Positions 1-64,000 of a stretch of DNA of 64,000 nt are shown piece after piece (position 1 is the stretch's first letter; the number at the start of each line of letters is the position of its first letter). Source of the DNA: a virus (taxonomy: Duplodnaviria > Caudoviricetes); IMG/VR virus record IMGVR_UViG_2595698333_000001, positions 38,320 to 102,319 of that record; one strand, given 5' to 3'. The translations under genes and the position numbers were made by a program. The notes beneath the pieces were generated by a model. That model had not been told where the DNA came from. It did no database searches and was given only the letters and a program-made list of their open reading frames with translations.

Positions 1-37
1 GGAACTGGTTATCAAACTTTCCATCTATCGGAACCGT

Positions 38-472
38 CTATTTTAGCTCGTGTCCGCAGTTCGGGCAGACGTCCGTATGCCAACCTTCCTGGTGTCGTGA
101 CGCATGGTCGGATGGTGTTTCGAGGGTAAGGTTCGACGGGCGGTTATCCCACTTGACTCCTGTCTTGTGGTGAACCTGATTCCCGCATACCGCCTCGAAT
201 CCGAACTGAGCGACAGCGACAAGCCGATGAACGAGGACGCTTTTCGTAGTCTTCTCGTCACCGTCCCATGCCTGCCACAGTTCGTATCCATCCTCGGTAG
301 TCGAAAACGAAGCGCGGTTGACCTCACGTTGCTCACGCTCGATACCGAGTTTCTCCATCCAATTGTATATCGTCTGCGCGGTCACGTCATACCTATCTGC
401 GATTTGACCACCGCTCAGGCCTTCTTCGCAGTAGAGACGACGCAGTGTTTCTTCGTCGCGGTATTCTGCCAT
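38..472 (-). CDS. HNH homing endonuclease with N-terminal HTH
   Basis: HTH (LSGGQIADRYDVTAQTIYNW) plus VHRLVA...VHHKTGVKWDNRPSNL HNH motif; start moved to MAEYRD. Confidence 0.8.
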   Translation of the reverse strand: MAEYRDEETLRRLYCEEGLSGGQIADRYDVTAQTIYNWMEKLGIEREQREVNRASFSTTEDGYELWQAWDGDEKTTKSVLVHRLVAVAQFGFEAVCGNQVHHKTGVKWDNRPSNLTLETPSDHASRHQEGWHTDVCPNCGHELK

Positions 473-532
473 TACATCTATGACTTCGAGTATAGATGTA
501 AAGGTATGACGTGGAGACACGAGCATTTTCTG

Positions 533-949
533 CTACTGGAACCCGACGCGACCTGACCCTCCTTCGAGCGGGTCGTCAGACCCGAACATTCCGCCCATCT
601 GGTCCATCATCTCCTCCATCATCTCCTCGCGTTCCTCCTGGCGTTCTTGCAGCCAGGCAGTCATCTCAGGACCGTAGATTTCCAGGCCGACCTGCGTGCC
701 GATACTGCCCATGACCTGAGACAGTCCCGCAGTCGACTGCTCGGCGGCCATCTCGATTTCTTTGTTCCAGGCGACGTGCAGGAGCGTGAGCGCCTCAGCA
801 CGAGTGAGGTCTACGCTCACAGGACGGTCCTCCTCCGTCTCACCGGCGCACTCGTCGCACGCCTCGTTCTCTCCGCACGTACAGTCAGTCCCGTCCGATT
901 CATCCTCCACGTCGTCGAACCGCTCAGCGTCGTTGTCTCTGTCGCTCAT
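533..949 (-). CDS. acidic hypothetical protein
   Basis: Acidic halophile-type ORF coupled to neighbours. Confidence 0.7.
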   Translation of the reverse strand: MSDRDNDAERFDDVEDESDGTDCTCGENEACDECAGETEEDRPVSVDLTRAEALTLLHVAWNKEIEMAAEQSTAGLSQVMGSIGTQVGLEIYGPEMTAWLQERQEEREEMMEEMMDQMGGMFGSDDPLEGGSGRVGFQ

Positions 950-1164
950 TACCCTTCCCTCGAGATGTGGATGAAGCGTTCGCCGTGGATGGTCAGAACG
1001 CGCTTGTCGTCTGCGTACACGTCGAGGAGCGGCGGCTCGTTGTCAGGCGAGATGGTCTCACCGTGGGTCTCGACACGCGGGTAGGACGAGGACTGGAACC
1101 GCTTCGACTGCACCTCGCCCTCGACCGTGCGCCACTTCGCCACGTAAGATTCTTCCTTCGACAT
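949..1164 (-). CDS. hypothetical protein
   Basis: MSKEESY... start at 1164; stop overlaps next start. Confidence 0.65.
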   Translation of the reverse strand: MSKEESYVAKWRTVEGEVQSKRFQSSSYPRVETHGETISPDNEPPLLDVYADDKRVLTIHGERFIHISREG

Positions 1165-1168
1165 GGGA

Positions 1169-1489
1169 TTACTCCTCGTCAGTCTCCGACTCAGTTTCGT
1201 CGTCCGTTTCATCCTCGGTGTCCTCGGACAGGTCGTACCCGACACTGATGCTGAGACGGTCCTCGTACATCGAGACGTCCACGTTGTCGGGTTCGTGGTC
1301 GGGGTCGAGCTTGTTCTCTACGATGTCTCGCGCGCCGTCGAGCTGTTCGAGGATGTCTCGGTCGTCGTCCTCCCACTCGAGACGATACTCCGCCTTGTCG
1401 TCCCAGAGAGACACGTTCACCGTGTCGCACCCGAACCGCTCTTCGAGCGACGCCGCGAAGTCGCGGAGGTCCTGCGCTTCGTCGTACAT
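1169..1489 (-). CDS. acidic hypothetical protein
   Basis: MYDEAQD...; start overlaps queF stop. Confidence 0.7.
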   Translation of the reverse strand: MYDEAQDLRDFAASLEERFGCDTVNVSLWDDKAEYRLEWEDDDRDILEQLDGARDIVENKLDPDHEPDNVDVSMYEDRLSISVGYDLSEDTEDETDDETESETDEE

Positions 1490-1950
1490 CACTGGATACC
1501 TCCGACCCACGTCTGCGACGAGATGCCACCGCGCGGATTCACGTCGAAGGCGACGTGGAGTCGCTTCTGCGCTTCGTCCTCATCGAGGTCCGGGTACAGG
1601 ATTTCCGCGAGGTCCTGCCACACCTTCGCGGTGACCTCTTCGTGCGAGATACGAGCGTCCTCGAACGACATGAGGTAGTACTTCAGCGACTTCAGTTCGA
1701 CGATGTAGTCCTCGGGCACGTACTCGATTTCTATCTCGCCGTAGTCGCGCACTCCTTCGCTCTCGACTTCATCGTCCTCGGCGTCAGGGTCAACGCCGTA
1801 GTCGACCGGACAGTTGGTTGAGAATTCCTTGGCGACGTGCCGGTCAGTCCTCTCCGTGTCAGGACGCGGGTTGGGCACTGCCTGGAGCACTTCACTGTTG
1901 ATTGGGTCGTAATCCGGGTTGAACCGGAAGTTGACTTCGTTGTCTCCCAT
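1489..1950 (-). CDS. queF: QueF-family preQ0 reductase (T-fold)
   Basis: EFSTNCP (catalytic Cys), DYG, ELKSLKYY QueF motif, SHE, PRGG. Confidence 0.85.
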   Translation of the reverse strand: MGDNEVNFRFNPDYDPINSEVLQAVPNPRPDTERTDRHVAKEFSTNCPVDYGVDPDAEDDEVESEGVRDYGEIEIEYVPEDYIVELKSLKYYLMSFEDARISHEEVTAKVWQDLAEILYPDLDEDEAQKRLHVAFDVNPRGGISSQTWVGGIQ

Positions 1951-2024
1951 CTGCGAATAGACGTTACTGACGGGAGGACGTATAGGAAACGACCCAGAAA
2001 AGGGGTGATTCTTGGACCGAGGCG

Positions 2025-2942
2025 TCAGTTGGCGAAGACCGCCATGTCGTCAGGCAGGTCGTCCTCGCCGTCACTGTCGCACCCGGACGAACCTCCGCTC
2101 TCACCCGAGACGGGCAGGAGCGAGGCGTACTCCTCGGCGACGCTGACCTTGTAGCCGTTCTCCGTCAGGGTGTTGACGAACTGACGGACGGCCTCGGTCG
2201 TGCGGTCGAGGACCCAGTCATCGCCGTCGTAGGTACAGTGCGTGTCGTCCCACGACATCTCGCTGCTCAGGTCCTCGCCCTTCGACGAGAGCAGGTTGTA
2301 CGTGTCACCGCTCAGCGTCAGCTTCTGACCGTACTTGTCGCGCTTCGCGCCGGAAATCTGAACCGCGCCGTCGGACATCTTGCCCGCGTGCGTGGCGCCG
2401 TTGACCTCAACGACCACGTCGTCCTCGCTCTCAGGGTAACGGACAGCGAACCGGATGACGCTCAGGGGGACCGACTCGCTCTTGAACGAGTCACGGTCAT
2501 CGGTCGGCGCCGTGCCGGGACCGGGCTTCTCGCTGTTGTCGTGCCAGTTGAACGCCTTGCGGCGAATCTTCCGCGCGGCCTTGCTGTTCAGGCCACCGCG
2601 CGAGTTGTTGATACGAGCGGCGGACGTGACGCGGCCGATGGCGTCACTCGTCTTGATACCCTCGTCAACGAACAGCGCCTTGCCGCTCGGGGAGACGCTG
2701 TCGGGCTTGATGAAGAACCACTCACCCCAGACACCGAACGCCTCGTTGCCCCACCAGGTCGAATCCAGGCGGACGAGAACTGCGTCGGTCTCCTGCATGA
2801 CCTCCTTGACCGCCGCGAGCGTGTCCGGGTCAGCCGAGCGGGTCGCCTCCGCCAGCGCCGCGTCGTCCTCAGCGTCGAGGACCTCGGGGTTGAAGTTGTC
2901 CTGCGCGTTGCCACCGTCGTCCGCGTTCGCGTTCGAGCTCAT
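2025..2942 (-). CDS. hypothetical protein, probable early gene
   Basis: 305 aa ORF with strong GGAGG SD and upstream TATA-like promoter. Confidence 0.8.
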   Translation of the reverse strand: MSSNANADDGGNAQDNFNPEVLDAEDDAALAEATRSADPDTLAAVKEVMQETDAVLVRLDSTWWGNEAFGVWGEWFFIKPDSVSPSGKALFVDEGIKTSDAIGRVTSAARINNSRGGLNSKAARKIRRKAFNWHDNSEKPGPGTAPTDDRDSFKSESVPLSVIRFAVRYPESEDDVVVEVNGATHAGKMSDGAVQISGAKRDKYGQKLTLSGDTYNLLSSKGEDLSSEMSWDDTHCTYDGDDWVLDRTTEAVRQFVNTLTENGYKVSVAEEYASLLPVSGESGGSSGCDSDGEDDLPDDMAVFAN

Positions 2943-3190
2943 CTCTTTTCTTCCTCCGCACTCGGTAGTACATCACCCGGGATAATAAAAGTATGGGAAT
3001 ACCACGTAGCGCGTTGTATGGTTACAACCTCGGAATAGCCCGTACCGCGTCTAACGAAGCAGACGCGGTTCTGAGCGCATGGAGGGTAGCTCCGATACAT
3101 CGTAGGGACCCCGACCGACAAAAGGAGGGATATAACTATGGTGTTCAGACTACCGAGCAATCACACAACGCCCGATACCATAAAAGTATG
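2943..3190 (-). promoter_or_regulatory. tandem promoter unit, copy 1
   Basis: Two ATACTTTTA boxes on minus strand (about 2986-2994 and 3181-3189); shares several blocks with 54909-55138. Confidence 0.7.
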
Positions 3191-3212
3191 GGTTATCCTC
3201 GTACCGAAGCAT

Positions 3213-3247
3213 AAAGAAAAAGCCCTCGGGCGCGCTACCCGAAGGCT
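3213..3247 (-). terminator. hairpin plus U-tract terminator
   Basis: agccctcggg...cccgaaggct stem followed by TTTTTCTTT on the minus strand. Confidence 0.55.
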
Positions 3248-3477
3248 CTATTTCTCACGCCGTTCGCCGTTCATCTCATCCCAGAAGTGCTCGTAGTCGT
3301 TCGGGCCATCAGGCCTCATCCTCATGGCGCCGATAACGTTGCCGCACTCGGGACAGTCGTAGCCGAGGTCTCGACGACCCGCGGCATGCTGGGAAGGCCC
3401 TTGATAGTCACACCGTCCATGTTATCAGTCGAACCTACCCACCCGCAGTCGTAGCACTCGTACTCTTTCTCGCTCAT
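3248..3477 (-). pseudogene. frameshifted double-CxxC zinc-ribbon protein with FWD tail
   Basis: ECYDCG in frame 0; DCPECG...EHFWDEMNGERREK* in the -1 frame; span 230 nt, one short of a codon multiple. Confidence 0.6.
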
Positions 3478-3950
3478 GCTTCGTCCGGGTTGACTGCCAC
3501 TATGCAGTCGATACGAACGTGCGACTTCATCTCTCCGCTGAGCAGGCCTCCGCGGTCGATGTTGTTGCCGCTTCCCAGTTCGAGGTGGTCTTCCGTCCAG
3601 ATGCTCTCCTTCGCAGGACGCGGCATCTCGAAGCCGGGCAGCTTGCGCACGTACCCAGTTGACAGGTAGGCGTTCTCGTTCGTCGGCGGACCCGTCCAGT
3701 ACAGGACCTCGACGCCGAGCGAGATTTGGTCGAGCGCCTCGTCGGAACTCAGGCATCCACAGGCCTCGTACACCTCGTCCGGGTACTCGCCTGCCGCGGA
3801 AAAGAACTTCGAGTACTGAGGCACCATGCCCGTGTCCTCGTTGACTTCCTCCACGTCAGGGTCCCGGGTCCACTTCGAGCGGTAATCCTCGAAGACGGAT
3901 TTGTCGTAGGTCGAGACCACTTCGCCGTTGACTTCGTATGAGTCACTCAT
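3474..3950 (-). CDS. hypothetical protein
   Basis: MSDSYEVNG..., acidic. Confidence 0.7.
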   Translation of the reverse strand: MSDSYEVNGEVVSTYDKSVFEDYRSKWTRDPDVEEVNEDTGMVPQYSKFFSAAGEYPDEVYEACGCLSSDEALDQISLGVEVLYWTGPPTNENAYLSTGYVRKLPGFEMPRPAKESIWTEDHLELGSGNNIDRGGLLSGEMKSHVRIDCIVAVNPDEA

Positions 3951-4124
3951 GTCTGTTGTCTCCTTGTTGGCGCGGGCGTACACCAGAACGGATATTGACG
4001 CCGGAGCGCAGGGGTCCGTTCCTGGGAGGCGGGCGTCCCTCCTCCGTGTAGTACAACGGCCCCCGAGACCATAATGGTAAGTAGCGGGGTGAAGGTAAAG
4101 AGAAGGCGTGTACCGCGAGGATTC

Positions 4125-5378
4125 TTAGAAATCGAGGACTGACTGACTTTTCGACTCGTACTCTTGCACACTGGAGTCCTCTCCCGTCGCCCAATCCTCG
4201 TAGGCGTTCTTGTCGAGGTCGAGGACCTCAAGTTCGTCTCCCTCAAGACGATGCTGGAGGGCGATTTGCCGACGTTCCTCTACGTCGAGGTCGCGTAGCA
4301 GGTCGAGCATGACATTCTTGAAGTGGATGAACGACCCGCTGAACTTGTATGTCGTCCCGTCGTAGTCCTTGAGCTTACGATAGACGCGAGCAGTCGCGGT
4401 GTCTCCCGATGCTTTGTCTAGGCTGTGCCTGTACCACTCCGGGAACAGGCCCGGGATGTAACCCGAGTACGCTTCGGTCAAACGCACCTCAGGAACCATC
4501 CGTGCGAGCGCACCCGCGTATTTCCAGTACCTGTAGTTTCGAGTCGACTGCGCACGTCCCAACCACTTATCGGCTCGTGCGAGGCAGTCGTAGGCGACTC
4601 CCGCCTCGAGACCTCGGAACTCCTTCGCCACCGCCTGGTCGAGCCAGATAACGAGTTGGTCGGGCGAGATGTTGTTGCCGGCGTACTTGTCGCCACCCAG
4701 GATTTCCGGGATGGCGTCGAACTCTCCTTCGTCCCACTCACGGTCGTCGAAACCGAGCGGAACATCGCTCTCCGCCATCATCTGTAGGTCGTTGATGGCA
4801 GAACGCAGGTCAGGACGCTGAGCGAGGCGTTCCTCGTCATGCTCGTCCAGTTCGACGCCCTCCTTCTCAGCGATTTCTCGAATCTTGGCGGCACGCGACC
4901 GCTTCCCGAGTTTGAAGTCCTCGGAGTTCACCCGATTCTTGATGCCGTCCGGCACGTCATACTCCTCGTTCGCCGTGAGGATAATCGGATTCGCGGGAGA
5001 ATCGAGAGCGTCGTACAGCGGTTGCTTGTTAGCAGCGTGATGCCACCCGTCCACCTCGTCGAGAAGGACGAGTTGACGATTACCGTCCGCCGGCGACGCC
5101 TCGATGCTCGCCGCCATGTCGCGGATATCGTCCGTCTTCCGCGCAGACGAGGCGTTGATTTGATTGAGCGGCATCCCGAGCTGGTCAGAGACGACGTATG
5201 CCGTAGTCGTCTTGCCCGTGCCCGGAGGTCCGACGAGCAACTGCCCCTGGTCACCGGGTTCCCACTCGTCCGCCCACTCACGGATACGCTTGAGAGCGGC
5301 GTTGTTTCCTTGCAGTTCTGAGAACGACTGCGGTCGGTGCTTTTCAACCCAACTGTTTGATGAGGTGTTCTGTGTCAT
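4125..5378 (-). CDS. rfcL: replication factor C large subunit
   Basis: WVEKHRP, GPPGTGKT, INASSAR, LLDEVD, PIILTAN, DLRSAINDLQ. Confidence 0.92.
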   Translation of the reverse strand: MTQNTSSNSWVEKHRPQSFSELQGNNAALKRIREWADEWEPGDQGQLLVGPPGTGKTTTAYVVSDQLGMPLNQINASSARKTDDIRDMAASIEASPADGNRQLVLLDEVDGWHHAANKQPLYDALDSPANPIILTANEEYDVPDGIKNRVNSEDFKLGKRSRAAKIREIAEKEGVELDEHDEERLAQRPDLRSAINDLQMMAESDVPLGFDDREWDEGEFDAIPEILGGDKYAGNNISPDQLVIWLDQAVAKEFRGLEAGVAYDCLARADKWLGRAQSTRNYRYWKYAGALARMVPEVRLTEAYSGYIPGLFPEWYRHSLDKASGDTATARVYRKLKDYDGTTYKFSGSFIHFKNVMLDLLRDLDVEERRQIALQHRLEGDELEVLDLDKNAYEDWATGEDSSVQEYESKSQSVLDF

Positions 5379-5814
5379 AGTGCCTCCGTCCTGCATTTCC
5401 GAGCATTTCTCCCACGTCCTCCCTGCACTGGACGAGTGAACGATACTCCTCTTCGGTACGCCCCTGCGACTGTGTATTCCCGTCCCAGTCCTCCTCGAGA
5501 ATACGCTGTGCGATAGGGCGTTTTTCCCGCAAGTACGGTTCGACTTTCTCGATGACCACGAGCGCACTCTTGCCGTTGACCTGCGTATCGTCCCACTCGT
5601 CCTTGCCGTTTGAGAGAGTGTCGAAGTGGGACGAACAGTCGAGTTCGTTCACCAATTCTCGGAACAGGTCGTGGCGGGTCGAACCACCCGAAACCGTGAT
5701 TTCCGGGGCGATGTAGAACCCGTGCTTCGCTCTGTCTACCTTCTGAACACCGACACGGATTGAACCGTCGGCGTCGATTATCCCTGCTAAGTAGTGCAGG
5801 TCTTCGTCCTCCAT
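5344..5814 (-). CDS. LAGLIDADG homing endonuclease
   Basis: YLAGIIDADGSI motif and PYLREK. Confidence 0.85.
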   Translation of the reverse strand: MEDEDLHYLAGIIDADGSIRVGVQKVDRAKHGFYIAPEITVSGGSTRHDLFRELVNELDCSSHFDTLSNGKDEWDDTQVNGKSALVVIEKVEPYLREKRPIAQRILEEDWDGNTQSQGRTEEEYRSLVQCREDVGEMLGNAGRRHYDTEHLIKQLG

Positions 5815-5852
5815 GTTTCCTTGTTGAGGGTAGAATCATATCAATACCTCGG

Positions 5853-6704
5853 TCAGAAATCCAATACATCTGTGGCTTGGGTGTCGAACGACGCTTCATC
5901 CGGGTTAAAATTCATCACTAGCCTTTCTACATTCTGAGAAGAATCCATGGAAGAAGAATACCGGCGTTTTTTCTCAGACACAAACCAGGTTTTATCTATT
6001 TTCGTCTCGAGAACATCGGGCAGTTCATCATAGCTAATAACAACATCTCCATCTACATCAGTAATCAGCTCAGCGAACCGAGCGTGGTCAAAGTCATTTC
6101 CAACTGCGTAGTACTTATTGCCGGACCTATCACCCACGTATGGAGGGTCACAGTAGAACAAACAGTTTGTAGAATCGTACTTCGTCACGACCTCCTCAAA
6201 ATCAAGATTCTCAATTATAACCTCCTTGAACCGGTCAGCTACACGAGAAACCTGTTCCTTTGACTTTTCGTACTTGTGGGTTGTTTCATCAGCAGGACTT
6301 CTTGCAGTCGTGTTAATACGAAACCCACCGTTAGGTTTCGCAGAAAACGAAGTCGTTTGAAGGTAGAAGAACCTACCTGCTCTTGCTACCTCATCGTCTG
6401 GCTCTTTACCATCCTCCAAATCTTGCGAGTATTCCTCGTATAGTTCACGAGAGTACGGTGTCATCTCGAGCCATTCTCGTAACTCATCTCCACGGTCACG
6501 ACAGACCTCGAAGTAGTTGACTACCCGCCCGTAAACATCGTTGTAAACCTCTATCGTAGAACGGGGTTTGTTGAACAGGACAGATGCTGACCCTCCGAAC
6601 GGTTCGACGTAACACTCATGTTCTGGGAAGTGACTGATTATCCACGGAGCGAGTGTCGTCTTTCCGCCTGGGTAGTTGACCGTCCCTGTGTTTTTCTTGG
6701 GCAT
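5853..6704 (-). CDS. D12-class (Dam-like) N6-adenine DNA methyltransferase
   Basis: YPGGK, YVEPFGGS, EVYND, FYCDPPY; visibly more AT-rich than its flanks. Confidence 0.92.
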   Translation of the reverse strand: MPKKNTGTVNYPGGKTTLAPWIISHFPEHECYVEPFGGSASVLFNKPRSTIEVYNDVYGRVVNYFEVCRDRGDELREWLEMTPYSRELYEEYSQDLEDGKEPDDEVARAGRFFYLQTTSFSAKPNGGFRINTTARSPADETTHKYEKSKEQVSRVADRFKEVIIENLDFEEVVTKYDSTNCLFYCDPPYVGDRSGNKYYAVGNDFDHARFAELITDVDGDVVISYDELPDVLETKIDKTWFVSEKKRRYSSSMDSSQNVERLVMNFNPDEASFDTQATDVLDF

Positions 6705-6706
6705 GG

Positions 6707-7204
6707 TCAGAAGTCGAGCGGGTCCTCCACGGTGTAGTCAGGTTCCAGTTCACGCTCGTACACCGTCATGCGATTGCCGCGGTCGGTGTAGTAGTAATCG
6801 ACTGCCTGGAACCCGTTGTCCAACCAGAATTCTTCGAGGTCGGCGGTCGAGAGAACGTCAGCGACCATGACCTCCTTCCCACGTTCCTCGGCGTACGCCA
6901 CCGCCTCGTCGAGCAACTCTGAACCGTGCCCCTCGTGACGGTCCCGAGCAGCGACAGCGATGTTACGGAGACACGCTTCCTCACGGGACAGGATGTCTGA
7001 CTCGGCCCAAACCATGCACGCGCCAGACACGCGGTCTCCGCGCAGGAAATACAGCAGACGCCTGTCCTCCCGACGGGCACAACGCTCGACGTTCTCCCGT
7101 CGCACGAACCAGTACAGGTCCTGAGTGATTTCCACGTCGTCGAAGAACGCTTCTATCTCCTCGAGACGTTCATCGTCGGGTTCTGCGACCTTTATTTCTA
7201 CCAT
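6707..7204 (-). CDS. GNAT-family acetyltransferase
   Basis: LRNIAV...RHEGHGSELL acetyl-CoA motif A; FWLDNGF motif B. Confidence 0.85.
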   Translation of the reverse strand: MVEIKVAEPDDERLEEIEAFFDDVEITQDLYWFVRRENVERCARREDRRLLYFLRGDRVSGACMVWAESDILSREEACLRNIAVAARDRHEGHGSELLDEAVAYAEERGKEVMVADVLSTADLEEFWLDNGFQAVDYYYTDRGNRMTVYERELEPDYTVEDPLDF

Positions 7205-9939
7205 GAGAGGACACCTCCCTGTCCGTCGTCGTCACCATCGTCGTCACTCCCGCCTGCGAACGGGTTGCTGTTGTCGTTGTCCTCCAGTTCGACACCCTGC
7301 GTCTGCGCACCTGCCGCCAGTTCGTCGAAGTCCCAACCGACCTCCTTGAGCATGGGACGTAGCGGACGGTCGAGCGTTTTCTCGATATGCTTCTCAGCGT
7401 CGAGCTCGAAGTCGTCCGGAATGTCGTCCCACCACTCCAACGCGAGAACGTCGGTGTTGGGTTTCATCGCCGGCGTCTTGCGGATGTAGTAAATCCACGG
7501 TTGGTCACCGTGCGACCAGTCGTATCCGAGATGCTCGTTCGAGTAGATGGCAGCACGCACCGACAGCGTAGGCGACGAGTACGAGTCAATCGGGTCGTTG
7601 ATGGTGCCCGGTTTTGCGATTTTCCGCAACTCGATATCTTGATTCCGGATGTCGTCGCACAGGCCTTTGATGTACTCGCTGACCTGCTCGAACGACTGCG
7701 CGTCCAGAATCCGCTTGATGACTTCGGGCTGTGCCTCCTCAGTTAGTTCGGGCGAGTCGCTACGCTCGCTCTCGTACCCGGTGATGTCTGGTTTCGGGAC
7801 GATGTTACCGTTCTCGTCCTTGATGTACTTGCCCTCCTTCCAGATGATGCCGCCCGCGTACCGCTTTTTCTTCCCATGCTGGAAGAAGCGACGGTACAGT
7901 TTCTCAAACTCGAACGCCCACGCATGATTCTCGTCGTCGGGTAGGTTGTGCGGGAGCGTCGAGAGGTCGAGGAACGGGTGGTCATCACCGAGACCTATGT
8001 CGTCTGCTGCACGCCCGACCTCCTCGTTGATACGACGCTCGACCTCCTTCCCGCGTTCGACTACCTCCTGCATGGCGTCCTGCTCGTCCATGTCGTCGAG
8101 TTCTCCTGGGTCAGCGAGTGACACCATCACCGAGTCGGTGTCCCCGTAGATGACCTCGAACCCGAGTTCTTGGCAGATTTCTACGCCTGTCCACAGGATG
8201 AAGCGCGACAGTCCCGTGATGGTGTCGCCCAGTTCGGGAGACGCCAGGCGGTAATATTTGTTGTTGCTGACGCCGAAGAAGGAGTTCATAATGACCTTCA
8301 CCGCACGCTGCTTGTGGTCCCACACCTGATACATCGGAGTGTCCGGGTCATACCGATTCCGGTTGTCCTTCATCTCCTCGCGCTCGCTGAAGAGCAACTT
8401 GAGGTACTTGGGCATGATGCCCTCCTGGTCGAGTTTGAGACCTTGACCCTTCTTGGCGTCGAACTCCAGATGTTCGCGCTCGATGTTACCGCCGAAGTCG
8501 TCCTCTTTCACCGGCATCCACGGGACGACAACGTCTGCCTCCTGGTTGTCGTCGGTCATCGTCTCCTTCGAGATGTTCGCCGTGATAATCGAGGACGGGT
8601 AGAGTGACTTCAGGTCAATCACTCCGACCCACTCGCTGATGCCGGACGACGGGTTCAGGACGAGACCTCCTGCCGCGTTGTCTACCTCGACACCCTCCGC
8701 GTTCGGGAGAATCTCGTTGTCGGTGCGCCGGGACATGACGAACCCGTCCACGAGACGCATGGCGGAGAACGTGTCGTAAATCGGGACACCGGTGAGGTCC
8801 GACAGTTGGTAGAAGAACCCGTGGATGTCCGCCATGTCGTCGAGAGCGACGAGCAACTGCGTGTCTATGATGTTATACGCTGTGAGGCGACTACGATTCT
8901 TCTCGTACCCTTCGCGGATGTTGATGTCTTCGACCTTGCCGACGCCCAGTTCCTCCTGAGCAACGTAGTCGAGCGCCTTCGACCGCCAGTCGCTGAACAC
9001 CATCTGGTCGCAGTACGCCCTCATCATGTCGAACCCTGGCAACCCGTCAATCCGCGCGACGGTCGTCTCCAAGTCGTTCCGGTAGTTGTGGGTCAACCCA
9101 CCGATGTCCGACATACGCCAGCGGTCGACTCCGTTGACCTTCTCCATGCGATTGAGGAGGTATCGGTGGTCGAAGTCCTCCCAATTCCATCCCGACAGGA
9201 GGTCTGGACGCACGTCCTCGATGTACGAAAGGAACGAGTTGAGGAGCGACGATTCCGAGTCAGCAATCGTCATGTCTATGTCCGCGTTGACGAACTGCGA
9301 CGCCAACTCGTGCCCGTTCCAGTGGTCGCCCAGGTAGTGTTTCACGTCCTTCCCGTCCACGTCACGGTCAGGGTCGAGAACCCAGACGTCGTACTTCTCC
9401 TCCCGTGTGTCGTAGGCGGATATCATTATGACCTCACCGGGCGCTTCTTCGGTGAAGTCCTGGAATCCCATCTCGTAGTCGGGCAGTGCCTCGATGTCCG
9501 CCATGACCACGCGAGGAGTGATGGAGTCGACTTCCTCCTCGTCAATATCCGTCTCGACCTCGGAAATATCGCAGTGTTTCCTATCCGGCACGCGGATGTA
9601 ACCCGACAACCCGTAGTCGACCGAGACGCGACGAGTGAACGGGATGTCCGCCTCGTAGGTCACCGAGAAGTCGTCACGGATACTGCTGACGTGCTTCGGG
9701 AGTTTCGTCACGACCTTCTTGAGAGGTCGTCCGTCGTACCCTTCGTACCCGTCCTCCGTGCGTACCACGCAGTCCTGCGAGGCACTCTCGTGAGGCGGGA
9801 CGAAACAGTACGGTTCTGTACCACCGATTATCGTTAGGTTTCGTTCATCGTCTTCGTCGCGTCCGACGACTCTGACGACTACTTCACCGTCGTTCTCCTT
9901 GTAGTCGAGGTCCGTTACACGGACGAGTTTATCGCTCAT
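7198..9939 (-). CDS. polB: family B DNA polymerase
   Basis: Exo DIE; DLKSLYPS, KVIMNSFFG, YGDTDS, KKRY; no intein. Confidence 0.97.
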   Translation of the reverse strand: MSDKLVRVTDLDYKENDGEVVVRVVGRDEDDERNLTIIGGTEPYCFVPPHESASQDCVVRTEDGYEGYDGRPLKKVVTKLPKHVSSIRDDFSVTYEADIPFTRRVSVDYGLSGYIRVPDRKHCDISEVETDIDEEEVDSITPRVVMADIEALPDYEMGFQDFTEEAPGEVIMISAYDTREEKYDVWVLDPDRDVDGKDVKHYLGDHWNGHELASQFVNADIDMTIADSESSLLNSFLSYIEDVRPDLLSGWNWEDFDHRYLLNRMEKVNGVDRWRMSDIGGLTHNYRNDLETTVARIDGLPGFDMMRAYCDQMVFSDWRSKALDYVAQEELGVGKVEDINIREGYEKNRSRLTAYNIIDTQLLVALDDMADIHGFFYQLSDLTGVPIYDTFSAMRLVDGFVMSRRTDNEILPNAEGVEVDNAAGGLVLNPSSGISEWVGVIDLKSLYPSSIITANISKETMTDDNQEADVVVPWMPVKEDDFGGNIEREHLEFDAKKGQGLKLDQEGIMPKYLKLLFSEREEMKDNRNRYDPDTPMYQVWDHKQRAVKVIMNSFFGVSNNKYYRLASPELGDTITGLSRFILWTGVEICQELGFEVIYGDTDSVMVSLADPGELDDMDEQDAMQEVVERGKEVERRINEEVGRAADDIGLGDDHPFLDLSTLPHNLPDDENHAWAFEFEKLYRRFFQHGKKKRYAGGIIWKEGKYIKDENGNIVPKPDITGYESERSDSPELTEEAQPEVIKRILDAQSFEQVSEYIKGLCDDIRNQDIELRKIAKPGTINDPIDSYSSPTLSVRAAIYSNEHLGYDWSHGDQPWIYYIRKTPAMKPNTDVLALEWWDDIPDDFELDAEKHIEKTLDRPLRPMLKEVGWDFDELAAGAQTQGVELEDNDNSNPFAGGSDDDGDDDGQGGVLSW

Positions 9940-9960
9940 CTAATCACCTGTTGTCGGTCG

Positions 9961-10257
9961 TCAGTAATCAAGTACGTCATCCACGTCAACTTCGTCTATG
10001 GCTTCGGGGTCGGGACACTCGATTCTACCTGTCTCGACGAGTCGATGGTGCGTCTTGCACAGGGTGATGAGGTTGTCCCGGGTGTGGGCGTTGTCAGGGT
10101 CGTCGAACTTCTTGACCTTGACGACGTGGTGAACGTGCAGGGGTTCGACGATGCTCTGCCCCTTCCCGCAGATTCGGCACTCGTAGTTGTCGCGTTCGAG
10201 CGCCTCCTCTCGTTTCTCTTGCCACGTTTCTCCGTAGTCACGTCGTTCGTATCCCAT
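9961..10257 (-). CDS. HNH endonuclease
   Basis: RDNYECRICG...LHVHH...NLITLCKTHH. Confidence 0.85.
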   Translation of the reverse strand: MGYERRDYGETWQEKREEALERDNYECRICGKGQSIVEPLHVHHVVKVKKFDDPDNAHTRDNLITLCKTHHRLVETGRIECPDPEAIDEVDVDDVLDY

Positions 10258-10260
10258 GCC

Positions 10261-11064
10261 TCAGTATTTCTCGTAACTGACGTTCGCCATGCTCGTGTCC
10301 TGTGCCGGGCAGACGTACTCGTACTCACAGAACGAGCAGTGACCGCCTGTCTTCGCCGGGAACTCTCCCGAACCCATCGCTTGCAGGAGGGCGCGTGCGT
10401 ACTGCTTCATCTGCCCCCACTGCTCCTCGTCGGGATACCGCACGCGAACGTTACCGTCACCGAGGTAGACGAACTTGACGTACTCCGGGTGCTCTCCGTA
10501 CTTGTTGAGGTACGCGCCTGCGTACACCATCCCCTGAATCAGTTCGTCGCGTTTCCGGTAGTCAGCGATTTCTCCGTCGCTGTTCTTCGCGTCCCCCGTC
10601 TTCCAGTCGACCAGTCCTTTGTCGGTGACGATGTCCATCTTCGCGTTGAAGTCGGTGTTGACCTCGCCGCCGACATGATACTGATGCTCGACCTCGATGC
10701 CGCGCAGTTCCTCGCCTTCGAGATGCTCGCTGGCAACGAACTTCGCCGCGTTGTCACAGCAGTCGAGGCCATCGTCGTACATCCGTTCCGAGATGTCCGG
10801 GTCCTCGACGGTGCGATAGTGATGCTTGAACTTGTGCGCGAGCGTCCCGGCGTCTCGAATCTCTGGGTGCTCCAGCAGGACCTCCTCGATGGAGTTGTGA
10901 ACTGCCGTCCCCTTCTCGAGATACCCGGCACTCGGTTTCTTCCTATGCTCGTCCTTCGCGTAGTCGAACCACCACGACAGCGGACACTGCGCGAATTTCT
11001 TAACCCTCGTCGCTGAGAGTTTGTCGTCGAAAAGTTTGTCTGGTACAGGTCGTGTTTCAGTCAT
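10261..11064 (-). CDS. Cas4/RecB-like PD-(D/E)XK exonuclease
   Basis: LSAT...CP, GTAVH, DWKTG, QxxxY, CxxCxxxxxC. Confidence 0.88.
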   Translation of the reverse strand: MTETRPVPDKLFDDKLSATRVKKFAQCPLSWWFDYAKDEHRKKPSAGYLEKGTAVHNSIEEVLLEHPEIRDAGTLAHKFKHHYRTVEDPDISERMYDDGLDCCDNAAKFVASEHLEGEELRGIEVEHQYHVGGEVNTDFNAKMDIVTDKGLVDWKTGDAKNSDGEIADYRKRDELIQGMVYAGAYLNKYGEHPEYVKFVYLGDGNVRVRYPDEEQWGQMKQYARALLQAMGSGEFPAKTGGHCSFCEYEYVCPAQDTSMANVSYEKY

Positions 11065-11374
11065 TCTCGCTCCACCTCATCTTTGCTCGTTCCTCCGCAG
11101 CAGCGTCCTTGAGCGTGCGACCTCCTGCGGCGTCCATGTTCGTACCGTACTTCTCCATGAGGTTGACGTTCTCGGACAAGCCAAGCGAGGTGTCAATCTT
11201 GGACGTCCAGTCGGTCACCTCGTAGTACACCGCCGCGCCCTTGACGACCTGCCACTGAATCAGCGTCAGGTTGTCGTCATGCTGGTTGCCCATCGGGAGA
11301 CGACGTATCTCGTCGTCGGTCAACCGCGCCTGACCGATGGGAATCTCGTGTCCACAGCAGGGGCACGTCGGCAT
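11057..11374 (-). CDS. hypothetical protein, N-terminal CxxC
   Basis: Coupled ORF in replication operon. Confidence 0.65.
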   Translation of the reverse strand: MPTCPCCGHEIPIGQARLTDDEIRRLPMGNQHDDNLTLIQWQVVKGAAVYYEVTDWTSKIDTSLGLSENVNLMEKYGTNMDAAGGRTLKDAAAEERAKMRWSEND

Positions 11375-11376
11375 GG

Positions 11377-11565
11377 TTACTGGATATCGTCGTCGAACGT
11401 GTCCATCTCGTCGTACATCTCGTCTATCTCATCGAGTTTCGCCATCGCTTGCTCCTCGGTCAACTCGTGGACTTTGACGAGATGCTTCGCTGCCTCCTTC
11501 CGAGAGTCGAAGTCGGTGCCGTGGTCGAAGCAGTAGTACCGACTGAAGTCACCGGACGGTTTCAT
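11377..11565 (-). CDS. small zinc-finger-like protein
   Basis: CFDH...HLVKVH. Confidence 0.6.
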   Translation of the reverse strand: MKPSGDFSRYYCFDHGTDFDSRKEAAKHLVKVHELTEEQAMAKLDEIDEMYDEMDTFDDDIQ

Positions 11566-12545
11566 CGCTCGTATCCCTCCAGCGAAAGGTACCGTGCGAC
11601 GTGCAGGTCCGCGAGGAGCGAGTGGAACTGGACGTGCGGGTTCGCACCGCGCATGGCACGCCAGTTCGTCTCCGCCACCTTGTCGAGCATCTTCGCCTTC
11701 ACGTCACCGGGTAGGTCCTGCTTCTTGATGACTCGCAGGAACGAGTCACACAGTTGGTTCGCCGGGACGCCTTCCTTGAGCACCTCTACGTCGAGTTGCC
11801 GCATGGCGTCGTCGAGGTCGCCTTCGACTGCGGTGTTGACGATTTGCTCCACGAGCGCGTCGTCCACGGTCGAGACGACGACGTTGACCCCGTTCGCGTC
11901 AATCTCACCCTCGTACACCGCCGCCTGCATGCTGTTGATGAGTTTGCGAGCGTCCCCGTCTGCCGCGTTCACCATCAGCGTGAGCGTGTCGTCCTCGATG
12001 GCGATGCCCTCTTCCTCGGCGACGTTCTTCCCGATTTGGAACAGGTCGTCGTCCGTCAGCGGCGAGATGCTGAACGGGGCACACCGCGACTGGATGGGGC
12101 CGATAATCTGCGACAGGTAGTTGCAGGACAGGAAGAAGCGCGTCACGTCCGCGTGGTCCTCCATGATACGTCGCAGCGCTGTCTGAGCATCTTTCGTGAG
12201 CTGGTCAGCCTCATCGAGGAAGACGATTTTGTACTGATGGTCGCCAATCGTCCCCTGCACCGCGTAGTTCTTCACCTTGTCGCGGATGGTGTCAATCCCA
12301 CGCTCGTCGGAGGCGTTCAGTTCGAGGATGTTATTCCGCCAGTTGTCCACCCCGTACTTCTCCTTGGCGAACGCCTGGATGATTGCCGTCTTGCCGATTC
12401 CCTGCTTCCCGGCGAAGACGACGTGAGGCACGTCTTCGGTATCGAGGAACTTCCTCATGCGCTTTACTACTTCTTCGTGCCCGACTATGTCGTCGAGCGT
12501 CTGAGGGCGGTACTTCTCGACCCAGATTTTATCGCTGACACTCAT
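11562..12545 (-). CDS. rfcS: replication factor C small subunit
   Basis: WVEKYRP, GIGKT, ELNASDERGID, FLDEAD, AQTALRR, IQSRC. Confidence 0.95.
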   Translation of the reverse strand: MSVSDKIWVEKYRPQTLDDIVGHEEVVKRMRKFLDTEDVPHVVFAGKQGIGKTAIIQAFAKEKYGVDNWRNNILELNASDERGIDTIRDKVKNYAVQGTIGDHQYKIVFLDEADQLTKDAQTALRRIMEDHADVTRFFLSCNYLSQIIGPIQSRCAPFSISPLTDDDLFQIGKNVAEEEGIAIEDDTLTLMVNAADGDARKLINSMQAAVYEGEIDANGVNVVVSTVDDALVEQIVNTAVEGDLDDAMRQLDVEVLKEGVPANQLCDSFLRVIKKQDLPGDVKAKMLDKVAETNWRAMRGANPHVQFHSLLADLHVARYLSLEGYER

Positions 12546-12611
12546 GCTTCGTATGTTGTTGACCGCAAAGGGTTATCAGTTGTTTCGTCGAGAGAACGGG
12601 TCGTTCTTAGC

Positions 12612-12794
12612 TCAGAACGATTCCGTCTCGGAGTGGTCGTACTCGTCGTTCTCCCGCATGATACGCGCCAGGTTCTCGAACGCCTCGGGCAGCGTATCGC
12701 CGTATGCCTTGATTTCCACCTTCTGCCTGTCGAGGTACGCCACACCGACCTCGCGCTCGTTCATCGGACTTCGGATGATTTCTATGTGTTCCAT
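12612..12794 (-). CDS. HicB/UPF0150-like small protein
   Basis: AYGDTLPEAFENL resembles the HicB G(D/E)TxEEAxxN motif. Confidence 0.5.
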   Translation of the reverse strand: MEHIEIIRSPMNEREVGVAYLDRQKVEIKAYGDTLPEAFENLARIMRENDEYDHSETESF

Positions 12795-12795
12795 G

Positions 12796-13383
12796 TCAGA
12801 GTTCCTCCTCGACGATAGCGAGGACCTCCTCGCGCACGTCCTTCTTCGACTGTTCTCCATCGACCACCCGGTACGTCGGGTCGTCCACGTCACGGTTGAT
12901 GAGATACTCGTAGTTCTCCTTGACCTGTTCGAGCGTCTCGCGCTTCTCGTACTTCTCCTCCTTGTCGGCGCGTTCGAGCGCGGTGTCCACCGACACGTCG
13001 AGGTAGATGGTCAGGTCAGGCATGAATTTCCACGGCGCCATCACGTCGCTCATCCACTCGACGGGATTCTCCAGTTCGTCCTGCAACTGCACAGGTTGGT
13101 ACGCGAGAGTCGAGTCGGAGAATCGGTCACTGACGACGAGTTGACCGTTCTCGACTTTCGGTTTGATGAACTCTTCTATGTGGTAGTGCCTGTCCGCCAT
13201 GAACAGGAAGAAATCGGTGAACGCCGGCGTCTCGCTGCGTAGCGCCTTGCGCACCTGCTTCCCCGTCCAGAACTCGGACGGCTCGCACGTCGTCTCAGCG
13301 TCGAACTTCCGCTTGATTGCTTTGACGACGAGTGTCTTGCCCGCTCCGTCGAGTCCTTCGACGGTGATGAAGTGCCCGGGCAT
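12796..13383 (-). CDS. tmk: thymidylate kinase
   Basis: FITVEGLDGAGKT, LFMADR, SDRF..S..AYQ, PDLTIYLDV. Confidence 0.93.
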   Translation of the reverse strand: MPGHFITVEGLDGAGKTLVVKAIKRKFDAETTCEPSEFWTGKQVRKALRSETPAFTDFFLFMADRHYHIEEFIKPKVENGQLVVSDRFSDSTLAYQPVQLQDELENPVEWMSDVMAPWKFMPDLTIYLDVSVDTALERADKEEKYEKRETLEQVKENYEYLINRDVDDPTYRVVDGEQSKKDVREEVLAIVEEEL

Positions 13384-13386
13384 GAT

Positions 13387-13839
13387 TCAGAACCCGAGCA
13401 CGTCGTCGCCTGTGACCTCAGACGCAGGCTCTCCGAGGTTGTCGAGGAGTCGTTCTCCTTCCTCGGTGATGTAGTAGTACGAGCGTCGTCCTTCCTTGCG
13501 CTCGTTCGCGTACCCTGCCTTGAGCAGTGCCGCCGCAGCGGGACCTGGAGCGAACGAGTCACCCGCGGTCAGGTCGAGGATGTCCACACTACTGAGCATC
13601 CTCTCCGGCGCGTTCGCCTCGTGCTTGCTCAGGAGGTACAGGTACCGGTGAGTCGGGTCGTTGTCCTTCACCGGAAGGTCGGGGTTGTACGAGGTCTCCT
13701 CAGCATCGCTGAGGTCCCGTGGTTCGGGGTCACCCTCGCGTTCCAGAACGCGCAGGTCACCGTCGAAGTCGGGGTTGTCGTACAGGAACGATACCGCTTC
13801 GTCCGTCGTCTCGAAGGTTTTGACTTGTTCTTGAGTCAT
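13387..13839 (-). CDS. winged-helix DNA-binding protein
   Basis: C-terminal LLKAGY...GRRSYYYITEEG wing. Confidence 0.6.
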   Translation of the reverse strand: MTQEQVKTFETTDEAVSFLYDNPDFDGDLRVLEREGDPEPRDLSDAEETSYNPDLPVKDNDPTHRYLYLLSKHEANAPERMLSSVDILDLTAGDSFAPGPAAAALLKAGYANERKEGRRSYYYITEEGERLLDNLGEPASEVTGDDVLGF

Positions 13840-13841
13840 GG

Positions 13842-14990
13842 TTACTCTATCCACTCCGCTTTGCCACCCGACCAACCGAAGGTCGAGCACTCCTCGGGTT
13901 CCTCCTTTCGCGTGCAGAGACCCAGCGACTGAATCGACTGGCACGACATATCGGAGTACCCGCGGTTGTGTATCTGATTGAGGAACTTGCGTGTCTTCTT
14001 CCGGTCGGCGTCAACCCACCCGAGCGACATGAACATCTCCTCAATCTCCTGCTTGGTGAATCCCGCGTTGAACAGGAGCACCGCGCAGTTGAACCGAACC
14101 ATGTGGTGCGGGTTCGGCTGTACGATACGCTCGTACATACAGGGCATCTGGAGTAGTTCTTTCAGCATCTGCAAGATACCCTGTCGTTCGTAATTCTCAA
14201 CGTCAATCTCGACCTCGACCTCACCTCGAACCGTCGCCCGTTCCTCCAGGTAGTCATCGTACACCTGCATTTCCGGACGCTCCTGTTCGGGCAGAGGAAT
14301 CTGCCTCGGTGACTCCGACGCCTGCATGAGGCGCTCGGGAGTGACCGTCTGCAACTCGTGACGAGTCATCGGGATGGTGTAGAGGTTACACGCCATCGTA
14401 TGCGTGTCCTCGGTAATCGACTCGCCTCGCTCGGAGTCAACGTACACCCGTCGCACGTTCGGTATGCGCAGGATACGCTGAACGTCACCGATGAGTTGGA
14501 TGTCTAGTGTGTTCAGGTCGAGAATGTCGAGGTAGCGTCTAACCGTCGTAGCGAGGTGCTGACGCGCCTGCAACTGTTCCTGGTGTAGAAGGTGGATGTG
14601 TATCCCGAACCCGGAGAAAACGCCTACGACCGGTATCTGTTCGCGTTCTGCTTGCTTGGCGATTTTCCGAGCGTCCTCGCACACCTCACCCAGAACCTCG
14701 TCCGCGAGGTCCTCGTCCTCACGCATGAGCATGACCTTCTCATCGTCACGCTCGGTTCGTGGGAACGCTGCTTCTTTCATGGGTGAGTCGAGGTCAATCG
14801 AGATTTTGTCCGATACGACGCCGCCACCTTCCGTCAGGTCGAAGTGCGAGATGGTCGCGTACAGGTTCCGTTCTCCCTCGCACTCCTCGATGACTGCGTC
14901 CAGTTCACTCTCGCTATGGACGGGCCACTGAACCGGGTTACCGACCCGACGTGGGAACTTGCCGTACAGCAGTTTTTGAACCGGGTCCAT
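13842..14990 (-). CDS. archaeo-eukaryotic primase, PriS-PriL fusion
   Basis: SIDLD, FSGFGIHI, RILRIPN, then MPC...HxxR...CxxxxxxxxC...C Fe-S region. Confidence 0.85.
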   Translation of the reverse strand: MDPVQKLLYGKFPRRVGNPVQWPVHSESELDAVIEECEGERNLYATISHFDLTEGGGVVSDKISIDLDSPMKEAAFPRTERDDEKVMLMREDEDLADEVLGEVCEDARKIAKQAEREQIPVVGVFSGFGIHIHLLHQEQLQARQHLATTVRRYLDILDLNTLDIQLIGDVQRILRIPNVRRVYVDSERGESITEDTHTMACNLYTIPMTRHELQTVTPERLMQASESPRQIPLPEQERPEMQVYDDYLEERATVRGEVEVEIDVENYERQGILQMLKELLQMPCMYERIVQPNPHHMVRFNCAVLLFNAGFTKQEIEEMFMSLGWVDADRKKTRKFLNQIHNRGYSDMSCQSIQSLGLCTRKEEPEECSTFGWSGGKAEWIE

Positions 14991-15004
14991 AGCGAGTCAG
15001 GCGC

Positions 15005-15862
15005 TTAGTTCTTGTTGACCGGACCGATAACGTTCCGGAGCACCTGACCTTCGTACTCGTCCTGGACGACGCAGATGGGGAGGTCCTCCTGCGTCTCGAT
15101 ACGGACACCGCCCGAGAGCGTGCCGAAGAGTTCCTCGAACCCCTGATTGTACTCGTTCGACAGGTCGGGACCTTCGACGCTATCCGCGTTGAGCGCACCC
15201 CACGCGGCGTTCCGTCGCTCGTCCTTCCCGACACTCAGGTACAGTTCACCGTCCTGGATGGTAATCGGGTAGAACTTCGTGTCGTCGTCGTCGTTGACGA
15301 TGTCCACGATACGGTTGATTTCTCGAACGTCCGTCTCGATGGTCGCCTCCATCGGTTCGCCGTCGCCGGTCAGGAACGAGTGCGTGTCCTGGTCGAACCG
15401 ACCCACGGCGTCGAGCGGAACCTCGTCGAGGTTCGACTCGCTCGCGGGCAGCATGACGCGCGTCTGAATCGCTCCGTGGAACTGGAGCGCGTGACAGAGG
15501 CGGTCGTCCTCGTTGCCGAGGAGCGTCAGTTCGACCGTACTGCTCGGGTCGTCCTGCGCGTAGTTGAGATACGTGAGGAAGTCCTCGACGTTGATAATCG
15601 CCTCCGCTGTCCCGTTGTTGTCCTCCACGAGGAGGTCCTGGTCGACCTCCGTGGAGTCGAGGAACCCGGCGCCGAACGTCGAGTACGAGATGACGCTGTT
15701 GTTCTGCTTGGACGCGAGGAACCGCGCCTCACCGCCGCCCACGTTGACGTACACCTCGGAGTGCACCGCGTCACCCGAAGAAGCCTTCAGAGACGCCTTC
15801 TTAATCATCTGTTCGAGTCGATTCGCCTTCGCCGTGATGGTCGCTTTCGTGACTTCAGTCAT
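15005..15862 (-). CDS. PCNA-like sliding clamp
   Basis: About 285 aa, two-domain beta-rich pattern ending in PICVV...VIGP; in a cluster with RFC, PolB and primase. Confidence 0.65.
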   Translation of the reverse strand: MTEVTKATITAKANRLEQMIKKASLKASSGDAVHSEVYVNVGGGEARFLASKQNNSVISYSTFGAGFLDSTEVDQDLLVEDNNGTAEAIINVEDFLTYLNYAQDDPSSTVELTLLGNEDDRLCHALQFHGAIQTRVMLPASESNLDEVPLDAVGRFDQDTHSFLTGDGEPMEATIETDVREINRIVDIVNDDDDTKFYPITIQDGELYLSVGKDERRNAAWGALNADSVEGPDLSNEYNQGFEELFGTLSGGVRIETQEDLPICVVQDEYEGQVLRNVIGPVNKN

Positions 15863-16352
15863 CGTTGTTGTCGTCGTTGTTGTCCGCACTAAGTTCGTTG
15901 TCGAGCATGTCCCGTAGGTCCTCGGAGCTAATCTCGCCCAGGTATTTCTCCAGCACGTCGAGCGCAGTGACGTTCTCCCCGGCGAGAGAGTTCACGTCCG
16001 TATGCACGTCCTCCTCGACGTACACCGAGACGTACTCGTCCTCGGGAATCTCCATGCGGTGCTCGTCCACGTCGTCGGGAAGGAGAACACGTAGCGCGTC
16101 GCTGAGCGTGTACTCCGTTCCGTCCACTGCCTCCTTCAGCGTCGTTCGCCAGTCGCGTGGGACGCGGATACCCTTGAGGTTCCGCTCCTCGGTGATTTCC
16201 ATCTTCATCACCAGCCCGCGTCCGATGCCCTCGATGGACAGCAGGTCCTCGTCGTCCTCCTCGAGAACCTCCTCGGCGGATTCGTACCCTGCGTCTCGCA
16301 GGATGCCCGCCGTCTTCGGACCCACGCCCGCGAGACGTTCGAGCTCAGTCAT
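15855..16352 (-). CDS. helix-hairpin-helix DNA-binding protein
   Basis: LAGVGPKTA...LLSIEGIG. Confidence 0.75.
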   Translation of the reverse strand: MTELERLAGVGPKTAGILRDAGYESAEEVLEEDDEDLLSIEGIGRGLVMKMEITEERNLKGIRVPRDWRTTLKEAVDGTEYTLSDALRVLLPDDVDEHRMEIPEDEYVSVYVEEDVHTDVNSLAGENVTALDVLEKYLGEISSEDLRDMLDNELSADNNDDNNDD

Positions 16353-17895
16353 CGCTCCACCGTCCCGGGTTACCTTCGACGACTCGCACGTCGCCGTCCA
16401 GCACTTCTTCGAGCATCGGGTCCTTGCCTTCCTCTTCGAGGTCGCGGATTTCCTCGCAGACCTGCTCGTGCTTGTCGAACGTGGGGTACCGCAGACCCGT
16501 GTAACTGTACTTCGACAGCCCGTTCTTCTGAAGTTGACCGACGGGTTCGCCGTCAGGACCTTCGACGAACCGCAGGACCTGGTCGACCTTGTAGGCGTTG
16601 TCTCGCTCGCCCACAGGTTTCTTCGGGTTCCCTTCGTCACCCTCCATGATGGCCTCGTAGTCGTCCGTCTGCATGGCCGTCCAGTAGAAGTGGAACGGGG
16701 TGTCAATCATTACCTCACGGAACCTCTTGTTGTGGTACCGCTTGATGACTTTCCAGTCGCTCTCACCCGAGCGTCCCATGTTGGACGACAGGTTGACTTC
16801 GTCGAGCGTCTTCCCCTGGTACGCCTTGCTGACGTACTTCTGCTTCGACCACTCCCACATCTCGCTCATCGAGTCGACTACGATGGTGCCGCGGTGGCCT
16901 TCCTCGAGGTAGCGGTGAAGCACGGAGATGGCCTCGTTGAGCGCCTCTCGCGCCTCGTCGTAGTCGTCGGGTTGCCAGATGTACGTGACCTTATCCTCGA
17001 ACTTCGAGGCGAGGTTGTGCGCCTTGCCCTCCGTGTCTATGATACAGACAGGTTGGGGCATGGTGAACCCGAAGTGGGTCTTGCCCTTGCCGGGTTCTGC
17101 CCACCCGAGGATACGCCAGAGGTACGGTTGCTCTGCTGCCTCGTCGGTGTCCATGGCGTTCGGAGCAACGTCTCCGATGTCCACGGCCCCGATGCTGCTC
17201 ACGTCGTCGTCTACCGAAGCAGTTTGCGTCGTCTCGGGTTCGTCGTCCTGCTCGGTCGTGTCGGACGTGTCCTCGTCGGCGAGGTTGTCTACCCCAATCT
17301 CGTCGAGTTCATCGGGGTCGACTTCATCGACCGCGTCGTCCACCTCATCCTGAGTCGCTCCGTCGTCCTCGTCGTCCATGCCCCACCCGCCGCTGTCGTC
17401 GGTCGACTCGTCGTCGGATGTCTCGTCCTGCGTCTCGTCGTCCTGCGTAGTAGAGGTAGACGTCTCGTCGTCCTCGTTCTGCGAGGTGGCGTCGGAGTCG
17501 TTTCCCGCGTCCTCATCAGCATCGTCCTCGACCTGATTCAGACGACGCTCGTACACTTCCTGTGCGGACGAGCGCGTGTCCTGCTCCATCGCTTCGCGCA
17601 GAACGTCGGCGTCGTCGAGCTCCTTGTACTTGTCCTCGATGGTGGACACAGTGATGCTCTCGACGTTCTCCGCGTCAACGACCGACGCGAACTGCTGCGC
17701 GAACCCGAGTTCTTCCTCGGTTTCGTCGTCGCGGTCATCACCGTCAGCGAGGTCCTGCACGTCAGAACCCCATCCTCCAGCGTCGTCAGACGTGTCCTCG
17801 GTGGTGTCCCCCTCCACCTCGGTCGTTTCCTCGTCGGCATCGTCTGCCTCGAGGTCCTCTGCCTCCAGTTCGTCGTCGTCCATTCCCCAGCTCAT
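16345..17895 (-). CDS. AAA_24/Sak4-like P-loop ATPase with long acidic N-terminus
   Basis: AEPGKGKT, IIDTE, IVVDSMS. Confidence 0.75.
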   Translation of the reverse strand: MSWGMDDDELEAEDLEADDADEETTEVEGDTTEDTSDDAGGWGSDVQDLADGDDRDDETEEELGFAQQFASVVDAENVESITVSTIEDKYKELDDADVLREAMEQDTRSSAQEVYERRLNQVEDDADEDAGNDSDATSQNEDDETSTSTTQDDETQDETSDDESTDDSGGWGMDDEDDGATQDEVDDAVDEVDPDELDEIGVDNLADEDTSDTTEQDDEPETTQTASVDDDVSSIGAVDIGDVAPNAMDTDEAAEQPYLWRILGWAEPGKGKTHFGFTMPQPVCIIDTEGKAHNLASKFEDKVTYIWQPDDYDEAREALNEAISVLHRYLEEGHRGTIVVDSMSEMWEWSKQKYVSKAYQGKTLDEVNLSSNMGRSGESDWKVIKRYHNKRFREVMIDTPFHFYWTAMQTDDYEAIMEGDEGNPKKPVGERDNAYKVDQVLRFVEGPDGEPVGQLQKNGLSKYSYTGLRYPTFDKHEQVCEEIRDLEEEGKDPMLEEVLDGDVRVVEGNPGRWSDD

Positions 17896-18935
17896 AGGCT
17901 TTGCGTCTCCGTTCCGTGGTCATCGTCGTCGTTACCGCCGTTGTTGCCGTAGTTGTCGTCTATCGGCATCGAGATGTACGGGACGATTCCGACCACGTTC
18001 ATCTGAATCTGCCCCTTGTTGTCTCCACTGTCCTCGCGCGTGATTGTTCCGTAGAAGTCACACTGCGAGTCGTTTCCGTACTCCATCAGGTCCGGTTGCG
18101 TCCAGCACGTCAGACCTGCGTTCCGGTCGTCGCCACCGGTAATCTCCTCGCGGAGGTCGTTCGGGTCTACCACCGTGTCGTCGAGAATGTTGTAGATACC
18201 GAACGGGTTGCCGTTCTTCGACTCACCCTGATAGTGGTCGACCACGTACCCGCTGATACGCTTGAGGTCTCCCTCGTGCGAGAAGTCATCGCTGTCCCCG
18301 ACGGACAGGTGGTCACCGAGGTCCGCGAGCGTCGCCGCGTCCTCGATTTGGTTGTTGATGACTTTCCGCTTGCCCTCCTTGCTGCTCGGCAGGTCGTCGA
18401 AGTCGCCTTCTTCTGCCTTCGTCTTGTCCGACGACCAGCAGACGTAGATGGGCGTGGGTTCGGGGTCGCCCGTCGCCTTCACGTCACCCTCCTCGATGGA
18501 CGTCCAGACCTTCAGTTCGTTGAGCGGGCGGAACTTCGCCTTCATGTCGCCCAGGTCAACGCCATCCGTCTCGTCGAAGATGAACACCCCGATACCTACC
18601 GGGGAGTCGTGCGGGTTGACGATACCGTAGGCGAACAGAACGTCTCGCTCCTCGGTGTTCGGGTTGTTACGTCCCCAACGTCGCACGCCGCCGTGACCGA
18701 GTGCGAGCGTCGGAACCTCCTCGACCTCGCCTTGGAACGACGACGTGCGGTCCTGACGCATGATTTCCGAGCGCACCATGCGCACCGCGAAGGACTTGAT
18801 GGCGTCCTCGTTCAGGTCGTCTTCCGCGTTCTCCTTCGCGTCCTGAAGTTTGTTTTGGTATCGCTCCTTCAGGTCCGACACGTCCTTCCCGGTGTCGTCT
18901 GCGATTTTCTGGAGTTCCTGTGCCACGTCCGTCAT
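17892..18935 (-). CDS. putative OB-fold ssDNA-binding protein
   Basis: Beta-rich with acidic tail, next to the Sak4-like ATPase; inferred from context. Confidence 0.5.
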   Translation of the reverse strand: MTDVAQELQKIADDTGKDVSDLKERYQNKLQDAKENAEDDLNEDAIKSFAVRMVRSEIMRQDRTSSFQGEVEEVPTLALGHGGVRRWGRNNPNTEERDVLFAYGIVNPHDSPVGIGVFIFDETDGVDLGDMKAKFRPLNELKVWTSIEEGDVKATGDPEPTPIYVCWSSDKTKAEEGDFDDLPSSKEGKRKVINNQIEDAATLADLGDHLSVGDSDDFSHEGDLKRISGYVVDHYQGESKNGNPFGIYNILDDTVVDPNDLREEITGGDDRNAGLTCWTQPDLMEYGNDSQCDFYGTITREDSGDNKGQIQMNVVGIVPYISMPIDDNYGNNGGNDDDDHGTETQSL

Positions 18936-19169
18936 AGCGTATCTCCTCGCTTCATCTGCGTCTTTTCGTTTACCGTACCCCTCCGTAAAGGTGCGGTTCT
19001 AAGTCCGCCCGCAAGAATAGGTCCAGCATCAACCCGTGTCTGGACACTAAGCGTTAATACCCACTCCGCGTTACTTATCTTTGAACATGGCTGTAGTAGG
19101 GAAGAGGGAGTTAAGGGCTGACCCTATTTTACAGCAGTAGACGGTTGCTACGACGGAGACATACTACCC

Positions 19170-20081
19170 ATGGAAGTAACTGACCTTACAGGAGTCGGAC
19201 AGGTAACGTACAACGACAAGCTGAAGCCAGCCGGATTTGACAGCATAGACAAGATAGCGAAGGCTACGGTGGATGAGCTGGTCGATGAAGCAGGACTGAC
19301 TGAAGGAAAGGCTGAGAAGATACACCAACGAGCGAACAGGGAAGCGGTGATACTTCAGTCAGGTACGGACGTGCAGGACGAGTACGACAACAAGAGCTAC
19401 GTGACGACGGGGATGGAGAAGCTCGATGAGATGCTGGGTGGGGGATGGGAGGAAGGATTCCTGATTACCCTGTCGGGCGAAGCAGGTTCGGGGAAGACAC
19501 AGGTCGCGTTCAACTCGATGGTTCACGCTGTGGAGCAGGAGAACGCACCCGCCGTCTACATCGAGACGGAGCCTAACCGTTATCGCCCAGAACGTCTCCG
19601 TTCGCTGGCGAACGACGAGGACACTCAGCAGAACATATACCGTATAAAGGCATACGACCTCGAAAAGCAGAAGCTCGCCTACGAGAAGGTCAAGGAGGCC
19701 TTTGATGAGGTGTCTCTCGTTGTGGTCGACTCGTTCACCGCGCGTTTCCGCCTCGCTGAGCAATTCGACGGACGAGGTTCACTCAGTCAACGGTCGGAGG
19801 AGATGGGTGCTCATCTACGTCGTCTCGAACGTCTCTGCGAAGACCTCGGCGCACCCGTCCTCCTCACCGCACAGGTGTACGGTAATCCCAGCGGGTTCGG
19901 CGCAGGAGACGCTGTCTACGGGGGTTCGCTCATGCAGCACACCGTCTCGTGTTTCGTCAACATGAAGTCGTCGAGCGGGAACCTGAAGGAGGCACAACTG
20001 CGCGGTCATCCTGGGCAGGCTGATGAGGAGGTCTACGTCAATATCGGCGAGAATCAGCTCGAAGCGATGAATAACGTCTAG
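19170..20081 (+). CDS. radA: RadA recombinase
   Basis: N-terminal HhH, TTG...LDEMLGGG, GEAGSGKTQ, LVVVDS, AQV, GG..MQH. Confidence 0.93.
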   Translation: MEVTDLTGVGQVTYNDKLKPAGFDSIDKIAKATVDELVDEAGLTEGKAEKIHQRANREAVILQSGTDVQDEYDNKSYVTTGMEKLDEMLGGGWEEGFLITLSGEAGSGKTQVAFNSMVHAVEQENAPAVYIETEPNRYRPERLRSLANDEDTQQNIYRIKAYDLEKQKLAYEKVKEAFDEVSLVVVDSFTARFRLAEQFDGRGSLSQRSEEMGAHLRRLERLCEDLGAPVLLTAQVYGNPSGFGAGDAVYGGSLMQHTVSCFVNMKSSSGNLKEAQLRGHPGQADEEVYVNIGENQLEAMNNV

Positions 20082-20230
20082 TAGCGACCGTAACCCGTCC
20101 GTCTCCGACTTTTCCTCTCGAAGTGTCGAAGTGCGACGTACACGAGCATCGTTAGCCACAGGCCTCCTAAGAAGATGACTAACGACAGCATGACCATCAT
20201 CTGGACCTCGGCGAGCGCTGACTCGAACAT
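20078..20230 (-). CDS. small single-TM membrane protein (50 aa)
   Basis: Own translation: MFESALAEVQMMVMLSLVIFLGGLWLTMLVYVALRHFERKSRRRTGYGRY. Confidence 0.55.
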   Translation of the reverse strand: MFESALAEVQMMVMLSLVIFLGGLWLTMLVYVALRHFERKSRRRTGYGRY

Positions 20231-20232
20231 GG

Positions 20233-20346
20233 TCAGAACGGGACGCCGAGACCGCCCGCGACGCTCGCGGTGATGGCGATGCCGAACAGCAGGAGCATCA
20301 CCAACGCCCAGACGAGCGCGCCGACGCGGACGAGAGTGTGGTTCAT
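20233..20346 (-). CDS. small hydrophobic protein (37 aa)
   Basis: Own translation: MNHTLVRVGALVWALVMLLLFGIAITASVAGGLGVPF; GAGGTG SD and TATTTAT box upstream. Confidence 0.6.
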   Translation of the reverse strand: MNHTLVRVGALVWALVMLLLFGIAITASVAGGLGVPF

Positions 20347-20683
20347 CTCTAGGTCACCTCACACATGGTAGTACACAGGTCGCGCATAAATACTTGGCGG
20401 AGAAAATACCGTACTAAAACAGAGTGCGGGTAGTAGCAAAACACGAACCGCCTTTAGAAGCGCCTATGCAACCGAGAACCGAGAGTACGGGGTTATGCAG
20501 TAAGCGACAGGTTGACAGAGTATCCGTACCGTACTACTGAAACCCCCGAGAACAGGTCTACCGCCCGTCAACCGTCTTTAGAGGCATTATACTGAGTGCC
20601 GGTATTCGTGCTATCTCGGTCGGTCAAATTCTCTGCGGGATGTTGAAGGTCGCGTGACGGGAAGTCGATAACGAGAGAACCTC

Positions 20684-21346
20684 ATGCCAGGTGGTAAACC
20701 CAAGTTCCGTAAGAAGGAAACCCGCGTAGAAGTTGCCCTCGCCAAGTACTACGGGCTCGGCGACGAAGAACCGTGGGACCTCGACAGAATAGCGGAGTAC
20801 CTCAACGTATCCCGCTCGACCATCGAGGACTACGTGTATAACTCGGAGATGGCGGAGGAAGTGGAGCGTGCGGCTGCTGAGGCGCAGGCACGCACGCGCA
20901 TGGAAATCGTCGTCAAACTGAAGAACGAGCTACAGAAGCTCGAAGAAATCGAGGAGGAGCTCCTTCAGGCGAAAGACACCGTCATCTCGTCGTACACACC
21001 GAAGCACGTCGAGGTCAAGGTCAACTCCCCGGAAGGGGTCCACTTCGACGACGACGCCGATTCTCCGACCGTCTCCACGCAGATACCCGTACCTCACGAC
21101 TACAAGGAGGTCCCGGACACGTCGAAGCTGAAGAACGTCTGGATTCAAAAGCGCAAAATCATCCAAGACATCGAGGACCTCATGGGACTCGAGGCACCCG
21201 ACAAGGTGGAGCAGGAGAGCAAATCCGTCCACCTGGAGAAGAAGGTGTACGAGGTGCGAGACCAGGGTAACTTCCCGGAAGCGGACGTCTCGCACGTCAA
21301 CGAGGACCCAGCAGAAATCGAGGTTGAGCCCACAGACGACGCATGA
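20684..21346 (+). CDS. terminase small subunit (probable)
   Basis: N-terminal HTH (IAEYLNVSRSTI) plus coiled coil, upstream of TerL. Confidence 0.65.
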   Translation: MPGGKPKFRKKETRVEVALAKYYGLGDEEPWDLDRIAEYLNVSRSTIEDYVYNSEMAEEVERAAAEAQARTRMEIVVKLKNELQKLEEIEEELLQAKDTVISSYTPKHVEVKVNSPEGVHFDDDADSPTVSTQIPVPHDYKEVPDTSKLKNVWIQKRKIIQDIEDLMGLEAPDKVEQESKSVHLEKKVYEVRDQGNFPEADVSHVNEDPAEIEVEPTDDA

Positions 21347-21987
21347 GTGAGACGTGTCCTACGTGTGGTGACGGGTTCGAGAGTGAGGTGGGTATGAAAA
21401 GTCATCACACTCAGGAACACGGAGAATCGCTTGTTCGGAGGGAGAGTGGGTGTAAGCACTGTGGCGACACGTTCGAGTGGTATCCTCGTGAGGCGGCGAA
21501 GGACGAGGAACGGCGGACGTGTCCTGAGTGCTACCAAAAAGGACGGCGTGACGACGGTGATGACCACCCTCTTCGGAAACGTGTTACTGTGAAGTGCGCG
21601 TGGTGTGGTGAGAGCCTCGACCTGCCACCGAACCGTGTTGAGAAATACAACTTCCACTTCTGCGACGAGAACGGGTGTCTGGCTGCTTGGCGTCGTGAGA
21701 ATTGGACAGGTGAAGACGCTCCTGCTTGGAAAGGAGGATGGCGTGAGTATTACGGTTCGGACTGGGTTCAAAAGCGTAGTGAGATACGTGAGCGTGATGG
21801 TCACGAGTGTCGGGTGTGCGGTGTTACGAAGGAAGAACACGGACGCCATCTGGACGTTCACCACATCCGTTCTGTCCGTACCTTCGACGACCCGAACGAA
21901 GCTCACTCACACGACAACATGATTCTCCTCTGTCCTGGATGTCACAAGAAAGCAGAATTCGGGAAAATCGAGGTGCCTGAGCCATGA
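21343..21987 (+). CDS. C2H2/zinc-ribbon HNH endonuclease
   Basis: CPTC..H...H; RDGHECRVCG..LDVHH..NMILLCPGCH. Confidence 0.85.
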   Translation: MSETCPTCGDGFESEVGMKSHHTQEHGESLVRRESGCKHCGDTFEWYPREAAKDEERRTCPECYQKGRRDDGDDHPLRKRVTVKCAWCGESLDLPPNRVEKYNFHFCDENGCLAAWRRENWTGEDAPAWKGGWREYYGSDWVQKRSEIRERDGHECRVCGVTKEEHGRHLDVHHIRSVRTFDDPNEAHSHDNMILLCPGCHKKAEFGKIEVPEP

Positions 21988-23429
21988 GCTCGAGTGAACC
22001 TGCTGCTTGGAGCTTCGACCCTTTTGGTAAGCAAGAAGAGTTCTTGAATTGTGACGACAGACAAGTTCTCTTGTCGGGTGCTTTCGGAACTGGTAAAACT
22101 TTAGCTGGCTGTGAGAAGGGGTACAGGTTCAATCAGATGTATCCCGGCAACCGCGGGCTCATCGTTCGTAAGACGTTCACTGACGTGAAGTCAACGACGG
22201 TCAATCAGACGCTCCTGGAGGACGTTATCCCGCCGTCGCATATCGTCGAGCACAACCGCTCGGAGCACGTCATAGAACACTACACGGGCGAGAAGACGCC
22301 CGACGGTGAACCCGTCACGTCGGAGATATACTACCACGGGCTCGACTCGGGTCGTCAGACGGGTGACGACGACCTCCCGCGCAAGATTGGTGGGATGGAG
22401 TTCGGGTGGATATTTGTTGACGAGGCGTCCGAGCTGTCGAAAGGTGAGTGGACCCAGCTCATGGGTCGTCTTCGTTTCGACGGACGGCGCGTCGGCAACT
22501 ACAATTACCGCGTCCCGTTCCGCCAAATCTTCGCGGCGACCAACCCAGAACACCCGGGACACTGGATGTATAAGTGGTTCTTCGAGGACAACCGGGGCAA
22601 GCACTTCACGCTCCGGATGGACGATAATCCCCACCTGGCTGAGGACTACGTCCAGGACAACAAGGAGAACTACTCGGGCGTGTACTACGACCGTTACATC
22701 CTCGGGAAGTGGGTTGGTGCAGAGGGTCTCATCTACGACGAGTGGGATAGCGAGGTTCACAACCCGCGACCGCGTGACCTCCCCGGTGACTGGACGGTTC
22801 ACCGCACCGAGGAGTACGAGGACGGCGAGGCGTACTTCGCCTCACCGCCTGACGATTGGCGCGTGTACCGAGCAATCGACTTCGGGTATCGTAACCCGTT
22901 CGTCTGTCAGTGGTGGGCGCGGGGGCCGGACGACCAGTTCGTCCTGTTCCGCGAACTCTACAAGACGGAGCATCTCGTCGAGGACCTGGCGAAAGAAATC
23001 AAAAAGCTCGACCCGCAGGGACACGTCATAGACCAGTCGTTCGCTGACTGGAACGCCGAGGACCGAGCGACGCTCCAACGTCACGGAGTGGACGTGGCTC
23101 GTGCGAATAAGGACGTGTCGCCTGGTATTCAAAGTGTGAAGTCGCGCCTCGTCAAGGACGAACGTGGGAAGCCAGGTCTCTACATCATGCAGGGGGCTCG
23201 CGTACACGAGCCTGACGATAACCTGAGCGAGGACAACGACCCGGTTAAGACGGTGGGGGAAATAACTGGGTACAAGTGGAGCGACTCCGACAACGAGGAC
23301 CGCCCGAAAAAGGAAGCTGACCACGGGATGGACGCACTCCGATATTTCGTCCATACGTTGGAGGCAAGGGGTCAAATGTCACGCGAGGAGATGCAGGAGT
23401 GGTCCACGGTGGTGAACGACGCATGGTAG
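21984..23429 (+). CDS. terL: terminase large subunit
   Basis: GAFGTGKT, IFVDEA, ATNP, AIDFG, DHGMDALRY. Confidence 0.95.
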   Translation: MSSSEPAAWSFDPFGKQEEFLNCDDRQVLLSGAFGTGKTLAGCEKGYRFNQMYPGNRGLIVRKTFTDVKSTTVNQTLLEDVIPPSHIVEHNRSEHVIEHYTGEKTPDGEPVTSEIYYHGLDSGRQTGDDDLPRKIGGMEFGWIFVDEASELSKGEWTQLMGRLRFDGRRVGNYNYRVPFRQIFAATNPEHPGHWMYKWFFEDNRGKHFTLRMDDNPHLAEDYVQDNKENYSGVYYDRYILGKWVGAEGLIYDEWDSEVHNPRPRDLPGDWTVHRTEEYEDGEAYFASPPDDWRVYRAIDFGYRNPFVCQWWARGPDDQFVLFRELYKTEHLVEDLAKEIKKLDPQGHVIDQSFADWNAEDRATLQRHGVDVARANKDVSPGIQSVKSRLVKDERGKPGLYIMQGARVHEPDDNLSEDNDPVKTVGEITGYKWSDSDNEDRPKKEADHGMDALRYFVHTLEARGQMSREEMQEWSTVVNDAW

Positions 23430-24049
23430 AATGTCCGACTTGCAGTAAAGAACTCCGTACCGAGCACGGTTTGAAACAGCATCATGCAAAAGTACATGGT
23501 GAGTCGCTTGCTTACAAGCAGTGTGAGCAGTGCGGTGATGAGTTCAAACCTACCTGGAACTCTGAGAAACAGCGTTTCTGCTCACAAGAGTGTTCATCGG
23601 AGCATCTTTCCAACGTGCGTTCCAAGGAGTGGCAAGGTGAAGGTCATCCGCAGTGGCAGGAACGTGACGACTGTGGGTGGTGTGGCGATGAACTACATCG
23701 CTCTGATATTCGTTTCTGTTCGCAGGACTGCGCAAACTCATGGCAATCGAGCGAGTGGGACGCACCGCGTGGCCCTGACCACTGGAATTGGGAAGGAGGT
23801 CCCGTTGAGTACGGTTCTGATTGGAATGAAGTGAGAGAAGAAATCGTTGAACGAGACACAAGGTGTCAGAAGTGCGGGTGCGAAGATGGACTACTCGACG
23901 TTCATCATATCACCCCGCTTCGAGCGTTCGACGACGTGACTGAGGCGAACAGGCAAGACAATTTAATCCTTCTATGCCGTTCGTGTCACATGAAGGTTGA
24001 GAAAGGTGATGAACCATGTCCAACCCCAGACAAGAAGGTGATTAGCTAA
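23423..24049 (+). CDS. C2H2/zinc-ribbon HNH endonuclease
   Basis: Paralog of 21343; LDVHHI...NLILLCRSCH. Confidence 0.85.
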   Translation: MVECPTCSKELRTEHGLKQHHAKVHGESLAYKQCEQCGDEFKPTWNSEKQRFCSQECSSEHLSNVRSKEWQGEGHPQWQERDDCGWCGDELHRSDIRFCSQDCANSWQSSEWDAPRGPDHWNWEGGPVEYGSDWNEVREEIVERDTRCQKCGCEDGLLDVHHITPLRAFDDVTEANRQDNLILLCRSCHMKVEKGDEPCPTPDKKVIS

Positions 24050-25917
24050 TGGCAACGAGAATCGGTAAGGCAGTTCGGGGCGCGGTCACTCAAACCCTGG
24101 ACAAACGTATCGCCGGCATGCTGTCGAAGTACGGAGTCGGTTATCCGTCCTTCTCTCGCGCGGAGCAACCGCGCGGACGTGAGCCGCAACCACCCTATCA
24201 GCGTCGCGTCAGCCCATCGTTCATCTACCGCCTTCGTCAGAACTCGACCCTGGTCAACAACGCCATCGAGGAGAAGGTATCGCAGACGTTTCGACGCGGG
24301 TTCACAGACATCGAGAAGAAGTGGGAGGCGAAGTGCCCGTCCTGCAAGGAAACCTACGAGACACTACAACCGTTCTACGACGAACACTCGTGGCTCGAGG
24401 AAGGCGACGACGTTGACTTTAGCAAGGAACGTCGGTGTCCTGAGTGCGACGACCGCGTAGAGTTCAAGACGCCGTCGCGTGAGGACCGTTACCTTCTCGA
24501 GTCGTTCCTCGGGCAGGCGAACCTTCGCGCTCAGGTCAACAGCGACCTCGAACCGTCCGAGCAGAACTCGGTCGGACAGACGCTCCTGGAAATCTTCAAG
24601 GAGGTCGGGTGGGACATCCAGTCGTTCGACGACGGGTGGCTCATCTTCGAGCGCGCATACACGACCGACGAGGACGGCAAAATCCTCGACTACGACCTGA
24701 AAGGCGTCCACCGCGCACCGCCTGAGCTCATGCGTTACTCGGTGGACGAGAACGGCAACTTCGGGCAGGAATTCTACGTCTGCGTTGAGTGTCGTGCGAC
24801 GAAGGGCGAGGCGTACACTCCGCAGCAGCACGGGGAGCACTGTGAGAACTGCGGGAATCACACCTATCCCGTGTACGCTGTTGGGCTCGAAGGCATGGGC
24901 CGTCAGAACAACGACAACCCAGAGAACTACTTCATCCGCGGAGAGTTCGTACACGCGAGCGAGTACGAGCCGTCGAAGTTCTACGGGTACTCGCCTATCC
25001 TCACGCTGTGGGACGAGGCGTCTACCCTGGAGAAAATGGACAACTGGTATCGGGAGGCGTACAAGGAGCGTCGCGCACCGCGTGGCGCCATGATTATCTC
25101 GTCCTCGAACAGCGAATCCACCCGCGCGTTCAACAAGGGCGAGATGGAGAAGCTTCGGAACGACCCGAACTACATCCCGACGTTCATAGACGACTCTCAA
25201 TCGGGCGAAGGCGGCAAGCCGATAGAGTTCATCAACCTGCTCGAAACGCCCGCCGCCATGCAGCACATGGAGATGCGTGAGTGGTTCCTCGACCGTATCT
25301 CCGCGAAGTACGGCGTCACCGCTGTGTTCCAGAGCGGGTCGCCTGAGAACGCGGGCCTGTCGCAGTCGATGGAGATTCAGGTCAGCAACCGTAGCGCTGA
25401 CCGACTGCGCACCATCTTCAACAATACGTTCTTCCCGGCAATCCTCGGGCAGCTCGACGTTGAAGGTTGGGAGGTCAAAGTCGATACGGTCGAAGAGGAG
25501 GACGAGCAGGAAGAGGCGCAGCTCGTTCAGACGCAACTCAAGATGGCGAAACTCGCCCTGGAAATCGGCGCGGAGGTTGAGTGGACAGCGAACGACCGCG
25601 CAGACATCAAGGCGGGCAAGCTCGAGTCGCCGCAGGAGGAAGCGCAGCAAGGCATGGGCGGCGGCATGGGAGGTCTCGCTGATATGATGGGCGAGGACGG
25701 CGACCCCGAGGCAGGGTCGATTCCCGCGCAGGACGAGGAACAGGACCCAGGTCCGCAGGGAGGCGCAGAAGGCGGGATGGCGCCGAAACCCGAAGAAGGT
25801 GAAGGTGACCCGAGGTTCCAATCGCCTGGGAAAATGGACAAGAGCGACGCGCAGGACCTCAAGATGACGCGCGAGGGTGACACGTTCAAACTCGTTCCGG
25901 AGGAGGAAGATGAGTGA
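24049..25917 (+). CDS. portal protein with zinc-ribbon insertions
   Basis: Follows TerL; YGYSPI, ISAKYGV portal motifs; four CxxC pairs. Confidence 0.85.
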   Translation: MATRIGKAVRGAVTQTLDKRIAGMLSKYGVGYPSFSRAEQPRGREPQPPYQRRVSPSFIYRLRQNSTLVNNAIEEKVSQTFRRGFTDIEKKWEAKCPSCKETYETLQPFYDEHSWLEEGDDVDFSKERRCPECDDRVEFKTPSREDRYLLESFLGQANLRAQVNSDLEPSEQNSVGQTLLEIFKEVGWDIQSFDDGWLIFERAYTTDEDGKILDYDLKGVHRAPPELMRYSVDENGNFGQEFYVCVECRATKGEAYTPQQHGEHCENCGNHTYPVYAVGLEGMGRQNNDNPENYFIRGEFVHASEYEPSKFYGYSPILTLWDEASTLEKMDNWYREAYKERRAPRGAMIISSSNSESTRAFNKGEMEKLRNDPNYIPTFIDDSQSGEGGKPIEFINLLETPAAMQHMEMREWFLDRISAKYGVTAVFQSGSPENAGLSQSMEIQVSNRSADRLRTIFNNTFFPAILGQLDVEGWEVKVDTVEEEDEQEEAQLVQTQLKMAKLALEIGAEVEWTANDRADIKAGKLESPQEEAQQGMGGGMGGLADMMGEDGDPEAGSIPAQDEEQDPGPQGGAEGGMAPKPEEGEGDPRFQSPGKMDKSDAQDLKMTREGDTFKLVPEEEDE

Positions 25918-28900
25918 GCCCATCGAGATTCGGGAGAACGTGCGCGTCTACATCCGCACGCTCGACGAGGCTCCTGAATCGGTAGACCTCGAAGTCGCTG
26001 ACGAGGACGACCCGGGTGAGTACTACTACGAAGTGCCGCTCGACGAACTGGGTAAGCGCCTCGGGAAGCGGTACATCCGCTACGATGGCCCTGAGGGGCG
26101 CGGATTCTTCGACACGGCACGAGGCGAACTGCGTACCCGCCCGCGTGGAGACGACCGCGAGACGAACGAGAACACGGTCAAGAACAAAATCTTCGAGAAG
26201 GCTGACCGTATCCTCGACAAGTACAAGATATACATCAGCGACGCGGACACTCGCGCAGAGGCGGAACAGATGGCGCCCGAGTGGGCCGACGTGCAGGTGA
26301 CCGAGCAGGGCGCGTTCTACTACGAGAAGCTGCCCGGGCAGGGCGGTGACGATGGCCTCGATGAGGATGAGCTCGAAGTGGGCGACTACGACGTGGATAC
26401 CACGTTCGGAAAAATCGTCGCCGACCGAGTCAACAACGACGACGTGGGAGACATCCCGGTCGACGACTTCCACGAGTACATGGACCAAATCGAGGACGAG
26501 GAGCTCATCAAGGACTGTCTCCAGGCGGAGATTGACGGTCCTGGTCGCAAGACGGGCAAGCAGTTCATCGAGCAACGCGCTCGTGCGCTCGACATAGACC
26601 TCGACCTGTTCTACAAAGACACCGGGCCTGACAAAACCGGGAAGGGCGGCATCACGTCACTCAGTGAGGTTGAGATTGACGTTGACCAACTGTCGTCGGA
26701 GGTCGTTGTCTCGGCGGAGGATAATCCCCATACGACGGAGGACTGGTCGGTGCAGAAGATGTATGAGTATTACATCGAGGAGGGTAATCCGATGCCGGCG
26801 GGCATGGGCGCCCAGCATGACATTCCAGGCGGGACGATGACTACCGTTCTGGAGGAGCATGTTGATGACCCCGCGGTACTCATGCAGTTCTACAACGAAG
26901 GAGGCCTCCAGCAACGTCGGGACGTTCGTGATATACTGGAGGAGAAGCACGGGGTCATAGCGAAGGTCGAGACGGTAGACAGTCAGTATCGTTTTGACCT
27001 CGACGGCATGCAGGAGTACATGACCGAGGAGGAGGTGCAGGAACTGAGCGAAGGTGACGCCATCGTCTTCGACGACTTCGCAGGCGGGTTCATGGAAGGA
27101 GAGGTCGTCGAGGTCCGGAACGCTGGAATCGAGGTCAAAGGACCGCACGGCGGGACGCAAGAAATCCCGCTGACCAACGTCTTCACGCCTGAGTACTATC
27201 TCGCGTCCCAACTCGAGAAGGACGGTATCAACGTTGACGCGGGTCTTCTCGACTGGACAGCGCCTGACGGGATTATCGAGCAAATCGAGGACGACTCGGT
27301 CCTGTCTCGTGCGCTTCAGTGGGACGAGGACGGCAACGACATGGACCTGCGTCCCGAGACGGTGCAGCGTATCAACGGACGCCTCACTGAAGTGTCGCCA
27401 CCTGACCCCGAGGAGTACGGCATGACCGAGGAGTCGATGAACCTCCTCCACGGTGCGACGTGGCCCGAGTGGGACGACACGGGCAGGAAGCAGGGCACCG
27501 GGATGTCCGACGACCTCGCGCGAGTATACGAGGACGCGACGACAGATGACCTCAAGAACTATCTTGAGGTGTGCGAGGACAACGACCTCGACCAACGCGC
27601 GGATGTCGTCAGAGGCATGCTGTACTACCGAGAGGACGGTGATACAGACGTCTGGGACATCTTCGAGTACGAGCGAACGGCGCACGGCAACTACTCAGGT
27701 GCGACCGAGGATACCGCTGACCGTATCAAGGTCGGTGCGGAGATGACGATGGACAACCTCGAGCCGCACGTCGGCGCTCAACTCGCTGGGCATATCGAGA
27801 GGTTCGAGCTTCAGATGCCGCCCGACGGGTCGAACTGGGCAGGTCAGTCGCAGAGCGGGGGTCGGACGATGGCGATAGACGACCCGTACAACGTCGAGAA
27901 GACAACGTCCCACGAGATGGGGCACGCCTTCCATAACTTCCTCGGTATCAAGAACGACGGGTACGGGACGATTGACAACCGCGACAACGCGAACGACCCG
28001 ATGAGCTGGAAGTTCGGTGCGAACGCGCCGAGCAACGACAACGACGCCGCCAACGAGTTCTACGAAGACATGAAGAATGAGTGGGAGGCGTACAAGAAAA
28101 CGATGGCCGGCGAGTCGGACGACGCGAACGAGATTCGTTCGTATCAGAAGCGGCACGGAGTCGAACTGATGGCAGTCGGGTTCGCGCACTGGAACATGGA
28201 CCCGTACAAACTTCGCACCCGTCACCCCGGTCTCGCCAAAGCGTTCGACAAGCACCTCGGTGATGGCATCGTTGACCCGATAAGTCCCAGTGAGGTCGAG
28301 GAGGAGCAGTACTACGAGATAGCACGCGAGGGAACGGGGCGCGTGACCGCACAGGTCCAGGACGTTGAGGAGGACGGAGGTGTGACCTCGTTCTACTGTA
28401 AAATCGTCGAAGGACCGCGTGAAGGTCGTAGCATGTGGTTCTCGTCTGAGGACTCGGTGTTCGAGGCGAAGAGCGACGAGTGGGAGCCGGTCGACTTCAG
28501 TCACGGCATGAAGTACACGGTTGAGCTCGGGCATGACGACCCGCGTGAGGAGGTGTATATCGACCGTGATACCCGCGTCATGGGCGGTGACTTCATGGTG
28601 AGGGACAGCATGGGTAACCCGGTCGGGCAGTGGACAGAATCACAGCTCGAGGACAACCTCGTTGACCGCTCGGGTGAAGAAGGCGAGATTCCCTGGAGTG
28701 CTGACCAGGCAGAGAAAGGTGACCTCGTGGAAATGCACGGTGTCGAAGTGAACGTCCGCGACGTGGACGACTTCAACAACGAGCTCGTCCTCGAAGACGC
28801 GCAGGGAGAGAAGCGAACACTGTCGTTCGACGAGGTTAGCGAACTGCGTCAGAAGGGCGACTTCGAGCCCGTCTCCAACGTCGTTGACTGGGACGAGATT

Positions 28901-29056
28901 ACGAGTAACAACTCGTATCAGTTCGTCGCCGACGACGCGAGGTATAACGGTACCGTCGTCGGCATCGAGGAGGGTCGTGTCCAAATCGAGCAGAGTCACG
29001 GCGGCACCTCGTACATCGAGCGGGATGAGATTGAGGAAGTTCGACGGAGGGCCTAA
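25910..29056 (+). CDS. large head-associated multidomain protein with zincin metallopeptidase
   Basis: HEMGH at 27911 plus downstream ELMA and L...HP; repeated YI/V..APE modules. Confidence 0.75.
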   Translation: MSEPIEIRENVRVYIRTLDEAPESVDLEVADEDDPGEYYYEVPLDELGKRLGKRYIRYDGPEGRGFFDTARGELRTRPRGDDRETNENTVKNKIFEKADRILDKYKIYISDADTRAEAEQMAPEWADVQVTEQGAFYYEKLPGQGGDDGLDEDELEVGDYDVDTTFGKIVADRVNNDDVGDIPVDDFHEYMDQIEDEELIKDCLQAEIDGPGRKTGKQFIEQRARALDIDLDLFYKDTGPDKTGKGGITSLSEVEIDVDQLSSEVVVSAEDNPHTTEDWSVQKMYEYYIEEGNPMPAGMGAQHDIPGGTMTTVLEEHVDDPAVLMQFYNEGGLQQRRDVRDILEEKHGVIAKVETVDSQYRFDLDGMQEYMTEEEVQELSEGDAIVFDDFAGGFMEGEVVEVRNAGIEVKGPHGGTQEIPLTNVFTPEYYLASQLEKDGINVDAGLLDWTAPDGIIEQIEDDSVLSRALQWDEDGNDMDLRPETVQRINGRLTEVSPPDPEEYGMTEESMNLLHGATWPEWDDTGRKQGTGMSDDLARVYEDATTDDLKNYLEVCEDNDLDQRADVVRGMLYYREDGDTDVWDIFEYERTAHGNYSGATEDTADRIKVGAEMTMDNLEPHVGAQLAGHIERFELQMPPDGSNWAGQSQSGGRTMAIDDPYNVEKTTSHEMGHAFHNFLGIKNDGYGTIDNRDNANDPMSWKFGANAPSNDNDAANEFYEDMKNEWEAYKKTMAGESDDANEIRSYQKRHGVELMAVGFAHWNMDPYKLRTRHPGLAKAFDKHLGDGIVDPISPSEVEEEQYYEIAREGTGRVTAQVQDVEEDGGVTSFYCKIVEGPREGRSMWFSSEDSVFEAKSDEWEPVDFSHGMKYTVELGHDDPREEVYIDRDTRVMGGDFMVRDSMGNPVGQWTESQLEDNLVDRSGEEGEIPWSADQAEKGDLVEMHGVEVNVRDVDDFNNELVLEDAQGEKRTLSFDEVSELRQKGDFEPVSNVVDWDEITSNNSYQFVADDARYNGTVVGIEEGRVQIEQSHGGTSYIERDEIEEVRRRA

Positions 29057-29058
29057 TC

Positions 29059-30291
29059 ATGGAAGTAGACATCGGAAACTACCATACGGAGGAACAGGTC
29101 GGGACGATTGACGACGAGGGCAACCTCGAGACGGAGAGCGGTGCGCTCGAAGAAGTCGCACGTCCCCTCATCGAGGATGGCATCTACGGGTACTACCCGT
29201 TCCACGCAGACGGTCGTGAGGGAGGTGAAGACATCGTCTACCGCGAGTTCCATATCACGCCTGGGACGACTGGGTGGCTGCGTGAGTTCTTCGACAACCT
29301 CCCCTCGCCATACGACTGCGAGATGGACGTTCTCGACGAACTGCCCACGTTCGACCCTGACGACTACCTCAAGGAGAAGTTCAAGAAGAACGACTTCCCA
29401 CCCTGGTGCCGTTCATGCGGGGAGAGACGACGCATGAGCGGTTCCTTCGTCTGCCCCTCGTGTCACCCGGACGAGGATGAGGACGAGTACGACGGGCCTC
29501 TCGCCGGGGACGCTGACGCGGAGAAGGATAACGCCGTGACGACAGGCAGCAGCGGATACAGCAACGCGACCTACGGCGGTGTGTCCGGGACGACACTCGA
29601 CTTCGACCACTGGGAATCGGAGTACATGGACCTGCGTAAAGCCATAGACGAGGAAGATATGGCTTACGAAGACCTCGACGACCTCCTCCATCATGCGCAC
29701 CGGTGCGTGGTCGAGTGGTATCCCAACGAGGGAGAGGACCTCTCGAAGGCGCCGAATATGTGGGCCGAAGCAGACAACGTCCCTGACTTCGTGCGCAAGG
29801 TCATAGAGTTCGTTATCGAGAACAGAGACATCATCTACACGTCGTTCGAGGACCTTCCGCATGACGCTGCCCTGCGGGTGAAGGAGATACTGAAGGAGGA
29901 ACTCCAGGAACCCGAAGGGTGGTCGATTGACTCACTCACCGAGACACTGTCCGACGAACTGCGTATCAGCGAGGACAAGGCGCAGTCGATTGCTCGCACG
30001 GAATCGGGCGCGGTACTCAATACGTCTCGTGAGGTCGCCTACGAGTCGTCGCCTGGCTCGGACGACTTCGTGTACTACTGGTCGGGTGCTGACGATTCCC
30101 GGACGACGGACCTGTGTCACGACATTAAGGACGAGGTGGATGACCGGGGAGGCGCTGTCCCGATGGACGAGCTCAAGACGATTCTCCTCGACAAAGCGCA
30201 CGACTACGACTACGGAACGCCCGGACGGGTTGACGAGTGGATGCCGCACTACAACTGTCGTCATACCTTTGTCCGCGACGTTCAACTATAG
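29059..30291 (+). CDS. MuF / SPP1 gp7-like head morphogenesis protein
   Basis: IARTE, W....DSRT...C, PHYNCRH. Confidence 0.88.
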   Translation: MEVDIGNYHTEEQVGTIDDEGNLETESGALEEVARPLIEDGIYGYYPFHADGREGGEDIVYREFHITPGTTGWLREFFDNLPSPYDCEMDVLDELPTFDPDDYLKEKFKKNDFPPWCRSCGERRRMSGSFVCPSCHPDEDEDEYDGPLAGDADAEKDNAVTTGSSGYSNATYGGVSGTTLDFDHWESEYMDLRKAIDEEDMAYEDLDDLLHHAHRCVVEWYPNEGEDLSKAPNMWAEADNVPDFVRKVIEFVIENRDIIYTSFEDLPHDAALRVKEILKEELQEPEGWSIDSLTETLSDELRISEDKAQSIARTESGAVLNTSREVAYESSPGSDDFVYYWSGADDSRTTDLCHDIKDEVDDRGGAVPMDELKTILLDKAHDYDYGTPGRVDEWMPHYNCRHTFVRDVQL

Positions 30292-30302
30292 AAACAAGGA
30301 CG

Positions 30303-33300
30303 ATGAAGCAACAAATCTTCAAGGAGATGCTCGCTCGGCGTGCCGCGGCAATCGCCAAAGACCGCGTGTACGTTGACTCTCCTGACGAAGCGCCAGAGGG
30401 CGTGCAAGTTCAGCAGGGTGACCGCGGGGGACTGTGGTACCCGAGTGAGCAGGCAGAAGGAACGGGTACTGACCAGGACGGAGACGGCGAACCCGAGACG
30501 CCCGAACCCGTGCAGTGGGACCGTCCTGAACCTGATGAGCTCGACGAGTACGTGGACAAGGTGCAGTCGTCTGACTGGTGGTCGAACGGCCACGAAGAGT
30601 TCAAGAAGTCGTGGGAGGAAGGCAAGAACACCGAGAACGAGCATACGAACGAGGATGGCGAGTACGACCCGGAGCGGGCAGAGAAACATCAGGAGTGGGC
30701 GGAGGACCTCCTTAACGAAGACGCCCGCGTTGACCCGGACAGCGACGAAGACCCGGTCGGTGTGATTCTCCTCGGTCCTCCTGGCGCCGGGAAGGGATGG
30801 TGGCAGGAGCAGGTCGAGGAAGGTGCCTACGGAGATTCGTTCGACCGAGAGTTCACGCACATCTCTTCTGACGCGACGAAGGAGCCGATTCCCGAGTACG
30901 ACGGTGAGAACGCTTCCTACGTGCATGACGAGGCGTCTCATATCGCCAAGAACAACCTCGCTCCCGAGGCCATCGACCGCAACCACAACGTCGTAGTGGA
31001 CAAGGTCGCTACGTCGCCTGAGTCGACGAAGCGCATGATAGAGAACATGGAGGAGCAGGGGTACGATATTCGCGCCTCGTTCGTTGATGTTCCGTCCGAG
31101 AAGTCGGCGTACAACGTCGTACAGCGGTACCATGATGAAGGACGGTTCACTCCCCTCGACTACACGGTCGGCGCACGAGATGACAGTTGGGAGTCGTTCC
31201 AAGAAATCACCGAGGACATTCCGGAGGAGAAGGTCGGGGTGTTCAACAACGACGTAGAATGGGGCAACCCGCCTGAACCCGAAGAGGTCGGAGAGGACCT
31301 GTTCAAGCAGTTCATGCGGCGTCTCGCGCAGAAGAACGGGTACACTCTGCTCACTACTTTCACCGAGGTCCGTAGGTTTATGTGCGCAGGTGACGAAGCG
31401 CTACGTGATGGCAGACGAAGCACCCGAACGTCCGCCGCCGGACGCGAGCGCCGAGGAGATTCAGGAGTGGATGGACGAGAGCTTCTCGTACGCTCTGGCG
31501 GAGGGGACGGAACCGGACGACGAGTAACCAGGGACGACCTGGTTGACGCTGCGCAGTCTATTCTGAAGGATATTGACGGTGAGGATTTTAGGAAGGAGTG
31601 GGTAAGCGACCCGACTGAACAGGCACCGAACCGGTGGACGAATACTGCGACAGGAGAACATCGTTACCAAGAAACGAAACCTGACACAGGAGCTGGTCTT
31701 ACTGACGAAGAGGATAGCGGGGGTGCAGTTGGTGACCAGGAATTACGTCGTGCTATCGAGCAGTTAGAGAATCCTTCGCGTGAGGATGTCCAAGAATACT
31801 TCGGGTTGGATGAGGTGAATTGGTCGGTGTATGAAGATGAAGGAGTCGACTCGTTTGACCTTTCGACAGCGGTGTCTATGACGCTTGCAGAATATGATAC
31901 GATGGAGGAGTTTAATTCTGCTGTTGAATCTGGAGAGTTTGACGTAGAATTACAGGATAATTACTCGTTGTATTCTGACCCGGACGACCTCGCTCAACTT
32001 GAGGGAGAGATAGCACAAAATATCCGAGACGATGCTGCTCAAATGCACGTTGAGGAGTTGGTCACTGAGAATGCTGACGCGGTACGCAGTGTGACTGATG
32101 AGCCAGATATTCCACAGGGCGAGGAGGATGAGGAAACTACCGAGGACGAGGGAGGTGAAGACGGTGGAGGATACGAGGACGAGTATGAATCGTTCGACCT
32201 TCATAACGTTGAGTTTAGTGAGGTGTCCGAAGATGACTACCTCGTGATTGATGGGCGGCGTGGGCGTGAGAAAATCAAAGTTCAATCGGTAGAGGAGTCG
32301 GACGAGGGTAAAGTGATTATCAGTGGTGTTACGCCTGATGGCCGTTCGAGTGGTGTTGTTAGCGATAGGGAGGGGAGTCAGATTCTCGGTCAACTTCAAG
32401 ATGGAGAGGCGTATAAGTCGGGTGTTGAGCGTGGTGTGCAGGAAACGATAGAGCAATATGACGATACGATTCAGGAGGTGAAGGATAACTTTACGAATAG
32501 TGATATTCGTGACGGGTTAGAGGAGTTTGACGCTGGACGGCAGGGTTCGTTCAAACGTCTGTCGAGTAGTGCAGCGATGAGTCTCCGTTCTACTATCTCC
32601 GATGCTGTCGGGGACAAAGAAGCAGTTGATGAGTTATGGGCTCGTATGAACGAGATGAAGCAGTCATCGACTGGTAGTCAACGAGAATACGTCGATGCTC
32701 TCGCTAAGGAGACGTTCGGGATAGAGGACGCTGATACATGGGGCGATGCTGACCCCGATGACTATGACTTCTCTGAAGCGGATAAGGAAGCGATGGCTGT
32801 GGCTGCGGCAGCGTCTCAACGAGTACTCGAGCAGGCAGGTGATAATAAAATCCATCGAGGTGTTCGGGAGGGTGGGTCAGCTCAGTTAGCGAAGGCGTGG
32901 CTCGAGGACCCGATGGCGACTGACTTCGAGATTAACGAAAACGCGACAGCGAACTATTCTTCGCTTGAAGATGTCGCTCGTGGGTATGGTGATATTACTG
33001 TAGATAAAGATGTAACAGAAGGTGCTGTTCTCAACGCGAACGATATGATACGCGGGATGTATCGTTCGTCTGCGGCAGCAGATGAGGCTGAGGTGTGGGC
33101 CCCGGGTAGTGAGCAATCCGTCAGTTCATGGGACGTTTCAATTGGGTCGGAACGTGTCGAGGGTGAGTATGAGCGGATGTACTTGGGTGATTATCAAGGA
33201 CCGATTGAAGAAATCGAGGATGAAAAGTTCCTTCGTCGGATGGGTAAGCAGATAGAGCATCTACAGAAATCTGAAGATATTGATTCGTTGAGTGATGAAG

Positions 33301-34244
33301 CGAAGAAAAATCTTCAGAAGTTCGGTGAGCGTATGGACGACGTTCTTAGCGATTATGACTTCGACGAGGTTGTAGATGATTTGATGGAGAAAAATGATAG
33401 TGGGAGTGTTATCGACTTGACTAGTGAGGCCGGGTGGTTAGACGAGTTGAGAGACGAAGAAAGTGACGACGATGACTCCGACGACGATATGGACAAGTTC
33501 GTCAAGGCAGCAGAGAGTGTCCTGAAGGATTGGGTCAGTGACCCGACCGAGCAAGCGCCTAACAGGTGGACACATACAGAGACAGGCGAGCACAGGTATC
33601 AGGAGACGAAACCTGGTTCATCCGAAGATGGCGGAGAGAGTACTGAGGATAACGGACCTGGTGAGGCTGACGATGGTACTGATATTGATAGTGTGGACGA
33701 CCTTCCGACTACAGAGAAAATAGACATGGAAATATCTCTTGACAACGAAACTCAGGTCAGTGATATTAGTGACTATAGGGCTGGTTCATTCTCTTTCGTC
33801 AACGAGGCTTTGAGAGGGTCTCGTGAGGTTAATGATGAAGCGAGTCGGATTATTGAATCTGTCTCGGATGCTATTGACGAGGCAGGTGACTTTGAGGAGG
33901 CGACTGTGTATCGAGGACTTGAAGCAACTCCTGAACTTGCTGATAAATTTGAGGAGGGGGAGACAGTTCGCCTAGGAGGCTTTCAATCGACTTCACATGA
34001 CCCGTCGACTGCGTCTAACTTCGCACGCACTCCTGATTGGGACGATGAGCGGAAAGACATAATCATGGAAATTGATACGACTCGGGGATTCCCTACGTAC
34101 AGCAGTGATGAGTTGGGTGAGGGTATCGAGGCTGATGAAGTAATTCTCGGGCATAACTGGTCGTATAGGATTGAGGGTGTTAGTGAGGTCGGGGGCAAGA
34201 TGAAGGTCAATATGTCCTTAGTTGGAGGTGGTAACGATGAGTGA
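30303..34244 (+). CDS. polyprotein: zeta-toxin-like P-loop kinase plus two ADP-ribosyltransferase-like domains
   Basis: LGPPGAGKG..ISSD..K..VHDEAS (zeta); IHRG..NYSS..EAEVW (ART1); VNEALRG..VYRG..FQSTS..DEVIL (ART2, VIP2-like). Confidence 0.8.
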   Translation: MKQQIFKEMLARRAAAIAKDRVYVDSPDEAPEGVQVQQGDRGGLWYPSEQAEGTGTDQDGDGEPETPEPVQWDRPEPDELDEYVDKVQSSDWWSNGHEEFKKSWEEGKNTENEHTNEDGEYDPERAEKHQEWAEDLLNEDARVDPDSDEDPVGVILLGPPGAGKGWWQEQVEEGAYGDSFDREFTHISSDATKEPIPEYDGENASYVHDEASHIAKNNLAPEAIDRNHNVVVDKVATSPESTKRMIENMEEQGYDIRASFVDVPSEKSAYNVVQRYHDEGRFTPLDYTVGARDDSWESFQEITEDIPEEKVGVFNNDVEWGNPPEPEEVGEDLFKQFMRRLAQKNGYTLLTTFTEVRRFMCAGDEALRDGRRSTRTSAAGRERRGDSGVDGRELLVRSGGGDGTGRRVTRDDLVDAAQSILKDIDGEDFRKEWVSDPTEQAPNRWTNTATGEHRYQETKPDTGAGLTDEEDSGGAVGDQELRRAIEQLENPSREDVQEYFGLDEVNWSVYEDEGVDSFDLSTAVSMTLAEYDTMEEFNSAVESGEFDVELQDNYSLYSDPDDLAQLEGEIAQNIRDDAAQMHVEELVTENADAVRSVTDEPDIPQGEEDEETTEDEGGEDGGGYEDEYESFDLHNVEFSEVSEDDYLVIDGRRGREKIKVQSVEESDEGKVIISGVTPDGRSSGVVSDREGSQILGQLQDGEAYKSGVERGVQETIEQYDDTIQEVKDNFTNSDIRDGLEEFDAGRQGSFKRLSSSAAMSLRSTISDAVGDKEAVDELWARMNEMKQSSTGSQREYVDALAKETFGIEDADTWGDADPDDYDFSEADKEAMAVAAAASQRVLEQAGDNKIHRGVREGGSAQLAKAWLEDPMATDFEINENATANYSSLEDVARGYGDITVDKDVTEGAVLNANDMIRGMYRSSAAADEAEVWAPGSEQSVSSWDVSIGSERVEGEYERMYLGDYQGPIEEIEDEKFLRRMGKQIEHLQKSEDIDSLSDEAKKNLQKFGERMDDVLSDYDFDEVVDDLMEKNDSGSVIDLTSEAGWLDELRDEESDDDDSDDDMDKFVKAAESVLKDWVSDPTEQAPNRWTHTETGEHRYQETKPGSSEDGGESTEDNGPGEADDGTDIDSVDDLPTTEKIDMEISLDNETQVSDISDYRAGSFSFVNEALRGSREVNDEASRIIESVSDAIDEAGDFEEATVYRGLEATPELADKFEEGETVRLGGFQSTSHDPSTASNFARTPDWDDERKDIIMEIDTTRGFPTYSSDELGEGIEADEVILGHNWSYRIEGVSEVGGKMKVNMSLVGGGNDE
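31353..31386 (+). promoter_or_regulatory. class-2 promoter motif inside a CDS
   Basis: Ungapped match to intergenic 54237-54270 and 56532-56565 (ACTTTCAC-N5-TCC-N5-TWTATGYG). Confidence 0.6.
31408..31527 (+). CDS. nested +1-frame acidic microprotein (39 aa)
   Basis: MADEAPERPPPDASAEEIQEWMDESFSYALAEGTEPDDE*; upstream GGTG SD and promoter motif. Confidence 0.6.
   Translation: MADEAPERPPPDASAEEIQEWMDESFSYALAEGTEPDDE
31593..33615 (+). repeat. duplicated 30-aa module (31593-31683 and 33525-33615)
   Basis: KEWVSDPTEQAPNRWTNTATGEHRYQETKP vs KDWVSDPTEQAPNRWTHTETGEHRYQETKP, with many synonymous changes. Confidence 0.9.
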
Positions 34245-34698
34245 CCAGGATAGCTCCAGGTTTATAGCTGATTCTGAGGCGATTAATTTTGAAGGTGATA
34301 GTGACGATGAGCAGGACGACGTTGTTGAGGAGGCAGTAGACAAAGTCACGTCATGGCTCCCACTTGCCTCTGAATCGCCAGACCCGGAACGCGAACGAGT
34401 CGATGCTCCGTGGAACGAGGTCGAGGACGAGGAGGAGCTCGCCGACAAGTTCGTGAAGCGACTGATGGAGAAGTATCGCGTGTATGTTGATTCTCCATCG
34501 GATGCTCCGGAAGGTGTGCAGGTTCAGCAAGGTCCGTCTGGTGCATGGTTCTACTACAGCAATCAGACACAGGAGAATACGCCTACCAAAGTTTACATCT
34601 CGTCGCCACAAGAAGCTCCTGAAGATTGTACGGTTAGAGGCGGTCCATCGGGCGGTTACTTCTATTACGCCCGAGAACATCCTCGTGGCCAGAGATAG
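34237..34698 (+). CDS. small protein with two VY..S..APE...G..G.FY modules
   Basis: RVYVDSPSDAPEGVQVQQG nearly identical to the N-terminus of 30303. Confidence 0.8.
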   Translation: MSDQDSSRFIADSEAINFEGDSDDEQDDVVEEAVDKVTSWLPLASESPDPERERVDAPWNEVEDEEELADKFVKRLMEKYRVYVDSPSDAPEGVQVQQGPSGAWFYYSNQTQENTPTKVYISSPQEAPEDCTVRGGPSGGYFYYAREHPRGQR

Positions 34699-35193
34699 TT
34701 ACTCGATTCTCTGAATCCACTCCTTTGTGCTTTTCCCGTTGTACCCTTTGGTGTTGAGTGATTTTGCTCGTTTGATGAGTTCTTTGAGTTGGTCCTTAGA
34801 TTTACGGGATTGGTGTTTGTCGTTGTAGTAGTAGATTTCTTTGCGTAACTCGTTCCACTCGAGGAACGTGGAGAACTTGTCTGTGCTTGATAGGAAGTCG
34901 GTTTCCGTATTGACCATCATAATCTGGTCACTCAGTTCGACGAGGTCTTCTCGGCTGGTGACTTTCCACTGCGTTTGATTGGGTGTGTGGTTCGGTTCAA
35001 TCCTTCCTATTCCATACGTCTCTTGGAACTGTTCGAGGACTTCACGGTCATCGTCATGCAGGTTGACACTGAAGTACGGGGTCAAACCAACGTTGTGCCG
35101 TATTCTTTCTTCGCTGTATCGTAGTTGAACTCCGAAGCAGCCTTCGCCTGCTATGTATCCGGCCAGGAAGCACCGGTCATGGCTACGCGACAT
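34699..35193 (-). CDS. LAGLIDADG homing endonuclease (antisense insertion)
   Basis: FLAGYIAGEGCF; AT-rich. Confidence 0.85.
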   Translation of the reverse strand: MSRSHDRCFLAGYIAGEGCFGVQLRYSEERIRHNVGLTPYFSVNLHDDDREVLEQFQETYGIGRIEPNHTPNQTQWKVTSREDLVELSDQIMMVNTETDFLSSTDKFSTFLEWNELRKEIYYYNDKHQSRKSKDQLKELIKRAKSLNTKGYNGKSTKEWIQRIE

Positions 35194-35452
35194 ACATATG
35201 TCTTGTAGCGAGAATACAAATGTTTTTCGTCTTGTCGCTATAGAGTGTATCGGTAGATATTGGAAGAAGACCGTTTCTCTCGTGTGATTATGGGCGTGTC
35301 AGTGTATCGAGCTACGGTCTGTATTGTTCTTGGCTTACTTATAAACTATATTAATGACGGGTACTGGGTAGTGCGGGTTTGGGTATGCACTTTAGTTAAA
35401 CCCCACTAGGCAGAACGATGCTATGAAGAGGTCGCCAGACCACCGAGCATCC

Positions 35453-35614
35453 ATGACAACGTGTTCCAACTGCGGCGCCGACGTTGACGGCACCACCCAG
35501 AAGAACCTGAAGGGTCGTCCGTCGTCGAAGTCGCAGCCTCGGGAGTGTCCTGAGTGCGGGCACGAACTGGAGAAGTCGCTCGGGCGAAACAACCCCTCGC
35601 TACTCAACAAGTAA
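35453..35614 (+). CDS. small zinc-ribbon protein
   Basis: CSNCG...CPECG; stop overlaps protease start. Confidence 0.6.
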   Translation: MTTCSNCGADVDGTTQKNLKGRPSSKSQPRECPECGHELEKSLGRNNPSLLNK

Positions 35615-37527
35615 TGCCGGAAGCAGTAGAAGAGTGCGTGGATTCTGTCCTGGACGACAATCCAGACTACAGTGAATCTCGCGCGTATGCCATCTGTTGG
35701 TCACAGCAGAATGAGGGGAACCTCAAGGAGGCAGGCGACGACTTCGAGTGCGCCTTCTCCGGCGAGGTGCAGGACCTGAGCAAGGACAACGACGCTCTTA
35801 CTGACGACGAGGCGGCCTCAGTAGTCGCGGTGTCTAAGCTCGCGGACGACGCAGATGACCGCGCGGTGAAGGCGGTCGCATATCGCTCCTTCGCAGGTCA
35901 GTGGGGTGGGTATCACCCCGCAGAGACCACGAAAGACGGCAGAGAACACCTTCTCGAAACCTACAAGTCGACCGTAGATTCGCTCCTCAAGGAGTGGAAC
36001 AACGCGCTCGACAAGGTAGACGACAGCGAGGACGATGAGAACGTGACCGTGGACAAGTCGCAGGATGACTTCCCAACAGTCAAGTTCAAAATGCAGTCCT
36101 CGACAGGTATTCTGCCTGTCTTCAAGTCGAAGGACGGCGACATGATTATCTGGGGTCCTGCTTCTGTTGAGGTTGTGGACAAAGAGGGTGACAAGATTCG
36201 AGCATCGGCGCTCGAAGATGCCCTGCCTCAACTCCTTCGACGCCAGCGTCTCTCGCTGGAACACAGTGACCAACTGGTCGGGGAAATCCTCGAGAACTTC
36301 GAGACGGACGAGCCAATCACCGTCGAGGTGGATGGTAAGACGTTCGAGCGAGAGGAGTTTCCCACCGACGTTCTCGAACTGGACGACATGGAGCCGTCCC
36401 TGTTCGTCGCAGGTAAAATCTGGGACGACACGCGACAGTCGCGCCAGGCGCAGAAAGACATCGAGAACGGTGACCTCGACTCGTACAGCATCAGCGGTGA
36501 ATCGCTGGTGGCGACGACGAAGTACGAGGAGGGAGACGTCGTCAACGATATTAAAGAGCTCGACCTGAGCGCTGTGACTCTCTGCGAGGAGGGGATGAAT
36601 CAGAAGGCGAAGTTCGGCGTCGTCTCCAAGGCAGATGGTGACGCCCGCACCGATGAAGGCGACAACGTAGAAAACGGTCAGGCGGCCGTGAGTAAAGGCG
36701 CCCGAGGCCCGGCAGGAGTCCACGCAGACGGAACCATCCACATAGTGAAAAACATGGGAGACAACGAATCCGAGTCCGACGGTGCGAGCAATCCGTCGGA
36801 GGCTGTCTCGCTCGACGACGTTCGAGAAGAGTTCAAGAACGTCGTTGACGAGTCGCTTCCTGACGCCGAGCTCGCTACCAAGGACGACATGGTCAGTAAG
36901 GACGACGTTGAGTCCATCGTCGAGGAGAAGTCGATGGGCGAAGACGAAGTCCGCAGTATCGCACGCAAAACCGCCGAGGAAGTCCTCGACGAGAAGGGCG
37001 ACTACGAAGATGAGGAGCCCGAGGACGACGAGGAGAAGGGCGACGACGAGATGCCTCCGGAGGACGAGGAGGAGGACGAGGAGCCCGAACCCGTCGAGGC
37101 GGAGGACGACGAGGAACCCGAGGACGAGCCCGAAGTCGACGACGAAGTCGCTCCGGAGCCTCCCGAGGACGAGCCCGACGAGGAGAAGGGCGAGGACTAC
37201 GAGGAGGACGACGAGGACGAGGAGATGAAGGGCTACGACCACGGCGACCTCGAAGAGATGCTGCCCGAGGACCTCTACGAGGCCGTGCGGGAGTATCTCG
37301 ACGAGGACGACGGGGGCGACGAGGTAGTCGAGGCGTCCGAGTCGGATGAGGAAGGCCTCACCGAGGACGACGTGGAGAAGATGATTGAGGAGCAGTTCGG
37401 CGACGAGATGGTCCTCGATTCCCCCTCCGGTCCCACGGCGGAAGTGCAGAAGTCCTGGGAACAGGAAGACGAACCCGCGACGGACGACCAGGTCGGTCCG
37501 GCCGCGCAGCAGCTCTACGACCTGTAA
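35614..37527 (+). CDS. prohead protease (S78/XkdF-like) fused to acidic scaffold
   Basis: GPASVEVVDKEGD, LEH...VG, SYSISG, LSAVTL...MN; D/E-rich C-terminal half; upstream of MCP. Confidence 0.85.
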   Translation: MPEAVEECVDSVLDDNPDYSESRAYAICWSQQNEGNLKEAGDDFECAFSGEVQDLSKDNDALTDDEAASVVAVSKLADDADDRAVKAVAYRSFAGQWGGYHPAETTKDGREHLLETYKSTVDSLLKEWNNALDKVDDSEDDENVTVDKSQDDFPTVKFKMQSSTGILPVFKSKDGDMIIWGPASVEVVDKEGDKIRASALEDALPQLLRRQRLSLEHSDQLVGEILENFETDEPITVEVDGKTFEREEFPTDVLELDDMEPSLFVAGKIWDDTRQSRQAQKDIENGDLDSYSISGESLVATTKYEEGDVVNDIKELDLSAVTLCEEGMNQKAKFGVVSKADGDARTDEGDNVENGQAAVSKGARGPAGVHADGTIHIVKNMGDNESESDGASNPSEAVSLDDVREEFKNVVDESLPDAELATKDDMVSKDDVESIVEEKSMGEDEVRSIARKTAEEVLDEKGDYEDEEPEDDEEKGDDEMPPEDEEEDEEPEPVEAEDDEEPEDEPEVDDEVAPEPPEDEPDEEKGEDYEEDDEDEEMKGYDHGDLEEMLPEDLYEAVREYLDEDDGGDEVVEASESDEEGLTEDDVEKMIEEQFGDEMVLDSPSGPTAEVQKSWEQEDEPATDDQVGPAAQQLYDL

Positions 37528-37542
37528 CACGAGGTGACTCAA

Positions 37543-38916
37543 ATGGGAGAACTCACTGACAACGGCGTTCAACTCGCCAAGGCACAAATCGGCAAGCATC
37601 AGAAGCTGATGAAGAGTACGCAGGCCCGCAAGTACCTCGCCAAGCGCCAGCTTGAGCGAGGCGGCGACAGCGGGCAGGCGGCTCGACAGCAGGGTCTCTA
37701 CAAGACGCAGGCCCGTGGTCCGAAGGGTGAGAATCCGGGCAAGCTCCGCAAGGCGGACGGCCGGATTCACACCATCTACGACATGATAGACTACTACTAC
37801 GACTTCTACCCGAAGTACACCCGGAAGGAGTCGGGCGGGATGTCCAAGGCGGACAACCTCCTCGACACCACGGACGCCGGGTACCGGAACGTAGTCTACG
37901 GTTCCGAGGTCTTCTCGCTGCTCAACAGCGAGGCCAACCTGTTCGCGCTCCTGGAGAACCGAGCGTGGACCAAGTCCGGTGAGCGTATCGTCACCGGTCG
38001 GGACAGCAATCGTACTCTCGGTCAGGGCGGCGTCGGCGAAGGCGGTACTCTCCCCGACACCATCCACCCGGAAATCGACGAGTACGAGCAGGACCCCGCG
38101 TCCATCGTCCACACCTTCAACGTCAGCCAGGAGAAGCAGCTCCTCGCGCAGACGGACGACGACGACCTCAACGACCCGTTCGACTTCCTCCGTCGCTGGT
38201 ACGGCGAAGGCACGGAGCATCAGACGGGCATGGGCGAGCACCCGAAAGACATCAACGTTCAGCTCCTGGAAGATGCTGACACCACGGCCGGCAACAACAT
38301 GGAGTCGGTCGACCGCGTCATCTCGAACGGCGCGGAGTCCAGCCTCCTGAGCGACCCCGCCGACAACGACATCTACGGGTTCGACCGCTCGTCCAACGAG
38401 TTCGAGTCGAACGTCCTCGAGAACGGCGACACCGACCGTTCCTTCACCATCAACCTGATGGACGACGCCATCGAGCAGGTGAAGCAGAACAGCGGGAAGA
38501 ACCCGGTGCAGGACGACGGGTACTTCTGGCTGACTGGTCACGACACCTACAAGATTCTCGAGCAGGAGGTCGGCGGCAAGGAGCGCCTCGAACCTGTCCG
38601 GACGCAGGTCGGGATGAACGGTGTCCAGACCAACCCCGGTGACGACGTGGGAATCATCACGCAGTCCTACAAGACGATTCCCATCTTCGAGTCGAACGAC
38701 GTGTTCCAGGACACGCTCTCGCGTGTCTACCTGGTCGACTCGGAGACCATGTTCGTCAAGACCCTGCTGCCCACGCAGTTCTACAGCACGGGTATCGACG
38801 TTGACGACAACCCCTTCGCGGTCGACTCGCTCACCAACGAGGGCGCGTTCGTCACCATCGGGCAGCTCACCTGTACGAACCCGGCTGCCCACGCAAAGAT
38901 TCGGGACCTGAAGTAA
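37543..38916 (+). CDS. major capsid protein (HK97 fold)
   Basis: Position, size, strong codon bias, C-terminal G.L...NP.AHAKIRDL. Confidence 0.88.
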   Translation: MGELTDNGVQLAKAQIGKHQKLMKSTQARKYLAKRQLERGGDSGQAARQQGLYKTQARGPKGENPGKLRKADGRIHTIYDMIDYYYDFYPKYTRKESGGMSKADNLLDTTDAGYRNVVYGSEVFSLLNSEANLFALLENRAWTKSGERIVTGRDSNRTLGQGGVGEGGTLPDTIHPEIDEYEQDPASIVHTFNVSQEKQLLAQTDDDDLNDPFDFLRRWYGEGTEHQTGMGEHPKDINVQLLEDADTTAGNNMESVDRVISNGAESSLLSDPADNDIYGFDRSSNEFESNVLENGDTDRSFTINLMDDAIEQVKQNSGKNPVQDDGYFWLTGHDTYKILEQEVGGKERLEPVRTQVGMNGVQTNPGDDVGIITQSYKTIPIFESNDVFQDTLSRVYLVDSETMFVKTLLPTQFYSTGIDVDDNPFAVDSLTNEGAFVTIGQLTCTNPAAHAKIRDLK

Positions 38917-38934
38917 ATCTGAGGTAGATTTACG

Positions 38935-39312
38935 ATGAAGGTGGCGAAGGTTCGGTTCACGGCGGGCGCTCGCGTGCATACGCACAGAGTGCCGTCTACG
39001 CGGCAGAAGTACACGTTCCAGCACTACACTGGACGTGAGAACTGGGTGCCCGTCGAGGCCGTCGAAGACGCCGCCTACTTCGACGAGCATGAGTCCTTCG
39101 CCGTCGAGTGGACGCCTGCGGGCCTACTCGCCCGCGCGACTTCTGGTGCCGCCGGTTCGGTCAAGGAGGCACTGAAGGCGCTCGATTACCGCGACAAGCA
39201 GAAACTCGCACAGGAACGCGGTATCAAGGCGAACCAGTCGGAGGAGGAGCTCGAAGCGGAACTCAGCGAGGCGGCAGATGAGCTTGCACAACAGCTACAG
39301 CATCAACGGTAA
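38935..39312 (+). CDS. virion-associated protein with C-terminal HeH/Rho-N-like motif
   Basis: YRDKQKLAQERGIKANQSEEEL. Confidence 0.65.
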   Translation: MKVAKVRFTAGARVHTHRVPSTRQKYTFQHYTGRENWVPVEAVEDAAYFDEHESFAVEWTPAGLLARATSGAAGSVKEALKALDYRDKQKLAQERGIKANQSEEELEAELSEAADELAQQLQHQR

Positions 39313-39330
39313 CCAAGGAGATAACACGAC

Positions 39331-39663
39331 ATGACGAAGACTGTCAACATCGAGGAAACGGAGTACATGGGCGCCGTCACCACGCGGTTCGTCGAGGTGG
39401 ACATCACCAACTACGACGACGAGGGTGACGGCGATGGAGAAGAGTTCGTCCCCGCAGACGTCAGCATGCGGCGGTTCCAGGCGGTCATCCCGGAGGTCAA
39501 GGATGGCACTGGCGTAGTCGCTTCCTACGACGAGAGCGCAGGGAGCATCCGCCTGTACGCGCAAGCGAACGACGGGACGGGGACCACTGACGACAACCTC
39601 ACGGAGGTTCCGAGCAACAGTACCGAGGGCGCGACGCTCACGGTCATCTGCATGGGTCGGTGA
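39331..39663 (+). CDS. putative head decoration protein
   Basis: Beta-rich, downstream of MCP. Confidence 0.55.
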   Translation: MTKTVNIEETEYMGAVTTRFVEVDITNYDDEGDGDGEEFVPADVSMRRFQAVIPEVKDGTGVVASYDESAGSIRLYAQANDGTGTTDDNLTEVPSNSTEGATLTVICMGR

Positions 39664-39669
39664 TAACCC

Positions 39670-40083
39670 ATGGGTCGCCCGATTAGAGCCGAGGCGCTCA
39701 CCGGTGCGACCTCCGCTACCGCTGGGGACCGCGTTCAGACGAAGGGTCACAACTCGCTCGGCCTGTACGTAGTCGCGGAGAACCTCGACACGGCGAACGA
39801 CACACTCGACGTTCGCGCAGAAATGCAGGTCGCAGGCGAGTGGTCGGCTGTCCGAGACGCTTCGGGCACTGTCGTCCTCTCGCTCTCGACCTCCGACTTC
39901 GAGGACCCCGACGGTAATGGCACCTACGCGGCGTTCGTCTTCGCCCACGGTGTGCCTGCGGAGTTCCTCCGCGCTCGTATCACGTCGTTCACCGACAACG
40001 CGAACGGTGACCTGAGCGTGGACGCCTACGTCATGGGCGCGAACTGGAACGGTCCCGCGAGGGAGTTCAGGGAAATCGTCTGA
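39670..40083 (+). CDS. putative virion protein
   Basis: Beta-rich, in structural operon. Confidence 0.6.
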   Translation: MGRPIRAEALTGATSATAGDRVQTKGHNSLGLYVVAENLDTANDTLDVRAEMQVAGEWSAVRDASGTVVLSLSTSDFEDPDGNGTYAAFVFAHGVPAEFLRARITSFTDNANGDLSVDAYVMGANWNGPAREFREIV

Positions 40084-40085
40084 CC

Positions 40086-40418
40086 ATGCCTCTGGTCGAT
40101 GTAATACTGTCCCACCTCGTCAGCGAGGTTGGGGTCGTCGGCCTGTTCATCATCTGGGTCCTGTACCAGGTGTACTCACCCGAGTGGATGCCGAACACCA
40201 AGTTCCAGCAGGTCGCGTCAGACATCGAGTCAGAGGTTAGAGAGACGAAGCATCTGCTCGTCTCGACTATCACGGTGCTCCGAGCGGTAGTGCGTACAAA
40301 CGACGAGGTTGACACCGACAAGGTGGATGAGTATCTCGTTGAGAACGGCGTCGAACCGGATGACTTCATCCGGGACGCGCACCTCCCGAACCACGACAGA
40401 AATCCAGGTGACGACTAA
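40086..40418 (+). CDS. single-TM membrane protein (lysis-related?)
   Basis: N-terminal hydrophobic helix plus coiled coil. Confidence 0.6.
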   Translation: MPLVDVILSHLVSEVGVVGLFIIWVLYQVYSPEWMPNTKFQQVASDIESEVRETKHLLVSTITVLRAVVRTNDEVDTDKVDEYLVENGVEPDDFIRDAHLPNHDRNPGDD

Positions 40419-41098
40419 TGGGACTTCAAACGGCTGACTCAAACGTCGGGTACTGCGACACGTCAGACGTGGCTCGATTCTTTCGCGTCATAGACGGAGA
40501 CTTCGACGCTAACACCGACCCGACGAAGTCCGAGGTGGATGACCTCATCCTGGAGATGTCCGATGAGATTGACCGCTACACCGGTCACGCATGGCGTGAG
40601 CGTCAGGTCGTAGACGAGTATCACGACCTCGACGAGACGCCGTACTACTTCGGGTCGGGGACGCCCATCAAGCTCCTGCACCGAGAAATCGTCTCGCCGC
40701 TCGACGACGCCCAGGGAGACAAGCTGGAAATCTGGGATGGAAACGAGTGGGAGGAGTGGGTGTCTGACTCGTCGAAGACGCAGGGCAGGAACGGTGAGTT
40801 CTGGATTGACAAGACGAGCGGGCTGCTTTACGTCTACCGACGCTACGCGACATGGAGCGAACCTGCGGTCCGTGTCACGTATCGCTTCGGGAACCAGGCG
40901 AACGTGCCTCGTGACGTGAAGAACGCCTGCGCTCGTCTTGCCGCCGCCGAACTGCTGTGGACGGACCAGTACTCCGACCTCCTGCCTGCCGGCAACGACG
41001 GTGCGCCCGACTCGGGACGTGCAGCGGAACGTCTCGAAGACAAGGCCTACGAGAAGCTCGACAAACGCAAGGAGGTCCGACCCGCGGGTACGTACTGA
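40418..41098 (+). CDS. head-tail adaptor
   Basis: YC...DV, IDRYTG, VTYRFG...VPRDVKNACARLAA. Confidence 0.8.
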   Translation: MGLQTADSNVGYCDTSDVARFFRVIDGDFDANTDPTKSEVDDLILEMSDEIDRYTGHAWRERQVVDEYHDLDETPYYFGSGTPIKLLHREIVSPLDDAQGDKLEIWDGNEWEEWVSDSSKTQGRNGEFWIDKTSGLLYVYRRYATWSEPAVRVTYRFGNQANVPRDVKNACARLAAAELLWTDQYSDLLPAGNDGAPDSGRAAERLEDKAYEKLDKRKEVRPAGTY

Positions 41099-41709
41099 TG
41101 GCAGGAGTTGAGTACGAGGTTGAGCAGGACGCCGTGGACGTTATCGAGCAGACAGAGAACGCTGTCGGCAAAGTCGAGTATCCTGCGGAGTACGCCTCGT
41201 ATGTCAACTACCCCACCAACTACAAGGGGGACAGCGCTCCTCCGTTTGAGCCCATCTTCGAGTGGGTCAAACGCAAGTGGGGCGACCTCAGTACGGGACT
41301 CAAGAACGCCGCGCTTGAGAACGTCAACGACCCGGGTAGCGTGACGAAGAAGGAGCACCAGAAGAAGGTCGCGTGGGTCGTCGTTCGTTCCATCGGCGAC
41401 TCGGGTACCGAAGGCCTGTACTTCGCTGAGCGGTCGATGAAGTTCGGCAAGGACAACGCGCAGAAGGTCGCGCAGAAATACGAGAACTCGAACGACCCGC
41501 TCGCGCCGTACAAGGCAGTCGTGGACATCACCGACCTGACGTTCCAGCACTCGCAAGACATCATCTCGGGCGACCAGAAGGTAGACACCGACAAGGAGGA
41601 ATCGTCGGCGTTCGACGAAGGGTTCCTCAAGAGGTCGGGGACGCGAGAGTACACGCAGGATGGCGAGGGCGCGGAGAGCGGTGACTGGGACGGAGGTGTT
41701 CCTAACTGA
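41098..41709 (+). CDS. neck protein (HK97 gp10-like)
   Basis: YASYV, PP...I.EWV.RK, I...GTEG. Confidence 0.65.
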   Translation: MAGVEYEVEQDAVDVIEQTENAVGKVEYPAEYASYVNYPTNYKGDSAPPFEPIFEWVKRKWGDLSTGLKNAALENVNDPGSVTKKEHQKKVAWVVVRSIGDSGTEGLYFAERSMKFGKDNAQKVAQKYENSNDPLAPYKAVVDITDLTFQHSQDIISGDQKVDTDKEESSAFDEGFLKRSGTREYTQDGEGAESGDWDGGVPN

Positions 41710-42179
41710 TGGCCGACGTTGACTGGGACGTTGCCGAACTGACGCGCACGTACCTCGACAACAACTGGGACGACGCAGGTAACGGCATCACCAAACCTGA
41801 CCGCGTAGAACTCCTCACCGAGGACAACACCGGGAAGGCACGGCAGAAGGTTCGTCGCAACTCGAGCGAGTACATCCTCGTGTACGAACCCGGAGAACGT
41901 AACATCGAGTCGGCGGACATCTTCCACGAGTCAGAGGACAAATCCGCCATGGTCGCCATCGAGGCGTCCACTCAGGACGGGCGTGCCCGCCGTGAGGAAA
42001 TCTTCAAGGAGATAAAGCGCCTGACGAACGAGAGGCGCAAGCGTTCCGGTCCCGTCGAGACGCCTGGGAACTGGGACAAGTTGAACATCCAGACCGTCAA
42101 CCCGTTCGACGATACCGCCTTCGGGTGGCACGTCCTCGAGATGACGGTGGAATACTCAAGGCACTCCGACCTGATATAA
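41709..42179 (+). CDS. tail terminator (probable)
   Basis: Size and position before tail tube. Confidence 0.6.
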   Translation: MADVDWDVAELTRTYLDNNWDDAGNGITKPDRVELLTEDNTGKARQKVRRNSSEYILVYEPGERNIESADIFHESEDKSAMVAIEASTQDGRARREEIFKEIKRLTNERRKRSGPVETPGNWDKLNIQTVNPFDDTAFGWHVLEMTVEYSRHSDLI

Positions 42180-42196
42180 CCACATAGAGAGCAACC

Positions 42197-43210
42197 ATGC
42201 CAGGAAACGACGCACCCTTCAAGTCAAAGAGCACCCAACTCGTGGTGGGGCACGAGTCGTCGCAGAACACGACCGTCACTCCCGACCGAGTCCCGGGGCT
42301 CGTCGCAGACGCAGCATCGCTCCCCGACCCCGAAGTCGACTACCTGGAGGACCGAGTCATCGGTGGCGACCGGGAACTGTTCGACAAGCGGGCGGGTCGC
42401 AGAACCTACGAAGCAGGAAGCATCACTGTCCGGCCGCAGGACGCCTGGCCGTTCGCGTACCTGTTCGGTAGCGAGACGGTCAACGCCGACACGGACATAG
42501 ACGGCAACTCGGAGACGGGCACCGACACGCACGTCTTCACGCCGCTGATGGACGACCTGCCGCCGACGTTTACTACCGAGGCGGTGTACTACGCTCCCAC
42601 GTCGTCCGCGGCAAACGACTTCGTTCGTACCTTCGGTGGGTGCGCAGTCGCGTCCGGGGAGATTACGATGGACAACGAGAACCAGCTCGAGGTGGACCTG
42701 GACCTTTACGCCATGTCGGTCAGTCCGGGTAGCAGTCCCACGTCGAGTATCAGCGTCCCCGACCAGGAGAAGTGGATTTTCTCGGACGCGAAGTCGAACC
42801 TCACGCTATTCAGCACGTCGTTCGCTCGTGTCACCGACTTCTCCGTCTCGATGGACAACGGCCTCGAGGCGAAGTACTACATCGAGTCGGCGAACGCGCC
42901 TGACCCGTTCGAGCTGCTCTACAACATTATCGAGTACCAGCTCGACTGCACCATCGCCGTGGACGATAATACGCTCTACAACCAGCTCGTCAACAACACC
43001 GACACGACCTTCACGGCGGAAATCACGTTCGAGCGTCCCAACGGTGACGCCCTGCGTATCAAGGCGACCGAGTGTCAAATCGAGAGTGCACCGCACGAGA
43101 TTCCTGAGGACGACCAGACCATCGAGGTGGACGTGAGTATCGTCCCCGAAGGTCTGGAGGTCCGGGTCGAGGACAGCAACAGTGCCGACGGTACGGCCAT
43201 CCTCGCCTGA
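42197..43210 (+). CDS. major tail tube protein
   Basis: GHES....T, THVFT, PTFT.E, F.GC pattern; no sheath gene. Confidence 0.8.
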   Translation: MPGNDAPFKSKSTQLVVGHESSQNTTVTPDRVPGLVADAASLPDPEVDYLEDRVIGGDRELFDKRAGRRTYEAGSITVRPQDAWPFAYLFGSETVNADTDIDGNSETGTDTHVFTPLMDDLPPTFTTEAVYYAPTSSAANDFVRTFGGCAVASGEITMDNENQLEVDLDLYAMSVSPGSSPTSSISVPDQEKWIFSDAKSNLTLFSTSFARVTDFSVSMDNGLEAKYYIESANAPDPFELLYNIIEYQLDCTIAVDDNTLYNQLVNNTDTTFTAEITFERPNGDALRIKATECQIESAPHEIPEDDQTIEVDVSIVPEGLEVRVEDSNSADGTAILA

Positions 43211-43264
43211 ATCTCCGCGGTGTAACGAGATTTAAAACGCACTACCGACAACGAACATACGAAG

Positions 43265-43681
43265 ATGACAGGACAAAACGACATTCCGGAGGAGTACGAG
43301 GACCTCGAGATGGGCGGGCGTCAGGACGTTCTCGTCTCCGAGGACGTAGAACGCGAGTACATCGAGCATGATGGCAAGCTCTTCTGGTTCGACTTCGGTG
43401 AGATGACGTGGGACCAGAAGACGGACATCATAGACGAGAACCTCGACGTGGACCAGAACAGCGGCGAGATGGACCTCGACATGAAAGGATACTACCGAGA
43501 CGTAATGGAGGAAGTCATCGTCGACTCCTCCGTTGACGGGAGTATCACTACGATGCTTCGAGGCATGGAGGCCAACTTCGGGCAGAAGCTCCAGGCGCTC
43601 GACCACGTCCCGCAGCCCGGCGCGGTGATGGAGGACGTTGAAGAGGGAAAGTCAGAGCAGCCATCCGAGGACGAAACGTAG
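43265..43681 (+). CDS. tail assembly chaperone (gpG-like)
   Basis: Between tube and TMP; in-frame G GGA AAG slippery site at 43645-43651. Confidence 0.8.
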   Translation: MTGQNDIPEEYEDLEMGGRQDVLVSEDVEREYIEHDGKLFWFDFGEMTWDQKTDIIDENLDVDQNSGEMDLDMKGYYRDVMEEVIVDSSVDGSITTMLRGMEANFGQKLQALDHVPQPGAVMEDVEEGKSEQPSEDET

Positions 43682-44019
43682 ACGATGACTCAGCCGCCCT
43701 GTTTCGTCGGGAGGCGGTCGAGATGCTCCTGACGAAAGAGGTCGGGTTGAACCTACGAGACATCCGCGGATGGCATGAAAGGTCCGTGCGTACAGAGAGA
43801 CGCACAGACTTCGTCGCTGCTGTACGTCGTTGGGTCCCGTGGTGCGACGACCCGGAACCCAAACGAACCGTAGAGACGACAAACGTCCGCGGTCTGAGCG
43901 AAGGTCAGGTCATGCGCCTGCTCGTGCTGCATGACGAGCATGAGCAGATGAAGGAGGAAGAGGCCGAGAAAGAACGCAAGCGTGCCCGTCGCAAAGCAGG
44001 CGGGCTCAACAACAACTAA
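43265..44019 (+). CDS. tail assembly chaperone, -1 frameshift product (gpGT-like)
   Basis: The -1 frame from 43645 is open through the 43723-44019 ORF. Confidence 0.75.
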
Positions 44020-44020
44020 A

Positions 44021-45463
44021 ATGGTAGTCATCGGCACGCTGTCGTGGAACGTCAACGTCGAAGGCGCCGCAGAGGCGAAGGCGCAAGCGCAAGCCATGTC
44101 CACGGGCATGGACGACACCGCGGAGACCGCGACGGAAAGTGCCGAGAACCTCGACGAACTGGCAGCGTCGTACATGAGTCTGGAGCATCTGATGGGGGAC
44201 ACCTCCCAGCAGGCAGAAGAGCAAGAATCCTCCATCGCTCAAACGGCGCTCGCATACGTCGGCCTCGCTGAAGTGCTCGGCATGACGACCGAGGAAGAGG
44301 AGGAACAGGAGTCGCAGTCGTCCTTCCTCGCCTCGGGCCTGTTCTTCCTCGCCTCGATGGTCGGGCGTCTCATCCTCCAATACACGGCACTCGGCGGTAT
44401 CCTCGGAACGGCGACCAAGCTGTTCGGAGGCCTCGCTCGTGTCGTCAAATGGATTGCTGGGCTCCCGCTCGCGTCCTGGGCAGCAACTGCCGGTGGTGCT
44501 TTCAAGTCAGGGCTGCTCTGGGTGTTCCGCGGACTGGTCAGTATCGGGGGTACTCTGCTGTCGTGGGGGTCCTCGTTCGTCTCATGGCTCGCCGCGGGTA
44601 GCGCAGGCGCCCTGGCGTTCGCCGCCGCCATCGGTTTCGTTATCGGCATGATTGGCGTCTGGATTCTCGAGATTACAGGCGTCCTCGATTGGATTGGGAA
44701 GCTCGGTCAGGCGCTCGGAACGTCGCTTCCCGGGTGGGCCCGCGACGGCCTGCTCGCCGTTATCGGTATCTTCGTCGGTGGCCTCGCAGTGCTCGGTGGG
44801 CTCGTTATCGGGTTCATCGAGGGCGGGTTCTCCGGCGCGTGGAACCGCGCGGCACAAATCGTAGACATCTTCTTCGGGTCGTTCAAGCGCACCTTCAATC
44901 GTATCGCCAACTGGGGGTCGGGGCTTGTCTCCGGGTTTACTCAGTGGTGGGTCGACTTCAAGAACAACGCCATCAGCGAGGTCGAGTCGTTCATCTCGAC
45001 CATCCTGACTAAGGCAGGCGACCTCGGGACAGACATCAGTAAGCACATTACTGAAGGGTTCAAGGGAATCTTCAACAGCGTGATTCCCTCGCGCCTCGAA
45101 GTTCCGGAAATCACCATCGGCGGGTTTACGATTGACGCAGGACCCGCGGGTAGTTATCAACTGCCATCCTACACGGTCGGCGGTCAAGGATTCAACATGC
45201 CGCAGCTCGAGGAGGGCGGGATGGTCGAAGAGACGGGTCTCGCGCAAGTGCACGAGGGAGAGACGTACATCCCGAGGGACGTCCGACAGAACATGGGCGG
45301 CGACGGAGGAACCGGAGAGACGAAGAATGTGACGATTAACGTCGGTGGTGTCGAGATGGGCGACCAATCCCTCGACCTGTCGCGCATGGGCACCACCGAA
45401 CTGCGTAACCTCGCGGAGCAAATCGCTGAGGTGCTCGGGACGGAGGCGGACACCATCGTATGA
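44021..45463 (+). CDS. tape measure protein (short, about 480 aa)
   Basis: Ala/Gly/Trp-rich helices; P.L..GG.V..TGLA.VHEGE C-terminal motif. Confidence 0.85.
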   Translation: MVVIGTLSWNVNVEGAAEAKAQAQAMSTGMDDTAETATESAENLDELAASYMSLEHLMGDTSQQAEEQESSIAQTALAYVGLAEVLGMTTEEEEEQESQSSFLASGLFFLASMVGRLILQYTALGGILGTATKLFGGLARVVKWIAGLPLASWAATAGGAFKSGLLWVFRGLVSIGGTLLSWGSSFVSWLAAGSAGALAFAAAIGFVIGMIGVWILEITGVLDWIGKLGQALGTSLPGWARDGLLAVIGIFVGGLAVLGGLVIGFIEGGFSGAWNRAAQIVDIFFGSFKRTFNRIANWGSGLVSGFTQWWVDFKNNAISEVESFISTILTKAGDLGTDISKHITEGFKGIFNSVIPSRLEVPEITIGGFTIDAGPAGSYQLPSYTVGGQGFNMPQLEEGGMVEETGLAQVHEGETYIPRDVRQNMGGDGGTGETKNVTINVGGVEMGDQSLDLSRMGTTELRNLAEQIAEVLGTEADTIV

Positions 45464-45915
45464 CTTCAGGACTCGACGTATCACTGGTCAAATCGGACGG
45501 GTCGGAAACGTTCCAGCTCCGCACCGAGAAGGTGCAGAGCAAGGTCAGCAACGGCCTCATCACTCGTTCCATCCTGTCTGGGCTCGGAGACCTCGTCGCC
45601 GGGTCGGACCCAGTGCTCAACACCGAGACGTACAAACTTCAGAACGTCCTCATCAGGAACGTGGACGCGGCCGACTATCCCAACTCCTCGTCGTACAGCA
45701 ACGACAACTACGGCATGGAGAACGAGCTGCGACGTGCAGCGAAGGAGTGGGGTCCGTCGGCGGCGCAGGGGTTCGACCAACTCCAGTGGGACGGGCGGAA
45801 TATAGACGTGGTCATCACTGACTTCACGTCTGACCAGAAGCAGTCGGAGGACGGTGTACCTCGCACCTACACGGTGAACATGGAAGTCACTCACGTTGAC
45901 GTGTACGTGGGGTGA
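45460..45915 (+). CDS. distal tail protein (probable)
   Basis: Follows TMP. Confidence 0.6.
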   Translation: MTSGLDVSLVKSDGSETFQLRTEKVQSKVSNGLITRSILSGLGDLVAGSDPVLNTETYKLQNVLIRNVDAADYPNSSSYSNDNYGMENELRRAAKEWGPSAAQGFDQLQWDGRNIDVVITDFTSDQKQSEDGVPRTYTVNMEVTHVDVYVG

Positions 45916-45921
45916 TTCTCC

Positions 45922-47352
45922 ATGGTCACCTACGATATTACTGTTGGCGGGGCGCAAGTTGAGAACCTGTTCGAGGTCAAGACAGGACGTAGTGAGACGA
46001 AGAAGGTCGCCACTGCGGAAATCGTCGCCTCGAACACTGCGACTAATCGCTCGTTCGGTGCGGGTGAGGAGGTCATAATCAAGAAGAACGGGGCGACGGA
46101 GTTCAAAGGCGTCCTGATGGAGAAACCGACTGCGGGACGCGACGACCCGCGTATCACCATCAAGGCCTGGTCGAAGAAGGCAGAACTGAAGTTCGAGCAG
46201 GTCAATCGCACGTTCTACAACAAGGACACGGGGCAGGTCATCCGTGACGCCATCAACGACGAGGCCTTCGCTCTCAACGAAGACGACATCCACCGAGGCA
46301 GTTCGACGGCGAACTGGTCGTCGGACATCCCTGTGTTCCAACTCGCAGACATCTCGTCGCAGTCACTTCAGGAGCGCGGGAGCAACCTCATCTTCTGCGG
46401 GTGGCGTAAGGGCAACAGCGGAGATTACTACGCACAGTTCGACGTGGACACGAGCGACCTCGTAGGCGACGGACAACTCCTTCAGTTCAAGACGCGCCTC
46501 CTCGTTGCTGACCAAGGCGGTCAGTTCACGCTCGACATAGAACTGCGCGACGAGTTTGGGAATCAGTACGTCTGGGAAGACCTGACGACGCGCGGGCAGG
46601 ACTTCATCACTTACGAGCTCAACGCAGAGGACGCTTCCCCGGATGGTCAGGTGTCGTCCGACGCGACGCTTGAGTATCGCTTCGACATTAAGGGTGACCT
46701 GCCTGAGCCTCGTGCAGCAGCAATCGACTACGCGGCCGCGACGTTCTACGCGACCCAATCGAGAGGTGCGGACATCTCGCCGACTGACGTGCAGAACACG
46801 GGTCACGACATTATCCGCAGGTTCGACGGGAATATCCTGCAACTCCTGACGAAGCTCGAGACGGAGGACGACTACATCTCCTGGGTGGATGACAGCGACG
46901 TTCTCCACTACGCGGCGGCAGGGGACAAAACGGCGACGAAAGAAATCGACTACGATACGACGCCGGTGAGCAAGGCAGAGTTCAATCGGGACTACTCGCG
47001 TATCAAGAACAAGGTCACCGTGCAGGGGTCTGGGAACATCCAGGTCGTCCTGCGTGACGACGCGAGTATCAAGTTCTACGGCGTGTCCGCTCGACACGAA
47101 CCCATCACCGACCCTGACCTCGAAACGCGAGACGACGCTATCAAGCGGGGCAAAGGGTTCCTGAAGCAGAACGCATGGAACGACACGGCGATGAAGTTCG
47201 AGGTCGCTGACTCGTCGTTCGCGGAGGTGCAGGTAGGTGAGGCTATCCAAGTGACGTGGCCTCCCGAGAACATTAATGGAGAGTTCGTCGTAACTGACGT
47301 TGAAACAGATGAGTGGGGCTTCGTGACCCTCTCGGTGAGTGGAAATGTCTGA
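45922..47352 (+). CDS. baseplate hub / Tal-like protein
   Basis: IKNKVTVQG, DDASIKFYG motifs. Confidence 0.7.
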   Translation: MVTYDITVGGAQVENLFEVKTGRSETKKVATAEIVASNTATNRSFGAGEEVIIKKNGATEFKGVLMEKPTAGRDDPRITIKAWSKKAELKFEQVNRTFYNKDTGQVIRDAINDEAFALNEDDIHRGSSTANWSSDIPVFQLADISSQSLQERGSNLIFCGWRKGNSGDYYAQFDVDTSDLVGDGQLLQFKTRLLVADQGGQFTLDIELRDEFGNQYVWEDLTTRGQDFITYELNAEDASPDGQVSSDATLEYRFDIKGDLPEPRAAAIDYAAATFYATQSRGADISPTDVQNTGHDIIRRFDGNILQLLTKLETEDDYISWVDDSDVLHYAAAGDKTATKEIDYDTTPVSKAEFNRDYSRIKNKVTVQGSGNIQVVLRDDASIKFYGVSARHEPITDPDLETRDDAIKRGKGFLKQNAWNDTAMKFEVADSSFAEVQVGEAIQVTWPPENINGEFVVTDVETDEWGFVTLSVSGNV

Positions 47353-48184
47353 ACTGACAGAAGAAAAGAAGCTAATCTGGCTCGGGCTCAAACGCCCGCA
47401 GTCAGACACGTCGGTAGTGCATGAGGAACTGACGAAACTCCAGAACAACGTCGGTGACTTCAGTACGTTCCAGAACGACCTGGACGCCTACGACCTCGAT
47501 GGTGATGGGAACGACGAAGACATCTCGAACTACACGCAGTTCAAGACGTACCTCACCGACAACGGTTTCTCATCGACCGAAGCAGACACGTTCATCAATC
47601 GTATCCAGAACAACTTCACGGACGAGGACTCGTCGGGTTCGACCTACGACGAGTTTGAGTCCTACGTGGAGAATCAGGCCTCGACGTTCACCGAGCTCAA
47701 GAACGCCTTCAACAGTAACACGACCATCGGGACGGAGCAGGAGACGGATACCGGTGAGCAAACGGCCGGCATCAAGTTCTTCGAGAACGACGGGTACACG
47801 AAGGACGGAGTGTTCGCTCCTGCTGGTTCAACGGAAATCTTCGGAAACGAGATTCACCTGAGTCAGACGGGAGCTCCGTCCGCTGACTCGGCGGACATCA
47901 GTTACTCGAACCTCGCCATCTCTAATACGACGCCTGTCAGGTATGAGGAGATAGACATCTCCGCGGACATCACCAACAACGGGAGCCGGCGTGGGTCGGT
48001 GTTTGCTCCGCTCATCGAGGACGGGTCGGTCGTGTCTCGGAAGCGTGTCGAGATAGCAGCGGGGGCGACCGAAACGGTCACGTTCAAACGTCAGTATACT
48101 GAGTACGAGAGCATCGAGGTCACCATCAAGAACCTCCCCACTCAAACTGTCGTCGTTATCCCGGAGGGGCTCGCTATCCTATGA
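47345..48184 (+). CDS. tail protein with C-terminal Ig-like (CARDB-like) domain
   Basis: ISADITNNG...IAAGATETVTF. Confidence 0.65.
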   Translation: MSELTEEKKLIWLGLKRPQSDTSVVHEELTKLQNNVGDFSTFQNDLDAYDLDGDGNDEDISNYTQFKTYLTDNGFSSTEADTFINRIQNNFTDEDSSGSTYDEFESYVENQASTFTELKNAFNSNTTIGTEQETDTGEQTAGIKFFENDGYTKDGVFAPAGSTEIFGNEIHLSQTGAPSADSADISYSNLAISNTTPVRYEEIDISADITNNGSRRGSVFAPLIEDGSVVSRKRVEIAAGATETVTFKRQYTEYESIEVTIKNLPTQTVVVIPEGLAIL

Positions 48185-49173
48185 CGAAGAAAATTCAGGA
48201 CCAAGTCGCGGAGAACAGGAATCAGACGAGGCGTCTGGACGCGCAGTTCGTCAACGTCTCTACGCAGAACGACCGGAACCTCACGTTCACCAACAACTAC
48301 ATCGAGGTCGAGGTTCAGGTTGAGGTGTACCAGCGTGACCTCGGTCCGTCACTCATCTCCGGACACCCTGACCCGTCGCACGGTGCAGGTCGTGGGGAGG
48401 CGGGCGACCAGCGTACTGCATGGTCGCAGCAGTCGGTCACGGTATCGTCGGAAGTCCTGGTGCGTGGAGGACGTAACGCCGTCAGAGACGCGCTAGACGG
48501 GAGTACAGGCGCGGTCAATCAGATAGGTGTAGGTACGGGCAGTGACGACCCAGCATCCGGAGACACTGCGCTCACGTCGGAGACGACGAAGAACTTTTGC
48601 TGGGGGCAGAAGGACTCGGGTAACGTGACCCGTGCTCGTTCGTCTCCGTTCCTGTTCGCGGAGTACGGGGACACTGTGCAGGAGTTTGGTGTCTTCGACC
48701 AAGATGACCGTCTCCTCGAACGTTCAGTCCTGAGCAACCTGCTCGACCTGACGAACGAGAAGGAACTGCGCGTGGACGTAACCTTCACGTTCACCGGAGA
48801 TGCTATCGGAGACGCAGTTATCACCGACGATGGTGAAACAGCGCTTGCAGACAGCATCGCTTCCGTCGGGTCTGTTGTCGGGCTTAAGGAGGTGAACTAT
48901 GGTACTGGGACGACGCAACCGAGTGAGTCGGACACTGCGCTTGCGGCAGAGGAAATAGCGAAGGACTGTTTCCGTAACCTCGACGCCGAGCAGATTACAA
49001 CGCAGGCAAAACTGTTCGACAACGAACCGAATAGCCAGCCCGTGGACCTTACTGAGATTGGTGTGACGGACAACAACGACCGTCTCGTATACCGCACGCT
49101 CATCAAGTCGTTCGAGAAGAATTCTCAATTCGAGGTCAATACGACCATCGGGTTTATCATACAGTCGAAGTAA
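48181..49173 (+). CDS. tail fibre attachment/baseplate protein with internal duplication
   Basis: Two GTG...P...DTAL..E / E.GV.D..DRL units. Confidence 0.7.
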   Translation: MTKKIQDQVAENRNQTRRLDAQFVNVSTQNDRNLTFTNNYIEVEVQVEVYQRDLGPSLISGHPDPSHGAGRGEAGDQRTAWSQQSVTVSSEVLVRGGRNAVRDALDGSTGAVNQIGVGTGSDDPASGDTALTSETTKNFCWGQKDSGNVTRARSSPFLFAEYGDTVQEFGVFDQDDRLLERSVLSNLLDLTNEKELRVDVTFTFTGDAIGDAVITDDGETALADSIASVGSVVGLKEVNYGTGTTQPSESDTALAAEEIAKDCFRNLDAEQITTQAKLFDNEPNSQPVDLTEIGVTDNNDRLVYRTLIKSFEKNSQFEVNTTIGFIIQSK

Positions 49174-49186
49174 CTAACTACCAAGC

Positions 49187-50761
49187 ATGCCTTCGGCAGA
49201 GAACTTCGAGTGGCCGCAGGGGAATCCCCTTTTCGAGGTTCAGTGGAGGACGGTCACTGAATCTCTCGCGGGGAACGGAATCGTCAACAACGGTGACTTC
49301 GAGGTCACCGCGACTGCAACTGACATGGAGATTAGTGTCGCGGCAGGTACTGCGTTTTACATCGGGAGCAATTACAACCTCGGAGCCGCAGAGACGCACG
49401 TTCTGAGCGATGGAGACGCGAACGATGACCGATGGGACACCGTGTACTTCGACACGGGCACGTCGTCGTCTGGCGTCAGAGAAGGCACGCCTGCGGCGAA
49501 CCCGGAACCGCCAGACATCTCAGGCGGTGAACTTCTCCTTGCTATAGTGTACGTTCCAGCAGGTGCGACCAACATTTCAAACACGGAAATCCTGAACTGG
49601 CGAGCGAAGTTCTCGAACGAGGCCGAGGAGGTTCAATACGACGATACAACTGGGACATATGGTGTCAACAACGTGGACGCCGCGCTTGACGAGCTACAAG
49701 AGGCGGCCCAAATCACGGCCTATCCGTTTGCTCTCGGGACGGACACGGACATGGACGCCGCCGGCACGGACCTCGTGGACGGTGCCACCACGATTTGGGA
49801 CACGAGCGCCACCGAGGTGCCGCAAGCCCAACTCGGCGGCCCGGCCTCCTCGCTTTCCACGTATCCCCTCGCACCGGCCACGGACCTCAACATCAACGCC
49901 TATCCCTTTGCTCTCGCGGACCTTGCGAGTCCTTTCTCCCTCCCGAGTATCACGGACATGGACGCCGCGGGCAACGACTTGACGGACTCAACGGCCAGCA
50001 AGACTATATGGGACACCAGCGAGGGATACGTGCCTCGGCCCTCGGTTGATGACAAGCGGGAGGTGCGGACGGAGACCTCGGGCACGAGCAACACCACAAT
50101 CACCACCGCGGACGAGGAGATAATCCTCGTGGACACCGAGACCAACGCTATTGATTTTGACGTGACGTTGGCCTCCGCGGACGCCGTGAGCGGTAACACA
50201 ATCCGCGTGGTGGACGTGGGTGGCGGCGCTCAAGACAACCCAATCACAATCTCCACCGAGGGGAGCGAGACAATCAACGGTGCCAGCACGGACCTCATTA
50301 GCGAAAACTATGGTGCGCTCACCTTGACGTGGGGTGGGGGCGAGTGGTCCGTCACCGGCTCCGTCACCAGCGGTGCTGGCGTGGCTTCCGAGGAGGACTT
50401 TAGTGGAGCCGAGACCGGACAAGTGGCCGCCTCGTCACAAGGGGTGCTTATTGTCTCCTCGCTTGAGCCGGACGAGACCGTTGAGGTGTATCGGGCCGTC
50501 CTCACCACGGACACCGTGGAGGCCGTGGCCACCGGCGTGGACCTCAAACTCGTCACGTTTGACAACGCTGGCGGATATACCACGCAATCCACGCTTATCA
50601 CCGGAGACGGTGCCACGGTGTTTGATGACGAGACCGGCGCACCGCTGGCCTCTTACACCAACGCCGGCACCGCCGCGGAAAGTATCGGCGTGATTGTGGA
50701 CAATACGCTCACCTCGGCGGTGGACATTGTGAGTGACGTGGAGGGGGCCACGGGCCGATGA
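49187..50761 (+). CDS. tail fibre protein (chimeric)
   Basis: MEISVAAG..RWD.V..GTP...P.PP N-terminal fibre motif; YPxAL/DMDAAG repeats. Confidence 0.75.
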   Translation: MPSAENFEWPQGNPLFEVQWRTVTESLAGNGIVNNGDFEVTATATDMEISVAAGTAFYIGSNYNLGAAETHVLSDGDANDDRWDTVYFDTGTSSSGVREGTPAANPEPPDISGGELLLAIVYVPAGATNISNTEILNWRAKFSNEAEEVQYDDTTGTYGVNNVDAALDELQEAAQITAYPFALGTDTDMDAAGTDLVDGATTIWDTSATEVPQAQLGGPASSLSTYPLAPATDLNINAYPFALADLASPFSLPSITDMDAAGNDLTDSTASKTIWDTSEGYVPRPSVDDKREVRTETSGTSNTTITTADEEIILVDTETNAIDFDVTLASADAVSGNTIRVVDVGGGAQDNPITISTEGSETINGASTDLISENYGALTLTWGGGEWSVTGSVTSGAGVASEEDFSGAETGQVAASSQGVLIVSSLEPDETVEVYRAVLTTDTVEAVATGVDLKLVTFDNAGGYTTQSTLITGDGATVFDDETGAPLASYTNAGTAAESIGVIVDNTLTSAVDIVSDVEGATGR

Positions 50762-51861
50762 CGCTTGATAAGATTGGAGACATAGCCAACCCCACATTAA
50801 CGGACCTCACCACCACCGCACTTACGTGGGGGACGGCAAGCGATTGGGACGGTGCCGCGGACGAGGCCGGCGTGGTCCATGAGGCGTTTGGTCCATATCC
50901 AGCGGCGGACCAAATCCAACTCGGGTATCCCTCGTTTGACCGTGGCGGCTCCGGTGAAGTCCTCTATTGGACGCTTGACGAGGCCAGCGGAGACGCCATT
51001 GACCACTTTAACTCCAATGACGGCACCGTGAGCGGATTTACCCGAGGCGGCACCGGCTTACACAATGGTGATTGTATGATTGCGGACTCAGATAGTGACG
51101 AGGTGGAGGCTTCAAATTCTGCCTCTATGGATTGGGAGACCACCAATGAGATAACCATAGCAATATGGTATAGGCCCGCCACCGGCTCAAGTTCTAATTA
51201 CCCGCGGTTGTGCCCTCGGGATGACCAAGAGGGAGGCACGGCTCAAGTGTGGCAATTACTCTATGATGACTCATCAAGTCAATACGGGTGGCGGGTTTGG
51301 GCAAGTAACTCCCCCGCGGGAGACATTAACGTAACGAGCGTTAATTTTGGCTCATGGGACTTTGTTTGTGGCCGTTGGGACGGGAGCGACGTGATTCTTG
51401 ACGTAAATGGCACAAAATATGCGTTGTCAAGTCCGGGTGGCTCTCTCCCGTCCAATAGTGAGCCTTTCCAAATCGGGTTTTCCGACAACGGAGCCGCCGC
51501 CTTTGGCCGCTATGGCATGGTCCGGGCCTATGACCGTGCCTTATCGGACGCCGAGGTGACGGCGTTGTATGATGCCGGCACGGGTGGGTATCTTGAAAGT
51601 GCAACCAAATCCGTGGGGTCTCAAATCCAACCCGATATAACGGACGTGCAATATACGCTCAACGGAGAGTCCATTGACCTTAAAGTAATTGGGTCTCCGG
51701 GCACGGCCAGCGAGGAGATTGTTACACAATCGCTCACGGGTGCCGCCTCATATACGCTTACGTGGTCCAACTCCCATAGTGATTTTAGGGTCCGACCGGA
51801 GTTTAGCACCAGCACGGTGGAGACATCACCGATATTTAATAGCGTGACAATAGAGGCATAA
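50758..51861 (+). CDS. LamG/concanavalin A-like adhesin
   Basis: YWTLDEASG, TIAIW, W.FVCGRWDG, RAYDRALSDAEV.ALY. Confidence 0.85.
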   Translation: MTLDKIGDIANPTLTDLTTTALTWGTASDWDGAADEAGVVHEAFGPYPAADQIQLGYPSFDRGGSGEVLYWTLDEASGDAIDHFNSNDGTVSGFTRGGTGLHNGDCMIADSDSDEVEASNSASMDWETTNEITIAIWYRPATGSSSNYPRLCPRDDQEGGTAQVWQLLYDDSSSQYGWRVWASNSPAGDINVTSVNFGSWDFVCGRWDGSDVILDVNGTKYALSSPGGSLPSNSEPFQIGFSDNGAAAFGRYGMVRAYDRALSDAEVTALYDAGTGGYLESATKSVGSQIQPDITDVQYTLNGESIDLKVIGSPGTASEEIVTQSLTGAASYTLTWSNSHSDFRVRPEFSTSTVETSPIFNSVTIEA

Positions 51862-51862
51862 T

Positions 51863-52624
51863 ATGGTCAAGTCCACGTTTACTTTTGAGGAAGGCGAGGC
51901 CATTGACGTTGGTGGGCATGGAGAGCACGATTATGTCTTTGAGTCCGGTGAGCCGGTCACGGACTCGGGCATCTCCTCGCTGGTGTTTGAGTCCGGCACG
52001 GGCCTCGGTGGTGGTCAATTGCAATATGAGATAAACGGTGGTGGTCTCAACACGCTTGAAACAATCAAGACGGCGGAACCGCATTACAAATTTTATGACG
52101 CCGATTTAACGGATAACAACTTTGACGGCTCGCAAACCGTTGAGGCGGACCACGGGTATTTCTATGACGCACGGACGTTGACGGTGCTGGCACATGAAAA
52201 CACCAACACCGGCTCCATAGCAATTATTTTCACTTATGCGGAGCCAACCACGCCCATTGACGAGGAATATGATAATCAGGTTGACTTTAGTACGAGCGTG
52301 AGCGTGCCAACTTATGCCGCGGTATGGGACGGTGAGGCAAATGACGAGTCCATTGGTGACGTGTTTGAGAGCACTCGTGCGAAAAACGGCGTGAGTATCG
52401 GAACCACGGACGGGTTTGGTCTTATCACCGATGGATTTTCAGATATAACGTTTACTTGCAATCCCGATGTGAGCCACCCGAAAGTTGGTGATGACCAATT
52501 GGAGGTTGACCCCGAGGGGTGGCGACTCATTACCGAGGAGGGGCCGCCACCGGACGGTGGTGCGTATGAGTGGATAGACCAATCTTCAAGCATGGCCGGC
52601 TCTCTCCGCATAGTCTCCTCATAG
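51863..52624 (+). CDS. putative receptor-binding/structural protein
   Basis: Repeated FE(S/E)G N-terminus; end of tail operon. Confidence 0.6.
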   Translation: MVKSTFTFEEGEAIDVGGHGEHDYVFESGEPVTDSGISSLVFESGTGLGGGQLQYEINGGGLNTLETIKTAEPHYKFYDADLTDNNFDGSQTVEADHGYFYDARTLTVLAHENTNTGSIAIIFTYAEPTTPIDEEYDNQVDFSTSVSVPTYAAVWDGEANDESIGDVFESTRAKNGVSIGTTDGFGLITDGFSDITFTCNPDVSHPKVGDDQLEVDPEGWRLITEEGPPPDGGAYEWIDQSSSMAGSLRIVSS

Positions 52625-52679
52625 GTATCCCGGTGTCCGTGAGCTGGATTTATCGTGGAGCGCCATTTGGACCTAACTA

Positions 52680-52820
52680 ATGGTTGAGACGTGGCAAGTT
52701 GTCGTGCTGGCCTCGGGTATCCTTGTCACGGTGCTCTCGCTCTATGGTGCCATAATCAAAGTCGTGTATGACGCCGTGGGCATGAGTCGCGGGACGTTTT
52801 TCCTCGGACGGGTCGTATGA
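52680..52820 (+). CDS. small membrane protein (46 aa), possibly a holin-like remnant
   Basis: Own translation: MVETWQVVVLASGILVTVLSLYGAIIKVVYD... Confidence 0.45.
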   Translation: MVETWQVVVLASGILVTVLSLYGAIIKVVYDAVGMSRGTFFLGRVV

Positions 52821-52999
52821 CAAGACGCCGCATGGCGGGACTAACCCACACCGATGGCGGCGGAGCTCGATTTCTCAGCATTCTCTCGGCGAAGGTCAGG
52901 CTCAGGTATCCTCGTGATGCCATCCCCGACTGGACCATCAAGGATTGGTTTTAGCTCGCTCGACGACGACCTGCGGTAGACTTCACCCCACGCGGGATT

Positions 53000-53197
53000 T
53001 TATTGGACGACGAGTATGAGAATGAGCAGCGCTACGTACCGCGTCCCGCTACCGAGTAGGTATCCTGCACGCCAGTAGTGTTTCTCCTTCTCGTACTCGT
53101 TCTTCCTCGACCCCTCGACGACTCCTTTGTAGTACCCGTTGACGAACGCATGCCACTCACGGTACGTCAGGTCCCGTAGAATGGGCAGACGCACCAT
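53000..53197 (-). CDS. small protein with C-terminal TM
   Basis: TYREWHAFVNG...KHYWRAGYLLG plus hydrophobic end. Confidence 0.6.
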   Translation of the reverse strand: MVRLPILRDLTYREWHAFVNGYYKGVVEGSRKNEYEKEKHYWRAGYLLGSGTRYVALLILILVVQ

Positions 53198-53207
53198 CGT
53201 ATCGGAT

Positions 53208-53567
53208 TCACTCGTCATCCACTACCTTCACCCCGTCCTCGTCAGTCAGTTCCGTCTGTGCCTCAGAGAACTCGTCAGCGGCGTTCTGTATCGCCTCGAC
53301 ATACTCTTCCGCGTGCCCGTCCGATTGACACTCAGGACACGAATTGACTGGGCAGAAGTCACGGAGCGTCAGCTTCCCGCACGAACGACAGTGAGCGCAC
53401 TGCGGATGCTCGTCGAGGTCCTCCGGGTCCTTCGAGTGACGGAAGATGACTTGCACGCAGTCGGCACAGAAGTATCGTCGCATGCCGTCGCTCATGTGAA
53501 CCCAGGTGGTAGCGTCGTCGTTACAATCCCAGCAGTTTGAGTCGAGGTCGCCTCGTTCGAGGTCCAT
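53208..53567 (-). CDS. Cys-rich zinc-binding protein
   Basis: Multiple CxxC. Confidence 0.65.
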   Translation of the reverse strand: MDLERGDLDSNCWDCNDDATTWVHMSDGMRRYFCADCVQVIFRHSKDPEDLDEHPQCAHCRSCGKLTLRDFCPVNSCPECQSDGHAEEYVEAIQNAADEFSEAQTELTDEDGVKVVDDE

Positions 53568-53569
53568 CG

Positions 53570-54196
53570 TTATTTCCACTTGTACTCGTAACCCGGTAAA
53601 GGTTCGCCCATGTATTCCCAGAGTGTTTCAGAATCTTCGACGTTCCAGTGAGCTCCGTGTTCTGTCCAGTTACTCGGTGTAGGCAGGTCAACGTTTTCAA
53701 AGTATCCTTCGACTTTCTCAGTGTTTTGTCTTTCGTTCGCTATTGAAATAGAGATATGGTCGTTGGACCCGTGTTTGCTGTATGACCCATCTCCGATGAA
53801 GAGGTGCTTGAGAACAGTCGGGGTGAGAGATATATCTTCAGGCCATGTTTTCTTTCCTGAAGAGTACCACTGTCCGAGTTCTTTAAGTTGTACGTGAGAC
53901 TTCGTCGTCCAATTATACATATCGTTAGCTCTACCCGATTTTTCTTTGTAGAGGTATGGTTCGTTGCTCAGAACACCAAACTGCTTTTTCAGGTGGTTAA
54001 GATACCTATCGTTCGTCGTTTTGAGTACCAAAAGAGGTGTTCCTGACCTGTCTATGTGCCCGTCACTCATTAAGATGCCAGTCAGTATATCCATCTGCTT
54101 CTCTGTGAAATTTGGTCGGTGTTGTGGGTTGTGCGACCAGTGTCTCCCTATGCGTTCAAATCGTTTACCGCAGGTTGGGCATGAGTCAGCACTCAT
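53570..54196 (-). CDS. LAGLIDADG homing endonuclease
   Basis: ILTGILMSDG and LFIGDG; ends PGYEYKW. Confidence 0.82.
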   Translation of the reverse strand: MSADSCPTCGKRFERIGRHWSHNPQHRPNFTEKQMDILTGILMSDGHIDRSGTPLLVLKTTNDRYLNHLKKQFGVLSNEPYLYKEKSGRANDMYNWTTKSHVQLKELGQWYSSGKKTWPEDISLTPTVLKHLFIGDGSYSKHGSNDHISISIANERQNTEKVEGYFENVDLPTPSNWTEHGAHWNVEDSETLWEYMGEPLPGYEYKWK

Positions 54197-54236
54197 ACAT
54201 CAACTTAACAGTGCGAGGTACAAATACGTTCGTCCG

Positions 54237-54270
54237 TTCACTTTCACCTCGCTCCTCAGATTTATGCGAG
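54237..54270 (+). promoter_or_regulatory. class-2 promoter motif
   Basis: ACTTTCACCTCGCTCCTCAGATTTATGCG; matches 31353 and 56532. Confidence 0.6.
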
Positions 54271-54309
54271 CGCCTGACGAAGTGACAGGTGGAGGACCAA
54301 CAGGAAACG

Positions 54310-54471
54310 ATGGAATCACTCACCGACGAACCGATGGTCGACCTCGACGTGGACCCGGACACGGGAGAGTTCAGCATCCTCACGGGTGACGAGCTCCTTC
54401 GTGCCCGCTACACTCGGTGGTCGGACAACGACTACGGCGAACAGTTCTGGGACGCGAGGTGTCCTGCATGA
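54310..54471 (+). CDS. FWD-tail microprotein
   Basis: Ends RWSDNDYGEQFWDARCPA. Confidence 0.65.
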   Translation: MESLTDEPMVDLDVDPDTGEFSILTGDELLRARYTRWSDNDYGEQFWDARCPA

Positions 54472-54896
54472 CGCGACTCGTCCTCAGCACAGATGCCTCT
54501 GTGCTCACGAACGGGTCGGTCGGCATCGGGTACATCGTCGAGCGTGTCAGAGACGACGGAGAGCAGGTCGAGATGCTCGTCAAGGAGTGCGAGGATGTTT
54601 CCCCCGACCGACTGGGAAACCACTCAGAGACAGTGCACGAGGCGGAGTACATCGCTGTCGTCCGTGGAGTCGAAGCTGCACGCGAACATCTCGACGACGA
54701 GCGCCTCGTCATCCGGTGCGACAACGGAAACATCGTCTCCCGCGTGAAGGCAGGAAAGGGAATCGGAGACGAGCGTCAGGAGCGTCTCGAACACCACCTG
54801 GAGAATATCGACTGGGAGATTCGAGACATCCCACGTATCCTCAACTCACTCGCTGATTCGCTCTCCAAGCAGGCGTCTCGTGGGAAAGTCCGATAA
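54468..54896 (+). CDS. rnhA: ribonuclease HI-like protein
   Basis: TDAS, AEY.A, RCDN, PR..N..AD.L. Confidence 0.8.
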   Translation: MTRLVLSTDASVLTNGSVGIGYIVERVRDDGEQVEMLVKECEDVSPDRLGNHSETVHEAEYIAVVRGVEAAREHLDDERLVIRCDNGNIVSRVKAGKGIGDERQERLEHHLENIDWEIRDIPRILNSLADSLSKQASRGKVR

Positions 54897-54908
54897 TTCC
54901 CCGGGCCG

Positions 54909-55138
54909 ATACTTTTATGGTACCGGGCGTTGTGAGTATTGGTCAGATATTTCTCCGGAGCATTTATATCCATCCTTTTAGTTTTCGTCCAGGTGTGATA
55001 CATCCTACCTGGCAAGGAATCGCTTAGACGGCAAGTCTCTTGGTTTGAGAAAGTCCGTGCAGAATCGTTCAGTTTCACCCCGGTACATACTTTTACCATC
55101 TCGGGGGTCATGCGTTGATACGCGGAGGAAGAAGAGAA
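54909..55138 (+). promoter_or_regulatory. tandem promoter unit, copy 2
   Basis: 25/26 nt identity to the reverse complement of 3164-3189; TTATATCCnTCCTTTT; second ATACTTTTA; GCGGAGGAAGAA SD. Confidence 0.7.
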
Positions 55139-55975
55139 ATGGAGTACGAAACCCCCGACGTTGGCAGCATGGTGCGGTACGAATATGACCAGGACCCGGA
55201 GAGCGAGTACGGAGTTGCGCGTGGACGCGGTGAGGTCATGGGCGCGCTTGATGAGGTGGTGGACGTTGACGACAACGGACGCACCGTCAAGATAGACCTC
55301 GAAGCGGAGATGGTGACCATCATCCGTGAGCGTCCGCGTGGTGACACCGACGAGTACGAGTACCCGCTCACCTCGTTCAAGCAGGAGGAGGTCAGCGACC
55401 ACCTCATCCGCGAAGACGACCTGTACGACAACGCGGAGAAGTACACCGACGAGCTCGACGACGTGCAGGGAGCAATCGCTCGCGCCAACGCGGCAATCGG
55501 AGTCGTTCACCGCGAGAGCGATGCTGACTTCATCAGTCAGTACGACGCCTGGAAGGCGGCGGATGTGTACGAGAACGGCATCCAGCAGCGTCTCGACGCT
55601 CACAACGAGAGCGACTACGGTGTGTCCGACCGCGCGACCATCGTCTTCCCGAGTGACGCGCTCGCCTACATCTGGGTCGAGGAAATCTGTGGTCAGATTT
55701 CCGACGGCGCGTGGGAGAATCAGGTCCGTGACTGGGAGCAGTACTACGGAGCGAAGGTCGAAGTCGACGAGGACCTCCGGAACGTTCGCGTTGACGGCGA
55801 CCTGCCCACGCTCGACTTCCGCGGTGAGCTGATGAAGTACGAGGGTCTCGCGGGGCGCATGATGTTCTACGTCGTCGCCTCGGGCGTCAACGAGGACCTG
55901 ACCCGTGCTGACCTGGACGAGCTCATCACCATGCGTCTCCAGAACGGATTCGCTGATTCCCGCGTCAAGGCGTAG
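55139..55975 (+). CDS. hypothetical early protein
   Basis: Strong SD; contains EICGQISDGAWEN motif. Confidence 0.8.
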   Translation: MEYETPDVGSMVRYEYDQDPESEYGVARGRGEVMGALDEVVDVDDNGRTVKIDLEAEMVTIIRERPRGDTDEYEYPLTSFKQEEVSDHLIREDDLYDNAEKYTDELDDVQGAIARANAAIGVVHRESDADFISQYDAWKAADVYENGIQQRLDAHNESDYGVSDRATIVFPSDALAYIWVEEICGQISDGAWENQVRDWEQYYGAKVEVDEDLRNVRVDGDLPTLDFRGELMKYEGLAGRMMFYVVASGVNEDLTRADLDELITMRLQNGFADSRVKA

Positions 55976-56048
55976 ACGGCAGGCGGTTTTTCTTTTAACG
56001 GTTCACTGTTCCCATCAGATTTATTTGAGCGTAACTGCTTTTGTGTGT

Positions 56049-56531
56049 ATGGGACGACCAAGTGTTCCGCTTGAAAAGCGGTTCTGGGACAAAGTCGACC
56101 GCGGTGACGAGGATGAGTGTTGGGAGTGGCAAGCAGCAACGGTTCAGGGGTACGGGTTAATTGGTGTAGATGGTACAGAGACAGAGCGTGCTCACCGAGT
56201 CGCGTATCGCCTCGAGGTCGAGGACCCGGGTGACGATTGGGTGCTTCATCACTGCGATAACCCTGCCTGTGTCAATCCTGAGCATCTGTATCTTGGTGAT
56301 GCTGAGGATAATGCACAGGACAGAGAGGAACGTGGACGCAGCACGTATCATACTGGTGAGGAGCATGGAAATACGTCGTTGACAGAAGAACAGGTTGCTC
56401 GTATCAAATGGTTGGTCGAGAATACTGCTCGGACAAACGTTTCCATCGCTGATGAGTACGGGGTATCGGACAGGACGATAGGTAATATAGCGTCTGGTGC
56501 GACGTGGGCAGGCGTTTCTCCCAAGAAATAA
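56049..56531 (+). CDS. HNH homing endonuclease with C-terminal HTH
   Basis: RFWDKV..CWEW..GYG..AHRVAY..VLHHCDNPACVNPEHL. Confidence 0.9.
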   Translation: MGRPSVPLEKRFWDKVDRGDEDECWEWQAATVQGYGLIGVDGTETERAHRVAYRLEVEDPGDDWVLHHCDNPACVNPEHLYLGDAEDNAQDREERGRSTYHTGEEHGNTSLTEEQVARIKWLVENTARTNVSIADEYGVSDRTIGNIASGATWAGVSPKK

Positions 56532-56565
56532 ACTACTTTCACTCGGCTCCTCAAGTATATGTGAG
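56532..56565 (+). promoter_or_regulatory. class-2 promoter motif
   Basis: ACTACTTTCACTCGGCTCCTCAAGTATATGTG upstream of ORF 56590. Confidence 0.6.
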
Positions 56566-56589
56566 TCGCGTGTATTTGTCGGGACGCCG

Positions 56590-58979
56590 ATGAGCGACAA
56601 CGAACCGGACGAGATGATTCAGGAGAACAGCGTCGGAGAAATCCAAACGGCAGTCGTGGACCTCGCGGACGCGGTCGATGAGGTTGAGCAGGCACTCGAC
56701 ACTCTCGGCGTCGACCGTCGCACCTCGATGCCGCAGGACCAGAACTGTCTCGAGTATCGGATTCGGGACGCGCACGCTCTCCTCACGGGAGCGAAGAATC
56801 AGTTGGGTGACGAAGCAGGTGAAGGATACGAGGACCTATGACGACCATGAAACTACGTTCCTTCGTCTCGCGCGTCTCCGCGTCGCTGAGACGTTCCAAG
56901 CCATGCGGGTGCGCGTACCCGTTCGGCTGGTCCTACGACGCTGTGCCCGAAGCACACCGCGTCAACGACCGCGTGACAGATGAGGGCGAGTACATCGTAG
57001 AGTATCGCTGCGACAACTGCGAGGACACGTTCGAGCTAAGTGAGGGTGCGCTTCTGGAGCGCGACCTTAACGAGTAACGAACGACAACTCCTTTTCGAGG
57101 CGCAAGAGATGACAGACAGAGACATCATGGTCAGGAACGATGCTGGCCAGTTCGAGGAGATTGAACAGGATGCCCTCGCGGACGAGCTCATCGCTGAGCG
57201 ATACGGGTACACGACCGAAGAAATCGAGGACATGATAGAACAGTACGAGAAGGACGCGACGGGCGGGATATTCGGGAGGCTGTTCGGACGATGGGGCTGA
57301 AACTCAACGCGGGTGCAGGTGAGAAACTGGACGAGATTATCGAGGTGCTCGATGAGATTGGCGTTGACGTGTACGACGTGGACCACGTCGAGTGTGCGGA
57401 GAAACCTATCGGAGGACTCGGCACTCGCTACGAAGCAGACCTCTACGTTCAGTGGGAGGCAGACGATGACTGACGCCAAGGAGGTCGCGTTCGACGCCCT
57501 GCGTGAGATGTACGAGGAGGCAGAACCTCCTCCCGACTTCGACGACGCTCTCGAGAATCCCGACGACTACGATGCCGAGTGGTATCTCGACCACGAGCTT
57601 CCTCACGAGCGACAGGAAGAAATCGTTGACGAGCATCTCGAGAAGCACAACCTCAGCAAGCATCAGGAGACGCAGGTAACGATGACTGCGATTCTCCACT
57701 ATGGGCCATCGACTCCTGACGATGAGTGAGATGGACCTTCGCCTGAACTGTACGCGGTGCGGGTCGTTCGAGGAGTACGAGACAGGCGACAAGAGCAGTA
57801 TCGTCTACTGCGAGGAGTGCGGGAAGAAGCACTCGGATGCTTCCGTGCACTTCGTAGACATCAATCGCCGGTACGAACGCGACGAGGCAGGAAATCTCCT
57901 GGAGGACGTACTGTGAATATCATCCAGCAAGCAATCGACTACGTCACTGGCGTCGAGGAAGAACAAGAACATCGAGGCAGGACACAGTCACCGTTCGGTC
58001 CTCGTCGAGTTGACTCTGACGGCAACGCGAACAGTCAGTGGAGATTCGGCGCGAACCGCATGACGGACATGGCGTGCAAGGTCGCAGACGAACTGTCGTG
58101 GTGGTACGACGAGCAGGAGGAGCAGTTCGTCGTTCGGAACAACGAGTACGACATGGAGCGACGAGAGGACGAACTGTGGCGTGCTATGTGGATTCTCGAG
58201 CGAGACATCCGCGTGGAACACGGGACGAAGTGGCACAGCGTGGACGAACGCGGAGAATTCCCTCCTGCTCCCGAACCAACCGAGGAGGCATGAACGATGG
58301 GACGACGGACGAAAACCCGAGAGCGTGTCGTCCAACGCGAGAGAACGGAAACTAAGGTAGAACCCGTCGTCGAGGAGGAAGAAATTGAGGTCGCGGTGTG
58401 TGACTTCTGTGAGCAAGAGTACGAGGACGTTGACCCTGACGACCTGAACACCATCCTCGTCAATCCTCGCACGCCTCGACGGAAGGTAGAGGAGACAGTT
58501 CGCGTGCCGATGGAAGAGTCGTTTAACAAGAAGGTCGAACTATACCGAGCACTCCATCAGTCAGACCTCATCACCACCCAGAGAAAACGAGTGATGGACT
58601 GCGAAACGAACTTCTCTGTTGGTGAACAGAAAGTACCTGACCTCGATACGTTCGACCGAGACCTTCGCTCGGACGTGATAGCGTATCAGTTCATCGTCCA
58701 CATCCCTCGACAGCAGAAGGCGGAGTCGAGGATGGAGGTGTGTGACCACTGCAAGAAGGCGTTCCAGAAATGAGCAGGCGGCGCGGGCCTCGTAAATCAG
58801 TCAGCCTGCACGAGGACGACCTGCTCTTCATCGTCGTCTGGTTCTTCGAGTCGCTGTTCTACCTCATCGGCGGCGAGAATATCGTCACGGTCATCGGCGT
58901 GTACGCACTGATTGGCGTCTGCCTGTTCAACGCCTTCCTGTGCGCACGTCAGTGGAAAAGGTACGGTCGCTATTCTTAG
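56590..58979 (+). other. operon of 9 small hypothetical CDS (56590-56841, 56838-57077, 57109-57300, 57291-57473, 57466-57729, 57722-57916, 57913-58293, 58297-58773, 58770-58979)
   Basis: Acidic ORFs with overlapping starts and stops; several CxxC; last one is membrane-type. Confidence 0.7.
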
Positions 58980-59620
58980 GACGAGAAGAACGTTTCGACG
59001 CTCGGCGGAGCATCGTCGTCCTCATCATGCAGGCGCGTTCCGTGAGCACCTGCGTCTCCCTGGTACTTCCCATCGTAAGGGTCAGACGCTGCCTCGTTCA
59101 TCTCGTGGAACGCGAGTTGGCAGAATCGCTGACCGACGTACAGCTTGATGGGCGTGTCCGTCTGGTTGCACAGTTCGAGCGTGATTTGTCCGTGGAACCC
59201 AGGGTCGATGTACCCGCCGAGGTGCGGGTCAACACCGAGACGAGCCCATGACGAGCGTCCATGCACGACTCCCACCACGTCGTCAGGAACCCGCACAGCC
59301 TCCTGTGTGTGCGCGAGAACGAAGTCGTGCGCTCCCAGGATGAACGACTCACCTTCCTGTAGTCGAACGTGTCTCTCGGTCGTCTCTTCGTCTCTCGGGT
59401 CCCTGTGGGCAGGGTCAACGTTCGAGAACGGAATCCTCGACAGGACACCGTGCTTGAATCGTTCCCAGAGGGACGGTCGCTTCAGTACTTTGAACTCTCG
59501 TCCGAGTCGCAGGTCATACGACGCGGGTTGGAGGTTCGTCTCGTCGTAAGGTGAGATGTCGAGGTCGTCCTCGTGGTAGTGGACTCTCGAAGCAATCTCG
59601 TGGTCGGCCAGCGCCATCAT
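58976..59620 (-). CDS. dcd: dCTP deaminase
   Basis: QPASYDLRL, GRSSWARLG, IDPGFHGQITLE, GQRFCQL, Y.GKYQ. Confidence 0.93.
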   Translation of the reverse strand: MMALADHEIASRVHYHEDDLDISPYDETNLQPASYDLRLGREFKVLKRPSLWERFKHGVLSRIPFSNVDPAHRDPRDEETTERHVRLQEGESFILGAHDFVLAHTQEAVRVPDDVVGVVHGRSSWARLGVDPHLGGYIDPGFHGQITLELCNQTDTPIKLYVGQRFCQLAFHEMNEAASDPYDGKYQGDAGAHGTRLHDEDDDAPPSVETFFSS

Positions 59621-59718
59621 ATCGTATCATGTGAGCGTCGGATAAAATACTCGCGTCCTAAGAATACTCGCACGTCTGGATACGGAGGTACAGGTACGGA
59701 GAGGAGTGATACGCACGT

Positions 59719-60048
59719 ATGACGACAGCACTGCTACTACTCGCCGCTCACCTTCTCGGTGACTTCCCGCTACAACCGAGATGGATGGCGCGAGAGAAAA
59801 TAGATGACGTGGGCGTTCGGTTCGTTCATGTCGTCATCCATGCACTCTTGGTAGTCACGTTCCTCGAACTATCAGGGGTAGGTCCGGGCATACCTTCGCC
59901 CTTCTACGGTGCCTACACAGCGTCACACTTCCTCATCGACTCGCGTCGGTGGGTCGAACCTCGAGATGACTTCCCGACCTGGCACTACGTCGTTGACCAG
60001 GTCCTGCACGTCACAGCAATCGCCTGGTGCGGGGTGCTCTTCCTGTGA
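59719..60048 (+). CDS. DUF3307-like membrane protein
   Basis: AHLLGDFPLQ, H...H, SHFLID, DQVLH. Confidence 0.8.
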   Translation: MTTALLLLAAHLLGDFPLQPRWMAREKIDDVGVRFVHVVIHALLVVTFLELSGVGPGIPSPFYGAYTASHFLIDSRRWVEPRDDFPTWHYVVDQVLHVTAIAWCGVLFL

Positions 60049-62582
60049 AGGACCCAGAGGAGTTCACGTTCGAGGAAAAGATGGAGTCGTGGGAGACGAG
60101 CGCCTACGTGACTGTCGGTGTCCCTCACTACTACCTGCCTGCGACTGAGATGGACCCTGAAGTGAACGATGGCGTGACTGAACTGAAGGCGCCCATCGGT
60201 ACGCGCGAGCAACTCGCAGGTGCATGGTACGGTCATCGAGCGACGACGTTCTGGAACGAGAGGTTCGCTCATGTCTGATGGCATCTCGAGACGCGAACTG
60301 AAGAAAGCAATCGAGGAGGCGAGTGAGAATATGGCTCGTTCAGCGTGGCAGGACGCGACTATCAGCGTCTCGAAGGATACGCATGACGCCTTACGGAAGG
60401 AAGCAGGTCTCGACCCGTCACATCCGGGGTATGAGTGGGACGATACCCGCTCCAACGAGTTCTGGGACAGGAGGATGCCATGAGCACCGTCGAAACGGAC
60501 CTCAACGACCCAGAGAAGTTCTCGTTGTACGCCCACTGGTCGTCGCCTACGGTGTACGGGACGCGGGAATCGAGACAGGAGCAATTCTGGAGTCAATACC
60601 TCGAGGTGACGCCATGGTGACGCCGAACGACAAGCATGACCTGTACTACTGTCGTCAGTGTGTCGCGCTATATCACTGCGGCTCGTCGCGCATGATGGAG
60701 GAGGAGCATATGGCAGAGGAGCATCCAGGCTACCCAGGCAGTTGGGACCACTTCGAGTACGAGATGAGAGATTTCCAAGAGCGATTCTGGGACGCATACG
60801 GTGAACGAAGATGGTGAGAACATACGGCGGTCGAGAGGCAGAAGGAGCGCAAGGAGCGACGTTCTCGCCTGAGATGTCCGAGATTATCTACTGGCAACTC
60901 ATCCGCGAGGACAAGTTCTGGGACAGGTACATGGATGACCTGGAAATCGTCCTCGACGTGAAAAGGAAATACGACCGATTATGATGACTTACTACTGCCC
61001 GGCGTGTCGAGAATCGTTCCGCTTCGGGCACATACACGCGAAGCAGAAGGCCGCAGAGCACATGATGGAGCACGAGGAGGACGTGCGCGACCTCATCACC
61101 ATGTCCCCGAAGTCGTGGCTGATGGAACGTCTCCGTGAGGAGCGATACTGGGACGAGAGGTGGAGCGATGAGTGATGAACTGGGAGTCCCCGACGGTGTT
61201 GAGCGTCAGTACAAGGTCGGACAGGACGATAAATCACTCCCACCGTCGATATGGTTGTACGACGCCGTTGACCGTCAGAGACTCGAAGCGCGACACGTCT
61301 ACTGGTGCGACAACTACATCAGTGAGTTCTGGGATGGGAGGTTGGACGCATGAAGACAGACAAAGCGTACTGTCGCCTGTGCAACTCGACGACACCCGAG
61401 AACAACTTCGGTCATGCAAATGATGAGCACTTCGGACGCAAACCTGAGATGTCCAACCTGCTTTCCATGTGGTATAGCGACGAACACGCAGGCCCACAAC
61501 GAGCGGGATACTTCTGGGCGTGGAGGCTCAGCGATGACTGACTACGACCTGCATGAGAACGTTGACTTCTCCTACATGGTCGACAACGACCAGGTGCCTG
61601 TGCCGTTCGAGGCAACCGTCGGGCACTCGGTGTATGAGCACTGGGTGTCAGTCGAGATGGGGCATATCCTCGTGCCGCGTGTCGAACGATTCTGGGACTG
61701 GAGGCTCGACGATGTCTGAGCAATCGTTCGTTGACGAGGTACGCGAACCTGAGACACCGTCTGCACTCGCGGAAATCATGCAGAGGCGTAGCCTCGAGAA
61801 CATCTTTCTCGCGTGGCAACCTCGGCGTGACGACTTCTGGAGGTGTTACTGGGATGCCAAATGCGAATAAGCTCACGCCTCGATGGTGGTGGTGGCGACG
61901 CGAGCATGAGGAATCGTTCTGGGACTCGTGGGTGCATGCATGACGTTCTACTGTCGTCAGTGCCAGGCAGTCGTCGAGGAGACAGGAGCGTCCTACGACG
62001 ACGTGCAGGTAAAGCACTCGGTCATCGAGCATGACGGTGACGACGTTATCCTCGTCGGCACGCAGTGGTTGCAGAACGAGTGGGACCTCCTCGAGAAGCA
62101 ATTCTGGGACCGATGGATGGGAGCATGACTCCTGAGGAGAAACGGCATATGTGGCTTCGGCTGCACTGGGACGTACCTCCCACGACCTCGCGTAAGAAAG
62201 AGTTCTGGGAGCGATATATGAGGACGCGACGATGAACCTTGAGAGCATCTACGGCGAGCATGGACTCGTCCTGAAGGAGACACCGTGCGGGTATGGCGTC
62301 GGCGCGCACGTCACCGAGTACATCGCTACGGAGAACAACTTCCTCGACCGATGGGTGAGTGTATCATCTCTCGGCAGGCGACAGTCATCGTTCTGGGACA
62401 GTCGACTCGGCCAAGAGTGACGTATGATAGGAGACATACCTGACGACGTTGTTGACTACGCTATAGGTTGGTATCAAGGAGTTGTCGGCAGTAGCATGGG
62501 TGCTTGCGTGTCTGGGTACTGGGTAGTAAACCACCAAGAGACGTTCTGGGACGAACGTTTAGGAGGTCGTAGGGGTAAGTGA
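60045..62582 (+). other. array of 15 FWD-tail microproteins (60045-60278, 60271-60483, 60480-60620, 60614-60817, 60811-60984, 60981-61175, 61168-61353, 61350-61541, 61534-61719, 61712-61870, 61854-61943, 61940-62128, 62125-62235, 62232-62420, 62424-62582)
   Basis: 29-77 aa ORFs with overlapping or abutting stops and starts, each with [F/Y]W near the C-terminus. Confidence 0.85.
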
Positions 62583-62586
62583 AGAC

Positions 62587-63144
62587 ATGGACATCTCTCA
62601 GCGTCAGTTTGAGCTTCTGAAGGGTATGTTGATGAGCGACGGGTACGCGAACGAGGTTGGTCGCATGGAGTGGAGCATGATAAATCGAGAGTTCATGGAA
62701 TGGTTCGACGAGCAACTCGGCGACCTCAGTCCTGGCGTGCGAGATATAACGTCTCAGACGACAGCATACGACGAAGACGAAGGTCGTCTGTTCAAGTCGG
62801 GTACTCGTGAGCATCCTGACCTCGAACGGTTCTCTGAGTGGTACACATGGCCTCGTCGTAAGAAGCAGTTCCCATCTGACCTCACACTCACTCCTACGTC
62901 GTTGAAGATATGGTACGCAGGCGACGGGTGTAAGCGAGAACCAGAAGGTAGCGTGCGTCCGACTGTCGTCATCTCGAACGCCATGTCCATCGAGGATAAG
63001 GAACCAGCAGTCGATGCTCTTGAGCAGGAAGGACTGACGCCGACGATTGACGACAACGAGTTTCGCTTTGACGTGGAGACGAGTGAAGATTTCTTTGACT
63101 ACGTAGGAGAGCATGTGCCTGGGTTCGAGTACAAGTGGCCATGA
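62587..63144 (+). CDS. LAGLIDADG homing endonuclease
   Basis: LLKGMLMSDG, WYAGDG, PGFEYKW; paralog of 53570. Confidence 0.82.
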   Translation: MDISQRQFELLKGMLMSDGYANEVGRMEWSMINREFMEWFDEQLGDLSPGVRDITSQTTAYDEDEGRLFKSGTREHPDLERFSEWYTWPRRKKQFPSDLTLTPTSLKIWYAGDGCKREPEGSVRPTVVISNAMSIEDKEPAVDALEQEGLTPTIDDNEFRFDVETSEDFFDYVGEHVPGFEYKWP

Positions 63145-64000
63145 TTCTCCCTACTTAAACGGTATAAAATATAGCAGGCGCACAGGTGCTGTCTCTGACG
63201 ATGGCGCGCAGCGCCGATACATCGTAGGCACCACGGACGGGAACGCAGAGAGCAACCGATGCTCTTCGTCTCTCCGCACGTCTCCATCAACGGTGTCCAC
63301 AGGAGCATGAACAGGGCCATCAACAGGTACATCGAGAACAACACCAACGGGTACGACGAACGCATGAGACACCACAGAACAGAGAGATAGGGCAGAATAT
63401 GGGACAGTACACGTATTCTCCTGTTCTCTGGGGGCGCTCGCTGAGCACTAGACCTCGAGAACGTGCCTGGGTACCCGGGCGTACACGTCGAACAGCTTGA
63501 TTTCCCTCGCCACCCATCTCTGCCTGGAGAACGGCGAGAGACGCCGCCGAGACCACGCAGACGTCCTCCACGTCGAGACCGGTTTCCCCCTGGTTTTTCG
63601 GGGTTGGTGCGCACGGGGAGCTTGATTCCTGCACGTCCTATCTACCACCCAGAGAGCGGGGTATCTGCCGGGGTCTCCACGTTGTCTCTCGGCCATGGGA
63701 GAACGGCGTAAGAGGCGATTCTCGAGGGCAGGTCCGACGATGAGGTTTGATTCTCTACGTGCGAGAATCTCTGCTGTCTCCACGTCAGAGACCGGGGTAT
63801 ATGCAGGGTATCTGTGTGTCTGCTACAGAGGGATTTCTGCTGTGCTGCTGATGCTGCTGTGCGACGACGACGTCTCCATGAACAGGTAGCAGGAAGTCTC
63901 ACAGACGGGGTTCTCCACGCGGAGACACAGAGAGGATTCTCGAACGTGCGCGACGATGGACCCTTCTATTCCGAAATCTCCCCGAACCGGATATTTAGAT
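63145..64000. repeat. largely non-coding region with short dispersed repeats
   Basis: CTCCACG(T/C) at 63566, 63675, 63778 and 63913; GGGTAT(C/A)TG three times; no convincing ORF. Confidence 0.45.

What the first reader, a model, noticed from the sequence alone, without database searches (positions are those of the whole stretch)
60045..62582. Array of 15 closely packed microproteins with variable bodies and a shared C-terminal FWD tag
Seen: 15 consecutive 29-77 aa ORFs. Several are too short for the ORF track or are hidden inside longer calls. Nearly all overlap their neighbour's stop/start. The N-termini are unrelated (some are CxxC...H zinc-like). Every one ends with a similar motif, often W-x(6-7)-[F/Y]W[D/N/E/S/A/R]-x-[R/Y/W]: WYGHRATTFWNERF, WDDTRSNEFWDRRM, RQEQFWSQYL, FQERFWDAYG, WQLIREDKFWDRYM, REERYWDERW, WCDNYISEFWDGRL, RAGYFWAWRL, RVERFWDWRL, WQPRRDDFWRCY, WRREHEESFWDSWV, WDLLEKQFWDRWM, RKKEFWERYM, RQSSFWDSRL, WVVNHQETFWDERL. 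The motif is always in frame and shows conservative swaps (F>Y, D>N/E), which points to protein-level selection. Inference: a modular adaptor or effector library in which a common helix docks on one partner (host or viral hub, protease, membrane DUF3307 protein or capsid) while variable heads hit different targets, such as defence systems. The recurring TTCTGGGAC plus SD could also allow cassette shuffling. I know of no described system like this.
Basis: partly seen in the sequence, partly recalled or inferred. Interest (0 to 1): 0.9.

Follow-up and report, generated by a model that had tools for sequence, protein, structure and literature searches.

The report
Trp-helix microgene arrays in a halovirus
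A virus of salt-loving archaea carries a run of 15 overlapping tiny genes whose proteins share one tryptophan-rich helix near their ends, and the DNA that encodes this helix is also where gene cassettes are gained, lost and swapped between related viruses.

Summary
Window 60045-62582 holds 15 overlapping ORFs of 29-77 aa. 14 of 15 have [FY]W in the last 15 residues; residue shuffles give a mean of 0.97 and a maximum of 6. The genome (G000) is a 102-kb Druskaviridae-like halovirus.

A motif profile finds 24 copies, all at the two genome ends. It finds 15-18 in HCTV-5, HCTV-1 and HCTV-16, 0 in five other haloviruses, and only chance-level hits in five Haloarcula genomes.

The motif is selected at protein level:
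- Arg at -4 uses five codons.
- TTC and GAC use matches the background.
- Synonymous divergence is the same inside and outside the motif, with dN/dS about 0.3.

The codons after FWD also carry the next gene's Shine-Dalgarno sequence. In 5 of 7 cassette indels between close relatives, the breakpoints are direct repeats of this motif-SD DNA.

My reading is a lineage-specific terminal multigene family that evolves by unequal recombination at a translated boundary repeat. The helix is probably a shared interaction module, but its partner is untested. This scan reached the same reading earlier on another genome (e1-6203246). Databases list the proteins as unrelated orphans. Novelty: new variant of a known kind.

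The parts
59640..59652 (+). A/T-rich TATA-like box (GGATAAAATACTC) in the 98-nt gap between the divergent dCTP deaminase gene and the array operon. It is the only obvious promoter-like site ahead of the 16 co-oriented genes.
   Evidence: Read from the sequence. That it is a promoter is inference and was not tested.
59719..60048 (+). First gene of the operon, a DUF3307 membrane protein with no FW motif.
   Evidence: Pfam PF11750, E 4e-15. Present in HCTV-5 and absent from the HCTV-1 and HCTV-16 arrays.
60045..60278 (+). G01, 77 aa, tail ...AWYGHRATTFWNERFAHV.
   Evidence: Orthologs in HCTV-1 and HCTV-16. The cassette is absent from HCTV-5, with the junction at the start codon.
60271..60483 (+). 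G02, 70 aa, tail ...EWDDTRSNEFWDRRMP.
   Evidence: 25.6 bits. Orthologs in all three relatives.
60480..60620 (+). G03, 46 aa, tail ...RQEQFWSQYLEVTPW.
   Evidence: The cassette is absent from HCTV-5. The indel is bounded by a 9-nt GAYGCCATG repeat at the two start codons.
60614..60817 (+). G04, 67 aa, a CxxC...H...H zinc-finger-like head plus ...FQERFWDAYGERRW.
   Evidence: phrog_25102, unknown function. Orthologs in all three relatives.
60811..60984 (+). G05, 57 aa. The motif is internal (…IREDKFWDRYM) and 22 codons before the stop.
   Evidence: phrog_29741.
60981..61175 (+). G06, 64 aa, a C2H2-like head plus ...REERYWDERWSDE.
   Evidence: In 8 homologs the Cys/His ligands and ERYWDERW are invariant. 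The AF2 model shows a beta-beta-alpha unit plus helix 44-60, pLDDT 73.8.
61168..61353 (+). G07, 61 aa, tail ...YWCDNYISEFWDGRLDA.
   Evidence: The cassette is absent from HCTV-5. The indel is bounded by a 16-nt CTGGGAYGRGAGGTKG repeat, which is the motif plus SD.
61350..61541 (+). G08, 63 aa, a CxxC...H...H head plus ...RAGYFWAWRLSDD.
   Evidence: phrog_30460.
61534..61719 (+). G09, 61 aa, tail ...PRVERFWDWRLDDV.
   Evidence: The cassette is absent from HCTV-5. The indel is bounded by a 16-nt TTCTGGGMSYGGAGG repeat.
61712..61870 (+). G10, 52 aa, tail ...AWQPRRDDFWRCYWDAKCE.
   Evidence: phrog_22958. Orthologs in all three relatives.
61854..61943 (+). G11, 29 aa, little more than the helix (…RWWWWRREHEESFWDSWVHA). 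This is the weakest gene call of the set.
   Evidence: Profile score 15.6 bits. No ortholog in the three relatives.
61940..62128 (+). G12, 62 aa, a CxxC...H...H head plus ...EKQFWDRWMGA.
62125..62235 (+). G13, 36 aa, basic (pI 10.9), tail ...RKKEFWERYMRTRR.
   Evidence: An unannotated ortholog lies in HCTV-5 (L001 frame 3939-4193).
62232..62420 (+). G14, 62 aa, tail ...RRQSSFWDSRLGQE. It also holds a decayed second motif, ENNFLDRWV.
   Evidence: HCTV-5 gene 162 has a different body but a 34-nt identical tail that starts one base before the TTC codon.
62424..62582 (+). G15, 52 aa, tail ...NHQETFWDERLGGRRGK.
   Evidence: 25.1 bits.
62587..63144 (+). LAGLIDADG homing-endonuclease gene directly after the array. 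It may be a source of double-strand breaks (inference).
   Evidence: Pfam PF03161, E 1.1e-9. HCTV-5 has a GIY-YIG nuclease at the corresponding place.
54289..54471 (+). Outlying family member, 60 aa, tail ...YGEQFWDARCPA.
   Evidence: (22.5 bits). phrog_22410.

Best explanation
The array is the larger of two terminal clusters of a lineage-specific multigene family. The family has about 25 micro-proteins, roughly 15% of the virus's genes.

Shown:
1. 16 co-oriented genes follow one promoter-like gap. They are chained by overlapping stop and start codons and by Shine-Dalgarno-like sequences that lie inside the preceding gene's tail.
2. Each product carries, 5-23 residues from its end, a motif W-x3-[RH]-[EQ]-[ED]-x-F-W-D-x-[RYW]-[LM]. 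The motif is predicted helical and is under protein-level purifying selection.
3. The 10-30 nt of DNA that encode FWD-x-R, the SD and the next start recur at every gene boundary. They are the breakpoints at which cassettes have been inserted, deleted or had their bodies swapped between sister viruses. A recombinant therefore stays in frame and keeps both the helix and the downstream restart signal.

Inferred:
- The clusters are early, host-directed genes, because they sit next to the terminal repeats, outside the replication and morphogenesis modules.
- The invariant aromatic/Arg face (W-8, R-4, F0/W+1, R/Y/W+4, L/M+5) is a shared interaction surface. It would bind one common partner or other family members, while the variable heads (four of them C2H2-like zinc fingers) supply different specificities.
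For: Motif enrichment. 14 of 15 ORFs carry the motif, against a shuffle mean of 0.97 and maximum of 6.

Distribution of profile hits:
- 24 in G000, all at genome positions 2.1-5.4 kb or above 92.7 kb.
- 18, 15 and 16 in HCTV-5, HCTV-1 and HCTV-16, again at the ends.
- 0 of 5 other haloviruses have a hit, including one that infects the same host species.
- Five Haloarcula genomes give 1-3 hits each at E 0.07-2, in frames that look non-coding.

Protein-level selection:
- Among 23 copies, 13 Arg at -4 use 5 different codons.
- TTC in 22 of 23 and GAC in 14 of 16 match the background use of 86% and 84%.
- Pooled pS is 0.49 in the motif and 0.51 in the rest, with dN/dS 0.315 and 0.275.
- In 8 G06 homologs, ERYWDERW is invariant together with the Zn ligands.
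- Across 64 instances, position +4 is R, Y or W in 64 of 64 and W is at -8 in 32 of 64.

Dual coding. Arg at +4 is AGG in 8 of 11 cases, against 6% of Arg codons in the background. 9 of 17 starts have a match of 5 nt or more to GGAGGTGA 4-8 nt upstream, against 10.6% of all positions.

Recombination:
- 5 of 7 cassette indels are flanked by 10-29-nt direct repeats that begin at or inside the FW codons.
- HCTV-16 gp163-165 lie between two 29-mers, and the HCTV-1 allele is a chimera of the two.
- The tails FWDRRLDDERRE and FWDARLTSSREI sit on different bodies in HCTV-1 and HCTV-16.
- Direct-repeat families D1-D8 of the region all centre on the motif.

Helix. AF2 places G06 residues 44-60 in one helix, pLDDT 69-80 over those blocks.

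Physical properties. 13 of 15 proteins have pI 4.2-5.8 and none has a TM-like segment.
Against: - No partner, expression timing or translation evidence was obtained. 'Early' and 'docking' rest on position and conservation alone.
- 2 of 7 indels (G01, G03) break at the start codon rather than at the motif. The left-end rearrangements I inspected also lie at gene borders. Some of the junction pattern may therefore only reflect survival of recombinants that keep genes whole.
- The seven indels come from only two virus pairs. Contigs from run X1 repeat the HCTV-5 state and add no independent events.
- The helical hydrophobic moment of the motif is modest, 0.08-0.40.
- The second AF2 model (G07, single sequence) is of low confidence, pLDDT 48.7.
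- G11 (29 aa) has no ortholog and may not be a gene.
- The profile and the catalogue of 64 instances were built from this family, so counts within Druskaviridae are partly circular.
Confidence: 0.6

Rival explanations
1. This is an ordinary paralogous family. The conserved C-terminal helix would be a structural or self-association element of each small protein (fold core, or homo/hetero-oligomerisation among members) and not a docking tag for an outside hub. Recombination at the repeats would be a passive by-product of having repeats.
For: - Four heads are demonstrable paralogs, so duplication and divergence does occur.
- In the G06 model the helix is part of one compact prediction with the zinc-finger unit.
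- Repeats recombine whether or not that is 'useful'.
Against: - 52 heads fall into 23 groups with no detectable similarity once the motif is removed.
- A helix that packs on unrelated heads would not be expected to keep the same face invariant.
- The 29- and 36-aa members are little more than the helix.
- Self-association could not be tested.
Confidence: 0.25
2. The selected feature is the nucleic acid and the peptide is a by-product. On this view TTCTGGGAC...GGAGG...ATG would be a translational-coupling or restart element, or a dedicated recombination site (attC- or PeSL-like).
For: - The SD of the next gene lies in the +3 to +5 codons. AGG is used for 8 of 11 Arg at +4, against 6% in the background.
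- 5 of 7 breakpoints lie in this DNA.
Against: - Arg at -4 is encoded by five codons, and Glu/Gln at -3 to -1 by GAG, GAA, CAG and CAA.
- Synonymous sites in the motif diverge as fast as elsewhere.
- TTC and GAC frequencies equal the background codon bias.
- The motif is kept where no gene start follows. F lies 15 or more codons before the stop in 19 of 64 instances, including 63-64 codons in a conserved 108-aa protein.
- There is no consensus RNA structure (0 pairs), no Rfam match, and no recurrent inverted repeat at the boundaries.
Confidence: 0.1
3. The FW motif is a nascent-peptide arrest or pausing signal. It would hold the ribosome near the stop codon so that the overlapping downstream start is re-initiated efficiently.
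For: F lies 7-12 codons before the stop in 14 of the 15 array ORFs, a distance compatible with the exit-tunnel constriction. That last point is recalled general knowledge of TnaC/SecM-type peptides.
Against: - The last residues before the stop are not conserved.
- Distances range from 5 to 64 codons across the family.
- The motif also occurs in the last gene of a run and inside a longer protein.
- Nothing here tests stalling.
Confidence: 0.03
4. The ORFs are not genes, and the pattern is a DNA repeat array read by chance in an open frame.
For: - Several ORFs are very short, and 10 of 20 scanned members hit no PHROG.
- No RNA holder was listed. That is not evidence either way.
Against: - dN/dS is about 0.3 over 12 ortholog pairs, with pS about 0.5.
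- Orthologs are kept across two genera and in metagenome-derived proteins.
- Acidic pI is typical of halophile proteins.
- Start/stop overlaps come with SD-like sequences.
- The frame changes from gene to gene while the motif stays in frame.
Confidence: 0.02

Closest known systems
PeSL (promoter-early stem-loop) cassettes of T4-type phage hyperplastic regions, and the similar conserved motif before ORFs in halovirus HGTV-1. Source: passages of PMC3950731. The original Arbiol 2010 paper is recalled and was not read.
   Same: - Runs of small, fast-evolving ORFs of unknown function.
- A short conserved DNA element recurs at each gene boundary and is thought to mediate modular shuffling.
   Different: - Here the boundary element is translated, as the C-terminal helix of the upstream protein, and is under protein-level selection.
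- It holds an SD rather than a promoter, and no stem-loop or consensus structure was found.
- HGTV-1 itself has 0 profile hits.
Terminal multigene families of large linear DNA viruses (ASFV MGF families, poxvirus 'genomic accordions'). Recalled general knowledge; no paper was read.
   Same: - Paralogs cluster at both ends of a linear genome.
- Copy number and content differ between close strains through unequal recombination between repeats.
- A role in host interaction is presumed.
   Different: - This is an archaeal tailed virus.
- Members are only 29-108 aa.
- Similarity is confined to a motif of about 15 residues.
- Genes are translationally coupled in an operon.
Integron gene-cassette arrays (recalled general knowledge).
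   Same: Promoterless small cassettes in one orientation behind a common promoter, each ending in a recombination-prone element, with cassette content varying between relatives.
   Different: - No attC-like imperfect inverted repeats.
- No integrase gene next to the array: the flanks are a dCTP deaminase, DUF3307 and LAGLIDADG.
- The junctions look like homology or microhomology crossovers.
Small C2H2 zinc-finger proteins of archaeal viruses, for example AFV1p06 (PDB 2lvh).
   Same: Four of the 15 heads have CxxC...H-x3-4-H with invariant ligands, and the AF2 model shows a beta-beta-alpha unit. 2lvh is among the Foldseek rows (TMt 0.57).
   Different: - The Foldseek match is not significant (E 4.9).
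- No Pfam zinc-finger family is hit at a meaningful score.
- The FW helix has no counterpart in 2lvh.
- 11 of the 15 heads are not zinc-finger-like.
Short C-terminal docking motifs shared by unrelated proteins, for example PIP-box clamp ligands. An earlier scan note, e1-6242272, proposes a separate ...VLxF-COOH tail in this virus.
   Same: One short conserved peptide sits on otherwise unrelated proteins of one genome.
   Different: - The FW motif does not fit Qxx[LIM]xx[FY][FY]. Position -4 is R/H and there is no conserved Q at -7.
- It is subterminal and helical over about 14 residues.
- No partner is known.

Membership tests
PeSL-type mobile regulatory cassettes | A stem-loop (inverted repeat) at each cassette boundary | tested here: not met
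   RNAalifold on 16 aligned boundaries gives 0 pairs. The 9 inverted-repeat pairs in the region do not recur at boundaries.
PeSL-type mobile regulatory cassettes | An early promoter in each boundary element | not tested
   Only one TATA-like box, ahead of the first gene, was read by eye. No archaeal promoter scan was available.
Integron cassette array | attC sites (imperfect inverted repeats) at cassette 3' ends and an adjacent IntI integrase | tested here: not met
   No recurrent inverted repeats. The flanking genes are a dCTP deaminase, DUF3307 and LAGLIDADG.
Terminal multigene family evolving by unequal recombination (analogy, not homology) | Paralogs clustered at the genome termini | tested here: met
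   All 24 profile hits in G000 lie at 2.1-5.4 kb or above 92.7 kb of 102.3 kb. The three relatives show the same pattern.
Terminal multigene family evolving by unequal recombination (analogy, not homology) | Copy-number and content differences between close strains, with breakpoints in shared repeats | tested here: met
   Seven indels in two virus pairs: 5 are flanked by 10-29-nt motif-SD repeats and 2 by 7-9-nt start-codon repeats.
C2H2 zinc finger (heads of G04, G06, G08, G12) | C-x2-C ... H-x3-5-H ligands on a beta-beta-alpha fold | tested here: inconclusive
   The ligands are invariant in 8 G06 homologs and align across the 4 paralogs. AF2 gives E2-6, E11-15, H20-29 at pLDDT about 74. There is no Pfam hit above cutoff and no significant Foldseek match.
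PIP-box clamp ligand | Q-x-x-[LIVM]-x-x-[FY]-[FY] near the C-terminus | tested here: not met
   Column tallies of 64 instances show R/H/Y at -4 and no conserved Q at -7. The second aromatic is an invariant W followed by D.
Known Pfam / NCBIfam / PHROG family covering the motif | A single profile that matches the members | tested here: not met
   Pfam gives nothing above cutoff for 15 of 15. NCBIfam gives 0 of 10. In PHROGs, 10 of 20 members hit ten different families of unknown function and 10 hit none. A PDB sequence-profile search gives one hit at E 2.3.

The most novel reading that the evidence does not exclude
The FW helix and its coding DNA form one dual-use 'translated cassette boundary'. 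Selection on a docking helix that plugs about 25 different micro-protein heads into one host (or viral) hub keeps a 10-30-nt repeat identical at every gene border. That repeat carries the restart SD and lets co-infecting Druskaviridae exchange, duplicate and delete heads in frame. The result would be a self-maintaining combinatorial library of host-takeover or anti-defence adaptors, a protein-coding counterpart of integron attC or T4 PeSL sites.
Probability: 0.25. Interest if true: 0.8.

Novelty: new variant of a known kind. Interest (0 to 1): 0.6.

Why it matters
- About one gene in seven of these 100-kb haloviruses belongs to a family that databases list as unrelated orphans. Recognising the shared helix gives a single experimental handle (FW>AA, helix pull-down) on some 25 proteins of unknown function at once. 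It may also point to a host hub that archaeal viruses target.
- The mapped junctions show a mechanism by which a translated motif doubles as the substrate for in-frame cassette gain, loss and body swapping. This bears on how virus 'dark matter' genes diversify.
- The published records of related viruses miss or mis-frame some members, so the motif can also guide re-annotation.

Tried and rejected
- Wider relatives by DNA. Two IMG/VR scans for paired TTCTGGGAC were run. Gap 116-146 gave 107 stretches, and only two loci, both of the HCTV-1 record, had 2 or more profile hits. Gap 150-180 gave 101 stretches, and 0 of 89 new loci had 2 or more hits. These exact-codon patterns would miss diverged or low-GC relatives.
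- Wider relatives by protein. G06 and G04 in IMG/VR returned only the HCTV-1 record. G06 in the 5.8-billion-protein set returned 7 clusters. The zinc-finger-FW profile against 1.84 billion representatives returned 4 clusters. In JGI metagenomes 236 pattern matches were found and none confirmed.
- RNA element. Rfam gave 0 matches and RNAalifold 0 pairs.
- Fold and sequence look-ups. Foldseek against PDB gave a best E of 1.7. The PDB sequence profile gave one hit at E 2.3, a plant GST. The ESM Atlas gave unnamed clusters at 0.92-0.93 with a low shared-feature count, so it is a lead only.
- AF2 of G07 without an alignment gave pLDDT 48.7, which is not usable beyond 'one long helix'.
- Expression. 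No RNA holder was listed. One DNA run (X1) was laid. Its contigs show the HCTV-5-like cassette state and add no new events.
- Membrane-helix idea. There are no TM-like segments and the hydrophobic moment is modest, so I did not pursue it.
- HNH link. The endonucleases of this genome begin with RFWDKV..., but the profile does not hit them. I treat this as coincidence.
- Left-end breakpoints. HSP tables were made but the junctions were not classified one by one. The one I traced (G000 position 2591) lies at a start codon.
- Literature. Five searches found no description of the motif. I read passages of PMC8651126 and PMC3950731. The two primary genome papers (PMC3737338, PMC3592136) are not held, and supplements are closed. 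A prior mention there cannot be excluded.


Full report
What is there. The window is the right-hand 64 kb of a 102,319-bp linear virus genome with direct terminal repeats. Its DNA is 92.8% identical to halovirus HCTV-5 (Druskaviridae) over half of 59700-62600. It also encodes PolB, an RFC-like ATPase and a large terminase.

After a leftward dCTP deaminase gene and a 98-nt gap with a TATA-like box come 16 rightward genes: a DUF3307 membrane protein and then the 15 ORFs of the finding (G01-G15). I confirmed their coordinates by walking each frame from its stop. 13 of the 14 internal junctions overlap by 4-17 nt. A LAGLIDADG endonuclease gene follows, and then the terminal repeat.

Is the motif more than chance? 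14 of 15 ORFs have [FY]W within the last 15 residues, and the other has it 22 codons before the stop. In 20,000 within-ORF residue shuffles the mean was 0.97 and the maximum 6. The whole genome has only 125 [FY]W dipeptides in all six frames.

A 19-position profile built from 25 copies in G000 (A1) finds 24 places in the genome, all at 2.1-5.4 kb or beyond 92.7 kb. It finds 18, 15 and 16 places in HCTV-5, HCTV-1 and HCTV-16, again at both ends. It finds none in HF2, HCTV-7, HGTV-1, HJTV-1 or Hardygib1. Five Haloarcula genomes of 3.9-4.6 Mb give 1-3 hits each at E 0.07-2, in frames that read like non-coding translations. The family is therefore specific to this virus lineage among what I tested, and it is not an abundant host motif.

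Protein or nucleic acid? Among 23 copies, F is TTC in 22 and D is GAC in 14 of 16. The genome's own bias is 86% TTC and 84% GAC, so no extra DNA constraint is needed to explain this. Arg at -4 is written with five different codons, and Glu/Gln at -3 to -1 with four.

Over 12 ortholog pairs the synonymous divergence is 0.49 in the motif and 0.51 elsewhere, with dN/dS 0.315 and 0.275. In eight homologs of G06, the block ERYWDERW is invariant together with the Cys/His ligands. There is no Rfam match and no consensus RNA structure. The ORFs are genes, and the motif is kept as peptide.

Across 64 instances in four viruses the pattern is W(-8) in 32, R/H(-4) in 46, F in 61 (Y in 3), W in 64, D(+2) in 45, R/Y/W(+4) in 64, and L/M(+5) in 38. 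The W column is partly fixed by how I picked the instances. The spacing i, i+4, i+8, i+12 puts these residues on one side of a helix. AF2 models G06 residues 44-60 as a single helix behind a beta-beta-alpha unit (pLDDT 73.8). A single-sequence model of G07 also gives one long helix but is of low confidence.

A second code in the same codons. Arg at +4 is AGG in 8 of 11 cases, although AGG is only 6% of Arg codons in the background. With its neighbours it spells GGAGG or GAGGTG 4-8 nt before the next start. 9 of 17 starts have a match of 5 nt or more to the recalled consensus GGAGGTGA, against 10.6% of all positions in the region. Where the tail is longer, +4 is Tyr or Trp and the SD lies further on.

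Cassette dynamics. I compared the right-end arrays of the two close pairs, G000 versus HCTV-5 and HCTV-1 versus HCTV-16, by blastn and printed every indel junction. Of seven presence/absence cassettes, five are flanked by direct repeats of 10, 16, 16, 21 and 29 nt that start at or inside the FW codons and run through the SD. These five are HCTV-1 gene 156, HCTV-16 gp163-165, HCTV-16 gp167, G07 and G09.

For gp163-165 the two flanking 29-mers differ at four positions, and the short allele is a chimera of them. The other two cassettes (G01, G03) are flanked by 7-9-nt repeats at the start codons. Body swaps occur too. G14 and HCTV-5 gene 162 have different bodies, but their sequences are identical for 34 nt starting one base before the TTC codon. 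The tails FWDRRLDDERRE and FWDARLTSSREI sit on different bodies in HCTV-1 and HCTV-16.

Direct-repeat families D1-D8 of the region all centre on the motif. Contigs of one salt-metagenome run show the HCTV-5-like state at the same junctions. These are not independent events. The left-end rearrangements are more complex and I did not classify them.

Heads. With the motif removed, 52 heads from the four right-end arrays fall into 23 BLAST groups. One group is a CxxC...H...H set (G04, G06, G12, and G08 by alignment). Six G000 heads have orthologs in the other genus, but in a different order. 13 of 15 proteins are acidic and none has a TM-like segment.

What it most likely is. It is a terminal multigene family of translationally coupled micro-proteins. 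Its shared helix is selected as protein, and the helix-coding DNA, together with the embedded SD and start, is the repeat at which cassettes are gained, lost and recombined in frame. Those steps are shown. That the genes are early and host-directed, and that the helix is a common interaction surface, is inference from position and conservation. I could not test binding or expression.

Comparison with known systems. The closest analogues are T4-type PeSL cassettes and the HGTV-1 boundary motif (passages in PMC3950731), integron arrays, and the terminal multigene families of ASFV and poxviruses (recalled). The array works like these, but it fails the defining features of PeSL and integrons that I could test: there is no stem-loop, no attC and no integrase.

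No Pfam, NCBIfam or PDB profile covers the motif. PHROGs splits the members into separate families of unknown function.

Five literature searches and passages of two papers gave no mention of the motif. The two primary genome papers and all supplements were out of reach.

An earlier agent of this scan reached the same reading on another genome (e1-6203246). A first-reader note on the left end of this genome (e1-6242262) matches my.

Verdict. Novelty: new variant of a known kind. Interest 0.6.

Noticed in passing
L001 (HCTV-5 record) 2846-3079 and 2962-3057: The HCTV-5 ortholog of G02 (gene 155) has a 1-nt deletion relative to G000. The annotated protein therefore runs into another frame, and the FWDRRMPW tail sits in an unannotated 32-aa frame. 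This is either a sequencing error or a recent pseudogene.
   Followed up: partly
L001 (HCTV-5 record) frame 3939-4193: An ortholog of G13 (…RKEEFWERYMRT) is not annotated. It is hidden under the 5' extension of gene 162.
   Followed up: partly
window 62587-63144: A LAGLIDADG homing-endonuclease gene lies directly after the array. HCTV-5 has a GIY-YIG nuclease at the corresponding place. Either could supply double-strand breaks that drive recombination in the array.
   Followed up: partly
window 62331-62364 (inside G14): A decayed second copy of the motif (ENNFLDRWV) lies 17 residues before the real FWD of G14. This suggests two cassettes fused, or a motif in decay. A left-end protein (L004 4476-4778) likewise has two FW motifs 10 residues apart.
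   Followed up: no
window 55905-56531; genome + 14668 and - 21157: Three HNH endonucleases of the genome begin with ...RFWDKVDRGDEDECWEW. This is an RFWD string like the family motif, but the family profile does not hit it.
   Followed up: partly
L004 5246-5572 (genome left end): A conserved 108-aa member has the FW motif in its N-terminal half, followed by a four-Cys zinc-ribbon-like region. It gives a weak DUF7351 hit (E 7e-4, below the cutoff). Orthologs occur in all three relatives, with F 63-64 codons before the stop.
   Followed up: partly
window 54468 onward (ORF 54417-54896): The outlying member at 54289-54471 overlaps by ATGA the start of a gene whose product begins MTRLVLSTDASVLTNGSVGIGYIVE..., which looks RNase H-like by eye. 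It was not searched.
   Followed up: no
window 63416-64000 and L004 1-585: The same ORFs appear at both ends of the genome (for example METAEILARRESN...), as expected for the direct terminal repeat. The array ends about 830 bp inside the right repeat.
   Followed up: no
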